DNA of 64,000 nucleotides, taken from sequence record NC_062581.1; one strand, written 5' to 3'. Shown piece after piece: positions 1 to 64,000 of this stretch. The stretch's first letter is position 1. The number at the start of each line of letters is the position of its first letter. A program made the translations under genes and the position numbers. The notes beneath the pieces were generated by a model that was given only the letters and a program-made list of their open reading frames with translations, made no database searches and was not told the origin of the DNA.

Positions 1-583
1 CAAAGTACTTAGCAACTAGATCTGGATCATCAAAGTCAACTGTACCAATTTCTGCTGGGTGCTTAGCTTCTGCTCGCGCTTGAACAAAAGGATCTAGCTT
101 ACCTTGCATCTCACGAATCAAACTGATGCTATTAATAGAACCAGTTGCGTTAAAAAGAAGTTTGTGAGAATACTCCTTCATGATTTGAGAAATCTTTGTA
201 TCGTTCAAGTGAGCGCGCAATACGTTACGCTTCTCATTGATGCGCTGCATGATGGATAGACCATCAGGGAATACTTCGTTAACCGCAGATGCAACTGCTT
301 CAAAAAGGTATGACTCTTCACGAGCACAAACCTGTACGTTTTGAAGAACTTCCATCATGCTAGGGAACTCAGTCGGAGTCTTGCAGTTGAGATCAACTAC
401 TAGCCGACGAAGCTCTAGAAATGTTTGACGTCCGTGATCGCTATCAATAGAAGTTTCTTTAACTTGAATCGTTTCGATAACGTCAGAAATCAGCTCGGTC
501 GATGCCGATGCAGGGGAGTCTTCGCGATGCTCTAGACAGAGCAAAGTGATGCAACTAACTAATAGTTGTTTATGCGTAGACAT
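1..583 (-). CDS. dnaB: DnaB-like replicative helicase, N-terminal part (runs off the window; phiKZ gp118 position)
   Basis: Translated by hand from ATG at 583 (MSTHKQLLVSCITLLCLEHRED...), open to the window edge, so absent from the ORF track. Identity rests on synteny upstream of the capsid gene; the ATPase motifs lie outside the window. Confidence 0.65.
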   Translation of the reverse strand, partial: MSTHKQLLVSCITLLCLEHREDSPASASTELISDVIETIQVKETSIDSDHGRQTFLELRRLVVDLNCKTPTEFPSMMEVLQNVQVCAREESYLFEAVASAVNEVFPDGLSIMQRINEKRNVLRAHLNDTKISQIMKEYSHKLLFNATGSINSISLIREMQGKLDPFVQARAEAKHPAEIGTVDFDDPDLVAKYF

Positions 584-713
584 TTTAGCGGTATTCCTGA
601 AAAGTGAATGTTTTCTAATTATGTGCCATGTATTATTATCTAGATAGGTAGTTTATTACATATCCCTATGTATAAGGCTATGAAACGTCAACATTCAACG
701 GGGTGCCATCGAA

Positions 714-1259
714 ATGGTCAAACTGTTAGTCCTACCTGCCAACTTGCTGGAACATTTCCGTAATGATGGCGTACAGCTTACCAAATTGCTTGACATCAAC
801 TATATGGCAAGCGTAGCGTCAGTCAGCGATCTCGCTGCTATCCATGACGCACTCAACAAATTCCCATTCAAGTTTTGTGAATTAACGAAAATTGAATTAG
901 CAGATAGTCCAGTATCGGGCTTGATGCAACTAGCCAGTGCTCCAGGTGTTACGAACCTTAAGATGCAAGATTTGCACAATCGTGTAGAAGGACGTATTAC
1001 CAACAATGCGCTAACTAAAGTACTGCACCCTAGCCTTGAATGCTGGGAATACAGTCTTTATCCTGTAGATGAGAATCTTTGGGTTGCTGTGCAAAAGAGT
1101 TTGCACACGGGTAATGGCGATCCTGCTCGACTCTCCATCAAGGCCAATCATGCATTATTTGATGATATGATCGGCGAACTGATGCGAACTCGAACATTCG
1201 AGAGTGTCGCTTCAACAAAACTGTTCACTTATTATTTAGAGGCATTGCAGGCAAAGTAA
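714..1259 (+). CDS. Conserved hypothetical / virion-associated protein (phiKZ gp119 position)
   Basis: 181-aa ORF directly upstream of the capsid gene. Confidence 0.6.
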   Translation: MVKLLVLPANLLEHFRNDGVQLTKLLDINYMASVASVSDLAAIHDALNKFPFKFCELTKIELADSPVSGLMQLASAPGVTNLKMQDLHNRVEGRITNNALTKVLHPSLECWEYSLYPVDENLWVAVQKSLHTGNGDPARLSIKANHALFDDMIGELMRTRTFESVASTKLFTYYLEALQAK

Positions 1260-1317
1260 CTGCATCCCTAGATTTTGTAACACCACCAAAAACTCATCTC
1301 CTTCGAAGGAATAGATC

Positions 1318-3540
1318 ATGAATCTCGATTCACTGTTTAAACACAACGTAGCGAAACAATACACTCGCTTCTCCATGGAAGACTTCCTGGGCAAACTGGA
1401 AACCGAACAGAACTACGCTGACAACCTGCTGGCCAAAGGTAAGAGCCTGGTAGAATACATCAGCCAAGAAAACTTCGGCGACATTAACGAAGCACAACGT
1501 AGCACTGCTGGTGCTCTGTACAAAGATCTCGGTAGCATGCTGAAGACTTTCGGTTTTGAATACTTTGACGAGAAATCGGGCAAAGCACAAATCTCCGAAA
1601 ACCAACAACGCGCTGCTGCTATCGCTGCTATCGCCTGTGCTGATCCAGAAGCTTATAAGAAAGCTCTGCGTTCGGTTGCTAAAGAAGTAGTTTCGAACGA
1701 AGATAACGTCTTCAACGTTCGCCATGAATTTGCTGGTCCTGCTGGTTCCCTGCAAGTATTCCAAGACCACCTGGGTCTGGAAAACTACAACGAAAAATCC
1801 CAACGCGACTTCCGTGTTGTAACTGTTGGTTATAACCTCGAAGCTTCCCGTCAGGACGAGTTCGCTGAACGTCTGTACCCTACTACTGTTGTAAACCCAG
1901 TAGAAGGTGGTGTTGTTCAGGTTCTTCCTTACATCGCTGTAATGAAAGATGTATACCACGCCGTTAGCGGTCAGAAACTGCAAAACGAAGAAGTGAACAT
2001 GGTAGAAGCATACCGTGATCCATCGATCCTGGATGACAACTGCACCGACCTGATCCCTGCTGTTGATCCAGATGGTAGCAACCTGAAGTTCTTCACCGAT
2101 CCTACAGTTGTTCCACACCACGTTGTTACTAACGAACAGAACATGACTATCACCACTGGCCCACTTAAGCCAAACGTGAAAATCGATCTGATGGGTAACT
2201 CGAACGCCAACCTGCTGATCAACAAAGGCATGCTGGACATTTCGGATACTATCGATCCAAGTGGTCGTCTGAAAGCTCTGTACGTCAAGTTCGACGGCAA
2301 GATCATCCGCTTCGTTGTTGACCGTCTGCCTACCGCTGTATTCCAGCCTGGTCTGATCGGCGACACCCGTCAAGCTAAACTGGACTTCATCACTGAAGAC
2401 CTGGTTGTTGGCGAAGACACCAAAGCAATCGACGGTACCGTTTCTGCTAACGTGCAAGAACTGGTTAACCGTAAGTGGACTGCTCGTATCAGCGTTTCGT
2501 TCAACGGCCATGTATCCACTTCCCGTGGTGATGCTCGTTACGGTACTACTGGTATCGAAATCGACCGTATCGTTGACGAAGATCGTAAACTGATCTCGAT
2601 CGAATCTGGCGACGGTAAAGATCTGGTTGACGCCATCGGCGAACTGGAAGTAGTCGGCTACGACCTGGACCTCAAGTTCACCAACACTAACCGCCGTCAG
2701 CGTGGTCACCTGTTGCAAACTCGTGCTATCCAGTTCCGTCACCCAATCCCAATGCACGCTCCGGTAACCCTGCCAATGTCCACTATGGATGAGCAAGGCC
2801 CAGGCGACGTTGTTAAGGCACTGACTGTTAACACCAACATCCGTAACAGCAACAACGCTGTTAAACGTCTGCTGAACTACCTGGCTCAGTTGAAAGAAGT
2901 AGTTGGTAATGGTTACGACCGTCCTAAGTTTGGTGCTGTTGAAGGTGCTCTGAGCATCATGATGCGTCCAACCTACCGTGAAGGCACTCTGCACCTTCCT
3001 GATCACATCGATACCCTGAAATCTCAGGATCGCTGGCAGGACGTTTGCAGCACCATCTTGAACTACGCTAAAGGTATCCTGTTCCCAGCATACCGCGAGT
3101 CCAACATTGAAGCTGCTTTCCGTGTAATCTCGGGTAACCAAGACGAGAAGCCAATGTTCATCTTCGCTACCGACAAAGAAATCGGTAACTACCTGATGAC
3201 CCAAGGCGACGACCGTACTCTGGGCGCAATCCTGGAATACGACCTGGTAACTACCAACAACGAACTGTTCGATGGTAAACTGGTAATCGTTCCTACTCGT
3301 AAGAACCCAACCGAAAACGACATCCTGTCCTTCGGTCAGTTCTTCTACGTATCGACCGTCATCGCCGACCTGCCTATCACTCGTGGTGGCCAGCAAGTGA
3401 CTCGTGAGATCGCAGCTGTTCCGTTCAACCTGCACGTTAACAACATTCCATTCGCTATCAACCTGACCATCACTGGTCTGGAAGAAGTCATGGGCAAATC
3501 TCAGTGGAACAAACCACTGATTTCCGCACTGGCTGCTTGA
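1318..3540 (+). CDS. Major capsid protein (phiKZ gp120-like)
   Basis: 740 aa, extreme high-expression codon bias, strong AAGGA RBS, N-terminal propeptide with SME and GLE maturation motifs; size and synteny fit gp120. Confidence 0.9.
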   Translation: MNLDSLFKHNVAKQYTRFSMEDFLGKLETEQNYADNLLAKGKSLVEYISQENFGDINEAQRSTAGALYKDLGSMLKTFGFEYFDEKSGKAQISENQQRAAAIAAIACADPEAYKKALRSVAKEVVSNEDNVFNVRHEFAGPAGSLQVFQDHLGLENYNEKSQRDFRVVTVGYNLEASRQDEFAERLYPTTVVNPVEGGVVQVLPYIAVMKDVYHAVSGQKLQNEEVNMVEAYRDPSILDDNCTDLIPAVDPDGSNLKFFTDPTVVPHHVVTNEQNMTITTGPLKPNVKIDLMGNSNANLLINKGMLDISDTIDPSGRLKALYVKFDGKIIRFVVDRLPTAVFQPGLIGDTRQAKLDFITEDLVVGEDTKAIDGTVSANVQELVNRKWTARISVSFNGHVSTSRGDARYGTTGIEIDRIVDEDRKLISIESGDGKDLVDAIGELEVVGYDLDLKFTNTNRRQRGHLLQTRAIQFRHPIPMHAPVTLPMSTMDEQGPGDVVKALTVNTNIRNSNNAVKRLLNYLAQLKEVVGNGYDRPKFGAVEGALSIMMRPTYREGTLHLPDHIDTLKSQDRWQDVCSTILNYAKGILFPAYRESNIEAAFRVISGNQDEKPMFIFATDKEIGNYLMTQGDDRTLGAILEYDLVTTNNELFDGKLVIVPTRKNPTENDILSFGQFFYVSTVIADLPITRGGQQVTREIAAVPFNLHVNNIPFAINLTITGLEEVMGKSQWNKPLISALAA

Positions 3541-3624
3541 AGTCAACCGGGAAACGTCCGTCGCTTGGAAGATGGATCAATCCGGTACTCCGAGGACGGT
3601 ACCACCCAGCGGTACCTAGAATGA
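3541..3624 (+). other. In-frame 27-codon extension after the capsid UGA (candidate readthrough product SQPGNVRRLEDGSIRYSEDGTTQRYLE)
   Basis: Same frame as the capsid gene, UGA-A context, no independent start/RBS, lies before the terminator, and its motif matches the C-terminus of 30196..30735. Confidence 0.55.
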
Positions 3625-3626
3625 AA

Positions 3627-3666
3627 GACATAATCGCCTACCCTTCGGGGTAGGCTTTATGTCGTC
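3627..3666. terminator. Hairpin with TATG tail after the capsid gene
   Basis: GACATAATC-GCCTACCC-TTCG-GGGTAGGC-TTTATGTCGTC. Confidence 0.8.
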
Positions 3667-3674
3667 ACTCCAAA

Positions 3675-3698
3675 AAATCTCAGATCTATATTACTATT
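3675..3698 (+). promoter_or_regulatory. Phage early-type promoter, class A
   Basis: AAATCTCAGATCTATATTACTATT, identical to 56758..56781; contains the phiKZ early consensus TATATTAC. Confidence 0.75.
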
Positions 3699-3738
3699 CT
3701 GTAGTTATACCACTAATATAACCCACGAGGTAATCGCT

Positions 3739-4356
3739 ATGGATTATTTTGACCGCTTTGACAAAGTACTCGAAAACAACTTCCATGGTGATTATCGCGC
3801 CATGAAAGATTCCGGTTATCGTTTTGATAGCCTGCAAGGATTACCCTTGCGAATTGTTGAGATAGATCGTCGTCCTAAAAAGGAACCGGTTTATGTCACC
3901 ACACCTGACGTGCAGTTAGATGATGTTATCATACTGCCAGCAGAGGAGCCCACTAATAAAAATGAAGAACTGGATTTCGAAGTAATCGATCTCTCAGCAG
4001 AAATGGATCGTCGGAGAAAAAATACTGGTACAGATAATCCTGTACAACCTGAACCAGTTAGTGAGAATGCTGATTTGAAGCCTCTCGTTTTGTCCGTCAG
4101 ACAGGCGACCAAGCCGTCGTCAAGGGGGGCGGCTATACAAACCCAAACGAGTAAGGCTGCCAAAGATAAACATCTCGCCTCCGGTGGTAACCGAGCCCAG
4201 CGTAGAGCCATCAAAGCGATTAGTCGTAAAGATGGTAAAACGGCAAACAAGGGTCCTCGGGAAAACAGTGATCGAGACAATAGAAGTTCACAAGAAGCCG
4301 ACGCACCGAAACGTGTAAGCTTGAGTGAATTAGATTTCGGGTTTAGGTTGGAATAG
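3739..4356 (+). CDS. Hypothetical protein with basic low-complexity C-terminal half
   Basis: 205 aa, GAGG RBS, first gene after a promoter. Confidence 0.65.
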   Translation: MDYFDRFDKVLENNFHGDYRAMKDSGYRFDSLQGLPLRIVEIDRRPKKEPVYVTTPDVQLDDVIILPAEEPTNKNEELDFEVIDLSAEMDRRRKNTGTDNPVQPEPVSENADLKPLVLSVRQATKPSSRGAAIQTQTSKAAKDKHLASGGNRAQRRAIKAISRKDGKTANKGPRENSDRDNRSSQEADAPKRVSLSELDFGFRLE

Positions 4357-4362
4357 CTTTTT

Positions 4363-5520
4363 ATGACGTCACGCATCAACGATCCATATTCGCGCATCAC
4401 GGGGTTCAGTAGAACCCCTACAACAAAACCAAATACCAAGAGTGATACGTTTTCTGTATCCAGTCCCAAGTATGCAACTCTAGTTAAATCCGTTAACGTT
4501 GAAAACCGTACACGGATGGAGATTGTTACTTGGGATAACTTGTGTATTCCGTATCACTTGGATGCGCGAAGCCCAGCCAACCCAGAAGTGGTTAGGGTAG
4601 AAGTATCAGTTAAACCATGTGCTGGTGCTAGACCTGATTATAATGGCATGCATGATCTAATGCAACATGTCCCAGCAGAGATGGTCGATTATATTGACAA
4701 GTCTCTAAAAGGGCAAGATCTAGAACACGCTACTGTTGTACCAAATGGCACGCTTTATTTCTATTGGGATATCCCATTAGAACTTCTACAACGTTCACCG
4801 GGGGGTGTTCACGTAGAGGCATTGGGAATTGTTGTAAGATTGGCTAAGCATCATAAAGGTGCAGCTATCTATCCTGCTGATTATCAACCACCTGATATTG
4901 AAGTAACAGGTGAAGGCATCAGTGCATCATTTAACAAGATCGATTACACCATTGACGGGATCTGGATTAACCTAAAAGGCACCACTACACGTTTCCTGTG
5001 TAAGAATCAAAATGATGATACCCAACCCGAAGGACTTATTATCCATTCGAATGGGCAAGAACGTAGTTATCGAATCAATGAATTATCATCGAACGGTTTC
5101 TACATGTCCGAGCAAGATGCAGCCAGTTCGCGTGGAGAGACCGCAGCTGAAGTATCACAAGCTCAGAAAGCATACCAACAGCAGGTGGATAGAGATTACG
5201 AACGCCGTATCAAAGAAGACCAGACGAATTATGATCGTCGCCAGAAGGAAGATCAAATAGCCAGAGATGCAGAGAATAGAGAATATGAACGGCGCATTAA
5301 AGATGCCGAACGTGAAGCTCGTGAACTGCGTGAAAAGCTAACCCTTCATCGTGAAGAACGTGCCTATGTTGATCAACGAGCAGACAAGCGTGAGTCCGGG
5401 ACAAATATCCGACGAGCAGCTATACTGTCACTCGTACAAGGTGCAGTAGGTCTTATGGTATCTGGGCCAAAGGGTCTAGAACAAATCATCAAGATCTTTA
5501 CTAGTCTCAAAAGAGAATAA
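4363..5520 (+). CDS. Conserved hypothetical protein with R/E/D-rich coiled coil and hydrophobic C-terminus (gp122 position)
   Basis: 385 aa; YERRIKE/D repeats; co-oriented with the RNAP subunit gene. Confidence 0.7.
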   Translation: MTSRINDPYSRITGFSRTPTTKPNTKSDTFSVSSPKYATLVKSVNVENRTRMEIVTWDNLCIPYHLDARSPANPEVVRVEVSVKPCAGARPDYNGMHDLMQHVPAEMVDYIDKSLKGQDLEHATVVPNGTLYFYWDIPLELLQRSPGGVHVEALGIVVRLAKHHKGAAIYPADYQPPDIEVTGEGISASFNKIDYTIDGIWINLKGTTTRFLCKNQNDDTQPEGLIIHSNGQERSYRINELSSNGFYMSEQDAASSRGETAAEVSQAQKAYQQQVDRDYERRIKEDQTNYDRRQKEDQIARDAENREYERRIKDAEREARELREKLTLHREERAYVDQRADKRESGTNIRRAAILSLVQGAVGLMVSGPKGLEQIIKIFTSLKRE

Positions 5521-5522
5521 AT

Positions 5523-7154
5523 ATGCCGGACCCGAAACTCCTTGCTGGTATCAAAGCCAGAAACCCAAGAATGAATCCTATTCTTGCGAATGGTATTGCT
5601 GTAGACCAGATGATGTCAGTAGATCCAGAAACAGGCATGAACCAGACTCGTCGAGAAATCGATAAGATCATGGCAATCAACGCTAATATCTGGCCAGCCG
5701 ATTTCAAGTATGTCGGTAATACACTAGTAACCCCTTGGAAACATTTTGAGGAAGTTACACGTGAATACGGTTCCAAACGTATTGCTAATATCGCGAAGAC
5801 AGATACCTACATGGTCAATCTGAACTTCACGTATAAAGGCGAAGCGTTATTCCCACGACCATTGTTGTTGCCTAATATTCGAGATGGTGGTATTACCACA
5901 CTCAACGGCGCAAACTACACTGTATCTCCAGTATCGAAAGATGTGGCGTTCTCTGTATTGAATGGTAGTATCTTTATTCCCCTTCGTCGTACCAAGTTGA
6001 CTTTCAAACAGAAGTCGCATCATTACTTCTGCAATGGAAATCGAAAAATCATGTATGTGATCTGGTCTCAGATTCACAACGAGATGGGTAAACGAACTAA
6101 AAAGGACTATGACAAACGCGATCGAATTGAATCCAGTCTGGCTCAATATTTCTTTGCGCAATTCGGCGTTACGCAAACGTTTAAGAAATGGGCGAATGCA
6201 GATGTACAGGTAGGCTACCTGAAAGATTTCCCACCAGAGAAATACCCACGTGACCAATGGAACGTCTATCAATCTGCACATCTAACAGATAAGCACCCAA
6301 CTGGTGATCATGTGTTGGTAGTACCAGCTGACCAAGAAAATGATTTGGTCATGCGTTTGGTTGCAGGTTACTGGTATGTGGTAGATACATTCCCTAACCG
6401 GTTTGTTGAACCCCACTATGCCGATAGCATTGATCTGTGGCGCATCATCCTAGGCCACATGGTATTCGGTGATTTCGAACACCAAGGTAAAGTGGCAGAA
6501 AACATTAAGTCCCACATGTATTCCCTGGAAACAACTCTCGATGAGATGACCATGGAAGAGCTCCATTCCGTAGGAATTCGAGCCAATGACATTTGGGAAC
6601 TGTTTCATTCCATCATGACGGACATGGCTCACCACCTCTATGCTTCTGACATTGACGAAACATCAATGTACAATAAGCGTTTAACCGTGTTGCCGTATGC
6701 GATGGAAGATTTCAACTATGCTGTATCCATGTTCTCGTATATGTTCCAAGGTCGCCGAGACAAAACCGAATGGTCTCTGCAAGAACTTAACGATGGCTTG
6801 AAACGTTCGTTTAAATTGAACACAGCTATTCGTAAGCTCACCTCTGAACACGGCGAGTTCGATACACTGTCTATGCCAGGTTCCAACAAAGTTATCCGTT
6901 GTACGTCTATCCTCGTCCCACAGGACCGAGCGAAGTCTGCACTGGCTCATAACAAGTCTCTCTTGGCAGACAACACGCGCCTGCTGAACGCTTCTATTGC
7001 TGAAGTATGTCAGTATCGCAACCAACCGAAGAACAACCCTGATGGCCGTGGTCGTCTAAATCTTTTCACCAAGTTCCGTCATGACGGCTTGATTGAAAGA
7101 CGTGAAGAAGTTCGAGAACGCATCGACGAAGCACAAGCTCGTTTCAGTCGATAA
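5523..7154 (+). CDS. Non-virion RNA polymerase beta-like subunit, N-terminal part (phiKZ gp123-like)
   Basis: 543 aa, matching the size and position of gp123; C-terminal QPKNNPDGRGRLN segment resembles the beta fork region. Confidence 0.8.
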   Translation: MPDPKLLAGIKARNPRMNPILANGIAVDQMMSVDPETGMNQTRREIDKIMAINANIWPADFKYVGNTLVTPWKHFEEVTREYGSKRIANIAKTDTYMVNLNFTYKGEALFPRPLLLPNIRDGGITTLNGANYTVSPVSKDVAFSVLNGSIFIPLRRTKLTFKQKSHHYFCNGNRKIMYVIWSQIHNEMGKRTKKDYDKRDRIESSLAQYFFAQFGVTQTFKKWANADVQVGYLKDFPPEKYPRDQWNVYQSAHLTDKHPTGDHVLVVPADQENDLVMRLVAGYWYVVDTFPNRFVEPHYADSIDLWRIILGHMVFGDFEHQGKVAENIKSHMYSLETTLDEMTMEELHSVGIRANDIWELFHSIMTDMAHHLYASDIDETSMYNKRLTVLPYAMEDFNYAVSMFSYMFQGRRDKTEWSLQELNDGLKRSFKLNTAIRKLTSEHGEFDTLSMPGSNKVIRCTSILVPQDRAKSALAHNKSLLADNTRLLNASIAEVCQYRNQPKNNPDGRGRLNLFTKFRHDGLIERREEVRERIDEAQARFSR

Positions 7155-7173
7155 AATCTCAGAACTATATCAC
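7154..7173 (+). promoter_or_regulatory. Class A promoter variant
   Basis: AAATCTCAGAACTATATCAC, 18/20 identical to the core at 3675 and 56758. Confidence 0.65.
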
Positions 7174-7237
7174 TGGGGTGAAGCTTACAAAAGAATGGGT
7201 AAACCCCAATTGCAATGTATCCAAAAGGACCCAATGA

Positions 7238-9406
7238 ATGTACCAGCAACAACCAATGTATCAACAGCAGCCGCAACAGCAACAACCGCAGTACTTGGCG
7301 AGTATTTGTTTTAATCAGATTGATCAGTCCACGTTCAATCCGAACTTGCCTAACGCTAATGATGCACCGCTTCAAGTTCAAGGCACCCAGTGGCTTCAGA
7401 ACCAACAAGCACAACAAATGCTTGCACTTTCTTTGGGTACATTCCGTTTGCGTCTGCAAGAGCGTGCTACACGTTCGCCTTTGCATACCTGGGCATATAA
7501 CCAAATCTCCCAGAATCGGTTTCAAAACCAAATCTGGGCACAGTGGACCAACCATCTGGCTGGTTTCCTGGAATTCATTTCTGTGGTACAAGCTCAAAAC
7601 AATCCGCCTCAAGCAGCTATTCCAAAAGCTGCAGATACCATGTTCAAATGTTATCTGGCTGGCTGTGCTGCGCAACAACCACAGCTGATGCAATTCATTG
7701 CTCAAGATCAAAGCATGGTAGCTGACCTGCAAAAGTTCAGCCAAGTGTTTGGTGCTATTCAACAAGACGTTCAGGCTTATCGCTCTGGTCGTATGATGGC
7801 CCCGCAACAACAGCAGATGGTTCAGCAGCCACAGATGGGTATGATGAACAACGGTCAAATGGTTACCATGCATAATACTGGAACTGGTCAACTTCCAGCG
7901 GTAGGCATGGCACCAATGTATGGTCAGCCACAAATGATGCAACCGGCACCTCTGTCATCTATGGCAGTTGGTCATCAGTCTGCACATGTACAACAACCAT
8001 TGGTAGCACAACCAATGAGTGGCACCAACGGTACAGGTATGGATTATGGCATTCCCGCTAATGAACCAGAGCCTGCGCCAGTACAGCAGATTCAACTACA
8101 ACAGCCGCAAGCTAAACCTGCAGCGCTGAACCCAGTTGAATCGTACGGTGTATCCGTTGCCGAAGTTGCTGCTCCAACCTACGTACAGGTTATGGCAACT
8201 GAACAAGAACTGGATCGCCCAGTTCCACTGTCAGCTAAAGATGTAGTTCTTGATCCGCACTATCACGTACCAGCTGATGTTACGATTGATATGGAACGAC
8301 CATTCGATTACGTTTATTCGCCAGGTGGGATTATTACTCGTCCTGCTTATCAAGTACCAGATTGGACGGTTACACGAAATGATACGTTCGTGTATACCCA
8401 AATGGTTGACCCATCCCGCTTCATTCGTTTCTACACCAAGTGGCCTGATGGGGTAGTACAAGAAAGCATTGTTGAGATTAACGAAATGATGGACTACATG
8501 AAGCACGAGATTGATGCAGATCTTCGTCGTGCTGCCGAGAAACCAAACGGGGAAGTACGTCGTACTGCTCTGAAGATTCACACTGAGATCAATGACATGC
8601 TCCCGATCGCTGAAGTAAAAGAACTCCAACTGGCTGACGAACACCAGCCTGTTAAAATGTCCGGTGACTTCCAAGGCACTACCGACATGGAAAACGAAGT
8701 TGAGTCTCGCAAAGTACTGCGTCAACAACTGGGCCTGGATAAAGAAGCTAAACTTCCTTCCCATGAATACAGTTCGACGCGTACCCACCTGATCGATATC
8801 GATCAAGATGGTTTTGAAGCAATGCTGACCAGCCTGGACTCGAATGATCTGCAACAGATCGCTAAAGACTTTGCGCTGCAGAATCGTCAAGGCCTGATGT
8901 CTGCTCGTGTGTATAACTTCATTAACGCACGTCTGACTAACGAGACTAACTCTTTCTTGAAAGATGCAATGTCTCTTGATGTAAATATCGACGACTTCAT
9001 CGAAGATATTAATCCACTGTTCGATCACTTGAACGGCATGGATCAGAAATACATCAAGCTGTTGAAAGAAGCAGCATCGTTGATCTTGTCGCGTGCAGTA
9101 CAACTACATCGCACTGTTGATGAGCAAGACGAAGTAAGCTTCTCTATCAACGACACGTACATCAATCTGCAGACTGGTTGGGTATTGGCTGATCTGACTG
9201 ACGCTAAGCTGAACAGCGAAGCACAATTGGTTTCTAGCTACACTCACCAAGCTCTGATTGATTCGATCAAAGGCATGTACACCCGTGCCGATGCTGGCGA
9301 ACGAATCCTGCGTCGTTTCCGCGTTATCACTCTAGATGGTGCTTACCTGGAAATCTTCAAGGGTGTCCTGGTTAATAGCGCATTCATGTTTAAACGTGTA
9401 GCGTAA
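7238..9406 (+). CDS. Conserved hypothetical protein with Q/P/M-rich disordered segments (gp124 position)
   Basis: 722 aa; poly-Q N-terminus and long Q/P/M/G region, folded acidic C-terminal half. Confidence 0.75.
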   Translation: MYQQQPMYQQQPQQQQPQYLASICFNQIDQSTFNPNLPNANDAPLQVQGTQWLQNQQAQQMLALSLGTFRLRLQERATRSPLHTWAYNQISQNRFQNQIWAQWTNHLAGFLEFISVVQAQNNPPQAAIPKAADTMFKCYLAGCAAQQPQLMQFIAQDQSMVADLQKFSQVFGAIQQDVQAYRSGRMMAPQQQQMVQQPQMGMMNNGQMVTMHNTGTGQLPAVGMAPMYGQPQMMQPAPLSSMAVGHQSAHVQQPLVAQPMSGTNGTGMDYGIPANEPEPAPVQQIQLQQPQAKPAALNPVESYGVSVAEVAAPTYVQVMATEQELDRPVPLSAKDVVLDPHYHVPADVTIDMERPFDYVYSPGGIITRPAYQVPDWTVTRNDTFVYTQMVDPSRFIRFYTKWPDGVVQESIVEINEMMDYMKHEIDADLRRAAEKPNGEVRRTALKIHTEINDMLPIAEVKELQLADEHQPVKMSGDFQGTTDMENEVESRKVLRQQLGLDKEAKLPSHEYSSTRTHLIDIDQDGFEAMLTSLDSNDLQQIAKDFALQNRQGLMSARVYNFINARLTNETNSFLKDAMSLDVNIDDFIEDINPLFDHLNGMDQKYIKLLKEAASLILSRAVQLHRTVDEQDEVSFSINDTYINLQTGWVLADLTDAKLNSEAQLVSSYTHQALIDSIKGMYTRADAGERILRRFRVITLDGAYLEIFKGVLVNSAFMFKRVA

Positions 9407-9411
9407 GTAAT

Positions 9412-9446
9412 AACATTGCCCTCTCTACGGAGAGGGCTTTATGTCG
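9412..9446 (+). terminator. Hairpin with TATG tail
   Basis: GCCCTCTC-TACG-GAGAGGGC-TTTATGTCG. Confidence 0.8.
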
Positions 9447-9456
9447 TAGAGGCCAT

Positions 9457-9837
9457 ATGTCAACTCCACTTGTAACCGCTGGGGAAAACCTCAAGCGTTT
9501 TAGCTTCAAGTTCACTGAGCAAGCATTAGGCTTCGAAAACAGTGCACGTAAATGGTTTCGTTCGCCCAGGTCTCAGAAATGGTGTGAGTACGGTCATCCG
9601 GAAAACCCAAGCAGCTGGGAACAAATTTCTGGTGAGAATGTAGGGGGCTTTATCAGTGATGTTGCTGTCAGTGATACAGAACTTACCTTCTTGTTTAACC
9701 CCATGGATACCCAGGTAACCGATTGGGAAAAACGTTTTGAACTAGTACCACGAGCACACTTTTACATGGACGGTGATAAGCCGGTTATGTTTGAGTTGTT
9801 TACTTTTGACATCCACCACAAGGTGCCCCATGCGTAG
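9457..9837 (+). CDS. Hypothetical protein; probable inactive prohead-protease-fold paralogue
   Basis: WCEYGHP...I..ENVGGFISDV...FNPM...LVPRA...LFTFDI parallels protease motifs MEFKHP...IDDDRVCAHIRAL...VKPY...CSVRS...ISTWDF. Confidence 0.6.
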   Translation: MSTPLVTAGENLKRFSFKFTEQALGFENSARKWFRSPRSQKWCEYGHPENPSSWEQISGENVGGFISDVAVSDTELTFLFNPMDTQVTDWEKRFELVPRAHFYMDGDKPVMFELFTFDIHHKVPHA

Positions 9838-10168
9838 CGTTATTCAATGCACTCGTACACATGCCAATACCCCATTGCTAACTACCGAATTGTGGGAACA
9901 GTTTTACAATTCTGGTGAAGTTGTCTGGGTGCATTACCCACGAGAGCTTAATAGCGATAACCCTGGATTGATTGAACCAGATAAAATTGCTGGTTACATC
10001 ACCAATGTTGTTTTCAAACAGGGTTACCATGATTACGATCTGGTTCTGTTTGAACATGATGAAGAATCTTTCCTTAGCAATTGGGTCACCAATCCAATTG
10101 TTTCTACCGGTGACACAAAAGAAATTTACTGCATTGACCTCCGTCTAATGGGCGAACTAGTCCTGTAA
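9830..10168 (+). CDS. Hypothetical protein; tandem paralogue of 9457..9837
   Basis: Start moved to ATG 9830 (overlaps the upstream gene end); I.PDKIAGYITNV...EIYCIDL aligns with the upstream gene. Confidence 0.55.
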   Translation: MRSVIQCTRTHANTPLLTTELWEQFYNSGEVVWVHYPRELNSDNPGLIEPDKIAGYITNVVFKQGYHDYDLVLFEHDEESFLSNWVTNPIVSTGDTKEIYCIDLRLMGELVL

Positions 10169-10184
10169 ATTACATAAAGGAATT

Positions 10185-10988
10185 ATGATGAAAGATATTG
10201 ACGTTTGTGACGAAACCCTGGCTAGTGTAATCGACAAAGAAACTCGTGCAAATTGCGATGATTTTGAACCAGCAGCATTGGCACACAAGCCTGCTGAAAA
10301 ATGGGACAATGCTCGTACTGACACACATGTCACATCAGCGTTGGAAGAAGAAGCGATGCAACATTTCGGTTCTGCTCGCCGGTTGCATAATGAAACACAC
10401 GACAATGTTCTTCAGGGTAACTTCCCAAAGAGACACAAAGAACTTGATGCCGATGGTACTTACCATTACGTGGCAATCGATGATCTTCCATTTGTTGGTC
10501 GTACTGATGCACCATACAAAGTAACTTCTACTGGAGACATCTTTGTTTATGACGCAAGTGGCGATGGTCAATATCTTACATATAACCCTTACGATCCAGA
10601 AGGGGAAATTGAACCTAAGCGTGTAGAGATTGTGGATGACACAACTTTCATGCCTACTGGTGGCACTGGCCCCCTGGCTGTAATTTACAATGTACATGCG
10701 TTACGTCGTGACCTGCTGGCCAAAGCTGCATTGAACTGGTCATTCATTGACATGGTTCCTAAAGGTATCATTGCTGCAAGTGACGACATCAAAACTCAAC
10801 GTTGGAAATACTTCCGTAATAGCCATAAAGCATTGCTGGAACAAATCCGTACAGTCATTCGTAAGAATGGCGTAATCAACATGGAATACATCCATGCGCT
10901 TAAACGCATTAATGTTGATGTTTGGTATGACGTTGAGAAACATGAGTTTGGTTTCAAAGACGGTGAGTTTGTGGTGGTGTTTGCATGA
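10185..10988 (+). CDS. Hypothetical protein
   Basis: 267 aa, AAGGA RBS. Confidence 0.7.
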   Translation: MMKDIDVCDETLASVIDKETRANCDDFEPAALAHKPAEKWDNARTDTHVTSALEEEAMQHFGSARRLHNETHDNVLQGNFPKRHKELDADGTYHYVAIDDLPFVGRTDAPYKVTSTGDIFVYDASGDGQYLTYNPYDPEGEIEPKRVEIVDDTTFMPTGGTGPLAVIYNVHALRRDLLAKAALNWSFIDMVPKGIIAASDDIKTQRWKYFRNSHKALLEQIRTVIRKNGVINMEYIHALKRINVDVWYDVEKHEFGFKDGEFVVVFA

Positions 10989-11422
10989 CAAAACAAATTC
11001 GTCTGCGTAAAGTGTTATCGCAACCAGAATGGTTTATGACCGGTAAAAGAAAGTTCAGGGCGGCAAAAAAGATTGCAGATCGAAACAATCGACGCAGAGC
11101 AGCGTTCAGGCTTTTTATGAGCGCTTTGTTTACCCCTATGCTTTCTGAGAAACAGATCCGGGTCATTAAAGGAACTGCGCGTAAAGAACGTATACCTCAA
11201 GACCAAATGCAACATCTGTATAAAGGCTTGATTAAACACAAACGTGCTGGTTATAAAGGTGTAATCGTAAGGGTGAAAATGCCCAATACGTTTACCCAAT
11301 CAGTAATTGTCAAGCAGGATCGTTTAGATGCATTTATCCGTGATAATCGCGTGTATTCGTATCGTGATCAAACTGGTGAGCATTGGCTGGAAGCACCAAA
11401 ACTTGTGTCACCTCCTTTGTGA
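10985..11422 (+). CDS. Hypothetical basic protein
   Basis: 145 aa, ATGA overlap, K/R-rich. Confidence 0.65.
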   Translation: MTKQIRLRKVLSQPEWFMTGKRKFRAAKKIADRNNRRRAAFRLFMSALFTPMLSEKQIRVIKGTARKERIPQDQMQHLYKGLIKHKRAGYKGVIVRVKMPNTFTQSVIVKQDRLDAFIRDNRVYSYRDQTGEHWLEAPKLVSPPL

Positions 11423-11458
11423 CGACATATTGGCTACCCTTCGGGGTAGCCGTATGCC
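11421..11458. terminator. Bidirectional hairpin at a convergent junction
   Basis: GACGACATATT-GGCTACCC-TTCG-GGGTAGCC-GTATGCC. Confidence 0.8.
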
Positions 11459-11467
11459 TTATTTTTT

Positions 11468-11905
11468 TTATGTTAAATCGAACTTCAACGTAAGAACGTA
11501 GGGTGGTAACCAACCCACCGCATCAATCTTAGTTTCTAATTCTACTTCCGTAGCAGTGGGCGATATATTCGTGTGATAGAAATCGTTGTCGTAAAGTGAG
11601 ATTCCATAAACATCACGCAACATGTCAGTAACTTCAGTGGTATTAATGTAATCACCAGGCTTACCCGGAAGAACTAAATCTCTCAGCTCTTCATCAATTC
11701 GATATCGATTGTAGTAGATAGTCGAACTGCCTTTAAATCGAGGCGTATCAGTTAATGCAGTAATAGTCACTTTTGCATTACATGCACCTTGTAACCAAAC
11801 ACCGGCATTAGTAAATGTAACCTCACTAACTTGGATAGCTGGAACAATACCATGCACCCGACTGAACTCAACTAAGAGTTTTTCTTTTGTGTCGTATAAA
11901 TACAT
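11468..11905 (-). CDS. Putative virion structural protein (paralogue family with 11913..12788 and 30196..30735)
   Basis: Start moved to ATG 11905 (MYLYDTKEK); shared Y-x-R-x-x-[LI] core (YYNRYRI, TYDRLNL, VYRRLDL). Confidence 0.6.
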   Translation of the reverse strand: MYLYDTKEKLLVEFSRVHGIVPAIQVSEVTFTNAGVWLQGACNAKVTITALTDTPRFKGSSTIYYNRYRIDEELRDLVLPGKPGDYINTTEVTDMLRDVYGISLYDNDFYHTNISPTATEVELETKIDAVGWLPPYVLTLKFDLT

Positions 11906-11912
11906 GTTAACC

Positions 11913-12788
11913 TCAATCGTAATGCAAACGTAAGAAACCATTAATGCCAGTAGCTAGATCACTAAGTTCAATAACTAACACTCTACGGAACTCTATACGC
12001 GAAGTCCATTTCGTAATAGCCGCACCATTATAAAGAACTTTGCAATGTGGTTCACCTTGTACCAATGAATGAACTACGTTTAACGGCTTTGCTGTAGCGC
12101 TGGCTTGAAACTGAATACCAGTGGTGCGATACAAAGGACCTAACAATTGTTCTGGCTTATGGTACAGACCAACAGGAATACTTTTCAACTCATCCCGATA
12201 CAACGTAAAGTCATAACGACTTACGTAGTAATCACCCCTGATTTTAGTTAGGTCTGGCTTAGGGGTGATATTAGGAAACTCTACATTGAGATTAGGCAAA
12301 GTAGATAGGTTCAATTGAGATGTATTGATCAACCGAATTCGAAGGTGCCCTACAAAACGCAATGACCGAGAATCCGCTTCAAGGATAATGTCATTATCGA
12401 TAGGTAACGAATATTTATCAAACGTCTGATGAATAAAATCGTCAACCTCAAACACAATTTCATTTTGCAAGCCGAGCTGTTCTAAAATATCAAACGTAGT
12501 AATTGGTAAGGTAAGACCAATTACATTCACCGCAATAGTGTTACGAAAGAACTCAGTCAGATTTAGTCGATCGTACGTAAACACAATCTGTGTGATTGGG
12601 GGCATTAAGTTAATCGGGTTAGTTGACCGATTAGGGATGATCTCTATTTGGGTTCTCTTAGAACTTAGTGGAGTCATTGCCTTTAACTTAACAATCCCCG
12701 GCTGAAGTTGAAAGTTGTATTTGTCATTGATCATGTCAATAATAGCTTGCCATGATCCTACCTTGAGGTAGTCACGTGTAATGTACAT
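11913..12788 (-). CDS. Putative virion structural protein (gp127 position)
   Basis: 291 aa in an operon with the 720-aa gene. Confidence 0.65.
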   Translation of the reverse strand: MYITRDYLKVGSWQAIIDMINDKYNFQLQPGIVKLKAMTPLSSKRTQIEIIPNRSTNPINLMPPITQIVFTYDRLNLTEFFRNTIAVNVIGLTLPITTFDILEQLGLQNEIVFEVDDFIHQTFDKYSLPIDNDIILEADSRSLRFVGHLRIRLINTSQLNLSTLPNLNVEFPNITPKPDLTKIRGDYYVSRYDFTLYRDELKSIPVGLYHKPEQLLGPLYRTTGIQFQASATAKPLNVVHSLVQGEPHCKVLYNGAAITKWTSRIEFRRVLVIELSDLATGINGFLRLHYD

Positions 12789-12797
12789 TTGATTACC

Positions 12798-14960
12798 TTA
12801 CATGTCAGGGTAGTTGGGGTCAGTAGAATTCTGATAATGCTCTAGGTAATTATCAGTTGGTTCAGGATGGTCAACAATGAATGTAACTTTTTGCATTCCA
12901 ATGTGAGGTACACGAGTTTTAACATTAGTTACTGCGTGACTTTCATCACTGATGTAAACAGTCGGATCGATTTTCTGAAACAACGAACCGTCTGCACTCA
13001 AACGTGTATCCGGCATGATTACCTTATCCGTGATTTTAATCTTGTCGTGACCAATAGAGCGATAACCCTGAACACTAACCTCATCTACTGTTGCACGGAA
13101 GTATACGCCCACTGCAGCTCGATAATCACCCAACCTAATGGATGGCATACCAATGACGTGAAAGTTGGTGTACGCTACGTTACGGAGGTACTGGAGTGGA
13201 TAAGACGATAGACGTTTCATCAACCGCAGTAGTTCCCGTTGAATTTCTCCAAGGGTAATTACTTTAAACAGATTAGCACCAGTAGCAATGTTAATGCAGT
13301 CTGTAACTAACTGTTCATATTCAGATTGACGGAAACCGCGAATGTCAATACCCTGAGGCAAAAAGTAATCATCAAAAGAAGTTGGTGTCTTAACCAAACG
13401 ACAGGTCCGATTCATGTAGTGTGCTTTAACAGCATTTTCACACATAGCTCGCCCATCTTTGTGCTCTTGGAAAGAATACAGTTCCCAGCACCGCAGATAA
13501 GATTTATGTGACCGAGTGGCATCCAAATAGAATTGCTCAGTTGAAATGTACGAAGTCATCGGATACATGCGATCTTGAATAGCTGTCAGTACATTGTCTC
13601 CAACGACGCGTGGCGACACGTAAGTCTTAAGCTCAGTCAACGTTGGCAGTGGATCACGCATCACCTCATACGCGACTACAGAAGGTATCATGGGTACATC
13701 CCACTCCCATACCTGGATGTAAGCGTACAACATCATGATGAAAGCATCTTTAACCGAGATAGTCATCAATTCGCCAGTCCGTGGATTAGGGATTTGCACG
13801 TATGCGCGATACTTACCACGAGCTGAAAGATCTAGCCATTGATTAATCAATACATTCATGTGTGAACGAACCGAAGAAGTAGAACGGTCGATAACTTCCG
13901 AGTCTAGTACTTTGGTCGGTAACGAAGAATATTGATCAGATACAATCTTTTCGGTAATCTCTTTCTCGGCGTCAAATTGCACTAATGGGTTATCACGAGC
14001 TAAACCACTCTCGCGTTCCAATAGCAATTCAACTGTAGTCTTATCTTGGCCTTCATGCACAACAGGAAAGTTAACATCTAACTTAATCAATTCAGCTTCT
14101 GGTTTCAATTCACCAGGCATCTTGGAGGCATTCTGTTTGATGTTATACCAGATCAACGGAATACCACGAGGGGTAAGGATGTTATCTACCAGTCGTTGCC
14201 ATGTGGATTCTTTACCCACATTACGTTCGTACCAATTAATGTCTCGATACAAATGCAGTTGTTGTTTCTTATCCAAGTAAGGCATGAATTCATCAAGACG
14301 AGAATTTGAACCTAACCATTCACGAATAAAGAAACTGTTAGCTCGACGTGTCCGGGCATTACGTAGACGAATTAACATGATAGCCAATGGTAACTGGGTA
14401 TAAAGTGAACCCAAGAAACCAGCAAAGTACATGTCATCAGAAATGTTAAATTGTTCGTTGTACCAGCGATTGTAAAAGGCAGTTACCCAGTCTTGTAATT
14501 CGTGATCAAAGTTATCTTCGTTCTCTTCTACATACTGGGGATCATAGTACAAAATCTCTCCATTATTTGAATCAATTGCTTTTTGGATATCAATCGGGTA
14601 AATAATTCCGTTGATCAAACCTACTTGGTCAGGGAACTGACGAACTAAGTTATTGTAATAAACACTACCCGGAATATACTCTCGCGCAGTTGCACGATGG
14701 ATTGCTAGATTATCCTTTGTAAAGTCTATAATTTCTAACGTATCCATGGATCGTACTTGCATCACACTGTCGGTCGGATGATAGTCACCCGCCAAGTTCA
14801 TGTAGTACTTCCACGATTTTGGATTAAGCTCGTCCGAGACGATACCTTCTTCCGCTAGCCGTTCGTTCAGGATGGTGGCTGCTGCTTCAAATTTAATCAC
14901 CACTGTACGGGCTAAGCGCATTGTATCTTTTCGGTAAACTTCGAAATAAACGTTGCTCAT
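12798..14960 (-). CDS. Virion structural protein, probably baseplate (gp128 position)
   Basis: 720 aa; WKYYMNLAGDYHPTD motif typical of this conserved family; divergent from the portal gene. Confidence 0.7.
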   Translation of the reverse strand: MSNVYFEVYRKDTMRLARTVVIKFEAAATILNERLAEEGIVSDELNPKSWKYYMNLAGDYHPTDSVMQVRSMDTLEIIDFTKDNLAIHRATAREYIPGSVYYNNLVRQFPDQVGLINGIIYPIDIQKAIDSNNGEILYYDPQYVEENEDNFDHELQDWVTAFYNRWYNEQFNISDDMYFAGFLGSLYTQLPLAIMLIRLRNARTRRANSFFIREWLGSNSRLDEFMPYLDKKQQLHLYRDINWYERNVGKESTWQRLVDNILTPRGIPLIWYNIKQNASKMPGELKPEAELIKLDVNFPVVHEGQDKTTVELLLERESGLARDNPLVQFDAEKEITEKIVSDQYSSLPTKVLDSEVIDRSTSSVRSHMNVLINQWLDLSARGKYRAYVQIPNPRTGELMTISVKDAFIMMLYAYIQVWEWDVPMIPSVVAYEVMRDPLPTLTELKTYVSPRVVGDNVLTAIQDRMYPMTSYISTEQFYLDATRSHKSYLRCWELYSFQEHKDGRAMCENAVKAHYMNRTCRLVKTPTSFDDYFLPQGIDIRGFRQSEYEQLVTDCINIATGANLFKVITLGEIQRELLRLMKRLSSYPLQYLRNVAYTNFHVIGMPSIRLGDYRAAVGVYFRATVDEVSVQGYRSIGHDKIKITDKVIMPDTRLSADGSLFQKIDPTVYISDESHAVTNVKTRVPHIGMQKVTFIVDHPEPTDNYLEHYQNSTDPNYPDM

Positions 14961-14993
14961 GCTTTTTACTCACTTGAATAATGGGAGCTTCTC

Positions 14994-17723
14994 ATGGCTC
15001 GAAAAACTGGGGGGAACGGTAAAACGTATCCCATGTTTGAACAAACCCAAGAAGGCATCGATCCATTAACGCCGATTGGCGGTGTTATTAACTTGCTGCG
15101 TAAAGCAGTTAGTGAAAAGGGACAAAGTGTCAACCAACCACGAGTTGGTATCAACAAACAAACAATGGATCGTGTATCGCGTCAGACGTCTCAAGACATT
15201 ACTGATAACGATGCGATCATGCAGCTTAACCCAGATCTGGAATTGGTAGAGACCGTAATGGTCGGTAATATCCTTTCTCCAAAAGACTTGGGTGAAACGG
15301 AATTGGCATGGTCTGTTGACCCGGTTCTGTTTGATAGTGAAATTGCACGTCTGCTAATAGATCCAGTAGAAGAGCATTTTAAAAGAGACTATAAGATTAA
15401 CGACCGTCTCGACCTAGTGCTCCGTGAGATCATGTTCCGTAAAGGCGCATCAATTCACATTGTCCTACCAGAAAACGTATTGGATCATTTGGTTAATGGT
15501 ACGCGTAAGGTTTCCATGGAAGCCTACTCTGGTTTCCGTAAGAGAATGTCTCAAGGTGAACCGTTAGGTTTCTTAGGACATCCAAAAGATTCAAACATCT
15601 CTTTAGAAAACTGGGATGTAAACAACGACGGTGCCAATAAGATTGCTGGTGACGCTAACCTGTTGGTTACGGATAACTTCAACATTCTTAAATCTCCGGT
15701 AGTGGGTCGTCGTGTTCGTGAGATTCGTATTGCCGATCGTCTAAATCGCCATCGGGTTTCTTTAGAAGCCGAGATGGAGAAAGAAACAAAGAACTACAAT
15801 TTTACTAACGCTGACATTGAGAAACTATACCAACGTAATCGTAATGGTACTAGCGAACATGCTCAGGTTGTTACATCACCACAATTCATGGACAGGAAGT
15901 CTGTAGGTCACCCTCTAGCACTTTTGCCACCAATGGAAGCCGTTATCCCGGTATTCATGCAAGGCCGCCCACACGAGCACGTAGGCTATTTCTTGTTGGT
16001 TGACCAAAATGGTTATCCAGTATCAAAAGATTCTACTCGTGACTTTTATGGCGAACTCCAGTCCTCTTGGAAAGGCGGTAACAACAACGATGGTAACTCA
16101 GAGATTCTACGCCTGACTCGTGAGGCAATGGGTGCTAATGGCAGTAAACAAGATTACGAGATTGATGAAGTTCAAAAGACTTATAACTCGATTATTGTTA
16201 ATGACCTGCACAACCGTTTACGTAATGGCGAATACGATCAAGAACTAGAAATTGGTTTGTCTGAAGAAATTCAACGAATCATGTTGTTCCGTAGCTGGGA
16301 ATCTAAATGTACTCAGTTGGTTTTCATTCCTGCTGAACTCTGCACTTACATGGCTTTCAACTTCAACGCTAACGGCGTTGGTGAGTCGCTGTTGGCTCGT
16401 TCGAAGATGATTGCTACCATGCGTTCAACTTTGTTGATGGCTGACACTGTTGGTGGTATGCGTAACGCTGTGGGTCGTAAGAAAGTTAACATTACGTTAG
16501 ACCCTGATGATCCTGATGCTGAACAAACCATCTCGAACATTCAATCGGGTATTATGGAACAAGCCCATCGCGGTTTTCCATTAGCTGCTCCCGATCCTAC
16601 TCAAGCAATGGATCACTTGATTCGTTCGGGTTTTGACTTTGCCATCAACACCAATGGTGCTGATTACGCTGAGACTAAAGTTGAGTACGACGATTACAAT
16701 ACCAATCAGCAAGCCGGTAATCCAGATCTGCAAGATCGGTTACGTCGGATGCATATTTCTGGTATGGGTGTCCACCCTGAGAAAGTTGACCCAATGTCTT
16801 CTCCAGACTTTGCTACAACTGCAACTCAGAACGACTTAGTGTTCTCTCGTCGTGTTCGTGCTTATCAAAAGGCATTTACTGAGTATCTGCAAAAGTTCAT
16901 TCGTACTTACACACACCACAGTTCTATCTTGCGTCAGAAAATGGCTAAGGCTATTATTAAGAATCGTAAGATGTTAAGTCCTGAACAGAAAGCACAACCA
17001 ATTGATGACATCATTGATGATTTCATTTCTGCATTGGAAGTGTCTCTACCTGCACCGGACAATACGCAACATGAACGCCAAGCTGAATCTTACCGTGCTT
17101 ACTCGGACCTGTTAGATTCCACATTAGAAGCTTACATTACTCCTGACTTGTTCCCGGATGAAATTCTAGGAATGTCTGGTGTTGCCGATAAGATTCTAAA
17201 TCATGTCAAAGCCTACTTTAAACGTCAGTGGCTTACTAACAACAACGTCATGCCTGAGCTAGGTGTGCTGTTGGAAATGGATGGTGACAAACCAGCCTTC
17301 TCATTGTTGGACTACATGGCTACTGCTCAATCTACAATGGGTCGTGCATTCATGGAATTTATTAAACATGAGAACGATACCAAAGAATCATTTGCCAAAG
17401 AATTTAAAGCACTCATTGAAGCTGGTGATGCTGGCGGTGATTTTGGTGGAGGGGGTGATGACAGTGGGTTTGGTGGAGATGACGCCGGTGGTAACGGTGG
17501 AGATGAGTTTGGAGGTGGTGACGATCTAGGTGGTGGAGATAGTTTTGGTGACGAACCTGGTAGCGATACCGGAGACGACATGGGACTAAGTGAACCAACT
17601 AGTAATGAACCTGCTCCAGATGAAGACAGTGCATCGGATTTAACTGGGTTGGATAATCCAGTAGATTCGGCGGCAGGAGATGAAGAAAAAGATCCTGACG
17701 AAGACGAAGAAAAACCGCTGTAA
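14994..17723 (+). CDS. Portal protein (phiKZ gp129-like)
   Basis: 909 aa; synteny, SME/SLE motifs in the N-terminal third, G/D/E-rich disordered tail. Confidence 0.7.
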   Translation: MARKTGGNGKTYPMFEQTQEGIDPLTPIGGVINLLRKAVSEKGQSVNQPRVGINKQTMDRVSRQTSQDITDNDAIMQLNPDLELVETVMVGNILSPKDLGETELAWSVDPVLFDSEIARLLIDPVEEHFKRDYKINDRLDLVLREIMFRKGASIHIVLPENVLDHLVNGTRKVSMEAYSGFRKRMSQGEPLGFLGHPKDSNISLENWDVNNDGANKIAGDANLLVTDNFNILKSPVVGRRVREIRIADRLNRHRVSLEAEMEKETKNYNFTNADIEKLYQRNRNGTSEHAQVVTSPQFMDRKSVGHPLALLPPMEAVIPVFMQGRPHEHVGYFLLVDQNGYPVSKDSTRDFYGELQSSWKGGNNNDGNSEILRLTREAMGANGSKQDYEIDEVQKTYNSIIVNDLHNRLRNGEYDQELEIGLSEEIQRIMLFRSWESKCTQLVFIPAELCTYMAFNFNANGVGESLLARSKMIATMRSTLLMADTVGGMRNAVGRKKVNITLDPDDPDAEQTISNIQSGIMEQAHRGFPLAAPDPTQAMDHLIRSGFDFAINTNGADYAETKVEYDDYNTNQQAGNPDLQDRLRRMHISGMGVHPEKVDPMSSPDFATTATQNDLVFSRRVRAYQKAFTEYLQKFIRTYTHHSSILRQKMAKAIIKNRKMLSPEQKAQPIDDIIDDFISALEVSLPAPDNTQHERQAESYRAYSDLLDSTLEAYITPDLFPDEILGMSGVADKILNHVKAYFKRQWLTNNNVMPELGVLLEMDGDKPAFSLLDYMATAQSTMGRAFMEFIKHENDTKESFAKEFKALIEAGDAGGDFGGGGDDSGFGGDDAGGNGGDEFGGGDDLGGGDSFGDEPGSDTGDDMGLSEPTSNEPAPDEDSASDLTGLDNPVDSAAGDEEKDPDEDEEKPL

Positions 17724-17762
17724 CAACATATTAGCCTTCCCCAACGGGAAGGCTTTATGCCG
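17724..17762. terminator. Bidirectional hairpin at a convergent junction
   Basis: CAACATATTA-GCCTTCCC-CAAC-GGGAAGGC-TTTATGCCG. Confidence 0.8.
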
Positions 17763-17763
17763 T

Positions 17764-19011
17764 TTAGTTTGTACCCAAGATACGATAAAAAGCCTCATCG
17801 TGTTTGAATGGGTCAGCTGGATACCGGCCACCATCAACTAAAGCTTTGGTTGTCCACCGGCGATGGTTAGCATCGTAGTTATGACGAATGTTATTACTAC
17901 CCGCGTAAACAAACGTATCTACTTCATGGATCGTGTGGTAATCCAACATTCTGCCGTACGCCCCCACTAAAGGTAAGTTATCACCAGTAGGGTCAATAAA
18001 CCGACCAGGTAAACGTAACCATTCAATAGGTTCATAATCTTGAAAGAATGAAGGGGTATCTACAATCACAAAGAAAGATTGAGATAGTGTTAGATATTTA
18101 AGCACAACTTCATCTGAACGCATTTGTGCTAAGGACATTAGCGTAGGGTTCTTAGGGTCAATAGTCAAACCTAAGTCATCCAAGTCCAGTTCTTTAACGG
18201 ATTGAATGTATCGATCCAAGAACATAGATGCACCTACTTCAATACGCCATGTCCGATCACCTACCGGTTTATACACTTTACCTAACACTTGTAAGTAACC
18301 ACCTACTACCAACAGAACTGTTTTATTAGCAATGTCAATACCGGCAGGCATACTGATGTAAGCAGCATCGTTTAATGGAGCCCCTTCACGTTGAGGTCGA
18401 ACCATTGCCGCTGTAATGGGTACCTTCTGCAGTGCACCGACAGTTTCAAATGAGTAAATACCAATTTGATTGTTATTGGCACGCCGTACTGAACGGTTAC
18501 CATCCATAATACGAATACCGTCTACAGTGTAATCACTAATGTGAAAATAACCATTTACTGTAGTTAGACAATACTTATCGTAATCGGCATAAGAATGTGT
18601 CGGGTGAGTCAGGATCAAATCTTCTTTAACAAATTTAGAAGCAGTCGAATTAATGTGCAGGTTACGACCTTTAGGTTGAGCCGTATAACCAGCATGCCAT
18701 GCTTGTGCATAGCGAACTAACCGTTCTGTTTCATTAGGCAAAGTAGTTTCAAAAGGCAATGTTTGATTACCTAATGAAGTTAGCCATTCTTGAACGGTTG
18801 CAGTAGGGCTAACATTATTCATCCATGTTGTTACATTATCAAACTTCAAAGCTTTGAGTTGTTGTTTGCCTGCACCGGGGTATTCAACGTAAAGAACTAC
18901 GTCACCGTAAATAGTGGAAAGCGTGGTAACTATTTCATTGCTGAGGTCAGCTTCTTGCCAACGACCAGAACGTCTATCGGCGCGATAGCGTGAACGTACG
19001 AGAGTGTACAT
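17764..19011 (-). CDS. Virion structural protein (gp130 position)
   Basis: 415 aa, GGAGG RBS, synteny. Confidence 0.7.
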   Translation of the reverse strand: MYTLVRSRYRADRRSGRWQEADLSNEIVTTLSTIYGDVVLYVEYPGAGKQQLKALKFDNVTTWMNNVSPTATVQEWLTSLGNQTLPFETTLPNETERLVRYAQAWHAGYTAQPKGRNLHINSTASKFVKEDLILTHPTHSYADYDKYCLTTVNGYFHISDYTVDGIRIMDGNRSVRRANNNQIGIYSFETVGALQKVPITAAMVRPQREGAPLNDAAYISMPAGIDIANKTVLLVVGGYLQVLGKVYKPVGDRTWRIEVGASMFLDRYIQSVKELDLDDLGLTIDPKNPTLMSLAQMRSDEVVLKYLTLSQSFFVIVDTPSFFQDYEPIEWLRLPGRFIDPTGDNLPLVGAYGRMLDYHTIHEVDTFVYAGSNNIRHNYDANHRRWTTKALVDGGRYPADPFKHDEAFYRILGTN

Positions 19012-19121
19012 TATGGAACCTCCGTGGGGATTGGATAATCCTATGTGAATTTAAAAACACTGGTGTGCTATACACATCATTAAGATAACAACTGCGCACC
19101 AGCGCTATACAGGAGGGCACA

Positions 19122-21413
19122 ATGGCCACCCTTAGTACTACTGGTCTTTATCCCGAGGACTTAAACGGTAACAATCCGTTGAACCTCGTTCAAAATGAAA
19201 TCCAGACGTTGACCGTGCCAGGTAAGGATGATTATTACTTTATCATTCCTAAAGCTGCCCCTTTCTTCGTAGACTCCCTGGAAGTTGTCAATGCTCAAAC
19301 TGGTCAAGTGTACAAAGAAGATGAAGACTATCTAGTAGGCCACTGGTTTATTGAAGCCATGGATTCTATTGGTCGTCCTATTGCTGGTTCGATTCGTTTC
19401 ATGAAACGAACTATCGTAGGTCAGGTCCGTCTTAAGTATCGTACAATTGGCGGTAACTGGGGTTTCTCTGATACACAGATCCTAGCGGAACTAAACCGTA
19501 AACTGTTGAACCCATTGGTTCGTAGTTGGGGTATGATTGGAGAACTGCCTTATTCGTTCCCAGCATTGGAACATGACCAATCAATCGATTCGTTAATTGG
19601 CTCTAAAGAAATTGAAGAAGCCATTAGTCGATTGGCTGATATTGTTGAAGCAGCTGCAGCTGGCGCTAGTGACCAACACTTAAAAGATTTTGGTAACCCA
19701 CACCGGGTAACTAAAGATCAAACAGGTTTAGGGCTAGTGCAAAACTTTGGTATGGCTACTAACCCAGAAGCAATTCAGGGTTCTCTAACCAATCGCTACA
19801 TTAGCCCAGCTTCAATGATGGCCGCTATTAACGCCATTGCAGTTGCGCCATTGAATGCACATATTACCGCGACGGGTAACGTACACAGCCTTCGTGCTTC
19901 AGATATCAACTTAGGAAACGTTCCTAACTACGCAGCGGCTAACCCAACTCAGGCTATTGATGTAACAAACAACAGTACTCTAACTACGCCATATAGCGTA
20001 GCTTTGATGATTCAAAAGTTGGCAGGTACTTCACGTATTGATGACATTGAAGCTAAGTTAAATGCACACTTGGCCGATATCAATACTAACCCGCATAAAG
20101 TTACTGCTGATCAAGTAAATACTTACACCAAGCAAATAATCGATCAAAAGATCGCTCAGGCTTCTGGTGGTGGTGGTAATGCAGATACGTTCGATGGGAA
20201 AACCCCGGCAGAATGGGCTGCTCAATTTGTTTCTACGGATGAGTTCAACACATTCATTTCGTCTACACAGTTTGGTGGTGCAGTTACTGAAGCCTTCCAA
20301 GCAGTGAATGATCCGACATTGATTCCTGACCCAAGTACTATTGAAGAAGATGAAGCTAAAGCAGCTTTGTTGGTTAATGGTGGTATGGCAATGTACGATG
20401 CATACGGTCTATGGAATGGTTCTGGTGATAACCGGTTGGTTGCAGATACGTCTATTCCAATGTACCCGAGTGCTGGCGCAGTGGCTTTCCCTGAATTTAT
20501 TACAGGGGGTCAAGATCGTTGGGTGTCTCAGTTAAATGCACGTTACTACGTGACGGCTCGTGGTGGTATCATTAGTTCTGGTTCTGCCGCTATTGGTGCC
20601 CCAGTTGGTTGGAAAGATGATGCTTCTTTTGCACCAGCTAATGCTGTCTCTGCAATTTGGGCAACCAAGACTGAGTTGTTTGCAATGTCGGCTGCCGATG
20701 GGTCAATTCGTCGTTTCAAAGCGGATAACACCAACGTAGTTGTTGTAGCAGCAACAGCAACTCGTAAACCGGTGTCCATGCGTGTGTCACCACAACTAGT
20801 CAATACACAGTCACTGGGTGTTGCTGAAGTTGAAGTCGGCGATGAAGAAGATTTTGTAGTAGAATACGTGCCCTTGGGTGATGCTACTTTTGTAACATCA
20901 ATGAACAACCTGATGAACACTGTTAAAGCTACAGATCCTATTGCCGATATCCGGATTGGTGAAACTCAGATTCTAATCCTGACTGAAACTAAAGGTGTAT
21001 TCTTAGCAAACATTAACCGGGCAAACCCAGCAGCCATTACAGTTGCTTTGGTTGCTTCACCTACTGCTACTTCGGGTGATGGTGTTGTTGTAGGTCTGCG
21101 TTCAGCAGGTTTGATTGACAATAGTGAAACCGGTACAGGGATTGCACAAATCTCGGGTATGTATGATCACTTTGCAATGCTTACGAATAAAGGTAAACCT
21201 TACTTTATCGGTGACAACTCCCAAGGTCAGTGTGAAGTTAAAGTTAACCAAGTACCACTGTTGACTATTATGGCAGGGTATAAGTTTACGGTAACTGTTA
21301 ATAATCTGAATCAAGCTCAATTCTTCGGTGACTCTCCTGATAACTCCCTGTTGTTTTCACAACGTGGAATCAGTATTGACCCAAATGATCCTGACAGTGC
21401 GTGGTATAAGTAA
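19122..21413 (+). CDS. Baseplate/tail-fibre protein (phiKZ gp131-like)
   Basis: 763 aa; Y..DL.G.NP.N start, H...NPH.VT..Q.GLG repeats, beta-rich C-terminal domain. Confidence 0.75.
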   Translation: MATLSTTGLYPEDLNGNNPLNLVQNEIQTLTVPGKDDYYFIIPKAAPFFVDSLEVVNAQTGQVYKEDEDYLVGHWFIEAMDSIGRPIAGSIRFMKRTIVGQVRLKYRTIGGNWGFSDTQILAELNRKLLNPLVRSWGMIGELPYSFPALEHDQSIDSLIGSKEIEEAISRLADIVEAAAAGASDQHLKDFGNPHRVTKDQTGLGLVQNFGMATNPEAIQGSLTNRYISPASMMAAINAIAVAPLNAHITATGNVHSLRASDINLGNVPNYAAANPTQAIDVTNNSTLTTPYSVALMIQKLAGTSRIDDIEAKLNAHLADINTNPHKVTADQVNTYTKQIIDQKIAQASGGGGNADTFDGKTPAEWAAQFVSTDEFNTFISSTQFGGAVTEAFQAVNDPTLIPDPSTIEEDEAKAALLVNGGMAMYDAYGLWNGSGDNRLVADTSIPMYPSAGAVAFPEFITGGQDRWVSQLNARYYVTARGGIISSGSAAIGAPVGWKDDASFAPANAVSAIWATKTELFAMSAADGSIRRFKADNTNVVVVAATATRKPVSMRVSPQLVNTQSLGVAEVEVGDEEDFVVEYVPLGDATFVTSMNNLMNTVKATDPIADIRIGETQILILTETKGVFLANINRANPAAITVALVASPTATSGDGVVVGLRSAGLIDNSETGTGIAQISGMYDHFAMLTNKGKPYFIGDNSQGQCEVKVNQVPLLTIMAGYKFTVTVNNLNQAQFFGDSPDNSLLFSQRGISIDPNDPDSAWYK

Positions 21414-21730
21414 TGATTAACCAAATCACACTACAGCAGTTAATGAGCGACATGCGTGGTCTTGGTAATCGTATTGCCACGATCGCGTCTACCTTGTCGG
21501 CTCGTATTAACGGACACATCAACACTAAAGGTAATGCCCACGGCATGGAGCCTGCTGACATTGGTTTGGACCGCGTAGCTAACTACGCACCAGCCACTAA
21601 GGCAGAAGCAGCCAAAGCTGTTAACAATACCACAGTGATGACCCCTAAGCGTACACTTGACTTTGTTGAGGAAAACGTTTACAAGCCAATCGGCGAACTG
21701 TTTAAAGACGCAGCAGACCGTTTACCGTAA
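21413..21730 (+). CDS. Small tail-fibre-associated protein
   Basis: 105 aa; HINTKGNAHG..PADIGLDRVANY repeat. Confidence 0.7.
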   Translation: MINQITLQQLMSDMRGLGNRIATIASTLSARINGHINTKGNAHGMEPADIGLDRVANYAPATKAEAAKAVNNTTVMTPKRTLDFVEENVYKPIGELFKDAADRLP

Positions 21731-21739
21731 CCCAAGATC

Positions 21740-21763
21740 GAGACACGGTTTTCGTGTCTCTTT
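21740..21763 (+). terminator. Intrinsic terminator-like hairpin
   Basis: GAGACACG-GTTTT-CGTGTCTC-TTT. Confidence 0.55.
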
Positions 21764-21787
21764 CTGCTGCTTACAATTGGAGCAATC

Positions 21788-23137
21788 ATGGCGAATACAA
21801 TCGTCCAATATCCATTAGACCTTACGGGTACCAACCCTAATAACCTAGTGGGTTCTGAAGAGCATTTACTCGTCTCGATCTCGGGCTTTCCATATCGAAT
21901 CATCACCATGGAACACGGTGGTTTCTATAGCAAAAGCCTAAAGGTTTTTGATGAAGCGTATAACCCACTTCGTCCTAACGTAGATTACATCTGGACGTAC
22001 CGGCATAAAAACCTATCCGAACGGACAGGTCGTGATATTGCTAGCGCTATCGTTTTCATTAACCATGCCTTACAAGGCAAAGTTATTTTACAAGCGCAAA
22101 TGGTTGGCGGTGATCTGGCCTACAGTTTTACAGTGGTATCTGATTACATTGCTTTCTATAACAGCAATCCACACGTACCCACCATCAATGATTACATTGG
22201 TGCTGAGCCTATTTGGGCTCCAGGTGAACTGGCTAATGAACGATGGGGATTAGATAAGTTCCAACCGTTTAACAATGAGCTAGAAAATATTCGTCGGGCT
22301 TTGACTGTTGGTGCAGTGAATGCAGAAACTGATTTCCGGACTGAAGTAAAAGATCGGTATGATGTATTCATGGCGAGATTTAATGATCGTCTAGAACGAC
22401 ACATTGCAGATAAGAATGATCCACACCAAGTTAATCCAGATCAAGTCGGGTTAGGTGTTGTTCAAAATTATCCATTGGCTACTCAGGCCACTGCAGCAGC
22501 AGGTAGTTCTAACGTTCAGTATCTAACTCCATCTCTAGCACATTACACCATCGGTCAAGCACCTACAATTGCATTGAATGCACACATTAATCTAAGACCA
22601 GCAGATCCGCATGATACAACTCCTGCTCAGATTAATGCTGATTCTAAATCAGTGCAAACGCAGAGGTTAGCACAGTACCATAACAAAACAGATACTGTGG
22701 ATAATACCGCTGCTATCAATTGGAATGGATCGCTAATTGATGTTGATACTTATCGACAAATTGTTCGTTCTAACCTAGACACCAGTACGTTCCCTAGAGG
22801 GATCTTGGAACCTAACCAGTTAACCTACGGGACAGCTGGCCCCACCAAGCTATTACGTGGTGATGGTACTTGGGCAGATGTTGCACAGCTTCAACCAGAA
22901 TACGGGGCTACAGAAGAATCCAAGATTATTCAATTGTCGCGACAACCTTCAACGGCAACCGCTTTGAACATTTTGAATACCACTTACAATAACCTAGCTG
23001 TTGCACCTGTGGGTACGATTGCATTCTACACACTACGTGTTTATCAACAACAAGGTAACGGTAACGGTTCTTCTACCAATACACACACCTTCCAATATGC
23101 TGCCGCCCGTACTAATAGTGGATGGGTAACTGTTTAA
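21788..23137 (+). CDS. Tail-fibre paralogue 1 (gp133 position)
   Basis: 449 aa; same N-terminal module and NDPHQV..DQVGLG repeats. Confidence 0.75.
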   Translation: MANTIVQYPLDLTGTNPNNLVGSEEHLLVSISGFPYRIITMEHGGFYSKSLKVFDEAYNPLRPNVDYIWTYRHKNLSERTGRDIASAIVFINHALQGKVILQAQMVGGDLAYSFTVVSDYIAFYNSNPHVPTINDYIGAEPIWAPGELANERWGLDKFQPFNNELENIRRALTVGAVNAETDFRTEVKDRYDVFMARFNDRLERHIADKNDPHQVNPDQVGLGVVQNYPLATQATAAAGSSNVQYLTPSLAHYTIGQAPTIALNAHINLRPADPHDTTPAQINADSKSVQTQRLAQYHNKTDTVDNTAAINWNGSLIDVDTYRQIVRSNLDTSTFPRGILEPNQLTYGTAGPTKLLRGDGTWADVAQLQPEYGATEESKIIQLSRQPSTATALNILNTTYNNLAVAPVGTIAFYTLRVYQQQGNGNGSSTNTHTFQYAAARTNSGWVTV

Positions 23138-23146
23138 GGTTTCGAT

Positions 23147-24547
23147 ATGAATCCAGTACTTTACGCTTTACCGCTCGACTGGAAAGGCGAATCTCCAGAT
23201 AACCGAACTAAAGGAGAACGTCACGATCTTACAGATCAATACGATCTTCCTTTTAGAATCGTGGTTTTACGAAACGGTTATTTCTTTACAGACAACCTTT
23301 ACATCATCGATGGTAAGGGATACGTGCTGAAAGAAGATCGCGACTACCAATGCGTAGCGTTTAATTCAGATGCAGCCGATAAAACTTCTAAAACAGTTTG
23401 TGCTGTCATTGTTATCATTAACCCTAATGTTAGTCCCATCATTGAAGTAGATGCACAAATGCTGGGTGGGGAATACTGCAGTGTGGTTCCTTCCATTGTG
23501 GAAGCAGCTAAAGGTTTAATGAATTCAACTCGTAAGATTCATTGGAACAACATTACCGGTAAACCGGATGACTATCGTCCTAATGGTCACATGCATGCTT
23601 TGTGGGAACTCTTTGGATTTACTCCACAAGTAATGCAGCTGAAAAGAATAACGGCTGGATTTGAAAGATCGGTACAAAAAGACTTTGATGCTTTGTTGGT
23701 TAAGTTTGATCAAAACATGTCCGTGGTTGAAAAGTTACTGGATGCAGTTGAACAACAATTGACCGATCACATTGCGGATGTTGTTTCAAAACCACACCGT
23801 GAAACAAAAGCACAGATTGGTTTAGGTTTAGTACAAGACTATCCTGTAGCCACTGCTCAGGAAGCATCTGCTCCTAATGCCAGTATTGTAAATCGGTATG
23901 CAACTCCGTGGTCTATGGCCGTGTCTATCCGGGTCAACTTTTTGGATAAGTTAGATGAACATAAAGCTAATATGAATAACCCTCACAATGTGACGGCATC
24001 TCAGCTTAATGTCTACACTATCCCTCAGTTTAATACCATCATTCAAGATTACGTTCCTTTGCACTCTACCGTAAGACAGTCTACACGTATCTACGGTCAA
24101 ACACCATTGGAATGGTACAACGTTGCGCGTTACGATAACGAAGTACGAAACATTGACGTATCCGCAGGGCGCGTGCACCCTAGTCGATTCTCCCATGCTA
24201 CTGGCTGGCCAGGGCGGCAATACTACTTAACCCCTGGATTGGATTGGTATCCAATTGCAGCGCAGTTTAAGAAGTTTGAAATTATCTCTACCAAGATTAT
24301 TCCAATGATTGGTTCACGTGTAAGTAGCGATGGTGGAATTGTAGCTTTAGCAACAAGTGCTTTAGCAGATCCCGTTCTTTATCCTGGAGGCACCATCATG
24401 ATTGTTAATATGCCGTACTCCATTGACATTGGAACGAGTAACGGGTCTATTGTTACCACATCCCAAAACATCGGCATGTGTGTACGTCTAAAGAATGCCG
24501 ATGGCTCTGCTGGGGCTTGGGTACGTGGAACAGGGCCAACTTCATGA
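23147..24547 (+). CDS. Tail-fibre paralogue 2 (gp134 position)
   Basis: 466 aa; shared N-module, KPH.ETKAQIGLG and NNPHNVT repeats. Confidence 0.75.
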   Translation: MNPVLYALPLDWKGESPDNRTKGERHDLTDQYDLPFRIVVLRNGYFFTDNLYIIDGKGYVLKEDRDYQCVAFNSDAADKTSKTVCAVIVIINPNVSPIIEVDAQMLGGEYCSVVPSIVEAAKGLMNSTRKIHWNNITGKPDDYRPNGHMHALWELFGFTPQVMQLKRITAGFERSVQKDFDALLVKFDQNMSVVEKLLDAVEQQLTDHIADVVSKPHRETKAQIGLGLVQDYPVATAQEASAPNASIVNRYATPWSMAVSIRVNFLDKLDEHKANMNNPHNVTASQLNVYTIPQFNTIIQDYVPLHSTVRQSTRIYGQTPLEWYNVARYDNEVRNIDVSAGRVHPSRFSHATGWPGRQYYLTPGLDWYPIAAQFKKFEIISTKIIPMIGSRVSSDGGIVALATSALADPVLYPGGTIMIVNMPYSIDIGTSNGSIVTTSQNIGMCVRLKNADGSAGAWVRGTGPTS

Positions 24548-25896
24548 CAACCATAACGTTTATCCCGACTGACTTCACGGGTACTGCTTTGGGTAACCGA
24601 AGAAGTAATGAAGTACACCACCTGATCACTGTTGCCGGTAAAACCAATCGTGCATTCGTTTGTAACCATGGTGCGTTTTATTCGGCATCAATGATTGCTC
24701 GCGATAACACTGGTCGGTTGTTAGTACAAGGTACTGACTATAAAACAGTTTATCATTACGAAGACTTTTCTACGTTGACTGGTAAAGAAGTAATGGGTTT
24801 TGTTGTGGTTACTAACGCAGCAGTACAATCACCTGTTACTATTCAATACCAAGCACTAGGTGGACCATTTGCAGTTTCTGTGGATGAGCTAAGAGTTTTG
24901 TTGGAAGCTATTGATGATACCAAGTTCCCATTTGTTTGGGGTGAGATTATTGGTAAGCCGACAGCCTATAAACCAAAACCACACACTCACCAATATTGGC
25001 AGTTGTATGGTTTGGAAACAACGGTTACTGAAATTGACCGGATTGCCAATGCTTGGGCTATTGGTAACAAAGCCGTAATGGCCGAGAATGAAACATACAC
25101 CGATGCTTACATTGCTTCTGCTCAAGCAGAAATTGCTAAGTATCAAGCTGCTGTAACTGCGCACATTCAGAATTATACAAACCCACACAATCTTACACCA
25201 GCCCAAGTGCAACGAGAAAGATTGTTTAACTGGGGAATGTCCGGAGTGTTTCACATTGCTGATCCAGCTAACAACAACACATACCTACCAATTGGTGGAG
25301 TCTATCAGATTCTGAACGATGGTATTGTTCCGTTGTTAAATGCTCACTTGCGTAATTACAACAACCCTCATGGTGTCACACCAGACATGGCCGATGTTTA
25401 TACAGCAGGCTATGTGGATAATCAATTAGCTTCTAAATTGAAGTGGACTGATTATGCTGCTAACTCAACATTGTTTTCAGGCATTGATCACATCTCACTT
25501 TACAACCAAGCACGACTGGCTATTCCTGCAGGTAACGTAACCTCGGGTCTTTTCCAGTGGATGCAACTGGGTACGGATTATCCTGGTTTTGACACAGAGA
25601 ACTATCTGTTAGCTGGTGATAAAACTTGGAAGCATTGGTCACAGTTCATGAAAGTTATTAACGACACCAAAGGTCGTGTAGCTTATATTGGTCTGATTAG
25701 TGGTACTAAGGATGGTGAAGCGTCAGGTGCAGTTGCAGCGCGAAACATTCTCAATGCTAGCTTTGCAAGTACAACAGCTTGGCCAGTAGGGTCTATGGCA
25801 TTGGCTCAATTTGCATGGCGTTATTACGAGTTGCAGATTCGTCAAGTACTGGTATTCCAACGCACAGCAGCAACTGGCTGGACATATTTAGCTTAA
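24544..25896 (+). CDS. Tail-fibre paralogue 3 (gp135 position)
   Basis: Start moved to ATG 24544 (ATGA overlap); NPHNLT and NNPHGVT repeats. Confidence 0.75.
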   Translation: MTTITFIPTDFTGTALGNRRSNEVHHLITVAGKTNRAFVCNHGAFYSASMIARDNTGRLLVQGTDYKTVYHYEDFSTLTGKEVMGFVVVTNAAVQSPVTIQYQALGGPFAVSVDELRVLLEAIDDTKFPFVWGEIIGKPTAYKPKPHTHQYWQLYGLETTVTEIDRIANAWAIGNKAVMAENETYTDAYIASAQAEIAKYQAAVTAHIQNYTNPHNLTPAQVQRERLFNWGMSGVFHIADPANNNTYLPIGGVYQILNDGIVPLLNAHLRNYNNPHGVTPDMADVYTAGYVDNQLASKLKWTDYAANSTLFSGIDHISLYNQARLAIPAGNVTSGLFQWMQLGTDYPGFDTENYLLAGDKTWKHWSQFMKVINDTKGRVAYIGLISGTKDGEASGAVAARNILNASFASTTAWPVGSMALAQFAWRYYELQIRQVLVFQRTAATGWTYLA

Positions 25897-25911
25897 CCAA
25901 GGAAACAAAAA

Positions 25912-26478
25912 ATGAGTACATCTGAAGTATACAGCGCAATTGGTGCATCTACTGCAGAGATGACAACTGTCTTGGCTTTTAACCGAGTGAGTGGCGAATT
26001 TGTTTTCGCTCTTGCCAATGTCAAGATGGCTGATCTCTCTGGCGCAGATCTAATGACTTATGTCGAAACAGAATTCGACAGTAATACACAAACGGTAGTA
26101 GGTACTTATCCCGATTACGAAATTAAATTACTTTCGGAAATGCCGGAGGTAATTTACGAGTTTACTGTAGACCGGGCAATGGCAACTAAGATCACTAAGG
26201 TCTATCCAATTGCTGAGCAAGTAAACATTCTAGGTCGCGCTATTAAAATGCTTGCTGAGAAAGCAGGTATTGAAATTGATGAACTAGAAGAAATGCTTGA
26301 TTACATTAATACCGCTCGTGAAGCTAACCGGGAACATAAGGAAGCATATAAGAATGACCCAGCTTACGAATACATCTCCAATGATGAAATTGCAGCAGCT
26401 GACGAAAGACGTTACGCCGGTGGTCTACACGAGGAACTCGGTCCGCGAGCAATCGAAGGTGGACGCGTTTTCAGTTGA
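25912..26478 (+). CDS. Hypothetical protein, possibly tail-fibre assembly chaperone
   Basis: 188 aa, AAGGA RBS, directly follows the fibre genes. Confidence 0.5.
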   Translation: MSTSEVYSAIGASTAEMTTVLAFNRVSGEFVFALANVKMADLSGADLMTYVETEFDSNTQTVVGTYPDYEIKLLSEMPEVIYEFTVDRAMATKITKVYPIAEQVNILGRAIKMLAEKAGIEIDELEEMLDYINTAREANREHKEAYKNDPAYEYISNDEIAAADERRYAGGLHEELGPRAIEGGRVFS

Positions 26479-26911
26479 TATAGCTGAGGCTATCTGTGGG
26501 GCTCTAGAAGCCCTTCCAGCTGACTATTGGTATCATCGCACTAAGATTAACAGTACACCTACACAGGGCATCACTGAGGCCGACTATTGGTTCTTAGGTG
26601 ATAAGCAAATGCCTAAAGAACTTCGAGATGTTTTATGGGGTTTAGCTCCACAAATTGAAAAGTGTCCTTTAGGTGAGGTTTGTGTTAATCGGTACGAGAT
26701 TGGCAACGGGATGCCTGAGCACACCGATAGAGCTTATTACCGCCACAACATGGTTATCGCTTTATGTGACCATGGTGACGGCATTGAGATTGAAGGAGTG
26801 TTTCATCAGGATCAACCGGGTAAGGGTGTTGTTTTTCCTATTCGTTCGGCCCCCCATCGTGTCCCGCCTGTTACCAGTAAACGTTACGTTCTTATCTACC
26901 TCTACAACTAG
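26459..26911 (+). CDS. 2OG-Fe(II) dioxygenase family protein
   Basis: CVNRYEIGNGMPEHTD (HxD) ... PHRVPPVTSKRYVLIY (distal H and R); GTG 26459 start is tentative. Confidence 0.7.
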   Translation: MDAFSVDIAEAICGALEALPADYWYHRTKINSTPTQGITEADYWFLGDKQMPKELRDVLWGLAPQIEKCPLGEVCVNRYEIGNGMPEHTDRAYYRHNMVIALCDHGDGIEIEGVFHQDQPGKGVVFPIRSAPHRVPPVTSKRYVLIYLYN

Positions 26912-26919
26912 GTATCTAC

Positions 26920-27411
26920 ATGTACACAATTCTCCCAGCGTTAGATCAGGACACAGTTGACAAGCTTATTGCTTTGCGTAAAGAACTGACTATGTCTGAT
27001 TCCACCGGTACGCGTTTGCGGATTGGTAAAAACATTCGCGATAAAGAAAGTCGTTATCGCTACAGCCGTTGGTTCTCTTGGAACCGTCATCAACGAGCTA
27101 AGTATAAAGAACTTATTCCTGAACAAATCGTTAGCAGGTCTATCCAATGCTGGTTCTTAGAATTTGAACCTGAAGTTGGCTTCCTCGATACTATGACCTA
27201 CTGGGTGGGAATGCCTTCATGTGGTACAGCAATTGCTTACGCATTGCAAGACGACATGTATATCAATCTTGAAGGTAATAACATTCATGTCAAGAAAGGG
27301 GAAGGTATTGCTTTTCATCTTTCAACAGTCCATCAAGTTAATCCATCATCGGCTGGTGGTCTGTGGGCGTGCGTCATGACACGTACTTGCCATACAACTT
27401 GCAAAACATGA
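26920..27411 (+). CDS. Degenerate 2OG-oxygenase/cupin-fold protein
   Basis: WFLEFEPEVGFLD ... GEGIAFHLSTVHQV; distal His kept, HxD absent. Confidence 0.5.
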   Translation: MYTILPALDQDTVDKLIALRKELTMSDSTGTRLRIGKNIRDKESRYRYSRWFSWNRHQRAKYKELIPEQIVSRSIQCWFLEFEPEVGFLDTMTYWVGMPSCGTAIAYALQDDMYINLEGNNIHVKKGEGIAFHLSTVHQVNPSSAGGLWACVMTRTCHTTCKT

Positions 27412-27430
27412 TTTTTAATAAGGGTTTTAT

Positions 27431-28330
27431 ATGTCGATTCTCGATCAACAAGTAGTTAACGTAACTCGGACTGCTGTCGGCGCTTTACTGCAAACCGTCA
27501 AATATTTAGGGCTGCCACAAAAATCAGCTCTGCTCAAGAACACCACGTTGAACCAAAAGTTTAACGTACAAGCTAACGTCATGCCGAGTGATGCACAATC
27601 ACTAAACTTTGGATACCTGGTAATTGGTAACAAAGGACACTACACAGTAGTAGCTGACGATGGTTCGGATGAAACAGACGTTCGTCCACACCGTACCAAC
27701 CACAACGGTCTTTACAATCACATCCCATTTGCTTTGCGTGAAGTTACAGATGACTTTACTCAACTCGAACGAGAAAAGTATCGTATCCGTATTCCAGAAA
27801 CACACAACAGTAAATCGTATTGGGCTTATTACGCTCGCCGTGTAAATCTTTCTGCTGTTATTCCACAACTGTTGGAAGTAGAAATTATTAACGGTGTTGA
27901 AGTAACTAAAGCTTACGTACCAACGCTTGAAGATCTTAACCCAACACCACCAACCATTTCTAATACTGGTGTAGTAGTAGGTTCTCCTAAGTACATCTCC
28001 GCTTCTGCAATTGTGGAAGTTAAATGGACCAAAGAAGATATTGCTGAGATTGTTAACGCGCACCGTGTTCGTACTGGCTCTACTCGTTCTCCAGTAATTT
28101 CGGAGATTGGTTTGGTTACTGGTATTGACAAATTGGTAGCAGGTGCAGCAGGTGGTGGCGGTAGTTTTGATTACACCGAAGTTATTGGCGCACAGATTTC
28201 CGTACACGTTGCAACTAACCACCCTATCGCTTATAACTCCAATGGTCTAACCATGGTTTACGATATCGGTGCTTCTGAACCAATGTTGGGTGATACTGCT
28301 CTGAACGTTGCACAATTTGCTAAGGCCTAA
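27431..28330 (+). CDS. Virion structural protein (gp139 position)
   Basis: 299 aa, strong codon bias, synteny. Confidence 0.7.
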   Translation: MSILDQQVVNVTRTAVGALLQTVKYLGLPQKSALLKNTTLNQKFNVQANVMPSDAQSLNFGYLVIGNKGHYTVVADDGSDETDVRPHRTNHNGLYNHIPFALREVTDDFTQLEREKYRIRIPETHNSKSYWAYYARRVNLSAVIPQLLEVEIINGVEVTKAYVPTLEDLNPTPPTISNTGVVVGSPKYISASAIVEVKWTKEDIAEIVNAHRVRTGSTRSPVISEIGLVTGIDKLVAGAAGGGGSFDYTEVIGAQISVHVATNHPIAYNSNGLTMVYDIGASEPMLGDTALNVAQFAKA

Positions 28331-28332
28331 TT

Positions 28333-28986
28333 ATGCTTAAGATGCCAGAGAATTCAGAACCTTTCAAGATTCTGTCTCTCGACCCTGGCTCTTCACATGT
28401 GGGCGTTAGTATCCTACTTGACTATCTGGATGGTTCCGATGTAGTGATCGATGATTCGTTCACGGTGCATCTAAAAGACAGCCATCCACACTATGCTGAG
28501 TTTGGAGACCTTCACGGTAATCGCGTTATTCGGCTGATGCAACTAGGAGATGCTGTTCTAGATCTCTGTCGTACGCACAGACCGCACGCAATCATTGTGG
28601 AAGCTAACTACCTAGGTCGTTTCGCTACCGCCTTTGCTGCGCTTGTAGAATGCGTAGCAATGGTTCGTAGTGCCGTGTATATGTACGACCCTTTCTTACC
28701 CTTGTACCAAGTCGATCCGTCTAGTGCAAAGATCAACGCAGGTATGGAAAGAATTAAAGGAACAGATAAGGAAGATGTTCGTCGTGCTATGAGAAACCGC
28801 AAAGGCATTGTGTGGAATGTTAATCTAGATGAACTAGACGAGCACAGTGTCGATGCATGCGCTATTGGTGTGTACTGCGCTGACCATATAACGCCTAGGG
28901 TAATGCCCGCTGAACCTATTAAAAAGGTGAAGAAGGTTAAGGTCAAGAAGGAACGTAAAAAGCGGAGACGAGGTAAGAAACGATGA
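28333..28986 (+). CDS. ruvC: RuvC-like Holliday junction resolvase
   Basis: ILSLDPGS, IIVE and DEHSVDACAIG acidic catalytic motifs. Confidence 0.85.
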   Translation: MLKMPENSEPFKILSLDPGSSHVGVSILLDYLDGSDVVIDDSFTVHLKDSHPHYAEFGDLHGNRVIRLMQLGDAVLDLCRTHRPHAIIVEANYLGRFATAFAALVECVAMVRSAVYMYDPFLPLYQVDPSSAKINAGMERIKGTDKEDVRRAMRNRKGIVWNVNLDELDEHSVDACAIGVYCADHITPRVMPAEPIKKVKKVKVKKERKKRRRGKKR

Positions 28987-29498
28987 GCTTTTTGAAAGGT
29001 CTAGGATTACAGTGGTTTGAATGGCTTGGCATTGGTATTGTTGTATTGATGCTAAGTGTTGGGTATTTAGTCTGGAACAAATACGATGAGCGCACATTGC
29101 AAGTAGGTGGGTTATCCACAGCAAATGAGGTACTCACGGAGACAGTGAAATATAAAGATCAATCCGCCACCATCTCGGATCAGGTTGTCGCTGAATTTGT
29201 TAAAGAAAAAGAAGATGTGAAGGTTGAGCTGCAACAGTCACGTGAAGGAGTGATTGATGACTACATTAACATGGCAGAACGATCCACAACAGAGGCCGTT
29301 AAGCCAGTTGTGGTCGTCCCTGCAAAACCGGCAAAGAACCAACCACCAGAAGTTCAAGTTCGGGCCACCGAGCCCAAAGTTGATAATGTTAGTGATACTG
29401 CTCGCATTAGTGTGTTGGCTGAGCGGATGCACGAGCACTACTGTAAAGCCGCCCCAGAACGTGGTATCGGCTGCAATGCCGACAGTACTAACAAGTGA
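28983..29498 (+). CDS. Putative i-spanin (Rz-like)
   Basis: N-terminal TM helix (WLGIGIVVLMLSVGYLVW), coiled coil, C-terminal Cys; overlapped by a lipoprotein gene. Confidence 0.7.
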   Translation: MSFLKGLGLQWFEWLGIGIVVLMLSVGYLVWNKYDERTLQVGGLSTANEVLTETVKYKDQSATISDQVVAEFVKEKEDVKVELQQSREGVIDDYINMAERSTTEAVKPVVVVPAKPAKNQPPEVQVRATEPKVDNVSDTARISVLAERMHEHYCKAAPERGIGCNADSTNK

Positions 29499-29733
29499 GT
29501 GTTACGTTTCTCAACCACCCACTGCAGCTGAAATTATGAATGCTCCACAGCGTTACCGTGTAGTTGGCGTAATGACAGATTGGGAAGCTCGTTTTTTATT
29601 AATGTCGGATCATTGGCTCCTACAAACAGACGCACTAAAGCAATGTAATGATCAAGTGCGCAAATCACGTGAGTGGGTTAACAAACATCGTGGTTTGGAG
29701 AAGCCAAATGAAAATTTCGGAAATCCTGAGTGA
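29386..29733 (+). CDS. Putative o-spanin (Rz1-like lipoprotein)
   Basis: Start ATG 29386: MLVILLALVCWLSG-C lipobox, Pro-rich linker; starts inside the i-spanin gene in another frame. Confidence 0.75.
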   Translation: MLVILLALVCWLSGCTSTTVKPPQNVVSAAMPTVLTSECYVSQPPTAAEIMNAPQRYRVVGVMTDWEARFLLMSDHWLLQTDALKQCNDQVRKSREWVNKHRGLEKPNENFGNPE

Positions 29734-30109
29734 GGTCGACCAGCGTTCTATATCGACTCATCCAACAGCGGCAATGCTAATTGGTTATGTTAATAACGAA
29801 TTAGTTTTGGCCGGAGTGACACCATTAACTTCTACTTCTACCGGAGCTGAGGCTATTGCTGCTATCTACAAAATACCCAGTGAAAAACAAAATATCGTTT
29901 TCCAAAAAGACTTTACGACACTTAGGAAAAAAGATAGTTACAAGTATTTAGTTTTGTCGATGGCCGTGTTAGCTGTACTAGCTGGTTTAGGTTTTGCGGG
30001 TAGTGTTGCTAAGTTGGAAGGTGAGTCTGCAGCAGGAGTTACGGATGTTTTTAAAGTCCTTATTTCTGGTCTGTTTGAAATCGCAAAGTTGCTCATTACA
30101 GGTCAATAA
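29708..30109 (+). CDS. Putative holin-like membrane protein
   Basis: Start ATG 29708; hydrophobic helices in the C-terminal half; lies between the spanins and the endolysin. Confidence 0.5.
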   Translation: MKISEILSEVDQRSISTHPTAAMLIGYVNNELVLAGVTPLTSTSTGAEAIAAIYKIPSEKQNIVFQKDFTTLRKKDSYKYLVLSMAVLAVLAGLGFAGSVAKLEGESAAGVTDVFKVLISGLFEIAKLLITGQ

Positions 30110-30117
30110 AAAATACT

Positions 30118-30150
30118 GTCCGCTCCGTTAAGGGGCGGACTTTATTATGC
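30118..30150 (+). terminator. Hairpin with TATG tail
   Basis: GTCCGCTCC-GTTAA-GGGGCGGAC-TTTATTATGC. Confidence 0.7.
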
Positions 30151-30195
30151 TATGTGGATTAATCAACTTTGTAACCACAGGACCGAGGTTTAAAC

Positions 30196-30735
30196 ATGAT
30201 CACTACAGATCGTTTCCCGTATGACATGCCTTCACGAGATGCCCTTGTGAAGCAGGTGAATACAGACTTGAAACGGAGCTATAAAGCCGACCAAGTCAGT
30301 TTTGAAGATATGTTCTTTGCCCCGCTGCCAGCCATCCCTGGACGTACTTTTATCGAGATGACTAACCGCCTAACTGGGCTGAAAGAATTCTTTGTTTACC
30401 GTCGTTTAGATCTGGCACACTCCAAGGCGCTGGGCACCACCACCCGTATTAAAATTGTAGGTCTACCTACGCCTGCTAATATTGCTAATGAAATCAACCG
30501 TAGTCGCAAGATGACTTTCGGTCCTGATGACATTTCTTTTTCTACTGTTGTGATCAACAACAAAGAAACTAGCTTTGTTTACCGTGTTGAAGCAATGACC
30601 GGCAGCTACGCTTACTTTGGTTACACTGACATTACTGTAGAAGTGGTTGAGTCTAATCCAAATGCGCGTTACCTAGAAGACGGTGATCCACGCTTAATGG
30701 AAACCGGCGATATTCGTGAACTCGAACACGCTTGA
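30196..30735 (+). CDS. Putative virion structural protein with C-terminal R-x-x-E-[DT]-G repeats
   Basis: 179 aa ending ARYLEDGDPRLMETGDIRELEHA. Confidence 0.7.
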   Translation: MITTDRFPYDMPSRDALVKQVNTDLKRSYKADQVSFEDMFFAPLPAIPGRTFIEMTNRLTGLKEFFVYRRLDLAHSKALGTTTRIKIVGLPTPANIANEINRSRKMTFGPDDISFSTVVINNKETSFVYRVEAMTGSYAYFGYTDITVEVVESNPNARYLEDGDPRLMETGDIRELEHA

Positions 30736-30745
30736 GGAATATGAC

Positions 30746-31522
30746 ATGGCCGCATTAAAGAAAGGCGATACGGGTGATGCTGTTTTAGAACTACAGCAGG
30801 CATTGGTACGTAAAGGTTTTAAACTTGAACCAGACGGTAAGTTTGGTCAAGCCACGTATGACGCAGTTGTTGCATTCCAAAAAGCATGCAATTTAGACTC
30901 CGATGGCGTAGCAAGTAAAAACACATTGTCCGCTTTAGCATTAGTAAAAGAATCTATCCTGGATAGCATTCCAATGCCATCAGCAAATCGATCACGATCC
31001 GCTGCAATGCCTACACTTGAAGCAATCGGTAAGATTACTTCCGTTAGTGCTAAGACATTGGCTACGTTTGCTTCTATCGAATCTAATTTTGATTACACCG
31101 TTAAAGCATCTACATCGAGTGCTACTGGTTGGTTCCAACATCTGGACAAAACCTGGGATGACATGTTGAAGCTAACGTTTAATCAATACGGATTAGTTGA
31201 CAACGCTAAACGTTCACTGCGTATTGATCCACGAGCCAATGGCTTGATGGGTGCAGAACTATTGAAAGACAATGCCCGTATTTTACGTCCAGCATTGGGG
31301 CATGAACCAACCGATACAGAGCTATACGCTGCACACTTCTTTGGTGTGGGTGCTGCTAAGAAGTTCCTGTTGGCTAATCCTGCCGCTAGTGGCGCAGAAC
31401 TGTTTCCAAAACAAGCTGCTGCCAACGTTGGTATTTTCTATGCACGTGATAAGAAGACACCGCTTACAATTGGTGCCATCTTGAATCTGTTCGAATCTAA
31501 GGTTGCTAGTCATCGAGGCTAA
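30746..31522 (+). CDS. Modular endolysin: peptidoglycan-binding domain plus lytic transglycosylase (phiKZ gp144-like)
   Basis: LKKGDTGDAVLELQQAL..DGKFGQAT PG-binding repeat; IESNF catalytic Glu, SATGWFQ, LYAAHFFG; start ATG 30746. Confidence 0.92.
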   Translation: MAALKKGDTGDAVLELQQALVRKGFKLEPDGKFGQATYDAVVAFQKACNLDSDGVASKNTLSALALVKESILDSIPMPSANRSRSAAMPTLEAIGKITSVSAKTLATFASIESNFDYTVKASTSSATGWFQHLDKTWDDMLKLTFNQYGLVDNAKRSLRIDPRANGLMGAELLKDNARILRPALGHEPTDTELYAAHFFGVGAAKKFLLANPAASGAELFPKQAAANVGIFYARDKKTPLTIGAILNLFESKVASHRG

Positions 31523-31550
31523 CAACCATATGTAACAAAAGGATATAGCC

Positions 31551-32156
31551 ATGGCTACTAGCGCAGATAGCACTGTGACAAATAAAAATATGCTTTCCGG
31601 AATGGAAACACTGCTCTCTTTGGGTGGTGATGAATTTGTGGAAGTGGTTCGACTGATGCCAGACGGTTCTTATAAGAACTATAAAACTCTGGCTTCTAAA
31701 CTTCGTGTAGGTAAAACTGCATATGACCTAGCCGTTGATAATGGCTTTGTCGGAACTGAAGCAGAATGGCTGGCTTCTCTAGTCGGTGAATCGGCTTATG
31801 AAACAGCAGTTCGTTTAGGTGAGTTTACAGGTACTGAATCTGCATGGATTCAATCCTTAGCTCCACTGCATGAACATGACGTTGAGAAAGCAGGGCAAGT
31901 ACTGACTGTTGGCGAAGACGGCATTGGGGAATGGAAAGAACTGACCCCAGCAAACGTTGGCTTGTCTAAAGTCAACAACACACCGGATTTGGAAAAGCCG
32001 GTATCGGACCCACAGAAAACTGAGTTTGCTCGGTATCTGTTACGTTCACGGACGACTACCGAAGTCATGAAGGTGCTTCTGGCTCTTCCTGGTATTCGGT
32101 ACACTGATGATTTAAAAGATATCATCTTTGACGAAGGCCGCGTAACTGCGGTTTAA
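31551..32156 (+). CDS. Short fibre-like protein sharing its N-terminal module with the 1496-aa fibre
   Basis: SGMETLLSLGGDEFVEVVR...DGSYKNY, two SAY-type repeats, VGLSKVNNTPDLEKPVS motif. Confidence 0.75.
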   Translation: MATSADSTVTNKNMLSGMETLLSLGGDEFVEVVRLMPDGSYKNYKTLASKLRVGKTAYDLAVDNGFVGTEAEWLASLVGESAYETAVRLGEFTGTESAWIQSLAPLHEHDVEKAGQVLTVGEDGIGEWKELTPANVGLSKVNNTPDLEKPVSDPQKTEFARYLLRSRTTTEVMKVLLALPGIRYTDDLKDIIFDEGRVTAV

Positions 32157-32178
32157 TTTTGTAGAAGGAACGAATAGC

Positions 32179-32661
32179 ATGATTGTTCAAGTCAAACGCG
32201 GTACCACAGCAGAAGCTGCAGCATGGGTTGGTCTGGAAGGCACATTTTTTGTTGACCTAACAGCAAAACTGGTTTATGTACACGATGGCGCTACTGCCGG
32301 TGGTACATTGGTAGGTGGTTTGAATACTGCCGCTGTCCAAGCATTGATTGATGCTTCCCTGGAAGACCTAGAAGTTGAAATCACTAAAGTAACTGGTTTG
32401 ACCGAAGCGCTTGCTGATCTGGTTAAATCGGATGCAGTCGGTGTAACTGTAGCTTCTCTGGTTGATGGTAAGGTTCCTGCTGGTCAACTTCCTGATCCAG
32501 TGGTTGTTCCAGTTAAAGCAACTGGTGCAGAACTGATTGAAGGGACTGACGATGCTAAATTTGTAACGGCTGCTAGTTTACTGGCACTGCTTACAGACAT
32601 GGGCTTCAGCAAGGATGTTAACGGCGATTGGAAACTTGATGCCGGTGCTGTCGAAGCATAA
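32179..32661 (+). CDS. Fibre-associated protein with Mtd-N/hyaluronidase-N-like start
   Basis: IVQVKRGTTAE...EG...VDLT...VYVHDGATAGG motif. Confidence 0.7.
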   Translation: MIVQVKRGTTAEAAAWVGLEGTFFVDLTAKLVYVHDGATAGGTLVGGLNTAAVQALIDASLEDLEVEITKVTGLTEALADLVKSDAVGVTVASLVDGKVPAGQLPDPVVVPVKATGAELIEGTDDAKFVTAASLLALLTDMGFSKDVNGDWKLDAGAVEA

Positions 32662-32663
32662 AT

Positions 32664-32698
32664 ACATACCGGTTCCCTTAGGGGAACCATTATGTTGT
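32664..32698 (+). terminator. Hairpin with TATG tail
   Basis: ACATACC-GGTTCCC-TTAG-GGGAACC-ATTATGTTG. Confidence 0.7.
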
Positions 32699-32793
32699 CT
32701 CAGTATTTTTTCACCTACTGTATGAGTCTTATTTAAGTTTTAGTAAGACGACCGGTTTATTTTACTAGGGCTCTCTTTAAAGGAAACATCGCG

Positions 32794-35700
32794 ATGGCAG
32801 AGTCGAATAAGAAAGGTATGATCTCTGGAATGGATTCCCTGTTAACACTTTCAGGTGAAGAATTCCTAGAGGTTATCCGCATGGAAGCCGATGGTTCTTA
32901 CAAGAACTATCGTCTGTTGGTTTCCAAGATCCGCAATAACGCTGGTCTGTCAGCTTACGAGATTGCTGTTCAGAACGGCTACGTAGGTACTGTTGAAGAG
33001 TGGCTTGCGTCCCTCGAAGGCAAGACGGCATATCAGATCGCAGTAGAGCTTGGCTTTACTGGTGATGAAGCAGCTTTCATTGCTTCGTTGAAAGGTACGC
33101 AAGGTGATGATGGCGAAGCAGGTAAATCTGTATTTGAAATCGCACTTGAAAATGGTTTCATCGGAACTGAAGCAGATTTCCTAAAAACTCTGGTAGGTAA
33201 GTCCGCTTATCAAACCGCTTTGGATAACGGTTTTACCGGTACTGAAGAAGAGTGGCTCCTGTCTATTAAAGGTGACAAGGGCGATACTGGTGAAGACGGT
33301 GACGTTGGTCCAGAGGGTAAATCGGCATTTGAAGTTTGGGTTGCATTACCTGCTAATGTCGATAAAACCGTAGAAGATTATCTCGAATACCTTAAAGGTG
33401 CTTCTGGTCCATCTGCTTACGAGATTGCTATCTCTGAAGGTTACGTAGGTACTGAAGCAGAATGGTTGGTATCTCTGGGTGGTAAGTCTGCATTTGAATT
33501 GGCTAAAGAAGCTGATCCAGAACTGGTAGATGAAGCAACTTGGCTGGCATCGTTAAAAGGCGATGAAGGACAATCCGCTTATGCTGCTGCCGTAGCAGGT
33601 GGCTTTGTTGGTACACAGGCACAGTGGTTGACTTCGTTAAAAGGTCAATCGGCTTATCAACTGTGGGTCGCATCTGGTCAAGTAGGTAGCGAAGCACAGT
33701 TCCTAGAATCTCTTGAAGGTTCTGATGGTAATAACGGTACCAATGGTAAATCAGCTTACGAACTGGCTTTGGCTGCTAATCCAGCTATCGGTACTGAAGC
33801 ACAATGGCTTGCCTCGCTGAAAGGGACCGATGGTTCTGATGGTGATGACGGCGCAGCTGGTTTGTCAGCTTTCCAAATCTGGGTAGCATTGCCAGCTAAC
33901 GTTGGTAAGACCGAAGCAGATTTCTTTAACGAAATGCAAGGTCAAGACGGTGAGGATGGCGTTGACGGTAAGTCCGCTTATGAACTCGCTGTTGCTGCTG
34001 GGTTCACCGGTACACAAGCCGAATGGTTTGCATCCCTTAAAGGAACAGCTGGCGAAGACGGCACTGATGGTACCGATGGTCAATCTGCTTATGCATTGTG
34101 GCTGTTGCAACCTGGTAATGCTGGCAAGACCGAAGCTGAATTCTTGGCGTCCATTAAAGGCACCAAAGGTGAAGATGGTACTGACGGCGATAGCGCCTAC
34201 CAAGTAGCTGTGGCTAATGGCTTTGTTGGTTCTCAGGAACTGTGGCTAGAAAGTCTGCAAGGACAAGAAGGCGCAATGGGTCAGGGTATCAAAGTTATTG
34301 AAACTTTGACTCAAGACGCATTTGACGAAGTTGTTAAACTGGATGAATCCGCTGTAGGTGATGCTTACATTGTTAACGAATTTATTTACGTCTACAATGG
34401 CTCTACCTGGGTTAAGTCGAATTCTCTCCAAGGTCCAGAAGGTCGAGGCCTCAATTACCTAGGTGAATGGCCAACTGGTGCAGCTCTGCCAATGGATGTC
34501 AACTATGTAGCTGGTGATACTTACGTATGGCGTAGCTCGTTGTGGACTCTGGTTGAGAAGCCTACTCGTGTTTGGGTAGACATTGGTGTACCTGGTCCGG
34601 TCGGTAAATCAGCTTATCAAACTTACATTGAGCTTCCAGGTAACGCGGGTAAAACCGAAGCTGAGTTTATTGCATCTTTGAAAGGTTTGAAAGGCGACAC
34701 TGGTAACAACGGTGAAGATGGTACCGACGGTCAAGACGGTGACAAAGGGGATGATGGTGATTCCGCTTACCAAGTAGCAGTTACCAATGGTTTCGTTGGT
34801 AGCGAAGCACAATGGTTGGCTTCCCTTGAAGGCTCCGATGGTTTGTCTGCTTACGAACTAGCTGTAGATGGTGGCTTTGTTGGTACGCAAGCACAATGGC
34901 TTGCCTCGCTGAAAGGTGAGAAAGGTACCCCTGCGCTGGCATTTGAAATTAAAGGTCGTCTGACTGAGGTTTCTCAACTACCGCGTCCGGGTGTTGGTAC
35001 TGAAGCTTACTACGTCAACCGTGATCTGTACATTTGGATTGCTGACGAAACAACTCCAGCTAATTCCGATTACGTGAACTTCGGTTCTCTGAACGGTGCC
35101 TCTGCTTATGAAACAGCTGTTGACTTAGGTTACACTGGTACTGAAGCAGAATGGATCGCTTCTCTGAAAGGTATTGATGGCGTTGATGGTACCGACGGTG
35201 TTGATGGACAAGATGGTCGTAACCTTGAAGTTAAGGGTACTCAGGCTAACCTGGCTGCAATTCAAGCACTGTTGGCTCCGGCTGATCAAGATGCATGGGT
35301 AGCGCTGGATACTGGTCACCTACACATCTACGTTACTGATGCATGGATTGATGCTGGTCCGTTCAAAGGTCAAGACGGTACTAATGGTACCGACGGCGAA
35401 GATGGTGAGACAGGAGCTTCGGCATTTGATGCTTGGAAAACTCTTCCAGGTAATGCTGATGGTACCATTGAAGAATTCGTTGCTTCACTGAAAGGTGAGG
35501 ATGGTCAAGACGGTACTGACGGCAACAATGGTGAATCTGTATTTGATCTGTGGTCAGCACAACCTGGTAACGCTGGTAAAACAGAAGCCGAGTTTATCGC
35601 TTCCCTTAAAGGTCAAGACGGCACTGATGGTGAGGATGGGACGGACGGTACCAATGGTACTAATGGCCGTAACGTTGTTATCTTGGGTTCTGTTGCAAAC

Positions 35701-37284
35701 CAAGCTGCTCTTCCAGTAGGTCAAGCTGAACAAGCTGCTTACACTACCCTAGACACTGGAACTCTGTTCATGTGGATCTCGGGTGCCTGGGTTAACCTCG
35801 GTGTATTCCGTGGTGATAAAGGCGAGACTGGTGAAACAGGTGACGTTGGTCCTGCAGGTACACCTGTTAACATTAAAGGTGAAGTAGATCTGATTGCTGA
35901 TCTGCCTGATCCATCAACATTGGAAGTAGGTGATGCATACTACACCCAAGAAGATGGTAAACTCTACCAAGTGAACGATGCCGGTGTTTATAACCCAGGT
36001 ATTTACATTCGTGGTGAACAAGGTAATGACGGTATTCAGGGTATCCAAGGTCCTGCTGGTAACTCGATTACCATTGCTGGTTCTTACGCTACCGCTGCTG
36101 CACTGATCGCTGCGCACCCTACCGGTAACAACGGTGAAGGGTACTTGGTTGGTACTGATCTGTATCTCTACGGGATTAACCCTGTTGGTGGTGCAACTGA
36201 ATGGTACAACGCAGGTCCTGTACGTGGTCCTCAGGGTGAACAAGGTATTCAGGGTAAGACTGGTCTGAAAGGTAACACCGGTAATACTGGTGAGCGTGGT
36301 TCGCTGTGGTTGGTTCTGCCAACTAACGTGTCTACACCTACTGCCGATTATGGTCGTATTGGTGACTGGGCTGTTAATGCTCAATTCGATACTTTCTATA
36401 AAGACGCAACTTCGGGCTGGCTCAACATGGGTCGTCTGGTTGCTGGTGACGTTAACTCGCCACTGCCTAACCTTGGTAAAGTTGTACGTCTGGGTAACCA
36501 GTGGGTATCGCTGCCAGTTGATGAAGTTCCTAGTCTGGAAACAGGTAAGGTTTACGGTCGGCAGCTGAAAGCAGGTGAAACTACTCTGGGTGAGTGGGTA
36601 GAGATTGTCTTCCCAACTAACTTCCCAGAACCAGCAGCAGACGGTGTTCTTTACGCTCGCCGTCGTCAAACTGGCCAAACCAGTGGTGCATGGGTAACTC
36701 TGCCAGCAGGTATTACTGACCTGTCTACCAAAGATGGTAAGAACTACGTTCGTGTATTCGAATCGGCTGGTTCCGTACCTATTTGGAAAGAACTGGTAAT
36801 TCCAGCAGGTGGTATTGGTGAAGCTCCAACTACTGCGGGTAAAACCTACGTACGTTCGGGTGCTACCACTAGCTGGGTAGAGTACGTTGCAGGTATCGGT
36901 GAAGCTCCTACTGACGGTAAGCAATACGTCCGTAAGAACAGCGCTTGGGTATCTTTTGATCGTTACGATATCCCAATCCTTGCCTTAGCTGCTACTGCAA
37001 CAATTGATCCTCTGATCAACCAGTTTGCAACGGTAGATAACGCATCGGGTGCTAAGACTGTTACCATCAAGAATGGTCCAGCTTTGCGAGCAATGACTCT
37101 GGTACTGGTTATTAACGGTGCTGCGGGTACATTGTCGATTGCTAGTGAAACAGCTAACCGACTGATCTGGAATACCGGTAGCGCTCCTGCTATCACTGGT
37201 GCTAAAACCGTACTGACCTTCCTTTGGGACGGCGTGTACTGGATTGGTGCACAAGGTGCAATGGTTCCGACCCTGCCCGCTTAA
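32794..37284 (+). CDS. Long collagen-like fibre protein
   Basis: 1496 aa; about 20 G.SAY...GF.GTE..WL.SLKG repeats, Gly-X-Y stretches, about 8 beta-knob units, 5 foldon-like motifs, C-terminal tip domain. Confidence 0.85.
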   Translation: MAESNKKGMISGMDSLLTLSGEEFLEVIRMEADGSYKNYRLLVSKIRNNAGLSAYEIAVQNGYVGTVEEWLASLEGKTAYQIAVELGFTGDEAAFIASLKGTQGDDGEAGKSVFEIALENGFIGTEADFLKTLVGKSAYQTALDNGFTGTEEEWLLSIKGDKGDTGEDGDVGPEGKSAFEVWVALPANVDKTVEDYLEYLKGASGPSAYEIAISEGYVGTEAEWLVSLGGKSAFELAKEADPELVDEATWLASLKGDEGQSAYAAAVAGGFVGTQAQWLTSLKGQSAYQLWVASGQVGSEAQFLESLEGSDGNNGTNGKSAYELALAANPAIGTEAQWLASLKGTDGSDGDDGAAGLSAFQIWVALPANVGKTEADFFNEMQGQDGEDGVDGKSAYELAVAAGFTGTQAEWFASLKGTAGEDGTDGTDGQSAYALWLLQPGNAGKTEAEFLASIKGTKGEDGTDGDSAYQVAVANGFVGSQELWLESLQGQEGAMGQGIKVIETLTQDAFDEVVKLDESAVGDAYIVNEFIYVYNGSTWVKSNSLQGPEGRGLNYLGEWPTGAALPMDVNYVAGDTYVWRSSLWTLVEKPTRVWVDIGVPGPVGKSAYQTYIELPGNAGKTEAEFIASLKGLKGDTGNNGEDGTDGQDGDKGDDGDSAYQVAVTNGFVGSEAQWLASLEGSDGLSAYELAVDGGFVGTQAQWLASLKGEKGTPALAFEIKGRLTEVSQLPRPGVGTEAYYVNRDLYIWIADETTPANSDYVNFGSLNGASAYETAVDLGYTGTEAEWIASLKGIDGVDGTDGVDGQDGRNLEVKGTQANLAAIQALLAPADQDAWVALDTGHLHIYVTDAWIDAGPFKGQDGTNGTDGEDGETGASAFDAWKTLPGNADGTIEEFVASLKGEDGQDGTDGNNGESVFDLWSAQPGNAGKTEAEFIASLKGQDGTDGEDGTDGTNGTNGRNVVILGSVANQAALPVGQAEQAAYTTLDTGTLFMWISGAWVNLGVFRGDKGETGETGDVGPAGTPVNIKGEVDLIADLPDPSTLEVGDAYYTQEDGKLYQVNDAGVYNPGIYIRGEQGNDGIQGIQGPAGNSITIAGSYATAAALIAAHPTGNNGEGYLVGTDLYLYGINPVGGATEWYNAGPVRGPQGEQGIQGKTGLKGNTGNTGERGSLWLVLPTNVSTPTADYGRIGDWAVNAQFDTFYKDATSGWLNMGRLVAGDVNSPLPNLGKVVRLGNQWVSLPVDEVPSLETGKVYGRQLKAGETTLGEWVEIVFPTNFPEPAADGVLYARRRQTGQTSGAWVTLPAGITDLSTKDGKNYVRVFESAGSVPIWKELVIPAGGIGEAPTTAGKTYVRSGATTSWVEYVAGIGEAPTDGKQYVRKNSAWVSFDRYDIPILALAATATIDPLINQFATVDNASGAKTVTIKNGPALRAMTLVLVINGAAGTLSIASETANRLIWNTGSAPAITGAKTVLTFLWDGVYWIGAQGAMVPTLPA
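32941..35613 (+). repeat. Coding tandem repeats (SAY/GTEAEWLASLKG units with Gly-X-Y linkers)
   Basis: Degenerate repeats conserved at protein level, with some near-identical DNA copies such as gaagcacaatggcttgcctcgctgaaagg. Confidence 0.85.
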
Positions 37285-37289
37285 TTAGA

Positions 37290-37317
37290 GGGGCACCTTC
37301 GGGTGCCTTCTATTATG
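37290..37317 (+). terminator. Hairpin with TATG tail
   Basis: GGCACC-TTCG-GGTGCC-TTCTATTATG. Confidence 0.65.
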
Positions 37318-37341
37318 TGAATACCCTTTCAAGGAATACCC

Positions 37342-38013
37342 ATGACTATTGTTACTCGTACTACTCGTTTGATTGAATCCGATACTGGTGATTATCCGGT
37401 TTATCTATCGGATCTCAGTGCTCGTGTAAAGAACACTCTGTTTCCAACTACCATTGATTCAGTGGATTTGTTTGAGTTTGGATACGAACCTGTTCTAGAC
37501 ACCGAAATTCCTACCGGTGATGTTGTTGCTGAAGTTAAGCCTACTTTAAAAGATGGGCAATGGTATCGTACCTGGACTTCTCGTGAATTCACACCAACTG
37601 AATTGTCTACTAACCTGTCTGATGCTAAGAACCGGTTAATGGCACAAGCTGAATCTTTCCGTGTTTCTCAATTTGATAAGGGTTTCCCTTATGAATTTAA
37701 TGGCGAGATTTATCACGTACAGATCCGTACCACCGATCGTCAGAACATCAGTTCTATTCGCGTGATTGCTAAAGAAGCAATTCAGGATAACCGTGATCTT
37801 ACTATCAACTTCCGTGTTTATGAAAACGTAACTATTCCTTTGACAGCAGTTGAGTTTGTTGCCATGGCTGATACTACGTTCTATCGTGTCACTGAAGGTT
37901 ACCAAGTTGCTTGGACCATTAAAGACCAAGTTAACTCGGCTACCACCCTTGCAGAGCTTCCAGTTATTCCAGAAGAACTGTTCAGTCCGGTTGAATCTTT
38001 CCGTACTGCATAA
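37342..38013 (+). CDS. Tail-fibre assembly/chaperone-like protein
   Basis: 223 aa right after the long fibre; C-terminal Q.R..DRQNI...W.IKDQV..ATTL.EL pattern typical of fibre-associated chaperones. Confidence 0.6.
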   Translation: MTIVTRTTRLIESDTGDYPVYLSDLSARVKNTLFPTTIDSVDLFEFGYEPVLDTEIPTGDVVAEVKPTLKDGQWYRTWTSREFTPTELSTNLSDAKNRLMAQAESFRVSQFDKGFPYEFNGEIYHVQIRTTDRQNISSIRVIAKEAIQDNRDLTINFRVYENVTIPLTAVEFVAMADTTFYRVTEGYQVAWTIKDQVNSATTLAELPVIPEELFSPVESFRTA

Positions 38014-38015
38014 TG

Positions 38016-38055
38016 CGGCATAGAGCCACCCTCATGGGGTGGCGTTTATGTCGTC
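38016..38055. terminator. Bidirectional hairpin at a convergent junction
   Basis: CGGCATAGA-GCCACCC-TCATG-GGGTGGC-GTTTATGTCGTC. Confidence 0.75.
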
Positions 38056-38793
38056 TACTGCTGTAGCGTTAGCCATACCACGAAGATTTATTAAACTGAA
38101 GTAACTGGCATCAATGTAATTAATATCCATGTTGTGCTGTGTTGCTAAACGAAAGACGTAGAAATTATGTTTCTTTTCTTCCAAAGAAAGTTCCGATGGA
38201 TCAACATCGAAGATCTTAGGATGAATGACATTGAAGTCAGACATCAAAGAACCCACAATAGCAACGTGATGATATTTAAACCAAGTAGCAAATTCATAAA
38301 TGATCATGCCACCAAATTCATCAGACAATCGTTCTACTGTTAGTTCTTCCATTTGATAGTCAACTAACTTAACATCTAGTTCTCGACCATACTTCAGTTG
38401 AATGATATCAACCAAATCAGCTCGTTCTTTAGGTGTCATTACGTAAGGGGCTATGTTAATAGCTAAACCAATTTCGTCCGTGTGTGGTGTCATCCCATCG
38501 ATCATGTTGATGTCGGCTTCCGCCAAGAACTGATAGATGAAAGGAGACATGCCAGTTTCAACACTAGCATTCAATGTTGCAGCGCTATTCTCACCACCAC
38601 GTTTCGCATAAGCTTCTGCAAACTCTTCGTTAGTAATTAAACCACCCGTAAGTTTATGCCAATCATCGTAGTCACGTTCCCAATACAACGGAGTACGCAC
38701 TAGTTCTTTGGCAGCAGCAGAATTAAGATTAGCAATAACACCTAGACGAGTATCTAACAGCACATCTAAGGATAAAAGCATTCGTCTGATCAT
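38032..38793 (-). CDS. Conserved hypothetical protein (gp147 position)
   Basis: 253 aa; LLSLDVLLDTRLG start. Confidence 0.7.
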   Translation of the reverse strand: MIRRMLLSLDVLLDTRLGVIANLNSAAAKELVRTPLYWERDYDDWHKLTGGLITNEEFAEAYAKRGGENSAATLNASVETGMSPFIYQFLAEADINMIDGMTPHTDEIGLAINIAPYVMTPKERADLVDIIQLKYGRELDVKLVDYQMEELTVERLSDEFGGMIIYEFATWFKYHHVAIVGSLMSDFNVIHPKIFDVDPSELSLEEKKHNFYVFRLATQHNMDINYIDASYFSLINLRGMANATAVDDINATP

Positions 38794-39272
38794 CGCGGTG
38801 CCTTATTCAAATTATGCTTAGCTAGAACAGTCACAGTATCGCGTTCATGCGTCGATGCAACCAAAAGCATAAAGAGCCATAGGTTATCAAGTAAAATCGT
38901 CGACAGAGCCCCTGTAGGCGCTCTCCGCTGGATAGTCGTAGTGTCAACAACGTTAGACTTGTCGCTGTATAACTCAACACGTGAAATAAAGTAGGCCACT
39001 GCCTGAGGAATGTCATCAAGCTGCAAAGTAAACGATGTTGTTGCTGACATTAGCAGCGTATAGAATTCTGGAAGGTTACGAATGTTATCGTACACTTGAC
39101 GAACAAAAGATTCATTCTTACCTTCACGCAGTAAGTGATGGATACGGATCTTTTGGATTACATCTACTAGGTTAGGCAACAAAGACTTATCCCCAACAGG
39201 GTTAAGTGTAATGAATTCCTCTAACCCCTCTACCCACGCTTGGCGGATAGAGTCGATTAAACGATCTGTCAT
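38790..39272 (-). CDS. Conserved hypothetical protein
   Basis: 160 aa, overlapping operon gene. Confidence 0.65.
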   Translation of the reverse strand: MTDRLIDSIRQAWVEGLEEFITLNPVGDKSLLPNLVDVIQKIRIHHLLREGKNESFVRQVYDNIRNLPEFYTLLMSATTSFTLQLDDIPQAVAYFISRVELYSDKSNVVDTTTIQRRAPTGALSTILLDNLWLFMLLVASTHERDTVTVLAKHNLNKAPR

Positions 39273-39937
39273 ACTAGGTTATTCCTTAGCATCATTGCCG
39301 ATAGATAAACCGACAGTGTTTTATTGGATTTAACAATACTTGGTGTTTCTGCCATGATAGATGTTAAGGAAGCTTCACCTGTTTCTAGAATCTGACGATT
39401 CATCTGGTTATATGCTTCGGCATCACCACCACGGAACTTCACGAGTTCCAGTACGGCTGTGTTCAGACCTTTAGAAACGTTTACTTGAATCTCTGGACCG
39501 GATAGGCGTGAACCTTTTGAGTCACCTGAAGCCTGACCGGATCTTTCATCCACTACGTGGTTAGAACCAGGGATAGAACGTTTCTTAGCAAGCATCTGTA
39601 CTTGACGACGTAAAGGTAACATGCCAATCAAGTGCTTATTAGGAGTTAAATAAATTTGCCCGGTAGCCTGGTCCGTTAACTTAAGTTGTTGGAACAATTC
39701 AAAACCGAGGGCTTCCGCTACTTTGTAGTTTCGTTCAATACTTAGCGTAACGTCTGCTAAGTTAGGGGCGAATAAAGTAACATACTCTTTACCACTCTCT
39801 AGATTTTCTATCCATTGAGCAAATTCTGCATCTGACATTCGTTTGAACAAGTCAGCCAAGAGTTCTTTATTAGGACTTCCTGGCAGAAACATATCAATGA
39901 AATGGAGTGCTTCTTTTTCTGTTGTTTTGCGTGACAT
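39269..39937 (-). CDS. Virion RNA polymerase beta-like subunit, C-terminal fragment (phiKZ gp149-like)
   Basis: RRQVQMLAKKRS...GQASGDSKGSRLSGPE...ELVKFRGGD corresponds to the conserved RpoB C-terminal region. Confidence 0.8.
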   Translation of the reverse strand: MSRKTTEKEALHFIDMFLPGSPNKELLADLFKRMSDAEFAQWIENLESGKEYVTLFAPNLADVTLSIERNYKVAEALGFELFQQLKLTDQATGQIYLTPNKHLIGMLPLRRQVQMLAKKRSIPGSNHVVDERSGQASGDSKGSRLSGPEIQVNVSKGLNTAVLELVKFRGGDAEAYNQMNRQILETGEASLTSIMAETPSIVKSNKTLSVYLSAMMLRNNLV

Positions 39938-39967
39938 CGTATTTCTCCATTAGTGAATACTATACGA

Positions 39968-40273
39968 TTAGAGCGGATACATCGGACGTATATCTGCAGC
40001 GGCTGGCGGAAGTCGATGCATGCTCAAAAATGGCAAGATAGATAAACGGTAAGCGGAACACCATTCTTCAAAAGTATTCAAGCTTGGACCAAACCAAAAT
40101 TTTGCCCAATCTGCAGGGTACTGTGAAATGAGTGCGTTAAAGAATGTAACCAGATCAACGATACTGGTTAGTGGGTGTAGCATCCGACGATTAAGATCTT
40201 CGGCTAGTTCTGGATCAATAGAGCGGGTCATCTCGAAGATGATTTGATTATAAGAAGTCATACGTAGTTCCAA
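39968..40273 (-). CDS. Hypothetical protein
   Basis: About 100 aa; alternative start ATG 40261. Confidence 0.6.
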   Translation of the reverse strand: MELRMTSYNQIIFEMTRSIDPELAEDLNRRMLHPLTSIVDLVTFFNALISQYPADWAKFWFGPSLNTFEEWCSAYRLSILPFLSMHRLPPAAADIRPMYPL

Positions 40274-40278
40274 GTTAA

Positions 40279-40623
40279 CTAAAGCTCTCCGCAGTAGTTT
40301 ACTTCAATGATGTTAGAAAGAAATTTGATGATAAGATGGCGGTGACAGAATTCACCTGCGCGACAATAGCAACCGAATGCAATGCTTTCATGACTTATCA
40401 ACCACTCGAAAAATTCTGGGTCGGTATCGTAACGCCATTCCAACATCGCCATATACTGAGTTTCATATTCCTCAGGAGTAATGCGTTTGTTTTTAACATC
40501 CATAACGATTTGCCAAGTGGGGGCTAATTGCCACATCCCAGACTTAACGGTTGTATCGTAATATGGAATTGTATTAAAGAGTAAGTTTTCTAGCTTACCT
40601 AGTTGGAATGTATATACGTTCAT
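40279..40623 (-). CDS. DUF488-like protein (metal-binding C..C...CHR)
   Basis: LAPTW ... IAFGCYCRAGEFCHRHLI. Confidence 0.65.
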   Translation of the reverse strand: MNVYTFQLGKLENLLFNTIPYYDTTVKSGMWQLAPTWQIVMDVKNKRITPEEYETQYMAMLEWRYDTDPEFFEWLISHESIAFGCYCRAGEFCHRHLIIKFLSNIIEVNYCGEL

Positions 40624-41016
40624 TTATTCACGCGATATAATGCAAATAACATTGTTTGCTACATGTATCGATAAATTAGATGGAGCACAAATATGAATGT
40701 CCTGGGAGAACATGGTAATGGTGGTCATCACATTCTCTTTGGTGTATTGGCCCATTTCTTTTTGTAATGGCGGTGGACCTTTAGGTGCAGTGATTGGTAA
40801 AGGCTGACGTCTTACCCAGCGATTGTTCATCTGTCCCCAACCAGGTTGATCAAGCTTGCCAATGCTACAGAATTCGTTTGTGCAACATCCACTGTCATCT
40901 AAGTCACAGCGATGTTCAAATATCCACTTTAACGGATAAGTGATGGGCGCAAATACAAATTTAAGAATTGCCCCCACTGTACCCGAAACAGTTATATCTG
41001 AAAGACGGTTGTACAT
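40624..41016 (-). CDS. Hypothetical Cys/Pro-rich protein
   Basis: Start ATG 41016 with AAGG RBS; hydrophobic segment then HRCDLDDSGCCTNEFC. Confidence 0.45.
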   Translation of the reverse strand: MYNRLSDITVSGTVGAILKFVFAPITYPLKWIFEHRCDLDDSGCCTNEFCSIGKLDQPGWGQMNNRWVRRQPLPITAPKGPPPLQKEMGQYTKENVMTTITMFSQDIHICAPSNLSIHVANNVICIISRE

Positions 41017-41020
41017 GTGA

Positions 41021-41149
41021 TTAACCTTTTTGGTTAAGTTTAAGTAAAGCGGCTTTCTCTTGGCCAGCGCGGTACTGTTCAATAAACCGTTTACCTTTGG
41101 TTGGATCTCTGCGACATTGTGGATGTTCACAACGAAACGTTTCAGGCAT
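41021..41149 (-). CDS. Possible 42-aa protein (RCEHPQC)
   Basis: Fills the gap between recA and the next gene; weak RBS. Confidence 0.3.
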   Translation of the reverse strand: MPETFRCEHPQCRRDPTKGKRFIEQYRAGQEKAALLKLNQKG

Positions 41150-41225
41150 GTTAAGATTGCATCTACAAATACCTGAATAGGAATCGGGCACTATGAGTGC
41201 CCTTAGCGTAATGATGTCTACTAAC

Positions 41226-42656
41226 TTAAGCAGCAGCCACACCATTCGTAACCTCCAGTGGAACAATCTTAGCCTTCTCTTCTTTAGTCATCCAGAAAGG
41301 CTTGTACTCAAAACGCAGCATGCGGATCAAGTCCATAGTAGACAAGAACTTCTTCTCGCAAAGATGTTCGTCTTCTTTAAGCATCCAGTAGCCGCGAGTG
41401 CTCAGCAAGACTTCCCAATCGTAACCCATCTTTACCAGACCATCGTAAAGTTCTTGTGGGCTAGGAATATCCAATTTACGTTGGAACTGAATCAGCTGCA
41501 GCATTTCAGATTGGATTTCTACAGCGCGACGGAGCTTAACATCGGAGTTAAGTTTCTGACGAACTTTAGTACGAGACAGCGCGACGTTTGGACGCAGTTC
41601 TACAAAGTAGTTCTGTACGTTACCACCAATACCAAAACCGTTTTCTTTACAGTAGTGGAATTCAGACAGAGCTGGCAATACACCTTCTGACTGAGAAACA
41701 ATAATCGGGAATGGTAGATCCGAGATACCGCCTTTCGAACGTAGGTTCTTAACTTCCAGAATACGAAGGTCAGAGTCGCCTTGCATTGCAGTAGCATTGT
41801 CCAACGGATAAATAGGCATCTTATCGTTGTTAAGCAAAGGCTTGTTAGACGTTACATCGTACACGTTGTTTGGCAGAGAATAGAAACCACCCGATACACC
41901 TTTCAACACGGTATCTTTCTTCATACCAGTCAGGTTACGTTTATCGGTAGGGTACATTTCCATGTTGATGATATCACCAACGTGAGCTGTCAGAATGAAG
42001 TGTGTACCAGTTTTAGCTGCAACTTGTGGAAGCTGATTGAACAGTTGGTTCTTAGCTTTACCGTTAGTCATTGCATCGGTGTTGTTTTTACCATCACCAA
42101 TTTTGTTCTTAGCGTACATCTCATCTACAGCAGAAACAATAAACTTCGAAAACGAGTCAATGAAAGCTGTAGTAGGTTGCAAGCATTCTTTTGCTTTACC
42201 GTCTTTATCAGCAAACGGTGTAGTGCGTGTATGCGGCTTAGGATCTTTTGCTTTAGCATCCAAAGCTTTACGCAGGGTAAAGAAGAACTCGTCGCCAGTG
42301 TATTGCGAGAGGTCTGTAAACATGAACTGCGGATCATCGTTGAAATCGATTGCTGCGATTTCTGGGAAGTGTTGTGCAATAGAACTGAAACGTGCTACTG
42401 GGTTCAGTGTGCCTTCTGTATCGTAAACCATCGAGTGTGAACCGGGCATAGCGCGACGCACCATCGCCAACATGTAAACACCCAGTGCAGTCTTAAAGTT
42501 GTTAGGACGGGATACAATACCGTTCAATGCACCAAGACCACCGTTGAGGATCATTTCCCCATTTTCGCCTTCCTCATAATGACCAGACGAAATATCCATC
42601 AAACAACCGACGTTGACCGCCGGTCGAAATGATGGCTTCTTAAACTCTCCAAACAT
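41226..42656 (-). CDS. uvsX: UvsX/RecA-like recombinase (phiKZ gp152-like)
   Basis: Walker A variant SRPNNFKT, YDTEG, Walker B FIDS, LTAHVG. Confidence 0.85.
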   Translation of the reverse strand: MFGEFKKPSFRPAVNVGCLMDISSGHYEEGENGEMILNGGLGALNGIVSRPNNFKTALGVYMLAMVRRAMPGSHSMVYDTEGTLNPVARFSSIAQHFPEIAAIDFNDDPQFMFTDLSQYTGDEFFFTLRKALDAKAKDPKPHTRTTPFADKDGKAKECLQPTTAFIDSFSKFIVSAVDEMYAKNKIGDGKNNTDAMTNGKAKNQLFNQLPQVAAKTGTHFILTAHVGDIINMEMYPTDKRNLTGMKKDTVLKGVSGGFYSLPNNVYDVTSNKPLLNNDKMPIYPLDNATAMQGDSDLRILEVKNLRSKGGISDLPFPIIVSQSEGVLPALSEFHYCKENGFGIGGNVQNYFVELRPNVALSRTKVRQKLNSDVKLRRAVEIQSEMLQLIQFQRKLDIPSPQELYDGLVKMGYDWEVLLSTRGYWMLKEDEHLCEKKFLSTMDLIRMLRFEYKPFWMTKEEKAKIVPLEVTNGVAAA

Positions 42657-42753
42657 GTTGTTTCCTCTTTGATGTTATATAGCAATCAATTAATTGAGTT
42701 CAAGCGTAATTTTATGTCTAGACTCATCTACTCCTAAACACAAGGTAGCAACC

Positions 42754-43620
42754 ATGTCACTCTTTACTCGTTATGGCGATAATGAAGTTGTATCCATCGA
42801 ATCAGCTGGTGAAAAGACCGTTGATCCAATCCGTCAGTTTTATGCAGCCTGCGAAAGTATTTCCATGGAAGCTGCTGAAATGGGTTCTATTGCTGGTTGG
42901 TTTGTTCGTACCGGTGCTAACGTTTCCGCTTCTATTCAAAGAGGCTTTGAGAAACTCACCACTTACGAATGGGCTCCACTAACCACCCTGTATCCTTCTA
43001 ACATGAATTCCGTAATGCGTACACGGGATTACATGGAGATTCAATCTAAACCAGTCAGTCAGCCTCGTGGCTTCTCTGGTAACCTTTATGAATACGTAAT
43101 GGGCATGTCTCCACGAATTCAATTGGCTTGTGCTATTCGACAGAATGTAATTGAACCCGCAATCAAACGTCTTGGTTATTACTTGAGCAATCCATCCGAA
43201 CGTGGTGATCGTCGTGATTTCCCAGGTGGTGCTTCTCCTGTTGCTGAGATCGGTACACTGATTGCTAATGAGGTTAAGTTCTTCAAAAGCGATAACCAAG
43301 CCACTGCAACTTTTGGACAATTGTTTTCTAACAATGCTGAATTTGTTAAAGCCGAATACCAGATGGTTGAATACGGTAAACTGTTAGCTCAAACCCCACC
43401 AGCTGCTGTTAAAGCTTCGGTAGAACAACTAGCGGCCATCGCTGGCGGTCTGTTTAAATCGTTGACCTCTGAGCGTGACCCGGCTTCTAAGCAACTGGTA
43501 CAAGTTATCGGTAAAGAACTAGAGACTGTTGCTCGTTGGGTTGAGTGGTACGCTTTACAGATTACTCGTTTGACCGAAACTAATGCTGTCTTTGCACAGC
43601 TTGAGAAAGATCTCCGCTAA
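42754..43620 (+). CDS. Internal head protein (gp153 position)
   Basis: Start ATG 42754 (AAGG RBS); SIE and SME maturation motifs near the N-terminus. Confidence 0.7.
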   Translation: MSLFTRYGDNEVVSIESAGEKTVDPIRQFYAACESISMEAAEMGSIAGWFVRTGANVSASIQRGFEKLTTYEWAPLTTLYPSNMNSVMRTRDYMEIQSKPVSQPRGFSGNLYEYVMGMSPRIQLACAIRQNVIEPAIKRLGYYLSNPSERGDRRDFPGGASPVAEIGTLIANEVKFFKSDNQATATFGQLFSNNAEFVKAEYQMVEYGKLLAQTPPAAVKASVEQLAAIAGGLFKSLTSERDPASKQLVQVIGKELETVARWVEWYALQITRLTETNAVFAQLEKDLR

Positions 43621-43660
43621 TGGCATAAAGGCTACCCGTTGGGGTAGCCAATATGTTGTT
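43621..43660. terminator. Bidirectional hairpin at a convergent junction
   Basis: GGCATAAA-GGCTACCC-GTTG-GGGTAGCC-AATATGTTG. Confidence 0.8.
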
Positions 43661-44072
43661 AAACAATAACAATAGGTGAAGCACAGATAGCAAACACCCG
43701 TTGAATGTCATTGCGGAACGTATCTTCGTCGGAGTATCGTAACCAGCAAGGGATTGCCCTGCGAATACTTTTCCAACCACAGTCTGGGGAGCTTTTGGCT
43801 TCATTAAGACTAGGTATACCCTGTAAGCAATGATCCGCAATAGCCGTTGGGAACTTTAATGCATTAGCATCACGCACCAAGCACATCTGCTCGTTAAGTG
43901 CTATGACTTTGCCGTAACGTTCTTGAACAACATCACCGCCGACCCACTTGGAGTGGATGATGGCTAACACACACATCCTTTTAAAGTCATTATCTAGCTT
44001 GGCACAGAAGCGCAAGCCCAGTCTTGTAAAAAACTGGGTAATGACATTTCGGAGATAGGTTAGTAGTTTCAT
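43659..44072 (-). CDS. Conserved hypothetical protein (gp154 position)
   Basis: Start moved to ATG 44072 (MKLLTYLRN). Confidence 0.6.
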   Translation of the reverse strand: MKLLTYLRNVITQFFTRLGLRFCAKLDNDFKRMCVLAIIHSKWVGGDVVQERYGKVIALNEQMCLVRDANALKFPTAIADHCLQGIPSLNEAKSSPDCGWKSIRRAIPCWLRYSDEDTFRNDIQRVFAICASPIVIV

Positions 44073-44082
44073 GTAATACCCG

Positions 44083-45531
44083 CTATTTAGGTAGAATGAA
44101 CTGTGTATACGGACTCTGGTAAATTGCTGAACCTTCATCTGTTTGAAACACAGTCGCGTATGTATAGGCCCGAGGCCCAACAGCAATAACCAACACTTCT
44201 ACCTTCGTGTAGCCTGCACCAATTCGGTTAAGTTGATTTCGAGTTGGAATATCCAAACCCAAGCACAATTTCAATTCCACGTCTTGCCCACGGAATTGAA
44301 TCTTTGGATTAACCGATTCAGTGTTTTGCGTAATCGATTTCAGAAGTTGTCGGATCTCTTTCTTTCCAGACGAAACTTGCTCGAAAAATGCGGTGGTAAT
44401 ATCAAACTTTTCAACCCCGCTACCTAGCTTTCCTGTCAGGTAGTCGTCCAACTGTCGCTGGAGTTGTTGGAATGTCGCAACAGCATCATTTGCACGCCGC
44501 GGTGGGTTGAGGGTACGGCTAACCAATTTATAATCGGCAGTCGACAATACCATGATATCTGTGTGCTTTGATAACAGATCTGAATTTGCCGTTTCGATAC
44601 GGTTACGGATCTGTGCATTGAACACGTTTGACAAGTTAAGAATACCCAATTCTGGGTTAAGACTTGGAAAACACGCAGCGTGCATAGCAATAACTTGCTC
44701 CAGATAAGCATCTGGTTCATACGCTTTGTAGACACCAAAGGTTGCTTCGCTGATAGGTCGACCAATCAATAGATCAGCTTTCGCTAATTTCTCTTTTGGT
44801 GTGTCTTGCGGCTTAAAGCCGTAGTTGTGCATTCGACCCAGGCTATACATGTAGTAGTATCCATCAGGATCTTCTCCAGTATTAAACCCGAACAACAAAC
44901 GTGATTCCAGTACTAACGGATTCACTGGTTGTTTTTTCAGCTTGTTGACTTTCTCGCCTTCTTGAACGATTTCTACCGGTGCTGATTTGGCTTCATGCCC
45001 AGCTCCCAACAATGCGTTTGCATCCGCTTTGTCGTTACCCATGTCATTGGAATGACCTTTAACCCACTGGAGTTCCAGTTTGCGGTTAGGTTCTTCCCAA
45101 GACGTCTTAAGCTCAACCAAACGTTTCCAATAGTCTACGTTTGCAACCGGCTGGCCATCTGACTTGATCCAATCATTTTTCGCCCACTTTGGAACAAACT
45201 GCGTTAAGCCCTTACGTACGTACTCGCTGTCCATCAGCATAGTCATCTGTAACGCAGGTGTCTTCAATGCATATTCAAATGCACCAATCGCAGCACCTAG
45301 TTCCGCCGTGTTATTCGTGGGGTTCTTTTCGATTGCACCGTAAGCGTCAATGTAGTCAATAACCGAAACAGTCTCAGCCGCTGGTACATCTTTATACCCT
45401 TTAGCGGTGGGTTGCTGTCGCGTTGATGCTTTAGACGACATTGGTGTGTTGCTATAAGTGTAACCGTGAATACCCCAACCTGCTTTATTCTGCCGGAACG
45501 AGCCGTCAGTATAAAGAACAATACCATCCAT
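44083..45531 (-). CDS. rnhA: Ribonuclease HI with long C-terminal domain (phiKZ gp155-like)
   Basis: YTDGS, TNNTAEL, MDSEYV, WVKGHS..GNDKAD catalytic motifs. Confidence 0.9.
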   Translation of the reverse strand: MDGIVLYTDGSFRQNKAGWGIHGYTYSNTPMSSKASTRQQPTAKGYKDVPAAETVSVIDYIDAYGAIEKNPTNNTAELGAAIGAFEYALKTPALQMTMLMDSEYVRKGLTQFVPKWAKNDWIKSDGQPVANVDYWKRLVELKTSWEEPNRKLELQWVKGHSNDMGNDKADANALLGAGHEAKSAPVEIVQEGEKVNKLKKQPVNPLVLESRLLFGFNTGEDPDGYYYMYSLGRMHNYGFKPQDTPKEKLAKADLLIGRPISEATFGVYKAYEPDAYLEQVIAMHAACFPSLNPELGILNLSNVFNAQIRNRIETANSDLLSKHTDIMVLSTADYKLVSRTLNPPRRANDAVATFQQLQRQLDDYLTGKLGSGVEKFDITTAFFEQVSSGKKEIRQLLKSITQNTESVNPKIQFRGQDVELKLCLGLDIPTRNQLNRIGAGYTKVEVLVIAVGPRAYTYATVFQTDEGSAIYQSPYTQFILPK

Positions 45532-45575
45532 TATGATGCCCTCAAGATAAAAAACTGTCTAGATAATTAACTAAG

Positions 45576-45980
45576 TCAGTCTTTTTCCATACAGGACTTT
45601 TTCCATTCACGATAGGCTTCTCTTACGCGGGCTCTTTCGTCCACAGCGTATTGCCTCATCTCCTTGATATGCATTGCAAGGATCGCGTCTTCATCTACTA
45701 TCAATTTAGCATCGGGGTTAGAGAAAACCGGTGTGACTGGAGCTTTACCCACAGGTGGCAGAACAAACTCAGGACAAGTTTTTTCAGCTTTAACTGGAGC
45801 TTGTTTTGCAACAGCCTTTTTGCGAACTACAGCTTTCTTTCGTTTTGTTTCTTTAACAGGTGCCTGTGTTGCACTTGCCGCTCTTTCGGTGTGAACTTCG
45901 CTGTAGTACACGGTGTTGATGGGTCGGTTTAATACGCACCCGCTACTCAAAATGAATAGCAATAATAGAACATAACGCAT
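45576..45980 (-). CDS. Lipoprotein, o-spanin-like
   Basis: MRYVLLLLFILSSG-C lipobox, CPEFVLPP Pro-rich segment, C-terminal helix with Cys. Confidence 0.7.
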   Translation of the reverse strand: MRYVLLLLFILSSGCVLNRPINTVYYSEVHTERAASATQAPVKETKRKKAVVRKKAVAKQAPVKAEKTCPEFVLPPVGKAPVTPVFSNPDAKLIVDEDAILAMHIKEMRQYAVDERARVREAYREWKKSCMEKD

Positions 45981-46000
45981 GGTTTACTCCCTAAGGTGAT

Positions 46001-46288
46001 TTATTTGAGTAGTTCATCCAATCGTCGACGCCGGGCGTCGACATCAGGTATACCGTGAGTAGCCTTGAGGTCCTCCAGTTCCCGAACGATTGCATGGTTC
46101 TCAACTTTGACAGCATCCAACTCAGAACCCACCCAGAAGATCGTAGCAAGCATAAGCATGATACAGAACAACATAAAGGTGATGTGCCGGTTTTCCAGCA
46201 GGACCTCTTTTATTTCGCGCTCTCCGAAGATTGCGCGTTTAAGGAACGGCCATAATGAGAGCAAGGCTTGTGTAGTTACGATGACCAT
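46001..46288 (-). CDS. Single-pass membrane protein with coiled coil (i-spanin- or holin-like)
   Basis: GAGG RBS; TM ITFMLFCIMLMLATIFWV followed by a heptad-rich tail. Confidence 0.6.
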   Translation of the reverse strand: MVIVTTQALLSLWPFLKRAIFGEREIKEVLLENRHITFMLFCIMLMLATIFWVGSELDAVKVENHAIVRELEDLKATHGIPDVDARRRRLDELLK

Positions 46289-46486
46289 GATTACCTCTAG
46301 TCAGTATACAAAACTACGCCTACCCGTTAACGCCAATTGGCATTTCTATCGCAAGACAGCTTTTCAAACGGTAGACAAATTCCCCATGGGGATGACCCCC
46401 ACTCTACCATGACGTTTATCGTTAACATAAGCGGGACTATCAATTTTATAGATGGATTACCATCGCCCGCTCATGAGGACCGTTAA

Positions 46487-47800
46487 ATGTATAACTTGAA
46501 AGGTTTCATTGGATACCCTTCCCTGGTCAATAACGTACCTGACCAAGTCGCAAAATTCGGTGAACTGTCAAACAACAGCGCCACCTATGCAAAAGACAAA
46601 ACGATCCACACCAGCACGTCAGTACCGAATACGGTGTTCTTTTCCTTTCATAGCGTAAAGGATGAAACTCTAACGGATGTAGACTCAGCTACCAAGGACC
46701 TGGTCCTAAAGCTCTCTAAGTATCTGCTAGATCAGGCTATTGCTGGTGCGATCACTCAAGACCCACAAGTCGTAAGACAAATGGTTCTGGCTGAATTCGG
46801 CCCACTACTGAAATCGTTTACAACTGGTAAGATGCTTACCAACAATGTTATTTGGTTGCCTGAATACGTTGTGTTGGAAATGTCGCAATATGGTGATACT
46901 AACCGCGTACAGCTTTGGTTTGCTGACGATAGTTTCTCTGGTCAGTATGACGAATATGTAATTGAAGTTGTTCATCCGCTAATTCCGTACGATGATTTCT
47001 TTAAAGATCCACTGGTAGTTATTGAAGCACTCAAAGCTTATGACCTGGATGAGAAGCTGGAGGAAGCACATTCTAAACGTGCACAATATCCTTACACTCA
47101 TCTGCGTTCGTTAACTTACGATTACGTTAACCCACGTAATCCTACCATGAAACAACCGGCACGCTGGCTAGCTCTACTATACGGCATTGCTGCGGATAAC
47201 CAAGACTTTATTAATGACAAGATCATTGAAGAACTGTTGGCTAACTCCACACATACTCGTGAAGAATGGGAAGCAATCTTACCCGATCTGTTTAAGAAGA
47301 CTGAGTTTATCATTACTCCGTTTTGGGAAAACTATTCGGTAGCTGCAGGTATTCTGGGTTCTGGTTTTTATAGCCCTACCGTAGATCCACGTAAAGAGAT
47401 TACTTTACTACAGCGTACTGCTCGTGGTCCAGCCTACACTACTGCCTGGGTTAACGCACAATACGAGATCTCTTCGCACACTTACAAGTCTCTGGCTTTT
47501 GGTGTACTGGGTAACCCACAGAACCGTGAAGGTGTTGTTCGCTTCTCAGCTAAGTTCCCTGACTATCTGTTGGTAACTAACAACACTGGTGACTTTGATC
47601 GTGTTGATCCGGAAACTACCGGTGAATGGATGATCGTGTTTGCTAACCTGTTGAAAGTAGCTGAGACAATGGATCGTTACACATCTGTTCCACTGGGTGT
47701 ATCTCGAATGATTCGTGATGGTGTTGTTTATGCTTCGGCAATGTTCCAACGTGTAAACTATTTGGTTGTTACCAAAGCATCCGTAGAAGAGTTTACATAA
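46487..47800 (+). CDS. Virion structural protein (gp157 position)
   Basis: 437 aa, GAGGA RBS, MYNLKGF start typical of the family. Confidence 0.7.
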   Translation: MYNLKGFIGYPSLVNNVPDQVAKFGELSNNSATYAKDKTIHTSTSVPNTVFFSFHSVKDETLTDVDSATKDLVLKLSKYLLDQAIAGAITQDPQVVRQMVLAEFGPLLKSFTTGKMLTNNVIWLPEYVVLEMSQYGDTNRVQLWFADDSFSGQYDEYVIEVVHPLIPYDDFFKDPLVVIEALKAYDLDEKLEEAHSKRAQYPYTHLRSLTYDYVNPRNPTMKQPARWLALLYGIAADNQDFINDKIIEELLANSTHTREEWEAILPDLFKKTEFIITPFWENYSVAAGILGSGFYSPTVDPRKEITLLQRTARGPAYTTAWVNAQYEISSHTYKSLAFGVLGNPQNREGVVRFSAKFPDYLLVTNNTGDFDRVDPETTGEWMIVFANLLKVAETMDRYTSVPLGVSRMIRDGVVYASAMFQRVNYLVVTKASVEEFT

Positions 47801-47825
47801 GGGGCCTTCGGGCTCCTTTATGCCC
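47795..47825 (+). terminator. Hairpin with TATG tail
   Basis: ACATAA-GGGGCC-TTCG-GGCTCC-TTTATGCCC. Confidence 0.7.
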
Positions 47826-47860
47826 AATCTGATGACACTTCAATTAACAAAGGCAATGCC

Positions 47861-48484
47861 ATGGCTAGTGTAATCCCGCAAATTGGAATCAAAGGACGGT
47901 GGGAAGTAAAAGATCCTTTTTCCGTTCAACCTGGTCTCCTTTATACTCTCGGTGCCATTCGTTCATTCGTTGATATCGAGAACAACGGCGTAAATGTTTT
48001 TGATACGTATTACGGTCCGGTTGGTATTCCTCAAGCAACGTACAGTGATGATCGCCGTAAAGGTGTCATGCTGTTAACATTGCTTTCTGATACAGTTGCA
48101 CCCATCTACATTCCTTCGTCGTTTGTTACAGCTTACCCATCGTTGGATTCGGTAAATTACCATCACGTTGTGTTGTCTGCTTCTTGTGGTGCTTTACCTG
48201 TTACCATGTCATTAGACTTCTTAGTTTCGCAAGTCGCTAAGATTGTCTCGGACACTATTGGTGTAACCCCAACAATCAACATTGGCGTTGTACCTTTGTT
48301 AAGTGTGGTAACACCGGAACAACACGAAACAAACGAAGCTAAGCGTGAAGCGGCTATTGCTAACCGCACTACCGATTACGCAAGGCTTGCCGAAGAGCAA
48401 CGCAAGAATGCTTTACTCTCTCAACGCTTGGCTGTAGCCGAGACGATCATTAAGAATCTCAAAGACCAAGGTCTTATTCCATAA
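47861..48484 (+). CDS. Virion structural protein (gp158 position)
   Basis: 207 aa; C-terminal coiled coil. Confidence 0.65.
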   Translation: MASVIPQIGIKGRWEVKDPFSVQPGLLYTLGAIRSFVDIENNGVNVFDTYYGPVGIPQATYSDDRRKGVMLLTLLSDTVAPIYIPSSFVTAYPSLDSVNYHHVVLSASCGALPVTMSLDFLVSQVAKIVSDTIGVTPTINIGVVPLLSVVTPEQHETNEAKREAAIANRTTDYARLAEEQRKNALLSQRLAVAETIIKNLKDQGLIP

Positions 48485-48495
48485 CTGGAGTTTAT

Positions 48496-49059
48496 ATGTC
48501 TCATTCCAAATCAAAAAGTCTTTCCTCTATTCTGGCAGCTTTGGAAGACAGTGATGGCACAGCACAAGTTGTTGATGTGACTAACGCTACTGCTTCCGCA
48601 ACAAAAGATCACCCAGCTGCTCCTGAAGGTGAAGCTAACTCTGATGGTGTAGCCGCTACGGCAGCTGATACCGTTAAAGTGGGCGATAGTGATATGATTT
48701 CTGCCACTGTGCAAGAAGAAATTGCTAAGGGCGAACAGATCGATCGTGATACCGAAAAGATGTGTGAAGCACAAGCTGCTTGCGAACATCACATTGGTGA
48801 AATCCAAAAGTACATTGATCGTAATGAATCTGTACCTAGTAGCATGGCTAAAGCAATTAAAGTTAGTTTGCTCCGTCATGACAAAAACTTCTTCGCTCAA
48901 ACAGTTCCATCGCTTGAAGCATTTGATGGCTACGTTGGTCGTATGACTGTTTCCCTAGAACTGCTGGATAAATTGAAAGCTGGTTCTAAAGTAATTGGTG
49001 CAGCTATTGTTAGTGCTGCTGAAATGAAAGCTTCGTTGAAAGGTGCTAAACATGGCTAA
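48496..49059 (+). CDS. Internal head protein, paralogue A
   Basis: Acidic propeptide; ALE and PSLEAF motifs; VPSLEAFD core shared with neighbours. Confidence 0.7.
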   Translation: MSHSKSKSLSSILAALEDSDGTAQVVDVTNATASATKDHPAAPEGEANSDGVAATAADTVKVGDSDMISATVQEEIAKGEQIDRDTEKMCEAQAACEHHIGEIQKYIDRNESVPSSMAKAIKVSLLRHDKNFFAQTVPSLEAFDGYVGRMTVSLELLDKLKAGSKVIGAAIVSAAEMKASLKGAKHG

Positions 49060-49594
49060 GGGTAAATTCACAAAACTGTTGGCTCGGATTAGCAATGAAT
49101 CTGAAGACGGTGTTGCACATCCAGTTGATGTAAAAGAAACTAGTGCTGAACTGGCTAAACCAGAACTTAAAACTTCTGAAGACGATGGTTCGGATAAAGG
49201 TCAGATTGAAGAAGCACATCAAAATGTAGATGCCGGTGGTAAAGACTACACCGCTATTGATGAAGCATCTAAACGTCAAGGCGAAGTTATTCACAAACAA
49301 CTGGAACGTCTACAAGAGACTTCGGGTTCTTTGGAAGCTTACATTGAAATCGTAGAAGAATCTAGCAAAGCTAAAACCAGCATTGGTTCTGGTGCGGCTG
49401 CTGTCATTCAACATGATCTGGTTTCTCGTTACCCTAAGTTCTTTGATAAAGTAGTTCCTTCAGTAGAAGCTTTTGATATGGCTACCGGTCGTGACACTAC
49501 TGTTGCTTTGGGTGTTACTCTAAATAAGAAGCTGACCCAAGTTAAAGCGAACATTGAAAAGAAAAAAGATCGTCTGGCTACATTAGCAAAGTAA
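49052..49594 (+). CDS. Internal head protein, paralogue B
   Basis: Start ATG 49052; SNE, SLEAY and PSVEAF motifs. Confidence 0.7.
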   Translation: MAKGKFTKLLARISNESEDGVAHPVDVKETSAELAKPELKTSEDDGSDKGQIEEAHQNVDAGGKDYTAIDEASKRQGEVIHKQLERLQETSGSLEAYIEIVEESSKAKTSIGSGAAAVIQHDLVSRYPKFFDKVVPSVEAFDMATGRDTTVALGVTLNKKLTQVKANIEKKKDRLATLAK

Positions 49595-49611
49595 CTGCCT
49601 CCCAGGAGGCA
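49588..49611 (+). promoter_or_regulatory. Candidate -1 frameshift signal: A_AAG, UAA, then a GC hairpin
   Basis: GC-A-AAG-TAA-C-TGCCTC-CCAG-GAGGCA; the -1 frame is open into 49645..49929. Confidence 0.5.
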
Positions 49612-49644
49612 TACACCGAAGGCCCGGACAGTACGTTTACACAC

Positions 49645-49929
49645 ATGGGTAAAACCTACAGTGTTGACCGCTTATTAGAACTTACACGTAACACACCCGT
49701 TGTTCAATTTCCGGTTATGAAACTGGGTTGGATGATTGATGATGATTACGATGCTAAAAGAATGCGGGCAGCTGACACATCGGTTCCTATCTGCATCTAC
49801 CAACTACCAAAATCAGGTGCTTGGGTTTCTATGGATGGATACCATCGTGTTATCAAAGCGATCTATGTTGAAAGACGTGAAACTATTCCAGCTAAGATAG
49901 TTACCGAACAAATGTTCAAACAGCTTTAA
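49645..49929 (+). CDS. ParB/Sulfiredoxin-like domain (frame open upstream from 49558; probably translated as a fusion)
   Basis: PICI...WVSMDGYHRVIKA...IPAKIV; no RBS near ATG 49645. Confidence 0.65.
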   Translation: MGKTYSVDRLLELTRNTPVVQFPVMKLGWMIDDDYDAKRMRAADTSVPICIYQLPKSGAWVSMDGYHRVIKAIYVERRETIPAKIVTEQMFKQL

Positions 49930-49940
49930 CCAATATATTC

Positions 49941-49968
49941 GGTTGGTACTTCGGTACCAACCTTATGT
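49941..49968 (+). terminator. Hairpin with TATG tail
   Basis: GGTTGGTAC-TTCG-GTACCAACC-TTATGT. Confidence 0.75.
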
Positions 49969-49995
49969 AACTTTAATCCGCGGAGTAACAAACAC

Positions 49996-51750
49996 ATGGC
50001 TAAGCCAACCACCAAAGCAGCTGTTAAGCCTGCTACCAAGAAACGTTTTGTAGATGCAATGGGCCTGCTGGCCTCGATGGAATCCGTAGCTATCGCAGAA
50101 GACAAGAAAGTCTCTGTTGATGCACCTGTCCAAAAAGATAACAAAGATGACGTCTGCGCTCCTAATCCGAACGAAGAAGTAGATGCATCTGCACAGAACA
50201 CCCCTACCAAAGAACTGAAAGACACTACCCAAGACGGTACTGCTCACACTCAAGATGTTGGTAAAGTAAAAGTCACCGAAACTACCGACGCAGGTAATGC
50301 TGAAGAAGTTGACTCTGTTTCGAACAAAACTCCAGATGCTGTTAAAGCAGGTGAGAAAGACCTGACTACTGGTGTTGTGTCCCAAGAAGATTCTATTGAA
50401 GCTAATGAAGCTGAACACATCGCACCGAAAGAAGCTGACGATGCTGTGATGAACATTGAGCAAGCTGTAGAAGATCTTGAAGCTACCGGTATTACCGTTG
50501 GTTCTGATACCGCACTTCAGAAAGCTGAAGCCGTTGGTAACGACCTGGAAAACATTAACAAGGTTGAAGCAGCTCTTGAACAATTCCAAACCATGTTGGT
50601 CGGCATGCGCAAGCGTGGCAAGAAACCTACTCATGAAGTCGCCCAAGCAATCAAAATTGCACTGGAGTCACATGACCGTGTTTTCTTCCGTCCAATCGTT
50701 TCCTCGCTGGAAGACTTTGCTCGCCCGGATACCCAACTGGTTGCATCCAAAGGGCTTGAAGCAGCCATCACAGACAAACTGAAAGATCTGGGTAAAGCTG
50801 CTGGTAACGCTGTAGTTAAACTGGTTCACATGCTGATCGATGCTTGGAACCATTTCACTCGCGATACACCTAAGCTGATCGAAGAACTGACCAAGATCAC
50901 TAAAGAACTGCAAACCGCTAAACTAGAAGGCGGTGCTAGCCATGACATTAAAGGCGCTGGTCGTCTGATGATCAATGGTAACTTCATTGGTGATTCGGTT
51001 GAAGTGGCTCGCAATGTTGAGAAGACTTCTCGTGAACTGCTGGTTGAATGGCCACAAGCACTTATCAAACTGGCAACTACTGTTGAAGGTAAGGGTAAGG
51101 AAGTTGTAGCTACTGAAGATGCCAACAACACCGATGCAATTGAAGAAGCTGCACAAACTGCTCTAGAAGCAACCTTTGGTCAGTTCAAGCAAGTTGACTC
51201 AGGTGAAGCTCCATCGTCTCTGAGCAATTTCCCAATCGTCACTCGTTCGCCAATCCTGCCTGGTAACAAGGCAATGTTCATTGGTGTCCAAGATGGTACT
51301 AATGCTTCGGTCAATATCGCTAGCTCGACATTCATGAAGTTTGACTTTGCCTCTACTGGTGATGTTGATCAAGCTACTGAATCTGTCCAGGTTCCATCTG
51401 CTGAACGTGCCATTGCTACTATCAATGCTGTTAAAGAAATTGTCGGTAACCTGATTGGTAAAGACACTTCGATGGCTGCACTGAAAAGTCTGGGTAAAAC
51501 TCTGACTAGTGATGCCGGTACTAAGCAAGGTGATGTAGTGCGTGGTGCTATTCAAGCTGCACTGATGCAACACCGCATGTACATGGGTTATCTGACTTCG
51601 CTGGTTAAAGCTTACATTGGCTTCTACCGTCAACTGCTAGACAAAGTTAGCACTGGTACAGAGGTAGCAACTAAGACCGATGGTAAAGTTGGTGCTACCG
51701 ATGGCAAGTCGAAAGACCACGAAGAAGAATCTGTAGTTTCTACCCAGTAA
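49996..51750 (+). CDS. Internal head/ejection protein (gp162 position)
   Basis: 584 aa; long acidic propeptide with SME, SIE, ALE, SLE and GLE sites; same core family as its neighbours. Confidence 0.75.
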   Translation: MAKPTTKAAVKPATKKRFVDAMGLLASMESVAIAEDKKVSVDAPVQKDNKDDVCAPNPNEEVDASAQNTPTKELKDTTQDGTAHTQDVGKVKVTETTDAGNAEEVDSVSNKTPDAVKAGEKDLTTGVVSQEDSIEANEAEHIAPKEADDAVMNIEQAVEDLEATGITVGSDTALQKAEAVGNDLENINKVEAALEQFQTMLVGMRKRGKKPTHEVAQAIKIALESHDRVFFRPIVSSLEDFARPDTQLVASKGLEAAITDKLKDLGKAAGNAVVKLVHMLIDAWNHFTRDTPKLIEELTKITKELQTAKLEGGASHDIKGAGRLMINGNFIGDSVEVARNVEKTSRELLVEWPQALIKLATTVEGKGKEVVATEDANNTDAIEEAAQTALEATFGQFKQVDSGEAPSSLSNFPIVTRSPILPGNKAMFIGVQDGTNASVNIASSTFMKFDFASTGDVDQATESVQVPSAERAIATINAVKEIVGNLIGKDTSMAALKSLGKTLTSDAGTKQGDVVRGAIQAALMQHRMYMGYLTSLVKAYIGFYRQLLDKVSTGTEVATKTDGKVGATDGKSKDHEEESVVSTQ

Positions 51751-51759
51751 GGTATTCCC

Positions 51760-52923
51760 ATGACCGAGATCACTTTAATGCAGGTTGACGCTGACCTGGC
51801 CCGACTGAACCAGTACAATCTGGCTCTAGAAGGTTTTCAGCGTGTGATGGAAGGTCGTGAAGTTATTACTGGTCCAACAGCGATGGCAATGCGCATCGCT
51901 TTGGAAGATGCTGAGGTTGACCAATCGGTTGACCAAGGCATTACAGGTAAAGACCTCGTGGCTGGCTTTAAGAAGGTAGCTATTACTGTTCGAAACATTA
52001 TCCAATGGTTGTTGCGTACAATCGGTAAACTGGTTGAGACTATTGGTTTAGCTATGCAGAAACTAGGCGATGTTGGACGTAAACAAAAAGTAGCTCTCAA
52101 AGCAGTTCCTGAACAAGTTAAGACTGAGCTTCCTAAAGCAAAAGTAGAACCTTCTTCGTTTGATCCTAGTTTCCTAAGTATTGCTGGTGAGTTTGCTGGC
52201 CATGATGTTGAGCAGTTAAACAACATGCTTAAGATGGTTCAGTTTGCTAGCAATGATTATCCGGTTCAGTTTGACCACGTCTTAGCTGACTTGGAACAAT
52301 TAGCTCGAACAGCAATTAGTTCTAAAGCGGATAGCACTGATGCATTCTTTAATGGGCTAGGACAGTCCTTGCAAAAGAACATCAAGATTCCACAGATGAA
52401 ATACAGTAACACCAATCACATGCCACATATGTCATCCAATTCAGTAAGTACAGTTAATACTGTTCCTTTGCTGGGTGATCAAGGCTTGACTATGTTGGAC
52501 CCGCAAGACGCCGTAGCGGTATTGTCTAAGAGCAATCCAATCAGTGCATTGCAAGGCTATCTGTTGATTAAGTTTGGTGAATACGATACATCTGTAGAAG
52601 GGGAAGTTGAAGTTAAATCTCCTGACTATCCAACCTTAGTTAAGCTGAATGAAATTTGTATTCAAGCAGCTGAAACTTGGAACGAAGCTGATAAATCAAA
52701 CTTGTCTAAAATCTCTTCGCGTGTTGAAAAGATTAAAGGTCTGTTAGATGACATGGCTAAGGGTGAGCAATCCCCGGCACTTAACACTATTGCTTCGGCA
52801 ATGGGTGTGGTTCTACAACGAATGACTGATCCATTGATGAACATTCAGAAATGGGTATCACGTACATTGAAAGCAGAACTGTCGTACATTCAACAGTGTG
52901 TTGATGCAGCGGAACAAGAATAA
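51760..52923 (+). CDS. Internal head/ejection protein (gp163 position)
   Basis: 387 aa; ALEGF and ALEDA motifs; L.I.G.F.G motif shared with the upstream paralogue. Confidence 0.75.
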   Translation: MTEITLMQVDADLARLNQYNLALEGFQRVMEGREVITGPTAMAMRIALEDAEVDQSVDQGITGKDLVAGFKKVAITVRNIIQWLLRTIGKLVETIGLAMQKLGDVGRKQKVALKAVPEQVKTELPKAKVEPSSFDPSFLSIAGEFAGHDVEQLNNMLKMVQFASNDYPVQFDHVLADLEQLARTAISSKADSTDAFFNGLGQSLQKNIKIPQMKYSNTNHMPHMSSNSVSTVNTVPLLGDQGLTMLDPQDAVAVLSKSNPISALQGYLLIKFGEYDTSVEGEVEVKSPDYPTLVKLNEICIQAAETWNEADKSNLSKISSRVEKIKGLLDDMAKGEQSPALNTIASAMGVVLQRMTDPLMNIQKWVSRTLKAELSYIQQCVDAAEQE

Positions 52924-52961
52924 CAGCATATTGGCTTCCCCTAGGGGAAGCCTTATGTCGT
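52924..52961. terminator. Bidirectional hairpin at a convergent junction
   Basis: CAGCATATT-GGCTTCCC-CTAG-GGGAAGCC-TTATGTCGTC. Confidence 0.8.
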
Positions 52962-52962
52962 C

Positions 52963-53226
52963 TTATGCTGAACACGTGTGTTTAGGATCACCAGAGGCTG
53001 TGTCGTTACACGAGGCACGCATTCCAGCTAACACCACGGCAATGCCATTGATTGTAAATAACACGCTACCTTGGACCATCACAGGGCCTGCGTGAGCGCC
53101 ACTACCGTGCCCGGTTACACTTGCACCCACCGTAGCAATAGGTGCGCCATTAATTGTTGCGATTCTCTGGGTAGGTTGAATTACACCACCTGCCGAATCA
53201 ATACCTGCTCTAGAAATACCTGGCAT
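52963..53226 (-). CDS. PAAR-repeat spike tip protein
   Basis: TINGAPIATVGASVTGHG..AH ... TINGIAVVLAGMRASC; His/His/Cys metal ligands. Confidence 0.85.
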   Translation of the reverse strand: MPGISRAGIDSAGGVIQPTQRIATINGAPIATVGASVTGHGSGAHAGPVMVQGSVLFTINGIAVVLAGMRASCNDTASGDPKHTCSA

Positions 53227-53229
53227 ACC

Positions 53230-54099
53230 TTACCCCACAATTGCAAAACCACCTGGTGCATTCATTTGTATCTTACCACCCCCAATAACCACATCAGGAG
53301 CCGTTACCTTGACCGTAGATGAATTACTGACCACATTGGTAGTCTTAGTATCAACTGTGTCTGGAGTGAGCTTATAGCGCGTCCCACCTACAATCATTTC
53401 AATGGACTCGTTTGCAGACATCTCGATCTTTTGACGTTCCAGTTTTAAATAAGTCCCGTCTGGGTTTTTGAGTTGTAACCGATTGTCACGAGATACAATT
53501 TCAAATTCATTACCAATGTCGTCAGTGATTGTAAATTCACCTTCACCTGTATTGAATTGCATTGTCCAAGCGTAAGGTTCACCATTTGCTTTAGATGTAC
53601 CGATAGTGAAGTGTTTATCATGAGCGGAGATAGCTAAGTAATAACAAGTATTGAAGTCAATACCCCCACCACCTGGATTAGGGGAAGCGTTCCAAGTGTA
53701 GACAACTGATTCTAATGAACGCAGGCCGTTCTTCATGGCCATAGAGCGCCAGTAGTACTTGTCCGAATCACCTAGTCGCCATACTTCAATCAATTCGTTA
53801 CGCATGATGTCAGGAGGTGTTGCACGGTTATCTTCACCTGGATACCATTCACATGGAACCGAGCGTTCAGCTGTGGTTTTAACTTGATGGGTTGCTCCTG
53901 AAGTATCTTGCCACTCACGGGTAACTTCTTGCGGGTTGAATTTAATTTCCCCGTCAGTAGCCATTGCTTTCTCGTTCATAAGAACGTTCAGCATTGTTGA
54001 TTCACGAGGCTTGTTTTCTTTTGCTGTACCTAATGAAACAAAACGGAACTTAGATCCGGCTTGTCCACTGATAGGTTTGTCTGCAGCTTGTTGTTCCAT
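53230..54099 (-). CDS. Baseplate central spike (gp5/VgrG-like; gp164 position)
   Basis: OB-fold-like N-terminus and short beta-strand repeats at the C-terminus; directly upstream of the PAAR gene. Confidence 0.75.
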   Translation of the reverse strand: MEQQAADKPISGQAGSKFRFVSLGTAKENKPRESTMLNVLMNEKAMATDGEIKFNPQEVTREWQDTSGATHQVKTTAERSVPCEWYPGEDNRATPPDIMRNELIEVWRLGDSDKYYWRSMAMKNGLRSLESVVYTWNASPNPGGGGIDFNTCYYLAISAHDKHFTIGTSKANGEPYAWTMQFNTGEGEFTITDDIGNEFEIVSRDNRLQLKNPDGTYLKLERQKIEMSANESIEMIVGGTRYKLTPDTVDTKTTNVVSNSSTVKVTAPDVVIGGGKIQMNAPGGFAIVG

Positions 54100-54181
54100 T
54101 TTGATGTCCTTGAAGATTATACTTGGGTGCCAGATCTAATGTAGACAACGGCGCTAAGAATAAGGAAGGGGGCTTTTTACT

Positions 54182-56680
54182 GTGTATTTACAGTACGTAC
54201 AATTAGTTAAGTACAAACGATTGATGTTATCGAACATCCAAAGTTTAGAATGGACACCAACAAAAAACCTGATGGTGATCATTGGATCGAACGGTAGCGG
54301 CAAATCGTCATTGCTTGACGAATTAAGTCCATTACCTTCTCACCGTTCACAATTTGAAAAGAATGGATCTAAGACAGTACATTGCATGCACAAAGGATCA
54401 CGCTATGTATTGCATTCTGACTATGAAAAAGATTCAGGTACTGGTCACCACACATTCATTAAGGATAATGTTAAACTAAACGACAACGGTACGTATCAGA
54501 TTCAACTAGATTTGTGTAAGCAAGAGTTTGGCTTGCAACAAGACGTCCATGAGCTAATGACGGGACGCATTAAGTTTTCCCAACTACCCGTTAACAAACG
54601 TCGTGAATGGTTGACACGTGCATCTCCAGTAGACCTAGGCTATGCTTTCAATTTGCTGAGTCGTGTATCCGATGAGGCACGAGCACAAAAGAACGTTATT
54701 GATCACATGACAAAACGTTTGGCTAACGAAAACGTTGATATGTTGGATGATTCTGAAATCACCCGACTTCGTCAAGAACGTCAACGTTTGACTGATCGCG
54801 TTAACACGTTGTTCCTGCATCGTAACCCTTCTACTAAACAAGGGTTTACACATAACACTGCCGCTAAAGAGAAATTGGACAACATTCTTCATACTGCTAA
54901 ACATTTACTGCATCAATATCCTCGGTTGAGTGATTCGTTTCGAGTAGAAGATCGAGGTGAGTACAACCAAGTAGTAAACCAACGTCTGGCCAATGTTCAA
55001 GCTGCACAAGCGGTAATTGATCGTTTGATGGAAGAACTAGAAACAGTTCGTGCAACAACACCATCACAGATTGAAAAGATTTCTCCAGAAGAGATCCAAG
55101 AACTAAAAGAACGTTTGGCTTACCACCTTAACATTGCTGCTGAAAAGAATGCAATTGTGCAAGCTTACAAAGATCCAATTCCCCTTTGTCGCATGGGTGT
55201 GTTTGGTGACATGCAAGCTAAGTTGGAAGATGCTTTTGATCGGGCTTATACAACGGTCATGACTATCCCTAACAATGAAGACGGTAATTTGTCTACAGCT
55301 ATTGCTCAAGGCAAAAAAGAAAAGTTAGCGGAATGCAAAACTAAACTCCGTAGCATTGAAGAATACATTTCTGAAACCTTGCGCCGTATTGCTACTTTGA
55401 AAGGGTGTGATCATGTTCAGTGCCCAAACTGCCAGCATACTTTTGCACCGGGTGTAGATCCAAAAGATCTACCTATTCTGGAAGAACGTTTGAATAAAGC
55501 TTCGCAAGCAGAAACTCATTTTAAAACTGAGATTAAAGCTATTGAAGAATACCTAGAAAAGTTTATGGACTACGCTGGGTTTGTTCAACAGTTCCAACAG
55601 ATCACTCGTGACCATAAAGATTTTGCTTCTGTATGGGAATGGATGACCGCAGATGGACGGTTGTTTCGTTTGCCTAAAATGATAGCTACCGATGTAGTTC
55701 GTTGGCACGATGCACAACAAGCAATGATTGAAGCAGCTATCCAATTGGAAAATGCTAAGAACATCGAAACCCGTTTAAAAGTTATTGAAGCTATTGACTT
55801 TGATGCTGCTGGGTACATGCTTAAGCGTGCAACAGATCTGGAAACGGAAATCAATAACAAGTTGTTGTCTCAACAATCAACGCGTAATGAAATTGAATCG
55901 TATGTTCACTCAGGTAATGACGTAGATGCATTCATTACTAAAGTTAACACCTGTTTGACTGAGTACGCTGATTGGCATAAGCGAGCAGTGCAACACGCCG
56001 AGTGGCTGTTAGACCAAGCGTTTAGTGAAGAGATCGATGCAACCCACCAACAACTGGCAGTAACGGGTAATCGGTTACGTGAAGCTGAACGACGCGATAC
56101 CGAGATACGTTTGTTGGAAGATACTGTAGCGGATGCAGCTGACGCACATACTGATCTACAGTTGTTAGCTAAAGCACTATCACCTAAAGGTGGATTGATT
56201 GGTCAGTACATGTTGGGTTTCTTGCAAGGGGTAACCAAACTGGTTAACTCTGTTATTGATGAAGTCTGGACTTATCCAATGGTTGTCTTGCCATCTAAGA
56301 TTGATAAAGAAGATCTGGATTACAAGTTTCCATTGAACGTTGGTAATGGTGCAGTAGAACCAGCTGATATTGATCTGGGTTCTGATTCACAAAAAGAAAT
56401 CGTTAACTTTGCATTCAGTGTAGCTTTGTTAAAGTTCATGGGCTTTGATGATTTCCCATTAATGCTTGACGAATTTGGTCGTACGTTTGATGAACAACAC
56501 CGTACTAACTTGGTACCGTTCATTGGTCGGTTGATCGAGCTAGGTCAGTTTCAACAGATCTTTTATATCAGCCACTACACGTCTACGCATGGTGCATTTA
56601 ACCAAGCTGAGTTTGTGGTGCTTGATCCAACCAACGTAACGGTTCCGGAGTTCTTCAATAAAAACATGGTCATGACTTAA
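54182..56680 (+). CDS. sbcC: SbcC/Rad50-like SMC ATPase (phiKZ gp165-like)
   Basis: GSNGSGKS Walker A, CPNC zinc hook, GSDSQ signature, LMLDE Walker B, ISH H-loop. Confidence 0.9.
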   Translation: MYLQYVQLVKYKRLMLSNIQSLEWTPTKNLMVIIGSNGSGKSSLLDELSPLPSHRSQFEKNGSKTVHCMHKGSRYVLHSDYEKDSGTGHHTFIKDNVKLNDNGTYQIQLDLCKQEFGLQQDVHELMTGRIKFSQLPVNKRREWLTRASPVDLGYAFNLLSRVSDEARAQKNVIDHMTKRLANENVDMLDDSEITRLRQERQRLTDRVNTLFLHRNPSTKQGFTHNTAAKEKLDNILHTAKHLLHQYPRLSDSFRVEDRGEYNQVVNQRLANVQAAQAVIDRLMEELETVRATTPSQIEKISPEEIQELKERLAYHLNIAAEKNAIVQAYKDPIPLCRMGVFGDMQAKLEDAFDRAYTTVMTIPNNEDGNLSTAIAQGKKEKLAECKTKLRSIEEYISETLRRIATLKGCDHVQCPNCQHTFAPGVDPKDLPILEERLNKASQAETHFKTEIKAIEEYLEKFMDYAGFVQQFQQITRDHKDFASVWEWMTADGRLFRLPKMIATDVVRWHDAQQAMIEAAIQLENAKNIETRLKVIEAIDFDAAGYMLKRATDLETEINNKLLSQQSTRNEIESYVHSGNDVDAFITKVNTCLTEYADWHKRAVQHAEWLLDQAFSEEIDATHQQLAVTGNRLREAERRDTEIRLLEDTVADAADAHTDLQLLAKALSPKGGLIGQYMLGFLQGVTKLVNSVIDEVWTYPMVVLPSKIDKEDLDYKFPLNVGNGAVEPADIDLGSDSQKEIVNFAFSVALLKFMGFDDFPLMLDEFGRTFDEQHRTNLVPFIGRLIELGQFQQIFYISHYTSTHGAFNQAEFVVLDPTNVTVPEFFNKNMVMT

Positions 56681-56751
56681 TGTTTACGTTATTGGTAGTC
56701 AGTGTCATTGGTATTGCAGCTTATCGAAAGCTGCAGTCACTGATGTCTTAA
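56680..56751 (+). CDS. Possible 23-aa membrane peptide (MFTLLVVSVIGIAAYRKLQSLMS)
   Basis: TAATG coupling to the sbcC stop; hydrophobic helix followed by basic residues. Confidence 0.35.
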   Translation: MFTLLVVSVIGIAAYRKLQSLMS

Positions 56752-56757
56752 TGCAGG

Positions 56758-56781
56758 AAATCTCAGATCTATATTACTATT
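56758..56781 (+). promoter_or_regulatory. Phage early-type promoter, class A
   Basis: 24-nt exact copy of 3675..3698. Confidence 0.75.
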
Positions 56782-56829
56782 GTGATAATAGATCTGAGAT
56801 TCACCACTTTTGCGGTTTGGGGAATACAC

Positions 56830-57336
56830 ATGTCCACCGTTTACTCACTTGAAGTATTTGCTAAAAGATACGAGCTGACAATTGCACAGCTGTTTGACCG
56901 GAGCTGGATGTTATACGACATCTATTCAATGCCAATCAATTACCGTGGGCGGCCTATTACTTTTATCAATGAAGGAACACAGATTCCAAGTTGCTTTGAA
57001 GTAAGCGTTCATCGTAATGGTACCACCAAACGTTTTCCATTCTTGACTACACTCTCTGAACTGACAGTAAGTCAAGATGAATTAGATGTTTGGTTTCGTA
57101 AAGTAAGACCCAACTATTACGCCCATTTGCTATGTTCTTATGATCATGGCTTGTTGGCTTCTATTCTGGCGCATCAGAAAGATGCTAATTCATTGTTGTG
57201 TTGGCATATCACTAACCGACTCAACATGATCCAGGATGGTGCTGTACCAGAACCTATCCCATCGGATACTGGTTTCATTCGTTCGTGTTACGACTACGTA
57301 ATGTCCACATCAGTGGCTAAGAAAATCTTTAGTTGA
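56830..57336 (+). CDS. Hypothetical early protein
   Basis: Start ATG 56830 with GGGGA RBS. Confidence 0.65.
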   Translation: MSTVYSLEVFAKRYELTIAQLFDRSWMLYDIYSMPINYRGRPITFINEGTQIPSCFEVSVHRNGTTKRFPFLTTLSELTVSQDELDVWFRKVRPNYYAHLLCSYDHGLLASILAHQKDANSLLCWHITNRLNMIQDGAVPEPIPSDTGFIRSCYDYVMSTSVAKKIFS

Positions 57337-57344
57337 AGGCTTCC

Positions 57345-57746
57345 ATGACCCGTAATTATTTTGAAGAGATTCTTCCTGAGTTTCGTACACCACGTACTCA
57401 CGCTGCCATTCATGCAGTAGACGGCAAAAAAGTAAATGTGTCAATGTGGATCTGTACACTTGAAAATTCGCTGGATAAATCAACTTGGTTTTTTGCCGTA
57501 AAAGTTGATCATCTTGAAGAAGACAGTGTTACTAAATCAGAAGTACACTTTTTCATTGATGAGCGAGATGCATGGATCTATCGTGCAGATCGACTGGGTA
57601 GTAAAGACGTTTTCTTTACTAGCTATGAAGGTACCATCCAAGGTAACAAACTAGTGATGGAAGGAATTATGGAGAAAGCCAATTTCTCCGAACGCACATT
57701 GTGGGATGGTTACACCCTACAAGAAATCCGTAATCTAAAGGCGTAA
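57345..57746 (+). CDS. Hypothetical early protein
   Basis: Start ATG 57345 with GAAGG RBS. Confidence 0.65.
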   Translation: MTRNYFEEILPEFRTPRTHAAIHAVDGKKVNVSMWICTLENSLDKSTWFFAVKVDHLEEDSVTKSEVHFFIDERDAWIYRADRLGSKDVFFTSYEGTIQGNKLVMEGIMEKANFSERTLWDGYTLQEIRNLKA

Positions 57747-57752
57747 TGCTTA

Positions 57753-57968
57753 ATGTCGATGGCATCACAAAACCTAAAACTTATTGCAGAACAAGCTCGT
57801 TCGGCATCGGCAGATAAACTTGCTCTGTTATGTATTACCGCTGAAAGTGCTATTCAAACAAGTCCCAAGATAGCTGAAAGAATTAGTTCTTTTGAATTGT
57901 CTTGGCAAAAACTTGAAGGTGTATTACTTCCTTGCGTAAAAATGACATTTGCTAATGAACCCGAATAA
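57753..57968 (+). CDS. Small hypothetical protein
   Basis: 71 aa, tightly packed in the operon. Confidence 0.55.
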   Translation: MSMASQNLKLIAEQARSASADKLALLCITAESAIQTSPKIAERISSFELSWQKLEGVLLPCVKMTFANEPE

Positions 57969-57971
57969 GTT

Positions 57972-58002
57972 TATTTAAAACATTTAAAAGGCTATATTAC
58001 AA
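57972..58002 (+). promoter_or_regulatory. Phage early-type promoter, class B
   Basis: TATTTAAAACATTTAAAAGGCTATATTACAA, 29/31 identical to 62568..62598. Confidence 0.75.
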
Positions 58003-58035
58003 TCGTGTACATAGCCCAATGAAAGGACCGGCACT

Positions 58036-58260
58036 GTGCTTGAATTCTACAACTCGCTTGACTGGGTATTCCAAACCACGATCATTTTGTTCTTGGTTTA
58101 TCTACTGTGCAAATGGTTCGGTGGTGTAGTCACTGCCTTGCTTGTATTGATTCACCCGGTACATGTAATCATCTTTGGTGTACTGATCGTACTTATCAAT
58201 ATCGCTACTAGCGTATTTTGCGTATGGTCGGTATTTAAACTGCTGTTCATTCTTCTATAA
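58036..58260 (+). CDS. Small multi-pass membrane protein
   Basis: 74 aa, almost entirely hydrophobic; AAAGGA RBS, GTG start. Confidence 0.7.
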   Translation: MLEFYNSLDWVFQTTIILFLVYLLCKWFGGVVTALLVLIHPVHVIIFGVLIVLINIATSVFCVWSVFKLLFILL

Positions 58261-58274
58261 AGGATTTCTTGATC

Positions 58275-58442
58275 ATGACGACTTTCAAAATTGGTAAGGT
58301 TTCTGTTAACACTAAAACAGGCAAAATCAATATTGATCGTCGTACGATCAAAAAGACCGATCCGAAATGGCACCATGTTGCTTACGTAGCAATTGGTGTG
58401 GTTGCAACTCTGATTGCTGCCGACTACATTCGTAACAAATAA
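58275..58442 (+). CDS. 55-aa protein with C-terminal TM helix (absent from the ORF track)
   Basis: MTTFKIGKVSVNTKTGKINIDRRTIKKTDPKWHHVAYVAIGVVATLIAADYIRNK; AAGGA RBS. Confidence 0.7.
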   Translation: MTTFKIGKVSVNTKTGKINIDRRTIKKTDPKWHHVAYVAIGVVATLIAADYIRNK

Positions 58443-58468
58443 CCCAATGTTGTAAATAGGAGCTACAA

Positions 58469-58636
58469 ATGAAATTGTCTACCGCTATCACTCTGATCGG
58501 CGTAAGTGCACTCGGCTACGTGGCATACCGCTACTTGTCGGATACGTCTGTCACCATTGAAGGCGAGCTGGTTCAAAAAGAAGACCAACTGTTGCTGCCA
58601 GCACCAGAGCAAAAGGGTGATGCTCCGCAAGAGTGA
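58469..58636 (+). CDS. 55-aa protein with N-terminal TM/signal helix (absent from the ORF track)
   Basis: MKLSTAITLIGVSALGYVAYRYLSDTSVTIEGELVQKEDQLLLPAPEQKGDAPQE; AGGAG RBS. Confidence 0.75.
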   Translation: MKLSTAITLIGVSALGYVAYRYLSDTSVTIEGELVQKEDQLLLPAPEQKGDAPQE

Positions 58637-58686
58637 CATACCGCCCCCTCCAATTAGGAGGGGGCAGGTTGCTTTTTCTTTTTATG
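58635..58686. terminator. Bidirectional hairpin at a convergent junction
   Basis: GACATACC-GCCCCCTCC-AATTA-GGAGGGGGC, then a T-rich tract ending TTTATGC. Confidence 0.75.
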
Positions 58687-59140
58687 CTGCGTCAGGGTCT
58701 TGCAGGTCACGAATAGCTTTCATACGTTCTTGGAATTGGTCAGCTGTTTCATTAACCAAACCAATGTGATCCTCACCATCCGCATGTTCAAAGTTACCTA
58801 GGTCTTCTAGTTTAACATCTGGTGCACGGCCTGCTGGAATAGTGTGAACTTCTTCAGCAGTACGTTCAAACGGGTTCTTGTTCTTGGCCAGACGAATCAT
58901 CTCGGCCATAGCACCCAACAGATCGTTGTTAGACTTATTGCCTTCTTGTTCAATCTGGTTACGCTTAGCAGCAATTGCCGTTTGCGTGTGGTCTTTAGTA
59001 GCCTTGAGGATAATGTCAAAATCATCTTTATCGCATTGTGCCAATCCTTCTGCCATCTTCTGGATAACAATGGATTCACGGATTTCCTGGCCCCAAGCCA
59101 GCTGTTCGTCATAGGTCATGGTTTGAGCTGCGTGACTCAT
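58682..59140 (-). CDS. Conserved hypothetical helical protein
   Basis: 152 aa, AAGGA RBS. Confidence 0.65.
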
Positions 59141-59222
59141 GGGATGTTCCTTATTCTTTACGAGTAAATGAATACTCGACAGGTTAACAATATACCGTAA
59201 TCGGCATTCTGGAGTTCATAAG

Positions 59223-59774
59223 ATGTTCTCGAAGATCATCAACAAAATCAGGGCTTGGAGACTTTCCTCTAAGTTGGAACACTATGCGGAGATCCTCGAA
59301 GACATCGACGGGGCAAACTGCAAACCCGAAGAGTACCCCGTAAAACTCAAAGAATTCTGGCGGTTGTTTGATATGTCACTACTGGACGGCTTAGCCATTC
59401 GTGATGTGATGGGTCATGTTGGACAACTGCGACATCGTACATTTGCAGAGTTACACCGATTGTTATTGGATGCAAATGACGCTATCGCAAACGAGCAGGA
59501 TTCACGGATTGATTATGTTTTGCGTACAGGTCTGCAACATCAAAAAGAAGTAGATCTAGACAATTACTTTTTCGATCCAGTGCATGGACATTTGGACATC
59601 AGGGAATGTCTGGAACAATTGCGACAACTGCTACAAGCACACTGTGGTATCCTAGATAACATCGAAGGTACCTACGGGCAACGAAAGATGCTACATGCTT
59701 ACTTTGATATCTATACGTTGTCTGACATGATCATTGACGTCCTTCACGACAAGGGAGAAATCGTATTCCAATAG
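59223..59774 (+). CDS. Conserved hypothetical protein
   Basis: 183 aa, GGAG RBS. Confidence 0.7.
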   Translation: MFSKIINKIRAWRLSSKLEHYAEILEDIDGANCKPEEYPVKLKEFWRLFDMSLLDGLAIRDVMGHVGQLRHRTFAELHRLLLDANDAIANEQDSRIDYVLRTGLQHQKEVDLDNYFFDPVHGHLDIRECLEQLRQLLQAHCGILDNIEGTYGQRKMLHAYFDIYTLSDMIIDVLHDKGEIVFQ

Positions 59775-59828
59775 ACAGGTTTTAGTAATACCAAACCCTC
59801 TTAACATCCACCGTAGGTGACAAGCAAC

Positions 59829-60575
59829 ATGGAATCCGTAAAAGATCTACTGACCGACCCGCTTAAAGGTAAGAATCGTGCTCAAGGCGTATTGTGCTTT
59901 CTCTTTCGAGAAGTATTGCTTTGGCGTCGTGTAAACCAGATCGTTTGGAATAAACGACTGACGGCGTATTTTGAAAAACCACACAACCAAGAAAAGCCAG
60001 ATAAAGGTAACTTGAATAAAGCCCTTTTGAATGATGACTTGCCTTGGGCTGGTTTTAAGAAAGCGATCGATTTCCTTTCACCCATGCAAGCAACATTGGT
60101 GATGGACTATACCTGGCAAAATGGCAGTAGCACTTCGTACGAAATTGTGATTGATCCAGCAGCTGATGAAAAACATCACTACAAGGATACCTTTACGTAC
60201 GCTGAATGTAACGTATTCGACAAAGCCAAAAAACCAGTGTCGACGCTGGCATACTTATTCCGACACATTGTAGCCCAAGAAGGGATCAATGAAGAACAGT
60301 GGGAAAAGTTGTTTGCGGACTATTCTGAAAATCCTGTAAATCAAGTTGGAGTTAACAAGACGGAGCTTAACTCTACAATCAGCATGATGAAGCGAGCGCT
60401 TTTGGATGGGAAGCTTTCGTGGAACGTGTTCCGTCGTGGTATTCTGTTAATGAAGCCACAAAAAGAAGTGTACACCTTGAAGTTGAAGTGGACAGATGAT
60501 CCGCACTTGATCCTCAGCATGCCCGATGTTGAGTACTCTGCCACTATCGAAGACCCGTACAGTGAGAAAGCGTAA
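59829..60575 (+). CDS. Hypothetical protein with an internal tandem domain duplication
   Basis: Two copies of L..LFR......IN...W......Y...P.NQ...AL.....W..F...I. Confidence 0.7.
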   Translation: MESVKDLLTDPLKGKNRAQGVLCFLFREVLLWRRVNQIVWNKRLTAYFEKPHNQEKPDKGNLNKALLNDDLPWAGFKKAIDFLSPMQATLVMDYTWQNGSSTSYEIVIDPAADEKHHYKDTFTYAECNVFDKAKKPVSTLAYLFRHIVAQEGINEEQWEKLFADYSENPVNQVGVNKTELNSTISMMKRALLDGKLSWNVFRRGILLMKPQKEVYTLKLKWTDDPHLILSMPDVEYSATIEDPYSEKA

Positions 60576-60958
60576 TGCAAAAAGTTCTTAACCTGAGCAC
60601 AATCACCCGAGACAATCCCTTCTCGGTGGATAACCAAACATCCAAACAAACAGCAACAGGTTTAAACTTTTATACCTATCGTGGGTTACGCATGTATCTA
60701 ATTACTGGTTCTAATGAACCGGGTTGGCTGCATGCACGTTACGCCCCCGACTTTGATAAGCTGCATCGGAAACAAGCGGCTTATGTATACGTTCGTGATC
60801 TACAATCGATCATGCGTGGTGCTTTGGTTCGTGATATTGCTAAGCGACCTATGGTTAAGCTTATTGCAAATCGCAAAACCGAAGTAATCACCGATAGTGA
60901 TTCGCCAGCAGATATTGAATGGCGAGACATTGTGCAATCTGTTGTATCGGGTCTTTAA
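60575..60958 (+). CDS. Hypothetical protein
   Basis: 127 aa, TAATG coupling. Confidence 0.6.
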   Translation: MQKVLNLSTITRDNPFSVDNQTSKQTATGLNFYTYRGLRMYLITGSNEPGWLHARYAPDFDKLHRKQAAYVYVRDLQSIMRGALVRDIAKRPMVKLIANRKTEVITDSDSPADIEWRDIVQSVVSGL

Positions 60959-60969
60959 CCTAGATAAGT

Positions 60970-60996
60970 GGCCTCCCTTCGGGGAGGCTGCTATGT
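60970..60996 (+). terminator. Hairpin with TATG tail
   Basis: GGCCTCCC-TTCG-GGGAGGCT-GCTATGTC. Confidence 0.7.
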
Positions 60997-61039
60997 CTGA
61001 TCTTATGAATCCCGTATTTTTTTTTTCAAGGTAAACAAA

Positions 61040-62080
61040 ATGGCAGCTTTAGCACTCCCGTCATTTCTGGGGTCACCAGAAGACAGAACAAAAGTAGTTG
61101 ATGCATACTCAGAAGTCAGTTCCAAATTAAGAACATCACTATCTTCTAAAATCGATGTGTTTTCCTCAGGCCTAGATGGGGCGTTTGATAAAGCCGTTGG
61201 TATTACAAAAGGCATTGGTGAGAAACTTCGTACCAATGCAATTGATCTACCATCTGCCATTAAACGAGTTCAGGGTGCACTAGCAGGTTCTCGATCTGAT
61301 ATTACTAAGATTGCCAGTGCTACTGAAAAGTTAATCATGGGTGAGCTTACAGGTACTGACACAAGTACTAACTATGTTAAGTCCGCTACCGATATTGCTC
61401 GGGGTGTTGAAATCATTGTTGGTGATGGTCGAACCGTAATTGATACGTTAAAGAACGGTGGTTATAATCAGGTCAGTTCTATTGTTAATTTTATTTCCGA
61501 TCTAACGGGTAGTTCGTTAATTAAAACATTTGACTTAGGTGCAGAAGCAGCTATCTTACGTGGTGTAATTGAAGAAGTATCTGGTTGGGGTATTCCGACT
61601 CTAATTGACACAGTAATGAAAGATCAATCTGACATTACTAAATACACCGTAATTAAACGATCTGCTGAACGTATCTCTGCATCCAGTTCGTTAGATGTGT
61701 TGTTGGCCTATGCTAATGTAAATGGTACAACAGGTCTAAACATTGGTGCCAATGCACTTAATGCAAACACCCCAGACTTTGCAACTAAAGTACTGTCCAA
61801 CTTTGCTTTTGTTGAAGGCGTAACCGTAGCTGATTATCCAGCACAATTAGCTAAACTTGTAGAACTAATGAACAAACTTAAACCTGATTGGTTTTGGACT
61901 GTCCGTGGTAATCAACAAGTATGGAATCTAGGTAGCTTAGCAAATGCATCTGAAAATGCAGTAACATTGTTTCTTTCAAGTCCGGTATACCGTGACGCTA
62001 TCTTGACTGCGCCTTTCTATCAACCAGCACGTGTTGAAGAACTAGTTAACACCATGTACCCATTGACCACTACGGACTAA
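61040..62080 (+). CDS. Virion structural protein (gp174 position)
   Basis: 346 aa; synteny near the protease. Confidence 0.6.
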   Translation: MAALALPSFLGSPEDRTKVVDAYSEVSSKLRTSLSSKIDVFSSGLDGAFDKAVGITKGIGEKLRTNAIDLPSAIKRVQGALAGSRSDITKIASATEKLIMGELTGTDTSTNYVKSATDIARGVEIIVGDGRTVIDTLKNGGYNQVSSIVNFISDLTGSSLIKTFDLGAEAAILRGVIEEVSGWGIPTLIDTVMKDQSDITKYTVIKRSAERISASSSLDVLLAYANVNGTTGLNIGANALNANTPDFATKVLSNFAFVEGVTVADYPAQLAKLVELMNKLKPDWFWTVRGNQQVWNLGSLANASENAVTLFLSSPVYRDAILTAPFYQPARVEELVNTMYPLTTTD

Positions 62081-62082
62081 AT

Positions 62083-62538
62083 ATGAAAGCAGTATTAATT
62101 ACAGGCAATCCCAAATACATTAACAATGAAGTCGCCCGTAGTTACTACCGCGAAATCACGGAGTTCCTACAAGAACACGGTGTTGATGTTGTTACTGACC
62201 CAGGTGCAGATTACACATGCCCACCACATGCTGATTTTTATATTGGTCATTCTCGGGGTGCTGGTAGATTCCGATGTGTTGAAGATACTGAACAACGTAA
62301 TGACTTTTTAATGTTTGGTGATCCAGATGGATACATCCATCCAGTTGATCTTGCCTGGCAAGAAGCAAACCCACCTAAGCCTGGGAGATTTAATCCACCA
62401 CCAGTGGAACACTTTGAATTCTACCCAGAACAGCAACAGGCCATTCTGAATAAGATTCAAGAATTGAAACATAAGACTACGCCCAGTAATGGAACACGTC
62501 AGTCTCCCGGTTTAGGTCGTCCTCGTCCTCGCGGATAA
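62083..62538 (+). CDS. Minimal alpha/beta-hydrolase-like protein
   Basis: KAVLITG beta-strand, FYIGHSRGAG nucleophile elbow, candidate Asp (GDPDG or PVD) and His (VEHF). Confidence 0.55.
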   Translation: MKAVLITGNPKYINNEVARSYYREITEFLQEHGVDVVTDPGADYTCPPHADFYIGHSRGAGRFRCVEDTEQRNDFLMFGDPDGYIHPVDLAWQEANPPKPGRFNPPPVEHFEFYPEQQQAILNKIQELKHKTTPSNGTRQSPGLGRPRPRG

Positions 62539-62566
62539 TCTCCCCTACGGGAGAGGCTTTATGCCG
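62539..62566 (+). terminator. Hairpin with TATG tail
   Basis: TCTCCC-CTAC-GGGAGA-GGCTTTATGCCG. Confidence 0.7.
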
Positions 62567-62567
62567 T

Positions 62568-62598
62568 TATTTAAACCATTTAAAAGCCTATATTACAA
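62568..62598 (+). promoter_or_regulatory. Phage early-type promoter, class B
   Basis: TATTTAAACCATTTAAAAGCCTATATTACAA. Confidence 0.75.
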
Positions 62599-62627
62599 AT
62601 GGGAATACACACTAAAAGGAAATAATC

Positions 62628-63008
62628 GTGGCCCTAAGTAATATGTCAAATTTTGCTTACAATGTACTGCATTCGCAACTTGAATACATTGCACGTGCAT
62701 GGGTCTGCTGGTTCACACCGGAAGAACATGAAGCAATGAAAGAACTCGATGGCATTAAGCTTTCTATTGCCAACACGGCACTGTGCAAAGCTTATCGCTT
62801 TGATGTAAAAGTGGGTGCTGGTCAAGTAAGTTTTTATGTGAACTACCTGGCTGGTGAATACCATAGTTGTTCATCTTCATCAAGCGGAACGTTAGGTGTA
62901 TTCAGTGCTTCTCTGGAAGCATTGCAAACGTTAACGCTGGCTATGCTGAAACGTCTTGAGCAGTACGCCCGAGACAATAATTTCTCGCCAGATAACCTGG
63001 CACATTAA
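62628..63008 (+). CDS. Hypothetical early protein
   Basis: 126 aa, AAAGGA RBS, GTG start. Confidence 0.7.
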   Translation: MALSNMSNFAYNVLHSQLEYIARAWVCWFTPEEHEAMKELDGIKLSIANTALCKAYRFDVKVGAGQVSFYVNYLAGEYHSCSSSSSGTLGVFSASLEALQTLTLAMLKRLEQYARDNNFSPDNLAH

Positions 63009-63010
63009 AA

Positions 63011-63044
63011 CGACATAAAGGCTATCTACAAAGATAGCCTTTTT
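63011..63044. terminator. Hairpin terminator
   Basis: CGACATAA-AGGCTATCT-ACAA-AGATAGCCT-TTTT. Confidence 0.65.
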
Positions 63045-63068
63045 AATTAAGTAAACAAGAGGTTTTAA

Positions 63069-63335
63069 ATGGTTAACAAGTCTAACGTATTCACTGTGAT
63101 TCATAACTTGGTTGCTCGCCCAGAAGCTGAGAAAGGTTTTACTTTCACTATGGGTGATACCTGCATCAATTACGATTCGGATTCCAAGATGTTCACCGTG
63201 GTTAAGAATGGTCGTAAGATCATTAGCTACAACGTAGATACTCGTTCGGGTTCTACAGCAATGACCGGTACTAATGCCGGTAACGTTGCCGCTGCTATTG
63301 ACGCAGGTGCTTTCCGCCACTTTCGAGTGGCGTGA
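63069..63335 (+). CDS. Small hypothetical protein
   Basis: 88 aa, GAGG RBS, high-expression codons. Confidence 0.7.
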   Translation: MVNKSNVFTVIHNLVARPEAEKGFTFTMGDTCINYDSDSKMFTVVKNGRKIISYNVDTRSGSTAMTGTNAGNVAAAIDAGAFRHFRVA

Positions 63336-63385
63336 CAACATAATAGCCACCCGCTGGGGTGGCTAATGTTCGTTCTTTTTTTTTT
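63336..63385. terminator. Bidirectional hairpin at a convergent junction
   Basis: CAACATAAT-AGCCACCC-GCTG-GGGTGGCT-AATGTTCG plus a poly-T tract. Confidence 0.8.
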
Positions 63386-63393
63386 GTTAACGC

Positions 63394-64000
63394 ATGTACG
63401 CAGGACGACGTACTGCTGGGCGACGTTCCCAACCAAGGTTACGGATCAGATCAGTTACATCTAAAGTAGCTGCACTTTCCAAACCTAAACGTTTACGACG
63501 TTCAGCTTCATCTTGCATTCCCCACAGAGTAGTAGGGTTGATGGTCATCTCGTTAGATTCAAAGTTCTCAAGTGCAGGAGAATTGTGTTTACCTGCTACG
63601 TAGATGCCACCTTCACCAACGAAGTCCCAAGTAGAGATTTCACGGGTGTACTTAATACCACGCATTACGTCGTCTTGTGTAATCGAACGTACGGAGCAAT
63701 AAGTATTGATGTGTGGATTGGTAATGGAGTCTTGGAATATTTTTGCGTAAGGACCGTAAGGTTTAACTTCAGCAATAACCAACTTACAAGGACGACCTTG
63801 TTCATCTTTACCATCAACAATAGTCAATGCACGGATGTGCGCACAAACTCGATCATCGTCGATCTTACGAATACGTTGAAGGTACTCGCGATCATCCATA
63901 GGTTTCCGAAACTTACGACCATCAATAAGCAAATCGGTAAACGGTTCAGGATGTTTAAACTCCATATACAGCACGTTCTTAAGCAAACGGCGCATCAGTG
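63394..64000 (-). CDS. Prohead (head maturation) protease, phiKZ gp175/T4 gp21 fold; N-terminus outside the window
   Basis: MEFKHP, VCAHI (His), CSVRS (Ser), TWDFV; self-cleavage-type ALE and GLE sites near the C-terminus. Confidence 0.85.

What the first reader, a model, noticed from the sequence alone, without database searches (positions are those of the whole stretch)
3538..3624. Probable UGA readthrough giving a C-terminally extended major capsid protein with an RxxEDG repeat module
Seen: the capsid gene stops at GCT TGA AGT. The same frame then runs 27 sense codons (SQPGNVRRLEDGSIRYSEDGTTQRYLE) to a second TGA at 3622-3624, immediately before the terminator, so the segment is inside the capsid mRNA. 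It has no RBS and no usable start (only an internal TTG). VRRLEDGSIRYSEDGTTQRYLE closely matches the C-terminus of 30196..30735 (ARYLEDGDPRLMETGDIRELE), which is hard to explain as random intergenic DNA. Established: UGA is the leakiest bacterial stop, and minor extended capsid forms exist (Qbeta A1 by readthrough, T7 gp10B by frameshift). Inference: a minority of capsid subunits carry a surface docking or decoration tag. I know of no report of this for phiKZ-like phages. Caveat: the extension uses rare codons (CGG, CTA, GGA), which fits low-level expression but also a decaying remnant.
Basis: partly seen in the sequence, partly recalled or inferred. Interest (0 to 1): 0.85.

Follow-up and report, generated by a model that had tools for sequence, protein, structure and literature searches.

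The report
Hidden read-through tail on jumbo-phage capsid protein
The capsid gene of phage Psa21, like those of phiKZ and all its close relatives, ends in a leaky UGA stop followed by a conserved in-frame 27-codon tail, so a minority of capsid subunits probably carry a short repeat peptide that has gone unnoticed in this well-studied phage group.

Summary
The window is Pseudomonas phage Psa21. Its major capsid gene (1318-3540) stops at TGA. Then 27 in-frame sense codons (3541-3621) run to a second TGA, 11 nt before a terminator hairpin.

This is not chance. In every member of the phiKZ clade that keeps the tail (24 distinct sequences, including phiKZ, 201phi2-1, phiPA3, Phabio and Noxifer), a 24-30 codon in-frame tail follows the capsid stop. 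It carries the motif R-x-x-E-D-G-x-x-R-x-x-E-D-G-x-x-R-x-L-E.
- The first stop is TGA in 23 of the 24.
- Only frame 0 is open.
- Length changes are multiples of three.
- Invariant Gly and Arg positions use several synonymous codons.
- omega = 0.43, and omega = 1 is rejected (2dlnL = 33).

Two other chimallivirus clades pair TGA with a different conserved tail. Capsid genes without a tail end in TAA or TGA-T.

The same module ends the phiKZ gp143 homolog (30196-30735). That protein is a DUF7941 virion protein, and DUF7941 proteins are proposed to polymerise head to tail.

The best explanation is UGA readthrough making a minor extended capsid subunit that displays a docking peptide. No protein-level evidence exists yet, and I found no report of it.

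The parts
1318..3540 (+). Major capsid protein gene (phiKZ gp120 homolog, 740 aa)
   Evidence: The record annotates it as 'major capsid protein' PSA21_170. It matches PHROG 3231, major head protein, at E 5.8e-241. Homologs carry Pfam PF25620 PhiKZ_MCP.
3538..3540 (+). Candidate leaky stop codon UGA, followed by A
   Evidence: 38 of 39 distinct tail-bearing capsid 3' ends have TGA, and the base after the stop is A, G or C but never T. Of 24 ends without a tail, 22 have TAA and 2 have TGA-T (Fisher p 1e-13, not corrected for relatedness). In window ORFs only 23% of stops are TGA.
3541..3621 (+). 27-codon in-frame extension SQPGNVRRLEDGSIRYSEDGTTQRYLE, with no start codon or RBS of its own
   Evidence: Frame 0 is open in 20 of 20 relatives, while frames +1 and +2 carry stops. 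omega is 0.43 and omega = 1 is rejected with 2dlnL = 33.2. Invariant Gly and Arg positions use several synonymous codons, including both CGN and AGR for Arg.
3559..3621 (+). Repeat module R-x-x-E-D-G (twice) plus R-x-L-E, with a period of 8-9 residues
   Evidence: It aligns without gaps to the gp143-family C-terminal tail. It scores 27.6 bits against an HMM built from gp143 tails alone.
3622..3624 (+). Second stop codon (TGA here)
   Evidence: In relatives this stop varies between TAA, TAG and TGA, unlike the first stop.
3636..3661 (+). Intrinsic-terminator-like hairpin GCCTACCC-TTCG-GGGTAGGC followed by TTTATG
   Evidence: Found by the terminator scan. A hairpin plus TTTATG(Y)CGT is present at the same place in all relatives.
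3682..3694 (+). Conserved box AGATCTATATTAC upstream of the next gene (probable phage promoter); marks the end of the capsid transcription unit
   Evidence: It is invariant in Psa21, D6, RVTF4 and phiKZ. There is no sigma-70 match here.
30196..30735 (+). phiKZ gp143 homolog: a DUF7941 N-terminal domain followed by a C-terminal RxxEDG tail (tail at 30667-30726)
   Evidence: tblastn places it with PHIKZ143, annotated as a virion structural protein. Pfam DUF7941 matches. The AF2 model's N-terminal domain matches the phiKZ baseplate chain 9xqd at E 1.2e-6. The tail is conserved in 50 homologs, with R158, R166 and R174 invariant.

Best explanation
The 27 codons after the capsid gene are translated. 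A fraction of ribosomes decode the UGA at 3538-3540 with a near-cognate tRNA, by analogy most likely tRNA-Trp, and continue in frame to the second stop at 3622-3624. This makes a minor capsid isoform about 3 kDa longer.

In phiKZ the last residues of the capsid protein sit at the centre of each hexamer, and in pentamers they touch the outer decoration protein gp244. The tail should therefore project from the outside of the capsid at scattered capsomers.

The tail is a three-fold repeat, R-x-L-E-D-G-x-x. The same peptide ends gp143, a virion-associated DUF7941 protein. I propose that it is a docking peptide. Either it is bound by a DUF7941 N-terminal domain, in the way those proteins are predicted to chain head to tail, or both tails bind one common partner. 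In either case a few capsid subunits would be tied to gp143 or DUF7941 fibres, or to that partner.

Shown here: the in-frame arrangement, protein-level purifying selection, the link between UGA and the tail, and the homology of the tail to gp143 tails.
Inferred: the readthrough itself, its efficiency, the outside location, and the binding partner.
For: Conservation:
- Psa21, D6, RVTF4, phiKZ/PA7, HPP-Temi, Phabio, phiPA3, 201phi2-1, Noxifer and about 15 uncultured relatives all have TGA followed by 24-30 in-frame codons with the module.

Coding signature:
- Only frame 0 is open.
- The distance from the conserved capsid NKP motif to the first Arg varies between 15 and 18 codons, always by whole codons.
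- Pairwise dN/dS is mostly 0.1-0.5.
- The codon model gives omega 0.43, with lnL -1150.4 against -1167.0 at omega = 1.
- The invariant Gly at alignment column 12 uses all four GGN codons, and the Arg at column 16 uses CGG, CGT, AGG and AGA.
- The third codon position is the most variable.

Stop codon:
- 38 of 39 tail-bearing ends have TGA, never followed by T.
- 22 of 24 tail-less ends have TAA, and the other two have TGA-T.
- The second stop varies freely.

Generality:
- RP12-like phages and Goslar pair TGA-A with a different conserved tail..D-L-x-G-F-x-x-Y-S-G.
- Two relatives have a Big_2 Ig-like domain in frame behind the stop.

Codon usage breaks sharply at the stop, as expected for a rarely translated segment.

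Module identity:
- The capsid tails align with and score against gp143 tails.
- gp143 belongs to DUF7941 and is a virion protein by mass spectrometry (annotations).
- DUF7941 proteins are predicted and partly shown to form head-to-tail filaments through the stretch after the N-terminal domain (preprint 10.64898/2026.04.21.720040).

Capsid geometry comes from PMC11297242.
Against: - There is no direct evidence of the extended protein. Published phiKZ capsid maps model gp120 to its annotated end (residue 747) and mention no extra density. No proteomic report of the tail was found, although searches against annotated proteins could not have seen it.
- The tail is dispensable in nature. Two relatives, L095 (98% identical capsid) and L100, have lost it.
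- One relative (L105) has TAA-C in front of a Big_2 plus RxxEDG ORF. UAA is a poor readthrough codon.
- omega = 0.43 is looser than for the capsid body (pN/pS 0.24 against 0.64 uncorrected). The first six codons vary freely.
- The docking partner is pure inference. The AF2 model gives the gp143 tail only pLDDT of about 68, and no complex could be modelled.
- gp143 has also been described as a cytoplasmic lysis regulator (PMC12894885) rather than a fibre protein.
Confidence: 0.75

Rival explanations
1. The segment is a conserved non-coding 3' UTR element, such as an RNA structure that stabilises the capsid mRNA, aids termination or acts as a small RNA. On this view the open frame is incidental.
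For: The segment lies between a stop codon and a terminator. RNAalifold finds a possible stem between CCGUC and GACGG that is present in all sequences. Codon usage is poor.
Against: - The covariation term is only -0.1 kcal/mol, and the stem pairs are invariant, so they say nothing either way.
- There is no Rfam match at E <= 1.
- The substitutions look like coding sequence: the third position varies most, there are synonymous switches including CGN to AGR, indels are whole codons, only one frame is open, and omega < 1.
- An RNA element would not explain why the peptide matches the C-terminus of a real protein family, nor why the first stop must be TGA.
Confidence: 0.05
2. The segment is a separate small gene whose 20-27 residue peptide is started independently, by a non-canonical start or by reinitiation after the capsid stop. 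It would not be a capsid fusion.
For: Psa21 has an internal TTG. In one relative (L108) the in-frame downstream ORF has an ATG 7 nt after the stop and was called as a separate gene. Many free-standing 44-70 residue ORFs ending in the same module exist in metagenomes.
Against: - No start codon or Shine-Dalgarno sequence is conserved. Codon 9 is TTG, TAC, CAA or CTA in different relatives.
- The tail is locked to the capsid frame in every lineage, despite indels on both sides of the stop.
- An independent ORF would not need the upstream stop to be TGA without a following T.
Confidence: 0.08
3. The segment is the decaying remnant of a once longer capsid C-terminus, cut off by a nonsense mutation and no longer expressed.
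For: Rare codons are used. The tail has been lost in two lineages. Relatives with larger in-frame domains behind the stop could represent the ancestral state.
Against: A dead segment would evolve at omega = 1 and pick up stops and frameshifts. Instead omega = 0.43 with omega = 1 rejected. The frame stays intact across lineages whose synonymous divergence exceeds 1. The motif residues are invariant or nearly so.
Confidence: 0.03
4. UGA is fully reassigned or specifically recoded here, by a phage suppressor tRNA or as selenocysteine, so that all capsid subunits carry the tail.
For: Psa21, D6 and RVTF4 encode their own tRNA-Trp.
Against: - The phage tRNA-Trp has the ordinary CCA anticodon, and none of the Psa21 tRNAs has a UCA anticodon.
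- 15 of 65 long ORFs in the window end in TGA, many in ATGA overlaps, so TGA works as a stop.
- phiKZ-type genomes have the tail but no similar tRNA-Trp.
- No SECIS-like Rfam match was found.
- The phiKZ capsid model ends at the annotated C-terminus.
Confidence: 0.04

Closest known systems
Qbeta A1 (readthrough) protein of Allolevivirus
   Same: The coat gene ends in a leaky UGA.
   Different: Qbeta is a small ssRNA phage. Its extension is a folded domain of nearly 200 residues and is essential. Here the phage is a 305 kb dsDNA jumbo phage with an HK97-fold capsid protein, and the tail is a 24-30 residue repeat peptide that some natural relatives have lost.
Recoded capsid extensions made by frameshifting (T7 gp10B, T3 10B, Listeria phages A118/A500/PSA, Lactobacillus phage A2)
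   Same: One capsid gene yields a major product and a minor C-terminally extended product, and both are built into the capsid (review PMC5009743).
   Different: Those cases use -1 or +1 frameshifting at slippery sites. Here the extension is in frame behind a stop codon, so no frameshift is needed.
Ig-like (Big_2) domains added to phage structural proteins, often by recoding (Fraser et al. 2006, cited in PMC5009743)
   Same: In two relatives the in-frame ORF behind the capsid stop encodes a Big_2 domain (L105 Pfam E 4.7e-7; L108 E 4.9e-8). In L105 the domain is followed by the same RxxEDG tail.
   Different: The Psa21/phiKZ tail has no Ig-like domain, only the repeat peptide.
DUF7941 proteins of chimalliviruses (Goslar gp22/gp23; phiKZ gp126, gp127, gp143)
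   Same: The capsid tail matches the stretch that follows the DUF7941 N-terminal domain in the gp143 family. In Goslar the corresponding stretch is predicted to dock on the next protomer's N-terminal domain.
   Different: The capsid extension has no DUF7941 domain. The other two DUF7941 proteins in the window (11913-12788 and 11468-11941, minus strand) lack the RxxEDG motif. Docking of this particular peptide has not been tested.

Membership tests
Programmed stop-codon readthrough (Qbeta A1 type) | A weak stop codon (UGA) in a weak context is conserved at the end of the upstream ORF | tested here: met
   38 of 39 distinct tail-bearing ends have TGA, followed by A, G or C and never by T. Tail-less ends have TAA or TGA-T. 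The second stop varies.
Programmed stop-codon readthrough (Qbeta A1 type) | A downstream ORF lies in the same frame, without its own start, and is under purifying selection as protein | tested here: met
   Only frame 0 is open in 20 of 20 relatives. No start is conserved. omega is 0.43 with omega = 1 rejected. Conserved residues show synonymous codon switches.
Programmed stop-codon readthrough (Qbeta A1 type) | The extended protein is detected and its readthrough efficiency measured | not testable with these tools
   This needs proteomics, a western blot, ribosome profiling or a reporter assay. No such data were found in the literature.
Frameshift-derived capsid extension (T7 gp10B type) | The extension is encoded in the -1 or +1 frame and reached at a slippery site before the stop | tested here: not met
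   The conserved peptide is in frame 0. Frames +1 and +2 carry stops in most relatives.
Selenocysteine recoding | A SECIS hairpin lies just after the UGA | tested here: not met
   No Rfam family matches 3400-3800 at E <= 1. No covarying structure follows the stop.
Ig-like domain decoration of phage structural proteins | A Big_2, I-set or FN3 domain sits at the C-terminal extension | tested here: not met
   The Psa21 tail gives no Pfam match. Big_2 is present only in the relatives L105 and L108.
DUF7941 (PF25613) family | A DUF7941 N-terminal globular domain is present | tested here: not met
   The 27-residue tail is too short and has no match. The domain is present in ORF 30196-30735, whose tail the capsid extension resembles.
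DUF7941 (PF25613) family | The post-domain stretch docks on another protomer's N-terminal domain (head-to-tail assembly) | not testable with these tools
   Only single-chain prediction of unmodified sequences is available. The gp143 tail is modelled at pLDDT of about 68 with periodic beta bridges.

The most novel reading that the evidence does not exclude
Capsids of phiKZ-like phages are not smooth shells. A recoded minority of capsid subunits display an RxxEDG peptide at capsomer centres. This peptide is the same handle that DUF7941 proteins use to chain together. It could anchor gp143 or DUF7941 filaments on the head, or couple finished capsids to the gp143-holin lysis timer.

More broadly, UGA readthrough of the capsid gene would be an ancestral and modular feature of Chimalliviridae. 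Different clades hang different cargo on it: the RxxEDG tail, the DLxGF tail or Ig-like domains. In the Psa21 subgroup it may be boosted by a phage tRNA-Trp that carries the D-arm state of the classical UGA suppressor.
Probability: 0.22. Interest if true: 0.88.

Novelty: new variant of a known kind. Interest (0 to 1): 0.78.

Why it matters
phiKZ is the reference nucleus-forming jumbo phage. Its capsid has been solved at 3.5 A and its virion proteome has been catalogued several times. Even so, a conserved second form of its most abundant protein seems to have been missed, because the tail lies behind an annotated stop.

Stop-codon readthrough that builds a structural variant is textbook for the RNA phage Qbeta. 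I know of no established case for the major capsid protein of a tailed dsDNA phage, where frameshifting is the known route.

The finding yields a precise hypothesis that is cheap to test: re-search existing mass-spectrometry data and make one point mutant. It also links three loose ends:
- gp143 is found in virions but is absent from the structural atlas.
- A role has recently been proposed for DUF7941 filaments.
- An uncharacterised [RLLEDGxx]n peptide is widespread in phage structural proteins.

It also shows that gene callers systematically truncate these capsid genes.

Tried and rejected
- **RNA-structure explanation.** RNAalifold on 10 relatives gave almost no covariation, and Rfam gave nothing.
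- **Independent small ORF.** No start or RBS is conserved.
- **Direct capsid-tail fusions without a stop.** None was found among 120 capsid representatives in the 5.8-billion-protein collection. Their C-termini end mostly in Pro, Ala or Gly and none carries the motif.
- **Suppressor tRNA.** The window has no tRNA. All 8 annotated tRNAs of the record lie in its last 50 kb, where ARAGORN finds 9, none with a UCA anticodon.
- **Known Pfam repeat.** The tail matches nothing, even at E <= 10.
- **Metagenome scan for more relatives.** It returned only 7 loci, so I looked up divergent capsid proteins one by one instead.
- **Genomic context of the small RLLE-ended ORFs and of an 826-residue protein ending in the module.** These lie in phage structural regions, with a portal gene nearby, but the context was otherwise uninformative. 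The source collections carry no names for them.
- **Co-evolution between each phage's capsid tail and its own gp143 tail.** By eye, phiKZ has ENG in both tails, but phiPA3 and 201phi2-1 do not agree. I did not pursue this.
- **Structure prediction of a capsid-plus-tail fusion or a tail-gp143 complex.** Not attempted. The operators exclude proteins read through a stop, and the tool folds single unmodified chains only.
Full report
**What is there.** The window is Pseudomonas phage Psa21 (MK552327; window position 1 = record position 124001). The ORF 1318-3540 is the major capsid protein, the homolog of phiKZ gp120. It ends GCT GCT TGA (3538-3540). The same frame then runs through 27 sense codons, SQPGNVRRLEDGSIRYSEDGTTQRYLE (3541-3621), to a second TGA (3622-3624). 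Eleven bases later comes a GC-rich hairpin (3636-3655) followed by TTTATG. There is no ATG or GTG in the segment. The single TTG, at codon 9, is replaced by TAC, CAA or CTA in relatives.

**Is it more than chance?** An open run of 27 codons means little on its own. The comparison with relatives is what matters. I collected the 3' end of the capsid gene from GenBank phages and from IMG/VR, JGI, ENA and Logan contigs.

Within the Pseudomonas phiKZ clade the capsid gene ends in TGA, followed in frame by 24-30 sense codons bearing the same motif. This holds for Psa21, D6, RVTF4, phiKZ/PA7, HPP-Temi, Phabio, phiPA3, 201phi2-1, Noxifer and about 15 uncultured genomes. Examples:
- phiKZ: AGKGYRYLENGTIRYLEDGNARKLEE
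- 201phi2-1: TGKGGFRYMEDGTTVRYEESGIARRLER
- Noxifer: LPAAPSSRKFEDGSLRSTEGGVPRTLES

**Evidence that the tail is read as protein, in the capsid frame.**
- Frame 0 is open in 20 of 20 distinct sequences, while frames +1 and +2 carry scattered stops.
- All length differences, on both sides of the stop, are whole codons. The distance from the conserved capsid motif NKP to the first Arg of the module is 15, 17 or 18 codons in different lineages. Downstream of the second stop, gaps of 1 or 2 bases are common.
- The residues that never change are encoded by changing codons. The Gly at alignment column 12 uses GGA, GGT, GGC and GGG. The Gly at column 21 uses three codons. The Arg at column 16 uses CGG, CGT, AGG and AGA. 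The Arg at column 25 uses five codons.
- The third codon position is the most variable.
- Pairwise dN/dS is mostly 0.1-0.5, even between lineages whose synonymous sites are saturated.
- A codon model gives omega = 0.43, and fixing omega = 1 costs 16.6 log-likelihood units (2dlnL = 33.2, 1 d.f.).
- RNAalifold finds only invariant pairs, with a covariation term of -0.1. Rfam finds nothing.

A conserved non-coding element or a dead remnant does not fit these data.

**The stop codon itself is constrained.** Across 64 distinct capsid 3' ends from several chimallivirus clades:
- 39 carry a conserved in-frame tail. Of these, 38 have TGA. The base after the stop is A (29), G (7) or C (2), and never T.
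- 24 have no tail. Of these, 22 have TAA and the other two have TGA followed by T, which is the strongest termination context in E. coli (own knowledge).
- The second stop of the tail varies between TAA, TAG and TGA within the same lineages.

In the window only 23% of long ORFs end in TGA, many of them in ATGA overlaps. A highly expressed gene would be expected to use TAA.

Two close relatives that have lost the tail also have TAA-T: L095, whose capsid protein is 98% identical to that of Psa21, and L100. So TGA goes with the tail and TAA goes with its absence.

The pattern extends beyond this clade. RP12-like phages have TGA-A followed by a different conserved tail (for example RTRLVDVTDLGGFQIYSG and TQGMVNVHDLNGFTPYSG; RP12 itself has RIGNTSPDGFNEFGA). 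Goslar has TGA-A followed by 28 codons containing ADGF.

Two more distant members of the phiKZ capsid family carry an Ig-like Big_2 domain in frame behind the stop:
- In L108 it starts with the same Lys-Gly as the short tails.
- In L105 it is followed by LRLTEDGEMRTTEDGTPRYSEL, the same module, and then by a terminator. No separate gene was called there.

Ig-like domains are the classical cargo of recoded coat-protein extensions in other phages (PMC5009743).

**Mechanism.** The simplest reading is leaky termination at UGA, decoded by a near-cognate tRNA. In Qbeta this is tRNA-Trp (own knowledge). I found no dedicated signal:
- The last sense codon is usually GCN or CCN, and the stop is followed by a purine-rich stretch.
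- A possible but unproven stem lies between codons 6-8 and 19-21.

Codon usage breaks abruptly at the stop. The capsid gene has no CGG, CTA or GGA in 740 codons, while the tail has five of them in 27. That fits a segment translated by only a small share of ribosomes.

There is no suppressor tRNA. All 8 annotated tRNAs of the Psa21 record lie in its last 50 kb, and none has a UCA anticodon.

Psa21, D6 and RVTF4 do encode their own tRNA-Trp(CCA), kept functional by compensatory changes in its stems. Its D-stem reads GUUC/GAAC, that is U11:A24. From memory, this is the state produced by the G24A Hirsh mutation that turns E. coli tRNA-Trp into a UGA suppressor. I could not compare it with the host tRNA. 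phiKZ-type genomes have the tail but no such tRNA. It can therefore be at most a booster, not the cause.

**What the tail may do.** The only other place in the window with the doubled motif is the C-terminus of ORF 30196-30735. This is the homolog of phiKZ gp143. In 50 homologs the last 25 residues are R-x-L-E-D-G-x-x-R-L-x-E-x-G-x-x-R-E-L-E-H, with three invariant Arg spaced exactly 8 apart. Capsid tails and gp143 tails align without gaps. An HMM made from gp143 tails alone picks out the capsid tail as the best other match in the window.

What is known about gp143:
- It is listed as a virion protein in phiKZ, and in 201phi2-1 it was found in virions by mass spectrometry.
- It is absent from the structural atlas of the phiKZ virion.
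- It is non-essential by transposon sequencing.
- It has been described as a regulator of the holin gp142 (PMC12894885).
- It belongs to Pfam DUF7941. My AF2 model (pLDDT 85) matches the gp127 N-terminal domain in the phiKZ baseplate structure (9xqd, E 1.2e-6).

The Goslar preprint reports that DUF7941 proteins form filaments. Its predicted head-to-tail contact is made by the stretch that follows the N-terminal domain. In gp143 that stretch is the RxxEDG tail.

In the phiKZ capsid, the C-terminal arms of six gp120 subunits form a helix bundle around a 9 A pore at the hexamer centre. In pentamers they reach the external protein gp244 (PMC11297242).

Putting this together, I infer that the tail projects outward from a few capsomers and acts as a docking peptide, either for a DUF7941 N-terminal domain or for a partner it shares with gp143. 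This part is inference only. The tail of the gp143 model has just medium confidence, with periodic beta bridges, and a complex could not be modelled.

**The module is widespread.** A profile of the module, searched against 1.84 billion representative proteins, found 68 hits at E <= 0.001:
- gp143-like proteins.
- A 454-residue DUF7941 protein with the module right after the N-terminal domain.
- Many 44-70 residue ORFs ending exactly in ...RLLEDGxFRLLEDGxFRLLE.
- Large phage structural proteins, including one where six copies of the module sit directly before a capsid cement-protein domain (PF09956), a gpJ-like tail protein, and an FN3 protein ending in the module.

So this is an uncharacterised peptide that recurs in phage particle proteins, usually at a C-terminus or between a particle-binding domain and outward-facing domains.

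**Weak points.**
- No protein-level evidence exists. The published maps and proteomes do not mention the tail, although searches against annotated proteins could not have found it.
- The tail is dispensable in at least two natural lineages.
- One relative (L105) has TAA-C before a long in-frame ORF. Readthrough explains that case poorly. It may be a recent change or may be expressed in another way.
- omega is higher than for the capsid body.
- Efficiency, location and partner are all unknown.

**Comparison with what is known, and verdict.** The tail works like the Qbeta A1 protein: a leaky UGA at the end of a coat gene produces a minor extended coat subunit. It also resembles the frameshift-derived capsid variants of T7, T3 and several Gram-positive phages. 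It is not a frameshift case, because the tail is in frame 0, and it is not selenocysteine recoding.

I found no report of readthrough in the capsid gene of phiKZ-like phages. I rate it a new variant of a known kind:
- High confidence (about 0.75) that the tail is translated as a capsid extension.
- Low to moderate confidence (about 0.3) in the proposed docking role.

Interest is high. The system is a model phage, the feature is conserved across the clade and apparently overlooked, and the test is simple.

Noticed in passing
L057-L090 (RP12-like capsid loci), L054-L056 (Goslar): A second type of post-capsid tail. In RP12-like phages TGA-A is followed in frame by 15-20 codons with the conserved motif V-x-V-x-D-L-x-G-F-x-x-Y-S-G. 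Goslar has TGA-A plus 28 codons containing ADGF. Relatives in the same set with TAA have no conserved tail.
   Followed up: partly
L105:2663-2953 and L108:3869-4477: Two divergent members of the phiKZ capsid family have a Big_2 Ig-like domain in frame directly behind the capsid stop. In L105 it follows TAA-C, has no called gene, and ends in the RxxEDG module. In L108 it follows TGA-A and was called as a separate 201-residue gene whose ATG lies 7 nt after the stop.
   Followed up: partly
L095:1304-1360 and L100:1292-1300: Natural loss of the tail. A contig whose capsid protein is 98% identical to that of Psa21 has TAA-T, and most of the tail is deleted. Another relative, at 74% identity, also has TAA-T and no tail.
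   Followed up: partly
L111:36802-36877 (minus strand; Psa21 record 292062-292137), L112, L113: Psa21, D6 and RVTF4 encode a tRNA-Trp(CCA) whose D-stem is GUUC/GAAC (U11:A24). From memory, this is the state of the Hirsh G24A UGA-suppressor form of E. coli tRNA-Trp. Compensatory stem changes show the gene is kept functional. Similar tRNA-Trp genes occur in only 8 Pseudomonas phage records and not in phiKZ. It was not compared with the host tRNA.
   Followed up: partly
P0173-P0239 (search of 1.84 billion representative proteins): The peptide [R-L-L-E-D-G-x-x]n-R-L-L-E is widespread. Many 44-70 residue ORFs end exactly in it. It also occurs before a Phage_cement_2 domain (P0178), in a gpJ-like tail protein (P0232), after an FN3 domain (P0224), and after a DUF7941 domain (P0208). 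No Pfam family covers it.
   Followed up: partly
window 11468-11941 (-) and 11913-12788 (-): Two further DUF7941 proteins, probable homologs of phiKZ gp126 and gp127. They match Pfam at E 2.2e-8 and 6.8e-20. Neither has the RxxEDG module.
   Followed up: partly
window 3656-3665 and 3682-3694; same places in L002-L004 and most other loci: The terminator hairpin after the capsid gene is always followed by TTTATG(Y)CGT, even in Goslar and RP12-like phages. It contains TATG, which I recall as the core of phiKZ late promoters. The box AGATCTATATTAC further on is invariant from Psa21 to phiKZ.
   Followed up: no
L016:1457-1600 (HPP-Temi) and P0057, P0061-P0063: Annotation oddities. HPP-Temi has a 47-residue 'hypothetical protein' annotated across the capsid stop in another frame. 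Several JGI capsid homologs are named 'virulence-associated protein VapD', which looks like a mislabel.
   Followed up: no
window 29648-31522: The phiKZ lysis cassette order is conserved in Psa21: a holin-like gp142 homolog (29648-30109), the gp143 homolog (30196-30735) and an endolysin with peptidoglycan-binding and transglycosylase domains (30716/30746-31522). The gp143 stop lies inside or just before the endolysin start.
   Followed up: no

Follow-up and report, generated by a model that had tools for sequence, protein, structure and literature searches.

Genes and signals at the gp218/gp219 locus

The window, meaning the whole 64,000-nt stretch of DNA that was analysed, belongs to Pseudomonas phage Psa21 (NC_062581.1/MK552327.1; record coordinate = window coordinate + 124000), and no tRNA genes were found within it. 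The features that bear on the junction between gp218 and gp219 are the following.

49052..49594, + strand: gp218, the carrier (180 aa, 0-frame product), a short paralogue of phiKZ-type internal head/ejection proteins
49460..49468, + strand: S-V-E codons within FF-x6-S-[LV]-E, residues ~135–151 of all carriers; probable propeptide cleavage site
49588..49591, + strand: shift site A_AAG within the gp218 3' end TTA GCA AAG TAA, followed by the 0-frame stop TAA (49592–49594); from direct reading and the homologous position in 10 relatives
49591..49929, + strand: -1-frame extension after the slip, 112 codons plus TAA; predicted trans-frame product of 292 aa with the junction ...LATLAK-VTASQE...
49596..49611, + strand: hairpin UGCCUC-CCAG-GAGGCA (DNA TGCCTC-CCAG-GAGGCA), 4 nt 3' of the tetramer; -10.2 kcal/mol when folded alone
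49600..49608, + strand: S-Q-E codons, where the prohead protease is predicted to cut between carrier and cargo; S and E invariant in 11/11 genomes
49609..49926, + strand: predicted mature 106-aa ParB/Srx-fold domain (AYTEGPDSTFTH...DGYHR...KQL), from AF2, Foldseek, profile, PHROG 17560 and family alignment
49645..49929, + strand: annotated gp219 (94 aa), a gene model truncated at its N-terminus
49941..49985, + strand: conserved cassette upstream of the next IP gene, a hairpin GGTTGGTAC-TTCG-GTACCAACC followed by TTATGTAACTTTAATCCGCGGAG
63390..64000, - strand: homologue of the phiKZ gp175 head protease, running off the window end; from tblastn

gp218 is located within a run of IP genes, and its sequence supports the earlier assignment of the upstream partner as an internal head protein, with gp218 being a phiKZ_IP paralogue. 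It matches PHROG 8282 ('internal head protein') with E = 1.5e-6, and its N-terminal ~150 aa align with the 451–471 aa orthologues of phages D6, RVTF4, and others. The carrier orthologues in L014, L016, and L022 contain the Pfam phiKZ_IP domain (PF12699); Pfam returned no match for gp218 itself, as this protein is too short. Carrier length ranges from 180 to 471 aa, but every carrier keeps its shift site and the ~140 aa at its N-terminus, and both the carrier and the -1 ORF are under purifying selection.

Downstream of the cargo ORF, the stem and tail of the cassette are near-identical in 11/11 genomes, with much variation in the loop alone. A terminator had been proposed after the domain. The strong 9-bp hairpin at 49941–49962 is present and conserved, but it has no U-run and was not called by the terminator scan; the cassette probably combines a 3'-end hairpin with a promoter and Shine-Dalgarno (SD) sequence.

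Shift site and reading frames in 11 genomes

The locus was compared among 11 independent genomes or assemblies, comprising Psa21 and 10 relatives (isolates or metagenome assemblies, designated by phage name or L number), and the carrier and cargo parts of the predicted fusion were searched separately. Direct reading of the window agreed with the original prediction on the A_AAG tetramer that ends gp218 (49588–49591) and on a -1 frame open from 49558 that runs into the ParB-like ORF (KEKRSSGYISKVTASQEAYTEGPDSTFTHMGKTYSVDRLL...DGYHR..., up to the TAA at 49927–49929). For the predicted trans-frame product, the tryptic junction peptide would be VTASQEAYTEGPDSTFTHMGK, and the released domain would give the semi-tryptic N-terminal peptide AYTEGPDSTFTHMGK. 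The same arrangement, a -1 relation and a slippery A_AAR ending the upstream gene, was found in all 10 further genomes, so that comparison of the orthologous loci puts a site of the A_AAG or V_VVA_AAG type in each of the 11 assemblies. These sites are A_AAG (four genomes), G_GGA_AAG (three: D6, L016, and L022), and C_CCA_AAG, A_AAA_AAG, A_AAA_AAA, and G_GGG_AAG (one each). All conform to the slippery Z_ZZN or X_XXZ_ZZN pattern of bacterial -1 frameshifting, although the G_GGG_AAG site of L014 is imperfect in that the Lys-tRNA would re-pair imperfectly with GAA; four genomes, Psa21 included, have the tetramer without a heptamer.

The site is conserved beyond what the 0-frame protein would need. 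The last residue of the carrier is K in 11/11 genomes (codon AAG in 10, AAA in one) although the C-termini that precede it differ in sequence and length, with unrelated tails such as LATLAK, IRAEGK, NMTAPK, LTKLKK, and GVEDSK. The 0-frame stop directly follows the shift site, or in L016 lies one codon further on, and in 11/11 genomes it is exactly 20 nt upstream of the Y codon that opens the conserved motif described below. The overlap is short: the -1 frame opens 10–64 nt upstream of the 0-frame stop, and merely 10 nt upstream in L010 and L016. Ahead of the annotated gp219 start, the -1 ORF contains no ATG, GTG, or TTG, which makes it an overlapping -1 ORF that encodes a conserved protein and lacks a start of its own. 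The conserved site, the short overlap, the missing start, and a gap that evolves as coding sequence together support the programmed -1 frameshift originally predicted.

Since the Psa21 -1 frame is open from 49558, the addition of one A to the A6 run at 49562–49567 would join the two frames, and a missing A at this run had been offered as the simpler explanation, a plain fusion. Comparison refuted it. The A6 run is not conserved, and in RVTF4, L010, L011, and L016 a stop closes the -1 frame 10–16 nt upstream of the 0-frame stop, so that an indel further upstream could not bring the two frames together. If the frame break were an assembly artefact, a recent mutation, or the mark of a pseudogenised in-frame fusion, the same -1 relation and 20-nt spacing would not be expected in 11 independent isolates and metagenome assemblies, nor would purifying selection on both ORFs; we consider these origins exceedingly improbable.

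The fusion could also be made by transcriptional slippage of a phage RNA polymerase on an A run, given that the shift site contains A7 in L019 and A6 in L009 and that the A6 run of Psa21 lies ~25 nt upstream of the site and inside the open -1 frame. In most genomes, however, the site itself holds A3 alone (GCA AAG, TCA AAG, GGA AAG, CCA AAG), and the runs known to cause productive RNA polymerase slippage are far longer than A3. The conserved X_XXA_AAG followed by a stop is instead a ribosomal signature, and slippage by the polymerase is a very unlikely source of the fusion. Both ribosomal frameshifting and transcriptional slippage have been reviewed (PMC5009743).

In E. coli, -1 shifting is best supported by A_AAG among tetramers and by C_CCA_AAG, G_GGA_AAG, and A_AAA_AAG among heptamers (PMC4066793; the best motifs are also covered in PMC5009743). 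Where no stimulator is present, A_AAG and V_VVA_AAG sites give just ~0.1–4% shifting in E. coli (PMC4066793). The hairpin 4 nt 3' of A_AAG, to which the original prediction had assigned the stimulatory role, is present in Psa21 as claimed, but it is not conserved and is no more stable than expected from dinucleotide shuffles (z = -0.95; p = 0.07 on synonymous-codon resampling). Across the 11 sequences, RNAalifold found no consensus structure adjoining the shift site; the sole helix that it returned lies ~45 nt downstream, at -3 kcal/mol and with one covarying pair. Single-sequence folds were heterogeneous, ranging from -1.9 to -13.3 kcal/mol per genome, and synonymous-codon resampling was not significant for any genome, with 0.07 as the lowest p value (Psa21, L009, and L014). 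On these grounds, the hairpin was rejected as a conserved stimulator. L009 has AGUCUC-GAAA-GAGACU at the position of the Psa21 hairpin, with two pairs altered on both sides, and nothing comparable was found in D6, L010, or L016. The Psa21 hairpin is a possible lineage-specific stimulator. The alignment of the 11 genomes likewise contains no upstream SD-like stimulator, and the sole 3' feature common to all shift sites is the stop codon. With unstimulated sites shifting so rarely and no conserved stimulator found, the yield of fusion protein could be very low.

Cargo domain, its start and its predicted release site

The 50-nt gap annotated as intergenic behaves in the comparison as -1-frame coding sequence. 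Over all pairs, differences in the gap read in the -1 frame number 164, 180, and 506 at codon positions 1, 2, and 3 (48, 70, and 299 in the Y..H part), and the -1 frame is stop-free in 11/11 genomes, with stops in the other two frames in nearly all of them. Encoded in the gap is the motif Y-x-E-G-x-x-S-T-x-T-H, with which the free-standing homologues also open in nearly invariant form. The free-standing homologues EL gp75, Huxley gp11, and Xoo-sp14 gp29 begin 0–30 residues ahead of this motif, and a group of free-standing genes typified by L013 has its own SD and ATG, with no Pfam matches among the neighbours.

The GenBank/RefSeq gene models of Psa21, D6, and RVTF4 treat the ORF as a gene of its own, which in Psa21 has 94 aa and begins at ATG 49645, and an ATG does occupy this position in 7/11 genomes; the 50-nt spacer would then have been conserved for a non-coding reason. 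Against this, the ATG is replaced in the other four by CAA (L009, L014, and L016) or GAA (L019), and in Psa21 it has no SD-like sequence in the 20 nt before it, as the original prediction had pointed out. A spacer of this kind would have to explain third-position-biased change, an open -1 frame, and a family motif. Starting at the annotated ATG would drop the nearly invariant Y2, E4, S8, and T9. It would also remove three of the four residues of β1, which in the AF2 model spans residues 9–12 and ends at M12, the annotated start. On sequence evidence, the annotated ATG is not the conserved start, and we find a separate gp219 gene highly improbable, although the internal ATG of the seven genomes could yield some truncated product.

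If instead the full-length domain were made unfused, from a non-canonical start or by ribosomes that reinitiate once they have terminated at the gp218 stop, the AGGAGG at 49604–49609 could hold ribosomes, the in-frame ATT at 49582 could serve in Psa21, and in L019 an ATG straight after S-L-E would make independent initiation possible. The AGGAGG, however, was found only in Psa21 in the 11-genome alignment, and it has no ATG, GTG, or TTG at a usable distance, also as predicted. No ATG, GTG, TTG, CTG, or ATH is common to the -1 ORF leaders, and none occurs in that of RVTF4 (CAT GAC CGC CCC AAA GTA...) or L010. Unfused synthesis also leaves the invariant slippery Lys codon and the upstream S-x-E unexplained, and there is little chance that it accounts for the locus.

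Assignment of the domain to the ParB/Srx fold, as put forward from the Psa21 sequence, was supported by structure prediction and profile searches. The AF2 model has a pLDDT of 88.3 and a pTM of 0.77 and is of the α+β type seen in ParB N-terminal domains and Srx. Its top 48 Foldseek matches in the PDB are all Srx, ParB, Noc, PadC, SbnI, KorB, SerK, and similar proteins (best E = 2.4e-4, TM 0.4–0.55); Foldseek against BFVD agrees, and the sequence profile matched SbnI in the PDB with E = 2.5e-4. D76, G77, H79, and R80 are invariant across 31 family members, in which Y2, E4, S8, and T9 are nearly so, and D76-G77-x-H79-R80 aligns with DGVHR of SbnI, giving the conserved phosphate-binding Arg of the G-x-x-R type. 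When the domain and six relatives were scanned against Pfam and NCBIfam, no family scored above threshold, the Pfam ParB models (ParB_N, ParBc_2, DdrB-ParB) did not match Psa21 or the six relatives at E up to 1, and the ParBc_2 match of Ralstonia phage RP12 was sub-threshold (17 bits, cut-off 23.6). The relationship to ParB/Srx holds at the level of fold and profile only. PHROGs assigns the domain to PHROG 17560 ('unknown function'), and the family comprises ~3,000 cluster representatives. A partition ParB was considered and rejected: the domain is 106 aa with nothing C-terminal (no HTH or dimerisation domain) and its neighbours are head proteins, and the 'chromosome partitioning protein ParB' labels on homologues are unjustified.

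The phiKZ head-protease motif is S/A/G-X-E (PMC5694885), and gp218 and its extension contain three positionally conserved occurrences, SNE16, SVE139, and the junction SQE, of which SVE139 and the junction are predicted cleavage sites. The junction S-Q-E had been picked out as a match to this motif among the first residues of the new frame, and the comparison strengthens the case. The S and E are invariant in 11/11 genomes, the middle residue being Q, N, V, K, T, or L, and the motif ends one residue ahead of the motif Y. A protease of the required type is encoded in the same window, where tblastn with phiKZ gp175 (taken from L028) gave 60% identity over residues 74–270 (E = 1.6e-77). Comparison therefore supports a protease-releasable domain, with cleavage predicted at the joint.

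The same domain was found on other carriers. Two Ralstonia phages, RP12 and FLC1-1B, have it as an in-frame fusion to a phiKZ gp180-type virion RNAP subunit, with A-L-E or A-V-E at the equivalent joint, and metagenomic fusions join it to a portal plus InPase, MuF, a GH19 lysozyme, or an Rpb1-like RNAP. A PA5oct protein found by virion MS ends C-terminally in this domain; the PA5oct MS list contains proteins that its authors call virion-unrelated (PMC7318152). Among 19 multi-domain proteins from the best 150 representatives, scanned with Pfam or PHROGs, there was no natural in-frame fusion of an IP to the domain. By sequence, the domain reaches head-associated carriers by several routes, through a predicted frameshift to an IP and in frame to vRNAP, portal, and MuF.

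A proposed route into the head and comparison with known systems

In Psa21 and its ten relatives, a slip at the last codon of the carrier very probably fuses the ParB/Srx-fold domain onto an internal head protein. The best explanation of the locus, and one that we hold to be likely, is a programmed -1 frameshift working as a Gag-Pol-like system for the phage head; it draws on the comparison of the shift site, the coding gap, the absent start, S-x-E, the fold, carrier identity, and the protease gene. The joint holds a predicted protease site, and carrier plus cargo would be produced as a small but constant fraction. Most ribosomes on gp218 would stop at the TAA at 49592, and a minority, slowed by the adjacent stop codon and in Psa21 perhaps also by the hairpin 4 nt downstream, would slip back one base as the peptidyl-tRNA-Lys leaves AAG (49589–49591) and re-pairs with AAA (49588–49590). 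Shifted ribosomes would read GTA ACT GCC TCC CAG GAG and then the ORF annotated as gp219, producing a 292-aa gp218-VTASQE-[106-aa ParB/Srx-fold domain].

The N-terminal propeptide region of gp218, common to all paralogues, would bring this product, alongside the unshifted protein that is abundant, into the prohead, where the gp175-type prohead protease would cut after S-V-E139 and after the junction S-Q-E. The second cut would free the 106-aa domain with an N-terminus (AYTEGPDSTFTH...) matching that of the free-standing homologues. The freed domain would remain in the head, its copy number depending on how efficiently ribosomes shift, and would probably be ejected with the DNA, to act early as a nucleotide-dependent enzyme or switch. 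The fuller form of this proposal, in which the frameshift doses a nucleotide-dependent effector, the propeptide loads it, S-x-E frees it, and it enters the cell along with the genome and the virion RNA polymerase to be active in the first minutes, seems to us to fall slightly short of an even chance; within it, the effector might, for example, act on host or phage DNA or nucleotides, counter host defence, or support early transcription.

In retroviral and totiviral Gag-Pol, ribosomes shift by -1 where the coding sequence of an abundant particle protein ends, which adds an enzyme; the structural part loads the fusion at a set ratio, and the viral protease then frees the enzyme. Carrier-led loading at a set ratio and release by a protease are what is proposed for Psa21. 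Gag-Pol belongs to eukaryotic RNA viruses and uses strong 3' stimulators, whereas Psa21 combines dsDNA, bacterial translation, an A_AAG-type site plus stop, and a 106-aa ParB/Srx-fold cargo. The HIV-1 case is described in PMC4373837.

Among DNA phages, the lambda G/GT frameshift, which is conserved in long-tailed dsDNA phages, likewise occurs at a low level, as a -1 slip close to the 3' end of a gene in a structural module; its heptamer G_GGA_AAG is that of D6, L016, and L022, and it holds a fixed short:extended ratio of ~30:1 with no strong known stimulator (PMC5009743). It differs in serving the tail rather than the head, gpG and gpGT being absent from virions, and in that the T domain serves as an adaptor in assembly rather than being an enzyme-like fold, with no protease site at the joint. 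IS3-family elements and dnaX share the A_AAG and A_AAA_AAG motifs and the Lys tRNA slip from AAG to AAA (PMC4066793), but they and IS911 have defined pseudoknot, hairpin, or SD stimulators where the Psa21 clade conserves a stop 3' of the site. In T4, the N-terminal propeptide (CTS) of internal proteins targets the prohead core and the prohead protease cleaves after Glu; engineered fusions to IPIII or the CTS are packaged, released by the protease, and deliver foreign proteins into cells, with 20–200 fusion proteins per head (PMC9026906). Unlike in Psa21, the T4 cargo is in frame or has its own CTS, and recoding plays no part.

Polyvalent proteins (Iyer, Burroughs, Anand, de Souza and Aravind 2017), such as those with a DdrB-like ParB, place a ParB/Srx-fold module on MuF, portal, lysozyme, and virion RNAP and are predicted to be packaged, injected, and proteolytically released (PMC5512222). 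Relatives of the Psa21 domain share such architectures, and the distant relatives P0063 (MuF), P0070 (portal plus InPase), P0050 (GH19 plus ParB_N), and P0123 (RNAP) fit the definition of a polyvalent protein. Psa21 falls outside this definition, as polyvalent proteins are single in-frame polypeptides, often self-processed by an MPTase domain, whereas the carrier and cargo of Psa21 are encoded in two frames, would be joined by recoding, and would be separated by the prohead protease. No earlier description of a frameshift at gp218/gp219 was found in the literature on Psa21, D6, PA5oct, SPN3US, the phiKZ atlas, and polyvalent proteins.

The truncated gene models of gp219 and orthologues, which bear the labels 'hypothetical' or 'ParB', are corrected here, and the locus would add a case of head-gene recoding that has no conserved RNA stimulator, just a slippery site and a stop. 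Nucleus-forming jumbo phages pack and eject dozens of head proteins. For the selection and dosing of individual cargo proteins, a conserved frameshift with a protease site at the joint would offer a concrete, testable mechanism of loading, dosing, and release, in which the N-terminal ~140 residues of the carrier are a candidate capsid-targeting signal. The repeated joining of a large ParB/Srx-like family (PHROG 17560) to head and virion proteins points to a function in early infection. If the mechanism is true, the ~140-aa IP N-terminus and the S-x-E linker would together make a portable module for capsid targeting and release in nucleus-forming jumbo phages.

The gp218–gp219 locus of phage Psa21

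The region examined matches Pseudomonas phage Psa21 at 100% identity (record coordinate = window coordinate + 124000). Psa21 belongs to the genus Tepukevirus and is a phiKZ-like jumbo phage of 305 kb. The locus consists of the following features:

gp218, 49052..49594, 180 aa; its 3' end is the start of the region of interest
'Intergenic' gap, 50 nt, between gp218 and gp219
gp219, 49645..49929, 94 aa, 'hypothetical protein'

The original prediction proposed that a −1 frameshift at the end of gp218 fuses this internal head protein to a ParB/Srx-like domain, and all the features it cited could be read in the sequence. The end of gp218, TTA GCA AAG TAA, places A_AAG at 49588-49591, TGCCTC-CCAG-GAGGCA forms an inverted repeat at 49596-49611, and the −1 frame is open from 49558, reading ...ISKVTASQEAYTEGPDSTFTHMGKTYSV...DGYHR.... 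The annotated ATG at 49645 is not preceded by a Shine-Dalgarno (SD) sequence, the AGGAGG has no start codon at a usable distance, and the A6 run in which a missing A had been considered was found at 49562-49567. The gp217 stop codon overlaps the gp218 start (ATGGCTAA, 49052-49059), which suggests translational coupling of these two internal head protein paralogues. ORFs of the gp218 and gp219 type are treated as separate genes in all deposited annotations.

Conservation of the shift site and the gap

The Psa21 layout was identified in 10 further genomes, namely the phage isolates D6 and RVTF4, four IMG/VR contigs (L009-L012) and four more metagenome contigs (L014, L016, L019 and L022). In all 11, an internal head protein gene is followed by a small ORF in the −1 frame, and exactly 20 nt separate the 0-frame stop from the Y codon of a conserved motif, Y-x-E-G-x-x-S-T-x-T-H.

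Carrier gene ends and shift sites in the 11 genomes
Psa21: GCA AAG TAA; A_AAG
D6: GGA AAG TAA; G_GGA_AAG
RVTF4: CCA AAG TAA; C_CCA_AAG
L009: AAA AAG TAG; A_AAA_AAG
L010: TCA AAG TAA; A_AAG
L011: GCA AAG TAA; A_AAG
L012: GAA AAG TAA; A_AAG
L014: GGG AAG TAA; G_GGG_AAG
L016: GGA AAG AAG TAA; G_GGA_AAG, ending on the penultimate codon
L019: AAA AAA TAA; A_AAA_AAA
L022: GGA AAG TAA; G_GGA_AAG

Carriers range in length from 180 to 471 aa, and apart from this site their C-termini are unrelated; conservation of the Lys codon and its 5' neighbour therefore cannot be put down to conservation of the protein. Of all tetramers, A_AAG is the one most prone to shifting in E. coli, and the three heptamers with the highest efficiency there are C_CCA_AAG, G_GGA_AAG and A_AAA_AAG (PMC4066793; PMC5009743). 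Lambda G/GT likewise shifts at G_GGA_AAG.

The −1 frame opens 10-64 nt upstream of the 0-frame stop (just 10 nt in L010 and L016, 16 nt in RVTF4 and L011), and contains no ATG, GTG or TTG upstream of the position of Psa21's annotated ATG. Across the 18 codons from the slip site to that position, all genome pairs together differ 164/180/506 times at −1-frame codon positions 1/2/3, and the ten codons of the Y..H motif give 48/70/299. The gap is free of stops in the −1 frame in 11/11 genomes, with stops in the other two frames in nearly all. The codon at the annotated ATG position is CAA in L009, L014 and L016 and GAA in L019, so initiation there cannot be the conserved route, and this explanation fails. 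The comparative data likewise speak against the frame break reflecting an assembly error or a pseudogene, against a frame change made by slippage during transcription, and against entry by non-canonical initiation, none of which holds. As judged from these alignments, the gap is coding and would be accessed by frameshifting only.

The hairpin invoked as a stimulator is real in Psa21 and is not supported as a conserved element. D6, L010 and L016 have nothing comparable; L009 has a hairpin in the equivalent position, in which both partners of two base pairs differ. Folding of the alignment gave no structure adjoining the shift site, the sole helix (-3 kcal/mol) lying ~45 nt downstream, and when synonymous codons were resampled, the structure did not significantly exceed what the encoded protein permits in any genome (p = 0.07 in Psa21, L009 and L014; 0.17-0.98 in the remaining genomes). 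The only 3' feature common to all genomes is the stop codon, which may act through a 'shifty stop' effect (Weiss et al. 1987, cited in PMC5009743).

Separately, conservation of the spacer that divides the cargo ORF from the following internal head protein gene (49941-49985) far exceeds that of the coding sequence on either side. The spacer contains a hairpin, GGTTGGTAC-loop-GTACCAACC, followed by TTATGTAACTTTAATCCGCGGAG, and is near-identical in 11/11 genomes, varying appreciably only in the loop. This cassette may combine a transcript-end hairpin, a phage promoter (with TATG inside it) and an SD sequence. Its full 19-mer occurs only once in the window, and the 10-mer GGTACCAACC, with one mismatch allowed, has 12 window sites, including 21827 and 49953, versus ~3 expected from shuffles.

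The ParB/Srx-fold domain and its relatives

The domain was found by tblastn in 43 phage records, among them free-standing proteins of 110-120 aa (EL gp75, gp11 of the Erwinia phages Huxley and Machina, and gp29 of Xanthomonas phage Xoo-sp14) that start 0-30 residues ahead of the Y..H motif. Residues Y2, E4, S8 and T9 of this motif, invariant or nearly so in alignments of 7, 9 and 31 sequences, are all encoded upstream of Psa21's annotated Met. The AlphaFold2 model of the 106-aa domain (pLDDT 88.3, pTM 0.77) has β-strand 1 at residues 9-12, ending at M12, the annotated start, such that a protein starting there would lose three of the strand's four residues. Alignments and model together indicate that the gap encodes the true N-terminus of the domain. 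In the closest free-standing group (contig L013 and family proteins P0011-P0014, 61-66% identical), an ATG lies six codons ahead of the Y and is accompanied by an AAGAGG. The genes of this group (in L013, at 3001-3348) lie among small genes without Pfam matches and not in an internal head protein cluster. Transfer of the gene from an early-type context to the head module, or in the opposite direction, may have taken place.

A Foldseek search of the PDB with the domain model returned ParB/Srx-superfamily proteins for all of the top ~48 matches (best E 2.4e-4; TM-scores 0.4-0.55), including plant and human sulfiredoxin, Noc, CTP-bound ParB, PadC, SbnI, KorB and free serine kinase. BFVD agrees on the superfamily, as does the UniProt label of the truncated Psa21 protein, 'ParB/Sulfiredoxin domain-containing', and the sequence profile matches the SbnI N-domain (E = 2.5e-4), the invariant D-G-x-H-R aligning to DGVHR. 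The domain matched no Pfam or NCBIfam model at threshold; an exhaustive profile search yielded 3,085 cluster representatives at E <= 0.001, most of ~110-125 aa, and this family is without a Pfam model. Lacking an HTH or dimerisation domain, the protein is not a partition ParB. Huxley gp11 and Xoo-sp14 gp29 are annotated 'chromosome partitioning protein ParB', a label that is probably misleading, given that both sequences consist solely of an N-terminal-type domain of ~110 aa and lack any HTH or dimerisation region.

In other phages, too, the domain is attached to proteins of the head or virion. A 664-671-aa protein of Ralstonia phages RP12, RP31 and FLC1-1B has it as its C-terminus, and the first 550 residues of this protein show homology to phiKZ gp180 as well as to subunits with a virion RNA polymerase annotation:

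RP12 (L025), 1836-3830, in-frame fusion of a phiKZ gp180-type virion RNA polymerase subunit and the domain
FLC1-1B (L027), 824-2839, in-frame fusion of the same type

The joints read ...NALE|GYQEE... and ...AAVE|VYQEH..., placing A-x-E one residue before the conserved Tyr. Distant metagenomic family members join the domain to a portal protein and InPase (P0070), a MuF head protein (P0063), a GH19 lysozyme and ParB_N (P0050) or an Rpb1-like RNAP (P0123). Such arrangements correspond to what Iyer et al. describe as polyvalent proteins, where MuF, portal, lysozyme or virion RNAP carriers bear ParB/Srx-type modules for which packaging, processing and injection are predicted (PMC5512222). In PA5oct the domain is the C-terminal half of a 249-aa protein detected by virion mass spectrometry, in a list that also contains proteins its authors consider virion-unrelated (PMC7318152).

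Carrier, joint and proposed head loading

Both gp218 and its neighbour gp217 match PHROG 8282 'internal head protein', and their first ~150 residues align with 451-471-aa orthologues from D6, RVTF4 and metagenomic relatives; Pfam phiKZ_IP is found in the L014, L016 and L022 orthologues and in the next Psa21 gene, gp220. All carriers share an N-terminus of the type MAK-K----L---S-E|SEDG, similar to the processed N-termini of SPN3US gp53 and gp54 (PMC5694885), and the motif FF-x6-S-[LV]-E at residues ~135-151. Only 41 residues remain after this site in Psa21 and L009, and 202 in L019; whatever maintains selection on the joint therefore does not require the C-terminal ~300 residues of the carrier, but does require its N-terminal region and the slip site. 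The Psa21 paralogues gp217 and gp218 (48496-49594) are short, at 187 and 180 aa versus ~455-470 aa in D6, RVTF4, L014 and L016; L022 has 187 and 461 aa, the second L009 paralogue is short, and the only carrier in L019 measures 341 aa. These head proteins are thus frequently truncated at the C-terminus, with the N-terminal ~140 aa always kept.

From the slipped Lys to the Y..H motif, every one of the 11 genomes encodes V/I-x-x-S-x-E-x, with S and E invariant and the residue between them Q, N, V, K, T or L. In phiKZ, prohead protease gp175 cuts after S/A/G-X-E, in 201phi2-1 the enzyme cuts after S/A/G/T-X-E, and SQE, SLE and SVE are among the documented sites (PMC5694885; PMC9026906). The window encodes a homologue:

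63390-64000, minus strand, homologous to head protease gp175 of phiKZ (60% identity, E = 1.6e-77), running past the window end

The joint looks like a protease site by its sequence, and putative cleavage after S-Q-E would yield the N-terminus AYTEGPDSTFTH..., matching that of free-standing homologues.

We propose that most ribosomes would terminate and release gp218, while a minority would slip −1 on A_AAG to produce a 292-aa gp218-linker-domain fusion. The propeptide region of the internal head protein would carry this fusion into the prohead, where a gp175-type protease would cut the propeptide sites and the junction S-Q-E, and the 106-aa domain would be kept in the head and ejected with the DNA. 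At the sequence level, the features behind termination and slippage are established. Prohead entry, cutting, and retention and ejection of the domain are what we infer, given that the motifs are conserved, a protease gene is present, in-frame fusions occur in parallel and T4 offers a precedent, in which CTS/IPIII cargo fusions are loaded into the head (PMC9026906). The components are individually known, namely −1 frameshifting, ParB/Srx domains in proteins that the virion delivers, and head loading directed by a propeptide; we found no published description of their combination. Motifs of this kind without stimulators give ~0.1-4% shifting in E. coli (PMC4066793), a range that would fit a low-copy cargo.
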